Below are positions 1 through 14,845 of a DNA stretch of 14,845 nucleotides, piece after piece (positions within the stretch are counted from its first letter, which is position 1; each line of letters opens with the position of its first letter). Source of the DNA: Archangiaceae bacterium (GTDB taxonomy: Bacteria; Myxococcota; Myxococcia; Myxococcales; Myxococcaceae). The translations under genes were made by a program, and so were the position numbers. Location: NCBI GenBank assembly GCA_043750125.1, contig JAYVCD010000368.1, positions 1 to 14,845 of the forward strand, read 5' to 3'. A model generated the notes under the pieces. The model had not been told where the DNA came from and did no database searches. It saw only the letters and a list, made by a program, of their open reading frames with translations.

Positions 1-2
1 CC

Positions 3-2672
3 CACCGCTTCTACGTCGGAGCGATTCGCGCCCACTGCGCCGGCGATGAAGACCGCCTTCACCGCGCGCGGGCTTTGAGTGGGGCGCTCGGGGCTCCGCT
101 GCTCGCGCATACCGACGCGCACACCGCGGTGCGAGGGCAGCAGCCGCTGCAAGACGCGATCACCGCGATCCGCCACCGCACCACGCTGGCCGCCGCGGGC
201 CGCAAGCTGTTTCCCAACGCCGAACGCACGCTCAAATCGACCGCCGAGCTGCTGCGGTTGTTTCCGGATCTTCCCGAAGCGGTGCACCGGGGCGCCGAGC
301 TGGCCCGCGGCTGCACCTTCAGCCTCGACGAGCTGAAGTACGAGTTCTCACGCGAAGAGCTGCCGCCCGGCATCGACCACCCCCAGCAATATCTGCAGCA
401 GTTGGTCGAGGGGGGGCTTCACGTGCGCTACCCGTCTGGAATTCCCGACGACGTCCGCCTGCAGATCCGCAAAGAGCTCGACCTGATCGCGGCGCTCGAC
501 TTCGCCGGCTACTTTCTCTCGCTGTGGGACATCGTCCGCTTCGCACGCGAGAGCGGCATTCTGTGCCAGGGGCGCGGCTCGGCCGCCAACTCTGCCGTCT
601 GCTACGCGCTGCAGATCACGTCAATCGACCCGGTGCGAATGGGGCTGTTGTTCGAGCGCTTCTTGTCGATGGAACGCCGCGAGCCGCCCGACATCGACGT
701 GGATTTCGAGCACGCCCGCCGCGAAGAGGTGATCCAGTACGTCTACGGCAAGCACGGCCGCCACCGCGCCGCGATGGTCAGCGAGATCATCAGCTACCGC
801 GGTCGATCGGCGGTGCGCGACGTGGGCAAAGTGCTGGGCCTGTCGGCCGACCAGGTCGACCGGCTCGCCAAGGCACTCGACATCGAAGAAGAGGTCGGCG
901 CGTTCCAGCTGCGCAGCGCGGGGCTCAACCCCAATGACCTCAAGGTCCGGCAGACGATCTCGATTTCCCGTCAGCTCGCCGGCGCTCCGCGGCACCTGTC
1001 GATTCATACCGGCGGCTTCGTCATCACCCACAGCCGGCTGACCGCGCTGGTGCCGCTCGAGAACGGACGAATGAAAGACCGCACCGTCTGCCAATGGGAC
1101 AAAGACGATCTGTCGGCGCTCAACATCCTCAAGGTCGACCTGCTCGGCCTGGGCATGCTGAACGTCGTCGCGCGGTGCTTCGATTTCGTCCGCGGTCACG
1201 AAGGGCAGGCGCTGAGCATGGCGACTGTCCCCGCCGAAGACGCGCAGGTCTACGACATGCTTTGCGAGGCCGACGCGATCGGCGTCTTTCAGGTCGAGAG
1301 CCGCGCGCAGATGAACATGCTGCCCCGGCTCAAGCCGCGGTGCTTCTACGACCTGGTGATCGAGATCGCGATCATCCGCCCCGGGCCAATCGTCGGGCAG
1401 ATGGTGCACCCGTTTCTGCGCCGGCGAGATGGCATCGAAGACATCACCTACCCCTCGGCGGACGTGAAGGACATTCTCTCGCGCACGCTGGGCGTGCCGT
1501 TGTTTCAAGAACAGGCGATGAAGCTGGCGATGGTCGCTGGCGGCTTCACACCGGGCGAGGCCGACGGGCTGCGCCGGGCGCTGTCGAACAAGCGCGCCGA
1601 AATGCTGTTGCCGCAGTACCGCGACCGCTTCATCGAAGGCTGCGTCAGCCGCGGCTACGAGCGCGCTTTCGCCGAAAGGTGCTTCAAGCAGTTCGACGGC
1701 TTTGCCCATTACGGATTTCCCGAGAGTCACTCGGCGTCGTTCGCCTTGATCGCCTACGTGTCGTCCTGGCAGAAGCGCTACCACCCGGCGGCGTTCTGCG
1801 CGGCGCTGCTCGACGCCCAGCCGATGGGCTTTTACGCGGTGCACACCCTGGTCGATGACGCCCGCCGCCACGGAGTCGAGGTGCGGGGCATCGACGTGAA
1901 CCACAGCCACTGGAACTGCACGCTCGAAGGGCCGCCGGCGCTGGGCGCTGCCGCAGATGCAGCCCCGCCTGATTGGGGGAAGGGCGGGCCTGCGCTGCGG
2001 CTGGGAATGGAGCTGGTGCGCGGGCTGCGCGAAGAATCGGCGAAGCGGGTGATGGAAGCCCAGGGCAGGGGAGGGCCCTTTTCTTCGGTTGGCCAACTGG
2101 CCCGCCGCGCCCGGATTCCCCGCTTCGAGCTCACCCGCTTAGCGCTCGCCGGAGCGCTGGGCTCGATGTGCCCCAGCCGCCGTGAAGCGCTGTGGGAAAT
2201 TCACGCGCTGGGTCCGCTGGAAGAAGATGATCTGTTCTTCGGCCTGCCGATGAATTCCCAAGGCGTCGAGCTGCCGAAGATGAGCGCGCGCGAGCGGGTG
2301 TCGACCGACTACGAGACGATCGGTCTGTCGCTCGAGTTTCACCCCATAGCGCTGCTGCGACCCCAGCTGAAGAAGCTGAACGCGATCACCGCCGAACAGC
2401 TTCAGCAGGCCAAGAGCAGCGAATGGGTCAAAGTCGGAGGGCTGGTGATTGTCCGTCAGCGGCCTCCCACCGCGAAGGGCTTCACTTTTCTCTCGGTCGA
2501 AGACGAGACGGGAATTTCGAACTTCGTGATTACTCCGCAGCTGTTCGACAAGTACCGCCGCGAGCTCACCGGTACCGCGCTGGTGCTGGGTGAGGGCCGG
2601 CTCGAGCGGCAAGGGAAGGTGGTGAATCTGAAGATCGAGCGGATCGCGCGGATCGAGCCCGAGATCGACTGA
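3..2672 (+). CDS. dnaE2: Error-prone DNA polymerase III alpha homologue DnaE2 (ImuC), 5'-truncated by the window edge
   Basis: The frame is open from position 3 (HRFYVGAIRAHCAGDEDRLHRARAL...), upstream of the ORF-track start at 75. Motifs: CQGRGSAANSAVCY, LLFERFLS..R.EPPDIDVDFE (catalytic Asp pair), PRHLSIHTGG, KVDLLGLGML, IGVFQVESRAQM, RPGPIVGQMVHPF, YGFPESHSASFA, QPMGFY, and a C-terminal OB fold (RQRPPTAKGFTFLSVEDETG). SAANS, ESRAQM and QPMGFY are DnaE2-type rather than DnaE1-type. Confidence 0.95.
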   Translation, partial: HRFYVGAIRAHCAGDEDRLHRARALSGALGAPLLAHTDAHTAVRGQQPLQDAITAIRHRTTLAAAGRKLFPNAERTLKSTAELLRLFPDLPEAVHRGAELARGCTFSLDELKYEFSREELPPGIDHPQQYLQQLVEGGLHVRYPSGIPDDVRLQIRKELDLIAALDFAGYFLSLWDIVRFARESGILCQGRGSAANSAVCYALQITSIDPVRMGLLFERFLSMERREPPDIDVDFEHARREEVIQYVYGKHGRHRAAMVSEIISYRGRSAVRDVGKVLGLSADQVDRLAKALDIEEEVGAFQLRSAGLNPNDLKVRQTISISRQLAGAPRHLSIHTGGFVITHSRLTALVPLENGRMKDRTVCQWDKDDLSALNILKVDLLGLGMLNVVARCFDFVRGHEGQALSMATVPAEDAQVYDMLCEADAIGVFQVESRAQMNMLPRLKPRCFYDLVIEIAIIRPGPIVGQMVHPFLRRRDGIEDITYPSADVKDILSRTLGVPLFQEQAMKLAMVAGGFTPGEADGLRRALSNKRAEMLLPQYRDRFIEGCVSRGYERAFAERCFKQFDGFAHYGFPESHSASFALIAYVSSWQKRYHPAAFCAALLDAQPMGFYAVHTLVDDARRHGVEVRGIDVNHSHWNCTLEGPPALGAAADAAPPDWGKGGPALRLGMELVRGLREESAKRVMEAQGRGGPFSSVGQLARRARIPRFELTRLALAGALGSMCPSRREALWEIHALGPLEEDDLFFGLPMNSQGVELPKMSARERVSTDYETIGLSLEFHPIALLRPQLKKLNAITAEQLQQAKSSEWVKVGGLVIVRQRPPTAKGFTFLSVEDETGISNFVITPQLFDKYRRELTGTALVLGEGRLERQGKVVNLKIERIARIEPEID

Positions 2673-2693
2673 AAAAGGCAGTTTCAAGGGGAA

Positions 2694-2722
2694 AGGGTGG
2701 CCGGCGACGTGCCGACCACCCT
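2694..2722 (-). terminator. Intrinsic terminator-like hairpin between convergent dnaE2 and the GlsB-family gene
   Basis: Minus-strand RNA AGGGUGGUCGGC-acguc-GCCGGCCACCCU forms a 12-bp stem with one U.G pair, followed by UUCCCCUU. It lies 26 nt after the stop of the minus-strand gene. Confidence 0.65.
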
Positions 2723-2748
2723 CGACCGCGCGAAGACCGCCGCTCTTT

Positions 2749-3036
2749 TCAGTGACGAATCGCGCCGCGGCCCGTGCCCGAGACCAACTTCACGATCCCA
2801 ATCAGCACGCAGGCGCCGAGCAGAGCCACGCCGAAGCTCGCGAACAAGCCATTATTCCCGGCCGAATCGCCGAAGACGGTGCGGGTGATGAAGCCACCGA
2901 TCACTGCGCCGATGATCCCGACGACGATGTTCATGATCGAGCCCTGCTTCGCGTTGGTGCCCATAATCATGCTGCCGACCCAGCCTGCCAGTGCGCCGAC
3001 GACGATCCAGAGGAGGATTCCGTATGAGGGGTTCAT
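2749..3036 (-). CDS. GlsB/YeaQ/YmgE family stress-response membrane protein (transglycosylase-associated protein), 95 aa
   Basis: MNPSYGILLWIVVGALAGWVGSMIMG..QGSIMNIVVGIIGAVIGGFI..FGVALLGACVLIGIVKLV has three Gly-rich hydrophobic segments typical of the family. The ATG at 3036 is preceded by an AAGGA Shine-Dalgarno. Confidence 0.9.
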   Translation of the reverse strand: MNPSYGILLWIVVGALAGWVGSMIMGTNAKQGSIMNIVVGIIGAVIGGFITRTVFGDSAGNNGLFASFGVALLGACVLIGIVKLVSGTGRGAIRH

Positions 3037-3083
3037 TGTGTAGTCCTTGGGTGAGGGTTTGAACTGCGCTGGCCGGCGTCTTG

Positions 3084-3099
3084 AGCAACGCAAATGCCA
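3084..3099 (-). promoter_or_regulatory. Sigma-54 (-24/-12) promoter for the GlsB-family gene
   Basis: The minus strand reads TGGCATTTGCGTTGCT, matching TGGCA-N6-TTGCW with exact GG/GC spacing. Predicted TSS is near 3073, about 37 nt before the ATG. Confidence 0.7.
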
Positions 3100-3182
3100 G
3101 CGCCATCCTCGCGAAATATTTTGGCTCTTCTGGCAGAAAGAAGAAAATGCGCGTTTTAGCCCCAGGCGCGGTCGTCACACCG

Positions 3183-3199
3183 TGTCGCGAAATGTCGCG
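3183..3199. promoter_or_regulatory. Tandem direct repeat TGTCGCG-aaa-TGTCGCG (10-bp period), candidate enhancer-binding-protein site
   Basis: TGTCGCG occurs at 3183-3189 and 3193-3199. TCGCGAAAT occurs at 3109-3117 and 3185-3193. The repeat lies about 110-125 bp upstream of the predicted sigma-54 TSS, with an A/T-rich stretch in between. Confidence 0.4.
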
Positions 3200-3368
3200 C
3201 ACTCTGCCAACGCGAGAACACAAACCGCGCGGAGTCCGATCGTTCCCACCCGGTAAAAAGAGAACCACAAAAAATACTTGGCCCCCTTTTTCCCAGGCGA
3301 CTTACCGGCATGCGGAAGGGGAACAGCCCTTTCGCCCCATTGCCGCACTCCTTTCCCTGGAAAAGTCC

Positions 3369-3659
3369 ATGTCGATGAAAACCCTGGTTCGTGCAGTTCT
3401 GGTGTCGTGTTCCGTGCTGATGACGGGCTGCGCGCCGAAGCTTTACGTTCGCGTTCAACAGCCGGCTCCGACCAACCTCGGTGCCTCGAAGCGGATGTCG
3501 ATTGTCCCAGGAGCCACCCAGGAAAGCCAACATCGTGAAAATCGCAGTTTCCGCTTCGGCGGTCTTGCTCAGCCTCACCGCCTGGGCCCAACAGGATCAG
3601 CAGCCGCAGGCAGACCCCCAACCCACCCAGCCCTCCCAGGCCGAACCGCAGCGTGCTGA
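3369..3659 (+). pseudogene. Probable 5' remnant of a lipoprotein gene; only about the first 47 codons look genuine
   Basis: MSMKTLVRAVLVSCSVLMTG-C is a signal peptide with a lipobox, followed by APKLYVRVQQPAPTNLGASKRMSIV. After about 3510 the frame runs out-of-frame through the RBS and first 125 nt of the next gene with junk-like sequence. Confidence 0.5.
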
Positions 3660-4191
3660 GCCGATGAAGAGCAAGACCGACTCGGCCCCGGCAGGCTCGA
3701 TGGCCAAGCTCGGTCGAGACGACAAGGCATTTGTGATGGAAGCCGCCATCGGTGGGCTGGCTGAAGTCGAGATGGGCAAGCTGGCGGCCGACAATGCCGT
3801 CAGCCGGGAAGTGAAGGACTTCGGCGAGCGCATGGTCACCGACCATGAGAAGGCCAACAAGGATCTCGAGCAGGCCGTCGCGCCGTACGGGGTCATTCTT
3901 CCGACCAAGGTCGATGACGTCCATCAGCGCCACCTCGACATGCTCAAAGCCAAGAAGGGTGCCGACTTCGACCGCGCCTTCACGCGCCACATGGTCGAGG
4001 GCCACGAGAAGATGGTGAAGCTGTTCAAGAAGGAAGCGAGGTCCGGTCAGGCCGCGCCCGTCAAAGAGTTCGCGACCAACACCCTTCCCACTCTTCAAGA
4101 GCACCTGAAGATCGCCAAGGATCTCGCCAAGGCGAAGACCTCGTCCCGCTGGCTCGCGAGAGGCCGGCGCTCGGGTGACACGGGCTCGTAG
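3535..4191 (+). CDS. DUF4142 domain (ferritin-like) secreted protein
   Basis: GTG start at 3535 after AGGA. Signal peptide MKIAVSASAVLLSLTAWA, then a Q/P-rich linker, then DKAFVMEAAIGGLAEVEMGKLA..VKDFGERMVTDHEKAN..GADFDRAFTRHMVEGHEK..FATNTLPTLQEHLKIAKDL, the DUF4142 signature. Confidence 0.9.
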   Translation: MKIAVSASAVLLSLTAWAQQDQQPQADPQPTQPSQAEPQRAEPMKSKTDSAPAGSMAKLGRDDKAFVMEAAIGGLAEVEMGKLAADNAVSREVKDFGERMVTDHEKANKDLEQAVAPYGVILPTKVDDVHQRHLDMLKAKKGADFDRAFTRHMVEGHEKMVKLFKKEARSGQAAPVKEFATNTLPTLQEHLKIAKDLAKAKTSSRWLARGRRSGDTGS

Positions 4192-4216
4192 ATGACGCCC
4201 CCTCACCCGAGCGCCG
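4165..4216 (+). terminator. Strong stem-loop (perfect 14-bp inverted repeat), probable terminator or mRNA-stabilising hairpin
   Basis: CGGCGCTCGGGTGA (4165-4178) pairs with TCACCCGAGCGCCG (4203-4216), with extra inner GGGC/GCCC pairing, followed by TGTTCAATCTT. Confidence 0.65.
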
Positions 4217-4285
4217 TGTTCAATCTTGCGACATTGGGAAAAAATGCGGCATTTCCCGAGGGCGTAACCCTGCCGAAGAACACAG

Positions 4286-4301
4286 CGGCATCATTCGTGC
4301 T
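4286..4301 (+). promoter_or_regulatory. Possible sigma-54 promoter for the DUF748 gene
   Basis: CGGCATCATTCGTGCT has correct -24 GG / -12 GC spacing. The predicted TSS (~4312) is only about 3 nt from the ATG at 4315, so the transcript would be nearly leaderless. Confidence 0.35.
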
Positions 4302-4314
4302 GCCAGGTCACAAC

Positions 4315-5484
4315 ATGGCTCGCCAAACCCGTTGGTTTCAGACCAAGAAATTTTGGGCGCTGGTGCTCACGCCCCTCGTTTTGTTCCTGCTCGTCTTCTA
4401 CGGGCTGGACCCGCTGGTCGAGTGGCGAACCCGTGAGGCGCTCAAGCTCTTTCAGCCGCAGTACCTCGTGACGTTCGAAGACGCTTCGTTGCAGCCGACC
4501 AAGCTCAACTACGCGCTCACCCACCTGAAAATCATGAAGGAATCGGCCGGGGGCAACGCCGAGCCGTACATCTACATCGACCGCCTGGAAATGGGCGTCT
4601 ACGGGAAGGAGCTGCTCCACCTGCACCTCGTCGCCACGATGGAATTAGAGAAAGTCCGGCTCAACCTGATTGCCGCCAAGAGCAAAGAGAATGAGCAGTT
4701 GGACACCGGGATCCCCGACTTTTCGGACAAGCTCGCCGCAGCGCTGCCCCTGACGGTCGACCGGGTTCAAGTCAAAGACGCAGAGGTGATGTTCATCGAC
4801 AAGACGAACCCCGACTTCCCCAAAGTGTGGCTCCACGCGATCGACGGCACGCTCGAGAATCTCGCGACCCGCGCGGCACTGGCCCGGGGCGAGCCCACGT
4901 CGATTGCGATCTCGGGAAAGATCCAGAAGACGGGCGAGATCTCGGCCTTCATCACCGCCGACCCTCTGTCCAAAGGCCTGTTCTTTGCCGGCCGCGCGAT
5001 GCTGACCCACTTCGAGATGAACGAGCTGGGGAAGGTGATGGCTTCCAAAAGCGGGCTGACGGTTCAAAAAGGCACCCTCGACCTCTTTGCCGAATTCGAC
5101 TGCCGGGCCGGAAAGCTCTCTGGAGGAATCAAGCCGGTGCTGAAAAATGTCGAAGTTGCTCAGGGCAAGCCGGGGCTGAGCAACGCGATCAATGCGGTGC
5201 TCGCCGACGCCGCGGTGAAGATCTTCTCGGACCGCGTGGGTGACCGCGCCGCCGTGGCGACGGTGATTCCCATTCGCGGCGACATCGACCAGCCCCAGGT
5301 TCAGCTCTGGCCCGCGGTCGTCGGCGTCATCCGCAACGCCTTCGTGATCGGCGTCTCAGAGAGCTTCCAGCGGTTGCCGTTGCCCAAATCCGACAAGCCG
5401 CAGGGGCCCATCGACCAGGCGCTCGACGCGCTCGACAAGAAAGAGGGCCCCAAGGCCCAGCCCCCCAGTCCCCCGAAGTCGTAG
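4315..5484 (+). CDS. DUF748 domain (AsmA-like) membrane-anchored protein
   Basis: ATG at 4315 is preferred over 4192 because 4192-4314 contains the hairpin and promoter-like DNA. A basic N-terminus and single TM (FWALVLTPLVLFLLVFYGL) are followed by a beta-rich body ending ..GTLDLFAEF..LSGGIKPVLKNVEV..ATVIPIRGDIDQP...WPAVVGVIRNAFV, typical of DUF748 proteins. Confidence 0.8.
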   Translation: MARQTRWFQTKKFWALVLTPLVLFLLVFYGLDPLVEWRTREALKLFQPQYLVTFEDASLQPTKLNYALTHLKIMKESAGGNAEPYIYIDRLEMGVYGKELLHLHLVATMELEKVRLNLIAAKSKENEQLDTGIPDFSDKLAAALPLTVDRVQVKDAEVMFIDKTNPDFPKVWLHAIDGTLENLATRAALARGEPTSIAISGKIQKTGEISAFITADPLSKGLFFAGRAMLTHFEMNELGKVMASKSGLTVQKGTLDLFAEFDCRAGKLSGGIKPVLKNVEVAQGKPGLSNAINAVLADAAVKIFSDRVGDRAAVATVIPIRGDIDQPQVQLWPAVVGVIRNAFVIGVSESFQRLPLPKSDKPQGPIDQALDALDKKEGPKAQPPSPPKS

Positions 5485-5502
5485 TCCTCGAAACGACCTC
5501 CT

Positions 5503-5985
5503 ATGAAAAATATCACCTTGGTTCTGATGGCTGTCGCGTTTGTCGGGTGTGTCCATACCCAGGAAGTCGAGAAGGGCAACGAAGGTGCCTCGGACGGGCA
5601 GCAGAAGCCGGCCGCGCCGGTCGCGGCAAAAAAATCCCAGCCCTCTCGCACTTCAAAAACCACTCCGAAGACTTCATCTCCCGATGCCCGACCCCCGGTG
5701 GAGGAAGGCCGCCCTGAGCTTTCGGTGTCCCCTCAGGGGTTGCTGCTGCCCGACGGGCCTCGGCTGATTCAGCAAGCGCTCTCCAGGCAAGGCTACCTTC
5801 CGGCGGACCACCAGACCGGAAAGCTGGACCCAGAGACCAGCGCCGCGCTGAGGAAGTTTCAAGGCGACCAGTCGCTGGCCAAGACGGGCTCGCCAGATCG
5901 CGAGACCGTCAGAAAGCTGGGGCTGTCAGTCGAGAAGGTCTTCCGGTCTTCCACCGATGGCCCGCGCGCCGAGCGAACCCGTTAA
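5503..5985 (+). CDS. Lipoprotein with a C-terminal peptidoglycan-binding (PG_binding_1-like) domain
   Basis: Lipobox FVG-C, a low-complexity K/P/S/T linker, then IQQALSRQGYL...TGKLDPETSAALRKFQGDQSLAKTGSPDRETVRKLGL. Confidence 0.85.
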   Translation: MKNITLVLMAVAFVGCVHTQEVEKGNEGASDGQQKPAAPVAAKKSQPSRTSKTTPKTSSPDARPPVEEGRPELSVSPQGLLLPDGPRLIQQALSRQGYLPADHQTGKLDPETSAALRKFQGDQSLAKTGSPDRETVRKLGLSVEKVFRSSTDGPRAERTR

Positions 5986-6424
5986 AGCGGGCACCGGGAC
6001 TCGCCTTGCGCGCGGGCTTGTCGGTAACCGTCAGCGTGCTCACCGGAAGCTGAGCCGTTGGTCTCAGGAATCAGCAGCAGCTTTCCAACCACATTGCCTC
6101 CGCTCGACAGCGCGTGGGCCTCTTCGGCATCGCGCAGGGGAAATCGCTTTTCGCTCAAGGCCACCAGAGCTCCGCGCGCCATGGCTGAGACCAGGGGCTC
6201 GAGGGTGGTTCGATTCGCCCGGCCGAGAATGGCCTTCACGTTGCGGGCTCAACAGCGCCCGGCAGGCTCCCAGCGGGTAGGTGGCGGTGCCGACCGCGTG
6301 CACGACCAGGTCAAAAGGGCCCTGCGCCCGCGCGGCGGTCAGTGGGTCGCCCCGGGTGTAGTCGAGGGCCACGGCACCGTGTTTCTCGACCAGCGCAGTG
6401 TTCCGCGTCGAGCCCGCCGCGCGC
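5982..6424 (-). pseudogene. Degraded 3' half of an MDR-superfamily NAD(P)-dependent (quinone oxidoreductase/ADH_zinc_N_2-like) gene
   Basis: Frame A reads AAGSTRNTALVEKHGAVALDYTRGDPL...GPFDLVVHAVGT....CRALLSPQ. After a frameshift at about 6240, frame B reads VKAILGRANRTTLEPLVSAMARGAL....EKRFPLRDAEEAHALSSGGNVVGKLLLIP. There is no start codon, GroES-like N-terminal domain or Rossmann glycine motif. Confidence 0.75.
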
Positions 6425-7909
6425 TCACCCGATGATCATGTCTTCGCGGATGAGCTTGTTGTCCGCAAAGCGCTGCATGGTGAACTTCTCGAACAGCTCG
6501 TCTGACTGGCCGGTCGCCATCCACTTCGCCATTCGCTCGGCGACCGCGGGCGCCATCATGAATCCGTGTCCGACGAAGCCTGACATCTGCAGCAGGTTGG
6601 GAAGCCCCGGCGTGCGGCCCAGAATCGGAGAGTTGTCGGGCGTCACGTCGTAAGGCCCCGCCCACTGTCGCAAGATCTTCAGCCGCCCCGTAATCGGCAT
6701 CTGCTCGGTCAACGCCTGCGCGTAACGGGAAAGAAAACGCATCGTCGAGCCCAGCTGCATCTGGGCCGGCTCAGCGGGGTCTCCCATTCCGCCGACAATC
6801 TCGCCCCGCATCGACTGCGAGAAGTACAGACCACTGTCGAGCACCGAGACGAGCGGACCCAGGAAGGGCTTGAGCGGCTCGGAAGAACAAATCTCGTGGC
6901 GGTGGGGCTCATTGGGCATCTTCACCCCCGCGAGGGCGGAAATCTGCGGGCTCCACGCGCCGCACGCGACCACCACCGTGTCGCAGGCGATCTCTCCCCG
7001 GTCGGTGAGCACCTTGCGAATTCGACCCCCGCTCTGCTCGAAGCCCACCACCTGGGTAAACGTCTCGACCTTGATCCCGCGCTTGAGACAGCTTTGCGCG
7101 TACCCCCAGAGGAACGGCCAGGGAAAAATCACCCCATCGTCCTGATTGAAGGCGGCCAGCTGCACTCCCTTCATCGTCAGCTGCGGCACCAACTGCTGCG
7201 CCGCGTCGGGAGTGAGAATCTGGGTCGGCACTCCGTGCTGGTTGTGAAGGGCGGCGCTGCGCGCCAGCTTCTGGGCGACGTGCTGGCTCTTGGCGAGGAA
7301 CAGGTAGCCGCCCTGGCGCAGCCAGATGTTGATCCCCATCTCTCGCGCGAAGCTCTTCATCAGGCTGATGCTGCGCTTGGACAATTCGATGTTGGTCGAA
7401 GTGCCCCACTGCATCCGCACTCCGCCCCCGTTGCGACCACTGGCACCCGCGCACAGGTAGCCTTTCTCGAGCACCACCACGTCGCGCTCGCCCTGAAGGC
7501 TCAAGTTGTGCGCGAGGGCCAGGCCCATGATCCCTCCGCCGATGATTACGATCTTCGCCCTCGAGGGAACCGGACCCTCGGGCTTCAGCGCATGATCCGA
7601 AACGTCCAGCTCGGGAGGAACCCCTGCCGTCACCGGCGCCGCCGGGTCGAAGCCGTCGGACGCCCACAGCGACAGCTCGGTCGGAAAGAGGGGAGGGCGG
7701 GGCGTGAACGGCGCCAGCTGATTCGGCTTCAAGCCGGTCTGGGCGAGCCTCGAGGCGACTGCGTTGAGGCACTGCTTTCCCTGACACATTCCTGTGCCAA
7801 AACCGGTGTAGCGCTTGACCGATTCGATGTCGCAGTAGCCCCGGGCGATCGCGTGGTCCACGTCTTCGGTGGTCACGTCCTCGCATGGACATAGCAATGC
7901 CTTGCTCAT
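6425..7909 (-). CDS. BFD-like [2Fe-2S] domain fused to a DAO-family FAD oxidoreductase (sarcosine oxidase beta / proline dehydrogenase / HcnC-like), 494 aa
   Basis: The true start is the ATG at 7909, an ATGA overlap with the upstream stop. N-terminal [33 protein letters not shown], then [38 protein letters not shown] and [11 protein letters not shown]. Confidence 0.9.
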
Positions 7910-9174
7910 CGGGCGTCGTCCAGAATGCTCTGTGCCGCCCGGCGCCCCGAGCGGGCTGCAACCGCGGCGCTCATCGGGCCCGTCACTTCCCCCGCGACGA
8001 ACAGGCCCTGGGTCGAAGTGCGGCCCTCGTCGTCGGCCTCGACTGTGAACACCCCCTGAGCTTCGCGCCAGCCGACGTGGGCGCCTCCTTGTCGGGCGAG
8101 CTCGAAGCTGGGCGCCAGCGGAGCGCACACTGCGATCGCGTCGCAATCGAGCTTCACTTCCCGGCCGTTGATCCTCACGGTCACCCCGCTCACCGTCGAC
8201 AGCCCGTGGGCGCTGACCGGGTGCGTTCCCACCGCGACGGCGCTTCCTCCGACGCTCGCGATCAGCGCGGCCAACGCCTGGGCTTCGCCTGGCTCTCCCA
8301 CCACGGCGATCTGTTCCCCCGGCAGCAGCCGATGCTGTCGAATCATTCGGCTCACGGCACGAGCTGCGAAGACCCCGGGCAGATCATTGTTCTCGAAAGT
8401 CGTCAGCTGCGGGTGGCCGCCATTGGCGAGCAGGATCTGCTGCGGGTAAAGCTTGGTCAGCTGCACCCCGTCGCTGACCGCCAGAAACCGGCCTTCGGCG
8501 TCTTCGAACAGCCCGATCACCGTCGAGTCCAACCGCACCCGTTCCGGGGGCGGAACCCAGGCCATTGGATCCCCAGACTCGAGCGGGGCCAGCACCAGGC
8601 GCCCACCCACGAAGGGCTCGCGCTCGATCAACAGGTAGGGGCGGTGGGCTTCCTCGAGAGTCTGGGCGGCCGCGAGCCCGGCGGCTCCGGCTCCGATGAT
8701 CGCCACCTCACACCGCAGCCGCACCGCCATCGGACGGACGGGCGCAGGGGTGTCGGGCAGCTTTCCCAACCCGGCCAGCTGGCGAGCGACCTTCGCCATC
8801 ACCTGTTCAACGATCGGCACCCCCGCGAACATCTCGTGGTGGTTGAGCCCGCGCGGAAACAGCCAATCGGTGATCGCGAACACATCGACCTGCGCGCTCG
8901 GAAACGCGTTCTGCCGTTCCAGCCTCATTCCGGGGTGCACCCGGGTCTGACAGACGGCGATGTTCGGCACCCCGTCGACGCGCATCAAGCAGTGGGCGCA
9001 GGCCCCGGTCATGCAAAACGGGCCGCGGGGGCGGTGGTACTTGATGCTGCGCGAGAAGACCGTCTGCCCCGCGGCGAGCAGGGCACAGGCGGTGTTCTCG
9101 TCTTTACACGCAGAGACCGGCTGCCCGTCCAGCTCGATCAAGACTTGGGTTTCCACGGGTTCGAGGCGGCGCAT
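7906..9174 (-). CDS. [2Fe-2S] (Fer2_4) plus pyridine nucleotide-disulfide oxidoreductase-fold subunit (sarcosine oxidase alpha N-terminal / HcnA+HcnB-like), ~422 aa
   Basis: [32 protein letters not shown]...C (four Cys ligands), [12 protein letters not shown], ERxPFVGG, LANGG....[10 protein letters not shown] and [10 protein letters not shown]. Confidence 0.88.
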
Positions 9175-9195
9175 CCGCAACGTCTCTTAGGCGAA

Positions 9196-9708
9196 TCAGC
9201 GCTTGTGCATTGGACGAATCAGCGTGTTCTCATCGCCCGCTTCTTCGGCGAGCAAGGTCAGCTTCTGATTGGTTGTCCGCAGCCGGCGTGACAGCTCGCG
9301 GCAGAGGTTCTGCAGCACCATCACGTACCCGGCCACGTCCTCGGTGTAGAGGCGGTACAGCTCTTTGTTCCCCAGTGACAGCAACACCGTCGGCTTCTCG
9401 ACCACCACCGTCGCGGAGCGCTTCATGATGTCGATCAACGTCATCTCGCCGAAAAACTCGCCCGGGCCCATGCGAATCAACTTCGCCCGCCGACCCCCCG
9501 GAATGCTGTCGCGGTACACGACCGCTTCTCCTGAGCGCACCACGAACATCGTTCGGCCCGCGTCACCCTGCTTGCAGACCTCGGCGCCGGGCAGCAATTC
9601 CTTCACGGTCAGCATCGAGATGATCTTCTCGAGCGTTCGGGTCTCGAGCCCGCCGAACAGGGCGATCGAAGGCAGAAACTTGAGCAGGTCGGCAACGTTC
9701 TTCGCCAT
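9196..9708 (-). CDS. Stand-alone cyclic-nucleotide-binding domain protein (CRP-like, no HTH), 170 aa
   Basis: IALFGGL..., QGDAGRTMFVVRSGEAVV, phosphate-binding cassette FFGEMTLIDIMKRSATV, and C-helix LQNLCRELSRRLR. The protein ends before any DNA-binding domain. Confidence 0.9.
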   Translation of the reverse strand: MAKNVADLLKFLPSIALFGGLETRTLEKIISMLTVKELLPGAEVCKQGDAGRTMFVVRSGEAVVYRDSIPGGRRAKLIRMGPGEFFGEMTLIDIMKRSATVVVEKPTVLLSLGNKELYRLYTEDVAGYVMVLQNLCRELSRRLRTTNQKLTLLAEEAGDENTLIRPMHKR

Positions 9709-9709
9709 T

Positions 9710-10879
9710 TTAACGATGCCCTCCCCGGGTCAGCTGGGTAACCGCTTCCCCCAGCCCTTCGAGGGTCAAAGGGTACATCGCGAACACCCTGCGGATCACC
9801 TCGATCGTCGTCTGCCACCACTCGCGGGGGCGCTCGGGGTTGAGCCAGACCGACTGGGGAAACCGTTCGACCAGCCGCATCAGCCAGACCACTCCTTCGG
9901 CATCGTCTTCGGCCCCGGAAGTCCCGGTCAGTTCCCACGGAGCCATCAGCGCGTCGCCCACCACGATCAACTTATAGGTGGGGTTCGTCTCGGCAAACAG
10001 CTGCCCCAGCGAGACCGGATTTCGCAGCTGGGCGGTGCCGTAGACCCGCCCGTAGATGCAGTTGTGGAAGTAGTAGGTGCGCAGCTCTTTGAAGTGGGTC
10101 GCCTTTTTCGCCGCGGTGAACAGCCGCGAGACGGTGTCGGCGTGGGGATCCATCGAGCCGCCCACGTCCATCAACAAGATGACCTTGGTGTTCGATTTGC
10201 GCGGCGGGCGGGTGACGACTTCCAGCTCGCCTAAGTTCCGCGCGGTCTGCTCGATCGTCTCGTCGAGATCCAGCTCGTCGGGCCGGCCTTCTCGCGCGAA
10301 GGCCCGCAACTTTCGAAGAGCGAGCGCCAGCTGCCGCACGTCGAGCACCACGTCGTCCCGGTAATCGCGAAAATGGCGCTCGCCCGCAACAGCGAAGGCC
10401 CTTCGGTTCCCGCCCGGTCCTCCGACGCGAATGCCTTCCCGCGGCGCCCCGCTGTGCCCGAACGGCGACGTCCCGCCAGTGCCGACCCACTTGTTGCCTC
10501 CGTCGTGGCGCTCTTTTTGTTCCTTCAGCCGTTCCGCGAACATCTTTTCCAAGCTCGCCCGATCGAGCTGGTCGAGCAGCGCCAGCTCTTCGGCGGTCAG
10601 GGTCGGGCGCCGGGCCTGGGCGTCTTTGAGCCAGTCGAGCAGCTGCTGCTGAATTTCGTTCGCTGAAATTTCGATGCCCTTGAAGTGCTTCGCGAACGCC
10701 TGGTCGAACGCGTCGAGCTGCGTCTCGCTGTGCACCAGCAGCGACCGCGCCACGTCGTAAAACCCATCGAGGCTGCTGTCGTGCAGCCCCTCTTTGAGCG
10801 CCTGCGCGAGCGCGACCGCTTCCTGTGTTCCCACCGGCACCTTCAGCGCGCGCAGCTCGTACAGGAAGGGAATGAACAT
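9710..10879 (-). CDS. VWA domain (CoxE-like) partner of the MoxR ATPase, 389 aa
   Basis: HDGGNKWVGTGGTSPFGHSG, ELDLDETIEQTARN, MIDAS-like LLMDVGGSMD, YYFHNCIY, IVVGDALMAPWEL and VWLNP. It starts 9 bp after the MoxR stop. Confidence 0.88.
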   Translation of the reverse strand: MFIPFLYELRALKVPVGTQEAVALAQALKEGLHDSSLDGFYDVARSLLVHSETQLDAFDQAFAKHFKGIEISANEIQQQLLDWLKDAQARRPTLTAEELALLDQLDRASLEKMFAERLKEQKERHDGGNKWVGTGGTSPFGHSGAPREGIRVGGPGGNRRAFAVAGERHFRDYRDDVVLDVRQLALALRKLRAFAREGRPDELDLDETIEQTARNLGELEVVTRPPRKSNTKVILLMDVGGSMDPHADTVSRLFTAAKKATHFKELRTYYFHNCIYGRVYGTAQLRNPVSLGQLFAETNPTYKLIVVGDALMAPWELTGTSGAEDDAEGVVWLMRLVERFPQSVWLNPERPREWWQTTIEVIRRVFAMYPLTLEGLGEAVTQLTRGGHR

Positions 10880-10888
10880 GGTCGGCGA

Positions 10889-11716
10889 TCAAGCGCGGCT
10901 GCGTTTGCCTCCGGCGAAGGCTTCGGTGAAGGCCTGCAGATCCTGCTCGCGCTTGAGCAGCGCTCCGAGGAAGGGCAGCTGCTCGTCGAGCTTCAGGCTC
11001 TTGGTTCCGGTGGCCTTCAGCGCCGCCAGCCAGTCGATCAGCTCGGAAGTGCTGGGCCGCTTGCGCAGCCGGGCGAAGCCACGCAGCTCGAAGAAGATCT
11101 GCAGCGCCTGGTCCACCAGTCGGGCGTCGAGATCCGGGTGGTGCACATCGACGATGCGCCGCATCAGCGCCGGGTCGGGAAAATCGATGAAGTGGAAGAC
11201 GCATCGGCGAAGGAAGGCGTCGGGCAGATCTTTTTCGTTGTTGCTGGTGATGATCACCACCGGCCGTTGTGCGGCGACGATCTCTTCGTCGGTCTCGGTA
11301 ATTCGAAAGCTCATCCGGTCGAGCTCGTGGAGCAGATCGTTGGGGAACTCGAGATCGGCCTTGTCGATTTCGTCGATCAGCAGCACCCGCCGCTCTTTCG
11401 ACGCGAAGGCTTCTCCCAGCGGGCCGAGCTTGAGGTACTTCTTGATGTCGCGCACGTCGTGATCGTTGAAGCGCGAGTCGTGCAGACGTTCGACGGCGTC
11501 GTACACGTAGAGCCCGTCTTGGGCCCGACTGGTGCTCTTCACGTGCCAGGTGAGCATCTTCAGATCGAGCGCCTGAGCGATCGCCTGGGCCAGCAGCGTC
11601 TTTCCCGTGCCGGGCTCACCCTTCACCAAAAGGGGCCGCTGCAGCGCCAGCGCGCAGTCCACCGCCGAACGAAGGCCTTCAGAAGTCAGGTACGAATCGG
11701 TGCCTTTGAAGCGCAT
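10889..11716 (-). CDS. MoxR-family AAA+ ATPase (short PA2707/CoxD-like type), 275 aa
   Basis: ATG at 11716 follows an AGGAG SD. Walker A GEPGTGKT, WHVKSTS, Walker B LLIDEIDKADLEFPNDLLHELDRM, sensor-1 ITSNNEK, Arg finger AFLRRC, and KRPSTSELIDW. Confidence 0.93.
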   Translation of the reverse strand: MRFKGTDSYLTSEGLRSAVDCALALQRPLLVKGEPGTGKTLLAQAIAQALDLKMLTWHVKSTSRAQDGLYVYDAVERLHDSRFNDHDVRDIKKYLKLGPLGEAFASKERRVLLIDEIDKADLEFPNDLLHELDRMSFRITETDEEIVAAQRPVVIITSNNEKDLPDAFLRRCVFHFIDFPDPALMRRIVDVHHPDLDARLVDQALQIFFELRGFARLRKRPSTSELIDWLAALKATGTKSLKLDEQLPFLGALLKREQDLQAFTEAFAGGKRSRA

Positions 11717-11742
11717 GCGTGTGTCTCCTACTCGATTTCCGA

Positions 11743-13509
11743 TCAGAGAATCTCCTCCCAACTGGGAGACGCCGCGAACGCGGCACGAATCAACCCCACG
11801 TGCGAGTACGCCTGGGGAAAGTTGCCCCACATCCGCCGGTTCGCCGTCTCGATGTCCTCAGACAGCAAACCCAGCGGCGACATCGCGGCGTGAATGCGGG
11901 CCAGCACGTCGGTGGCATCCTGTTTCCGGCCGATCACCGCCAGCGCCTCGACCAGCCAGAAGGTGCAGATCACGAACGCGACGGTGGGCTGGCCAAACCC
12001 GTCGTCGAGCCGGTAGCGAAACAGCCAACCCTCGTGGCCCAGCCCCTTCCAGATCGCCTCGACGGTGCTGCGCAGCCTTGGGTCATCGGGAGGAAACATG
12101 TGCAGCGGCGCCATCTCGAGCAGCGAGGCATCGAGATTCTTTCCCCCGTAGCTGCCAGCGAAAGACCCAAGCTCTGGGCTCCACGCCCGCTCAATCACCT
12201 GCGCGCTGATCGCGGTCGCTGCGTCGCGAAACTCCTTTTCCTTTCCCGGAAGGTGTCGGGCCGCCACCCGCGCCATGCGATCGGCCGCCGCCCAGCTCAT
12301 CAGGCTCGAGAACGTCTGCGGCTGCCACTCGGTGCGGTATTCCCAGATGCCGGCGTCCGGAGTTCCCGCCAGCGAGATGGCCTTCCTCGCCAACCTTTCC
12401 AACAGCCCCAGGGCGTCGGCCGAGCGCTCGGCCTTGAACCGGTCATCGAGGAACACCGGCGTCAACGCCAACACCATCTCTCCAAAAATGTCGTTCTGCT
12501 GGTGCTTCGCCGCCCCGTTGCCCACCCGAACCGGGCCTTCGCCATTGAAGCCTGGCCAATGGGCGAGGATCTTTTCCTCGAGGTCCAGGCTGCCGTCGAT
12601 GCGGTAGAGCGGGTTGAGCGCCAGCTCAGGGTTGGAAGCGGCAATGTTCAACAGGTAGGTGACGAAGCTCTCGCGCTCTTCGAATCGCCCCAGCATTCGA
12701 AAGGCGCCCAGGGCGTAATAGGCGTCGCGCAGCCAGCAATAGCGGTAGTCCCACGTCCGGCCGCTGCCCGCCGACTCGGGAATCGAAGTGGTCATCGCGG
12801 CGACGATCGCTCCGGTGTCCTCGTAGCAGTGCAGCTTGAGCACCAGCGCCGAACGAATCACTTCCTGCTGAAACAGCGGAGGAATGTCGCAGTCCTTCAC
12901 CCAATTGCCCCAGTACCGCACCGTCTCGTCGAGGAACCGGTGGCACACCGCCGACAAGGACTCTTCGATCGGAGGCCCGTAACTGAAGACGAAGTGCCTC
13001 CGCTCGGACAGCACGAAGGGCTGGCCTTCGAGGTACGACAACGGGATGTCGGTGGTCAGCCGGACCTGGCTTGCGTAGCCCTCGAACCGCACGTGGTGTG
13101 AGCCCTGCGCGCGCTCGGGAACGGCCTTGGACCAGCCCAACTTCGGATCCAGAAAAACAGAGACCCGCGGCGTTCCGGTGATCGGTTCGACGATTCGGAT
13201 CAGCTGGGTGGGCCGGAAGGTCCGGTTGTTCTGCACAAAGCGGGGCGCAAAGTCGATCACCCGAAAGCTGCCGTCCTCGGAAACGAACGTCGTCTCGACC
13301 ACGTTGGTGTTGTCCAGGTAACGCTGAGTCCCCGAAGTAACGTCGGGGGTCCCGATGCGAAACTGGCCGCCGCCCCCCTCGTCGAGCAGGGTAGAAAAGA
13401 TCGGCTCGGAATCGAACCTCGGTAAGCAGCACCACACCACTGAGCCTTTTCGGTCGATCAACGCAGAGAATTGGCAATTGCCGACGAGCGCAAGATCTTC
13501 GAGTCGCAT
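11743..13509 (-). CDS. Glycoside hydrolase family 15 (trehalase/glucoamylase-like), cytoplasmic, ~588 aa
   Basis: LALVGNCQFSALI..GSVVWCCLPRFDS, GAIVAAMTTSIPE..G..RTWDYRYCWLRDAYY, PVRVGNGA..HQQNDIFGE, DAGIWEYR, AFVICTFW and LGLLSEDI...WGNFPQAYSHVGLI. There is no signal peptide. Confidence 0.93.
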   Translation of the reverse strand: MRLEDLALVGNCQFSALIDRKGSVVWCCLPRFDSEPIFSTLLDEGGGGQFRIGTPDVTSGTQRYLDNTNVVETTFVSEDGSFRVIDFAPRFVQNNRTFRPTQLIRIVEPITGTPRVSVFLDPKLGWSKAVPERAQGSHHVRFEGYASQVRLTTDIPLSYLEGQPFVLSERRHFVFSYGPPIEESLSAVCHRFLDETVRYWGNWVKDCDIPPLFQQEVIRSALVLKLHCYEDTGAIVAAMTTSIPESAGSGRTWDYRYCWLRDAYYALGAFRMLGRFEERESFVTYLLNIAASNPELALNPLYRIDGSLDLEEKILAHWPGFNGEGPVRVGNGAAKHQQNDIFGEMVLALTPVFLDDRFKAERSADALGLLERLARKAISLAGTPDAGIWEYRTEWQPQTFSSLMSWAAADRMARVAARHLPGKEKEFRDAATAISAQVIERAWSPELGSFAGSYGGKNLDASLLEMAPLHMFPPDDPRLRSTVEAIWKGLGHEGWLFRYRLDDGFGQPTVAFVICTFWLVEALAVIGRKQDATDVLARIHAAMSPLGLLSEDIETANRRMWGNFPQAYSHVGLIRAAFAASPSWEEIL

Positions 13510-13560
13510 GCAAAGAACGCTAACTGGAATCAATTGCTACACCAATCAATTGAAGATTCT
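13510..13560. promoter_or_regulatory. Compact A/T-rich divergent promoter region with a duplicated AATCAATTG motif
   Basis: AATCAATTG occurs at 13528-13536 and 13544-13552 (16-bp period), and each copy contains the palindrome CAATTG. This is the only non-coding DNA between the two divergent genes. Confidence 0.55.
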
Positions 13561-13569
13561 ATGGACTTC

Positions 13570-14845
13570 ATGTCGCGCGCCTTGAAGTTCGTCGTGGTCC
13601 TGGTGATTGGGCTGGGCCTGCTGACGCTGGGCGCGTCGACGCTGCTCAACAACACCACCCGCAACTGGTTCGGGCGCGATCTCGATCTGCGCGCTGAGCT
13701 GGCGGTCAACGGGGCGCGCCAGGCGTTGCTGCTGCACTGGAAGTCCGGGGGAGGAAAGGCGCTCGAGGCCCTGCTGGTCGAGCTCACCCGGGACGGTCGT
13801 CTGCTCGCGGCCGCGGCCTGTGACGACGATCTGCGGTTGCTGGCCAGGACGCGCGACTTTCCCGAGCAGTTCGAGTGCAAGAAAATCGGAAGCTCGCTGC
13901 GCGTTTCGACCGACGGCGGCCCGGGTGAGTGGGCCAGCTTCAAGACCCGGGCGATGCTGCCCGGCGGCGCGGTGCACGTCAGCGCCATTCCGATCTTCGA
14001 CGAAGACCAGGTGGCTGGCTTTGTCGTGCTCGTCCACGACATGAGCTTCGTCGCCCGACGCGAAGAGAAGACCGACGAGTTTTTACTGATTGGCTTTGCG
14101 ATTCTCGCGCTCGGCGCGTCGATCATCACAGTCATTGCCTCTCGCCTCTCGTGGCGTGGCTGGAGCAACGAGTTGCGCCGCCTGCTCAAAGGCGGAGGGC
14201 CTCCGCCCGAGTTCCAGCCGCTGTTGCAGGACGTGCGTGATCTGGTCGAGCGGATCGCCAGTGAGAAAGAATCTGACGGCCTGGGCGGGCCGTGGACTCC
14301 GCAGCGGCTGAAGTACACCCTCAACCGTCATCTGCATGGCGAGAAGGTCGTCATCCTCGCCAACCGCGAGCCCTACATTCATTCGCGAAACAGCGACGGA
14401 AAGCTGCTCACGGTCCACCCGGCCAGCGGCCTGGTCACTGCCCTTGAGCCGGTGATGCGCGCCTGCTCGGGCACCTGGGTCGCCCACGGCAGCGGCAACG
14501 CCGACAAGGAAATGGCCGACGGACACAGTCGGGTGCGGGTCCCCCCTGGCGAAGAGTCGTACACCATTCGTCGGGTCTGGCTCAGCCCCGAGGAAGAGCG
14601 GGGCTACTACTACGGCTTTTCCAACGAGGGCCTCTGGCCGCTGTGCCACGTCGCCCACACCCGGCCGCTGTTTCGCGGGCAGGACTGGGCTCACTACCAG
14701 GCGGTGAACAAGAAGTTCGCCGATGCGGTGTGTTCGGAAGTCGATTCAGAGGATCCGATCGTCCTCGTTCAGGACTACCACTTCGCCCTCGCCCCCAGGC
14801 TCATTCGCGAGCGCTTGCCACGCGCGACCGTCATCACTTTCTGGC
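13570..14845 (+). CDS. otsA: Trehalose-6-phosphate synthase (GT20) with an N-terminal two-TM periplasmic sensor-like module; 3'-truncated by the window edge
   Basis: Hand translation gives an open frame from ATG 13570 (alternative ATG 13561) to the window end. It is absent from the ORF track because it has no stop in the window. GT20 motifs start at about 14341: VVILANREPYIH, ASGLVTALEPVMRACSGTWVAHGSG, GYYYGFSNEGLWPLCH, YQAVNKKFADAV, VLVQDYHFALAPRLIR. Confidence 0.92.
   Translation, partial: MSRALKFVVVLVIGLGLLTLGASTLLNNTTRNWFGRDLDLRAELAVNGARQALLLHWKSGGGKALEALLVELTRDGRLLAAAACDDDLRLLARTRDFPEQFECKKIGSSLRVSTDGGPGEWASFKTRAMLPGGAVHVSAIPIFDEDQVAGFVVLVHDMSFVARREEKTDEFLLIGFAILALGASIITVIASRLSWRGWSNELRRLLKGGGPPPEFQPLLQDVRDLVERIASEKESDGLGGPWTPQRLKYTLNRHLHGEKVVILANREPYIHSRNSDGKLLTVHPASGLVTALEPVMRACSGTWVAHGSGNADKEMADGHSRVRVPPGEESYTIRRVWLSPEEERGYYYGFSNEGLWPLCHVAHTRPLFRGQDWAHYQAVNKKFADAVCSEVDSEDPIVLVQDYHFALAPRLIRERLPRATVITFW

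Follow-up and report, generated by a model that had tools for sequence, protein, structure and literature searches.

A putative membrane-integral trehalose-6-phosphate synthase with a receptor-type front end in an Archangiaceae bacterium

Trehalose gives protection from drying, salt and cold, and in the textbook cases its synthesis is regulated transcriptionally (otsBA in E. coli) or through soluble allosteric effectors. The window analysed here, which is a whole contig of 14,845 nucleotides from an Archangiaceae bacterium (C368), ends inside an otsA gene with a long N-terminal part in front of the catalytic domain, and this raises the question of whether the synthase is itself a receptor. The initial annotation had read the N-terminal part as a first transmembrane segment (TM1), a periplasmic Cache/PAS-like domain, a second transmembrane segment (TM2) and a HAMP-like linker, and had proposed that an extracytoplasmic signal directly gates trehalose-6-phosphate synthesis.

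The gene is covered by an ORF on the plus strand (13471..14844) with no stop before the contig end; since the window spans the entire contig, it is the assembly that cuts the gene short, not a stop codon. The start at ATG 13570 gives MSRALKF..., identical to the start of the closest full-length homologue (P0001), and an alternative in-frame ATG is present at 13561. The GC3 of the frame was 0.82, like that of the adjoining genes, so the antisense ORFs that overlap it were regarded as the usual artefacts of high-GC DNA. It was confirmed that the frame encodes TM1, a periplasmic domain of 144 residues, TM2, a two-helix linker and the first 167 residues of the GT20 domain (Table 1). The approximately 257 residues claimed to precede GT20 in one open frame were borne out, as the Pfam GT20 match begins ~260 residues in. 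Matches of the DNA to sequencing runs numbered five, all of them DNA runs of sediment metagenomes from two studies, and no RNA run was among them.

Table 1. Features of the otsA locus in the window
Feature	Position	Strand	Basis or remark
GH15 trehalase-like gene, divergent	11743..13533	-	Pfam Glyco_hydro_15 E 1.4e-43, TREH_N E 1.4e-14
5' part of long otsA, 425 codons	13570..14845	+	frame open to contig end
TM1, residues 7-26	13588..13647	+	hydropathy peak > 1.6; helical in both models
Periplasmic single PDC/Cache-type PAS-like domain (modelled), residues 27-170	13648..14079	+	AF2 fold, pLDDT ~90
TM2, residues 171-190	14080..14139	+	hydropathy peak
Helix-connector-helix linker, residues 191-236	14140..14277	+	heptad pattern; cytoplasmic; short GGGPPP connector
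Conserved amphipathic lead-in helix, residues 242-258	14293..14343	+	invariant columns W242, L247, L251, L255, G257
GT20 (OtsA) domain, first 167 residues	14344..14845	+	Pfam PF00982

A fusion of this kind could be an artefact of assembly or gene calling, either a chimeric contig or the read-through of two genes. Although the contig stops inside otsA and a second contig of the same genome (C364) holds a non-identical copy of the overlapping 193 bases (85% nucleotide identity), the fusion is a single frame of 733-821 aa in relatives, including complete one-contig genomes, and in 25 of the 26 named loci from many phyla. A separate ORF for the N-terminal part in relatives was one of the outcomes by which the initial annotation could have been overturned, and this objection fails because related genomes keep the N-terminal part and GT20 together in a single frame. 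Since that single frame is found in closed genomes, we regard an artefact as already refuted, with a negligible probability. The N-terminal part alone retrieved 201 homologues (E <= 1e-3) from one protein collection and 671 cluster representatives from a second; by these numbers and the confidently predicted fold, it is far from a chance sequence.

The GT20 fragment in the window matched Pfam PF00982 with an E-value of 1.1e-27 (97.3 bits; cut-off, 32.5) and NCBIfam trehalose_OtsA with an E-value of 5e-29, and an orthologue from the same genus matched PF00982 with 399 bits over profile positions 2-470. The motifs NREPY, PASGLVTALEP and QDYH, all of them invariant, are present in the window fragment. 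Across 96 sequences, the GT20 motif columns (Gly-rich loop, DYH, GFH, RLDYxKG and DGMNLVAKE) were invariant or at least 90% conserved; the first two of these lie on the window fragment and the remaining ones on the C364 fragment. Their substrate-binding and catalytic roles are assumed here to be those seen in E. coli OtsA structures. The GT20 domain of the fusion is predicted to be complete and catalytically intact.

The product of this domain was considered together with the gene neighbourhood. P0001 scored 419.5 bits with NCBIfam TIGR02400 (trehalose_OtsA), under the equivalog cut-off of 564.85, and also matched the GgpS model with 310 bits, which leaves some room for an enzyme that makes glucosylglycerol phosphate or another sugar phosphate under a wrong OtsA label. 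This is improbable, as the OtsA models clearly outscore GgpS, among solved structures the closest is a mycobacterial OtsA that has been characterised (E 5.4e-85), a trehalose-phosphatase gene lies directly downstream, and GH15 or GH37 trehalase-type genes adjoin. In 4 of 6 relatives and 10 of the 26 named loci, the long otsA is followed by the phosphatase gene otsB; contig C368 ends inside otsA, and the otsB of this genome was read on C364, where T6PP was matched above its cut-off (77.9 bits; cut-off, 68). On the other side, a gap of ~40-60 bases separates the fusion from the divergent GH15 gene, whose translation may really begin at an ATG a few codons into the listed ORF and which scored 295 bits with NCBIfam TreH1, under the cut-off. 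A GH15 gene is a neighbour of the fusion in 12 of the 26 named loci, and the neighbours at other loci include Na+/H+ antiporters, MscS and CLC channels. Surveyed across homologues and their neighbours, as the initial annotation had proposed, the fusion is conserved, and otsB and GH15 trehalase recur beside it. A riboswitch search of positions 13000-14200 against Rfam at E <= 1 returned only a chance-level match to HgcC (E 0.3; 17 bits, gathering score 50), a scan of 13350-13700 with the sigma-70 consensus found no promoter, and the one terminator-like site, which was at chance level, lies inside the GH15 gene.

Membrane segments were sought over the 425 residues by the Kyte-Doolittle method with a 19-residue window and a threshold of 1.6. 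The scan revealed exactly two hydrophobic segments, at the same coordinates as the TM1 and TM2 proposed from inspection of the sequence. The tail before TM1 is short and basic (R3, K6), the segment after TM2 is also basic, and the segment before TM2 is net acidic. The charges R3 and K6 would place the N-tail in the cytoplasm, and from the segments, charges and predicted fold taken together we infer an N-in/C-in topology with the 144-residue domain in the periplasm between the two segments. In the model, the TM2 helix is unbroken with the last strand of the sensor and the first helix of the linker.

The model of the outside domain shows, with high confidence, one extracytoplasmic PAS fold of the PDC/Cache type, in which a long N-terminal helix continuous with TM1 is followed by an alpha/beta PAS-like core. 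Its best fold match was the extracellular domain of WalK (4ywz_A; Z 12.2, rmsd 2.9, 134/147 residues), and PctD (Z 11.1), CitA (Z 10.4) and DctB (Z 10.2) were also matched; Foldseek gave an E-value of 4.3e-5 and a TM-score of 0.70 normalised to the target. When the 258-residue N-terminal module was compared as a whole, the best match was the full-length WalK model 9a5d_A (Foldseek E 2.7e-8, 266 columns). The Cache/PAS-like fold proposed to lie between the two segments is borne out by these AF2 and Foldseek results, whereas the Cache/PDC hits sought were obtained as structural matches and not from the Pfam Cache models. In the window protein, Pfam showed nothing significant in the part before GT20, and neither this protein nor 26 diverse homologues, which were scanned as a 26-row alignment of the N-terminal part, matched a Cache, sCache or PAS model at E <= 1; the sole sub-threshold signals in the homologues were CHASE4 in two (E 0.019) and CusS in one (E 0.12). 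Among PDB sequences, the N-terminal profile had no hit at E <= 10. By language-model features, the nearest named cluster other than GT20 was sCache_3_2 (score 0.94, 184 shared features).

Across phyla, the N-terminal module is still conserved at identities as low as 27-34%, and 13 of its columns are invariant. The invariant residues of the sensor domain are W33, D37, R41, C84, P98, C103, D157 and R164, so that two invariant cysteines lie within the outside domain. The most conserved residues of the sensor are found at its membrane-proximal base, away from the usual ligand pocket, and the segment before TM2 has a conservation of 0.72 as compared with 0.79 for the enzyme itself. The most variable part is the segment 95-131 (conservation, 0.38), which presumably corresponds to the pocket-forming region of other PDC sensors. 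The neighbouring genes and the conserved residues at the membrane-proximal base both suggest that the cue is of an envelope, ionic or osmotic kind and not a single small ligand common to all members.

The direction of signalling was also considered. LapD has the order of parts TM-PAS-like-TM-HAMP, the same as the front end of the fusion, and the periplasmic domain of its orthologue CdgS9 (4u64) is among the fold matches (Z 9.5, Foldseek E 2.0e-3), as would suit an inside-out system in which the outside is informed of the state of the enzyme (substrate or product bound) through the capture or release of a periplasmic partner by the outside domain. Sensors of kinases and chemoreceptors match better (Z 10-12), no conserved periplasmic partner gene was found in the 26 + 6 neighbourhoods, and the recurrent neighbours are cytoplasmic trehalose enzymes; an inside-out system is thus highly improbable.

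The linker sits directly after TM2, whose helix runs into linker helix 1 in the models. Its two helices are amphipathic, and a regular a/d heptad core with a hydrophobic fraction of at least 0.9 was found at positions 193/195/198/202/205/206 and 215/218/219/222/225/226/229. G208 (82 of 96 sequences) stands at the end of helix 1 and E214 (90 of 96) at the start of helix 2, as part of a Glu-x-x-Pro motif in which E214 and P217 are conserved; the conservation of helix 1 (0.74) is nearly that of the enzyme (0.79). The canonical HAMP connector has ~13-14 residues. In the clade of the window, the connector has ~6-7 residues (GGGPPP), a length that may preclude a canonical parallel HAMP bundle, and in proteobacterial and Geobacter relatives it is ~11 residues longer.

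Pfam HAMP (PF00672) gave no match at E <= 1 in the window protein or the 26 diverse homologues, and when this genome was searched in all six frames, the 37 HAMP domains recovered all lay on contigs other than C368. In hhalign comparisons with 36 HAMPs of this genome, the short-connector rows of the window type gave probabilities of 0.7-2%, and the long-connector rows gave a score of 15.4 (P 0.007) with 44 columns in register. None of 150 column shuffles of the long-connector rows reached this score, and 3 of 150 reached the score observed for all 26 rows. The linker is the least confident region of both monomer models (pLDDT 43-63; 43-55 in the full-length model). A homodimer prediction with two copies of the 258-residue module, run without controls, scored 0.05 against a mark of 0.42 and is evidence neither way. 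Thus, the HAMP-like linker of the initial annotation stands as regards position, heptads and Gly/Glu landmarks, but not as regards Pfam HAMP, the short connector and the weak profile similarity; the linker appears HAMP-like in pattern, with weak profile-profile similarity. Between linker and enzyme, residues 244-255 of the lead-in helix were modelled with a pLDDT of 81-86 in the full-length protein.

The fusion was found as one frame of ~745 aa in 14 of 41 relatives and in 68 of 301 genomes of the phylum, about a fifth of those sampled. It is also present in Acidobacteriota, Gemmatimonadota, Nitrospira, Verrucomicrobiota, Desulfobacterota and many Burkholderiales, and the cultured carriers include Janthinobacterium sp. 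GB4P2, Caenimonas koreensis DSM 17982 and Geobacter species. The sensor module is joined to GT20 wherever this could be checked. When 33 longer cluster representatives were scanned with Pfam, GT20 was found in 13, no family in 20 and another family in none; among nine of the 20 that were read, eight continue in frame into the N-terminal motifs of GT20 before the reading frame is lost, and the ninth is frame-shifted along its whole length. In another genus, a domain distantly homologous to the sensor (hhalign probability 90%, P 1.6e-6, 139 columns) precedes an MFS transporter domain. Candidate triple fusions at two loci (L072, 935 aa; L069, 845 aa) combine a truncated GT20 match with unmatched sequence and look like frameshifts, and the long open frames of two genomes (G256, 2119 aa; G120, 1017 aa) were attributed to upstream read-through in high-GC DNA and not to larger proteins.

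Two genomes, G216 and G240, carry a variant in which the sensor is deleted and TM1 and TM2 are both kept, and which can serve as a natural deletion control. Its catalytic domain is still 70% identical and the lead-in helix is still present, whereas 6 of the 13 conserved core positions of the linker are now Pro, Gly or His. Since the linker has decayed in this lineage while the catalytic domain was kept, the linker seems to be constrained only when the sensor is present, which argues that it serves sensor coupling.

The same variant suggests that membrane attachment is valuable in itself, and it bears on the possibility that the transmembrane segments and the outside domain only place OtsA at the membrane and stabilise an oligomer, with no signal transmitted. 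Such a scaffold might hold the enzyme near channels, transporters or OtsB, or where trehalose is needed. It would fit the poor conservation of the presumed pocket region, the lack of matches to HAMP and Cache sequence models, and the position of the most conserved outside residues next to the membrane, where a structural role can be imagined. An anchor does not need a folded domain of 144 residues with eight invariant residues across phyla at 27-34% identity, nor a linker as conserved as the enzyme, nor is it expected that the linker decays after loss of the sensor; moreover, the fold and the order TM-domain-TM-two-helix are those of signalling receptors. We therefore consider a mere anchor unlikely, although it carries real weight.

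The reading that we favour, with a rough probability of 0.55, is a trehalose-6-phosphate synthase of ~745 residues that is integral to the membrane and has a receptor-type front end, in which, as a working model, a change in the periplasm would alter the rate of synthesis and an outside signal would gate OtsA activity. By analogy with other PDC-TM-HAMP receptors, the fusion may act as a dimer. Changes that arise at the membrane interface or in the periplasmic domain would pass via TM2 and the linker to the GT-B catalytic lobes and affect how these are placed or how far they close, this would alter the rate of trehalose-6-phosphate synthesis, and OtsB, encoded next door, would convert the product to trehalose. 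A more specific version, which we put forward tentatively and place slightly short of even odds, is a one-component transmembrane receptor whose PDC domain reads ionic strength, osmolarity, hydration or a cell-wall product and sets the rate of synthesis. It is with the same reserve that this rate is proposed to be set within seconds, without transcription or second messengers, via a minimal HAMP-like hairpin.

If the favoured reading is true, a synthase wired to a periplasmic sensor would represent a faster and different kind of trehalose control. To our knowledge, the outputs of PDC-TM-HAMP modules have so far been kinases, cyclases, phosphatases and chemoreceptors; a central metabolic glycosyltransferase would join them, and, in the more specific version, compatible-solute synthesis would itself count among receptor outputs in many phyla of soil, sediment and groundwater. 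A literature search found no paper describing a sensor-OtsA fusion, and the design is widespread but apparently unstudied. The fusion is hidden by the plain name trehalose-6-phosphate synthase and by a length equal to that of the unrelated bifunctional TPS-TPP proteins.

Those proteins (~730 aa, NCBIfam NF011071) are the other GT20 form in the same bacterial family and share the database name and a similar length with the fusion. They are without transmembrane segments or sensor and carry a C-terminally fused phosphatase, whereas the sensor-fused form has a separate otsB; their Pfam GT20 scores are 500-540 bits, as compared with 360-406 bits for the sensor-fused form. With the soluble OtsA and Tps1 enzymes (M. 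thermoresistibile OtsA 5jij, E. coli OtsA 1gz5/1uqt and Candida Tps1 5hut), the fusion has the catalytic domain and the otsB partner in common, and residues 260-726 of P0001 align end to end with residues 13-474 of M. thermoresistibile OtsA (5jij; E 5.4e-85). It differs from them in ~258 extra N-terminal residues with two transmembrane segments, an outside sensor and a linker, and in a basic C-terminal helix (residues 729-743) extended by ~15 residues.

Among receptors, WalK (YycG) has the same order of TM1, extracellular PAS/PDC domain, TM2 and HAMP or HAMP-like linker, but the identity is only 13-14% and the output of the fusion is a GT-B glycosyltransferase. No DHp (HisKA) or ATPase domain was found in the window protein or its full-length homologues, in which GT20 is the only family after the linker. 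In contrast to the HAMP domain of WalK, the linker is not recognised by Pfam HAMP, and it is shorter in the clade of the window. CitA, DcuS, DctB and the chemoreceptors PctD, Tlp3 and McpA have the fold class in common with the sensor (Z 9.6-11.1). PDC sensors of the CitA/DctB type bind ligand in a loop region; in the fusion, which has no Pfam Cache match, the region equivalent to the pocket is the least conserved. A genetic parallel is the trehalose operon of Thermoproteus tenax, which is reported to comprise TPSP, a glycosyltransferase and a putative mechanosensitive channel, so that trehalose-phosphate synthesis is there too tied genetically to a membrane osmosensing element (PMC3634074). 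The membrane protein of T. tenax is a separate channel gene, whereas here the predicted sensor is fused to the synthase.

A single open frame was found on the plus strand of the window, running from position 13471 to the final base of the contig, and it was closed off by the contig end alone. The window represents an entire contig, C368, of a genome of 6.17 Mb in 460 contigs (89% complete). The start codon was assigned to the ATG at 13570, giving a protein that begins MSRALKF and shares its start with P0001, its nearest homologue of full length (746 aa, 76% identical); an alternative in-frame ATG is located at 13561. The GC3 of the frame was 0.82, on par with the adjoining genes. Pfam analysis placed the start of the GT20 domain near residue 259 (E 1.1e-27), with no credible match ahead of it in the window protein. 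Hydropathy scanning of all 425 residues revealed exactly two membrane-type segments (TM1, residues 7-26, and TM2, residues 171-190), where the initial annotation had positioned them, and the continuous frame that it described from these segments into GT20 was also recovered. The basic N-terminal tail, the net acidic region before TM2 and the basic region after TM2, as read off the window protein, predict that the N-tail lies inside and the domain between the membrane segments outside. The enzyme depends on cytoplasmic sugar nucleotides. Two cysteines of the outside domain, C84 and C103, were invariant and may form a disulfide.

The N-terminal 258 residues were modelled from a 96-sequence alignment (mean pLDDT 79.8, about 90 across residues 40-160), and the full-length model of P0001 (mean pLDDT 86.3) agreed with the result. 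TM1 extended into a long helix, after which came a pair of short helices and a sheet of five strands; the last of these strands passed into the TM2 helix. The top matches among solved structures were all extracytoplasmic PAS/PDC/Cache sensor domains, namely Staphylococcus aureus WalK (4ywz_A; Z 12.2, rmsd 2.9, 134 of 147 residues), PctD (Z 11.1), DvhD (Z 10.5), CitA (Z 10.4) and DctB (Z 10.2). The first-ranked Foldseek match was a full-length WalK model, with its TM-PAS-TM-HAMP layout (E 2.7e-8, 266 columns). The earlier description of the domain as Cache/PAS-like proved correct at the fold level. Further matches, to 4u64, an output domain of the LapD type (Z 9.5), and to Roadblock/LC7 domains (Z about 9-10), indicate that the core fold is common; LapD-type inside-out signalling was regarded as very improbable. 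What marks it as a predicted PDC sensor is thus the long helix at its N-terminal end, together with a membrane helix on either side. The domain is a sequence orphan. The window protein and 26 members gave no match at E <= 1 to a Cache, PAS or CHASE model of Pfam, apart from stray matches to CHASE4 in two members (E 0.019) and CusS in one, and the N-terminal profile matched no PDB sequence at E <= 10. The nearest named family in a language-model look-up, the sCache_3_2 cluster (0.94), serves as a lead only.

The catalytic domain aligned end to end with M. thermoresistibile OtsA (E 5.4e-85) and also aligned with the fungal and Escherichia coli enzymes, and a long basic C-terminal helix (714-743) reached beyond the ends of the solved enzymes. 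The NCBIfam OtsA models (419-469 bits) scored above GgpS (310 bits), though short of the equivalog cut-offs, and all GT20 motif columns were invariant. A GT20 domain yielding a different product was considered improbable.

The N-terminal module was detected in 14 of 41 close relatives, always within an open frame of 700-821 aa unless a contig end intervened, and in 68 of 301 genomes sampled across the phylum (63 of the 254 high-quality ones). In one family of this sample, 28 of the 39 genomes carried the module, and some of them had 2-3 copies. A protein collection contained 201 homologues; among the 120 listed, 113 carried PF00982 and the other 7 were mostly short pieces. In a survey of named genomes, 600 candidate stretches were examined and 26 were confirmed. 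The carriers included MAGs labelled Thermoanaerobaculia, Terriglobales, Gemmatimonadales, Verrucomicrobiota, Smithellaceae, Nitrospira, Chromatiaceae, Steroidobacteraceae and Casimicrobiaceae, together with Geobacter and the cultured Caenimonas koreensis DSM 17982 and Janthinobacterium sp. GB4P2. The module and GT20 shared one frame with two hydrophobic segments at 25 of the 26 loci, the sole exception being L077, a Gemmatimonadales locus whose early stop probably reflects a frameshift or pseudogene; pieces resembling otsB and GH15 are located downstream of it. An assembly artefact was ruled out by the presence of the architecture in closed genomes.

Coordinates of the sensor-fused otsA, its variants and selected neighbouring genes
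Feature	Location	Coordinates	Strand	Remarks
Sensor-fused otsA	window	13570-14845	+	
DNA polymerase III alpha subunit	window	3-2672	+	5' end outside contig
DAO FAD-dependent oxidoreductase	window	6425-8146	-	573 aa; N-terminal BFD-like 2Fe-2S domain; sarcosine-oxidase A3 domain
AAA ATPase, then VWA (CoxE-like)	window	9710-11830	-	beyond GH15 gene
AAA ATPase/VWA pair	L017 (G004, same genus)	10283-12294	+	beside long otsA
otsA, same type	L002 (contig C364)	2-1165	+	last 387 residues; contig starts inside gene
otsB (trehalose-phosphatase)	contig C364	1162-1692	+	start overlaps otsA stop
Interrupted sensor-otsA	L077	about 3788-5127		423 aa; one hydrophobic segment
Bifunctional GT20 + trehalose-phosphatase	L079 (G015)	1250-3442	+	
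Bifunctional GT20 + trehalose-phosphatase	L080 (G017)	1451-3625	+	
Sensor-MFS fusion	L081 (G247:C1)	1538-3817	+	759 aa; weaker matches in G218, G199
Sensor-less long OtsA	L082 (G216:C1)	1613-3541	-	642 aa; same in G240

A divergent GH15 gene with a trehalase-type N-domain is located upstream of the long otsA, and neither a riboswitch nor a sigma-70-like promoter was found ahead of otsA. The remaining window genes were unrelated (a dnaE fragment, a DUF4142 protein, the FAD oxidoreductase with a BFD-type 2Fe-2S domain, a cNMP-binding protein and the AAA ATPase/VWA pair). Since the contig opens inside the polymerase gene, genes are cut at both of its ends. The recurrence of the AAA ATPase/VWA pair beside the long otsA of a same-genus genome indicates a conserved local gene order. 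The only other GT20 match in the source genome was on contig C364, which shares a stretch of 193 bases with the window; because this overlap is just 85% identical, the C364 copy is either a paralogue or a strain variant caught in the same bin, and no clean continuation of the window gene.

Across the 26 loci, otsB (10) and GH15 (12) were found within about 2.6 kb of the long otsA, counts that are lower bounds because ORF picking was crude. Rarer neighbours were Na+/H+ antiporters at two loci (L054 and L062), an MscS-type channel at one (L073), a CLC chloride channel at one (L061) and MarR at two; two further CLC channels adjoin the long otsA at L018. As examples rather than a systematic count, the ion-handling neighbours in these other taxa fit a theme of osmotic or ionic stress handling. 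Of the 29 GT20-bearing genomes in the same bacterial family, 15 lacked the sensor form, and the two alternative genes examined encoded soluble GT20-phosphatase fusions of about 730 aa. Both forms occur together in G009 and G017. Their similar length and public name mean that annotation cannot separate them.

Regional conservation, expressed as the frequency of the commonest residue in 96 sequences and averaged over each region, was 0.79 for GT20, 0.76 for helix 244-258, 0.74 for linker helix 1 and 0.72 for the pre-TM2 segment. The remaining sensor parts, including the first helix and the strands, scored 0.49-0.64, and segment 95-131, between sensor strands 2 and 3, only 0.38. In other PDC sensors, the region between these strands shapes the ligand pocket. 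In an alignment of 26 rows from named genomes of many phyla (29-54% identity to the window), 13 columns were invariant (W33, D37, R41, C84, P98, C103, D157, R164, W198, P217, W242, L247 and L251). The invariant outside residues fell mostly on the helix that succeeds TM1 or where the last strand meets TM2, and thus mark the membrane-proximal base. With this base invariant and segment 95-131 variable, conservation covers the transmission path and not the putative ligand pocket.

The linker follows TM2 immediately, with a clean a/d heptad core in both helices, G208 at the end of helix 1 and E214-F-x-P217 at the start of helix 2, features that favour HAMP. However, Pfam HAMP did not match the window protein or the 26 homologues, and a six-frame search of the source genome found 37 HAMP domains, the linker not among them. 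Against a profile built from 36 of these, the 96-row alignment, in which the window type dominates, reached a probability of 0.7%. This low value was attributed to a connector about 11 residues shorter in the window clade (the window and L053-L056, labelled Thermoanaerobaculia, Muproteobacteria, uncultured bacterium and Terriglobales) than in the proteobacterial, Geobacter, Nitrospira and Verrucomicrobiota forms of the 26-row alignment. The 16 long-connector rows aligned with HAMP over 44 columns in register (score 15.4, P 0.007), with RGEG placed onto GDL and PELQPL onto DEIGxL. In 150 column shuffles of these rows the score never reached 15.4 (mean 8.5, sd 1.7, max 14.3), and reversing the alignment gave 12.2. 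For the full set of 26 rows, 3 of 150 shuffles reached the observed 14.35. The linker was the least confident stretch in both models (pLDDT 43-63). The "HAMP-like" label of the initial annotation is thus supported in part, by position, heptads and Gly/Glu landmarks, and not by Pfam HAMP or the short connector; the linker is probably a very divergent HAMP, trimmed in the window clade.

Two natural variants bear on the function of the module. In two closed genomes of one genus, which also encode a bifunctional TPS-TPP of 731 aa, TM1 is separated from TM2 by about 40 residues and the sensor is missing, while helix 242-255 and the enzyme are intact. This variant aligned with P0001 without gaps from the pre-TM2 segment on (70% identity), and 6 of its 13 conserved linker core positions (193, 205, 206, 215, 219 and 222) were Gly, Pro or His. 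Retention of both membrane helices without a sensor favours a role for anchoring, whereas loss of linker constraint along with the sensor favours coupling; the evidence thus cuts both ways, and it is modest because the loss is one evolutionary event. Anchoring or scaffolding without signalling was considered the main rival to a receptor role, and the less likely of the two. In three genomes of another genus, a distant sensor homologue (hhalign probability 90%, P 1.6e-6, 139 columns) and a second membrane helix are placed ahead of an MFS transporter domain (MFS_1, E 5.7e-32), a predicted sensor-fused transporter. Including GT20, the sensor domain is thus a module with two or more different fusion partners.

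Taken together, a receptor-type enzyme was the preferred reading, at a probability of roughly 0.55. In this reading, the outside domain or the interface with the membrane would undergo a change that TM2 and then the two linker helices relay to the GT-B lobes, presumably within a dimer, and a signal of this kind would alter catalysis. Signal gating of trehalose-6-phosphate synthesis is plausible.

In full-text literature searches, with subscription journals largely outside their coverage, no description of a sensor-OtsA fusion was found. The sole trace was a passage of the Geobacter metallireducens genome paper (PMC2700814), according to which GSU2337 "contains a domain" with 37% identity to the enzyme of M. 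tuberculosis. The architecture represents a genuine OtsA variant, ancient and widespread, that carries a PDC-type receptor front end.
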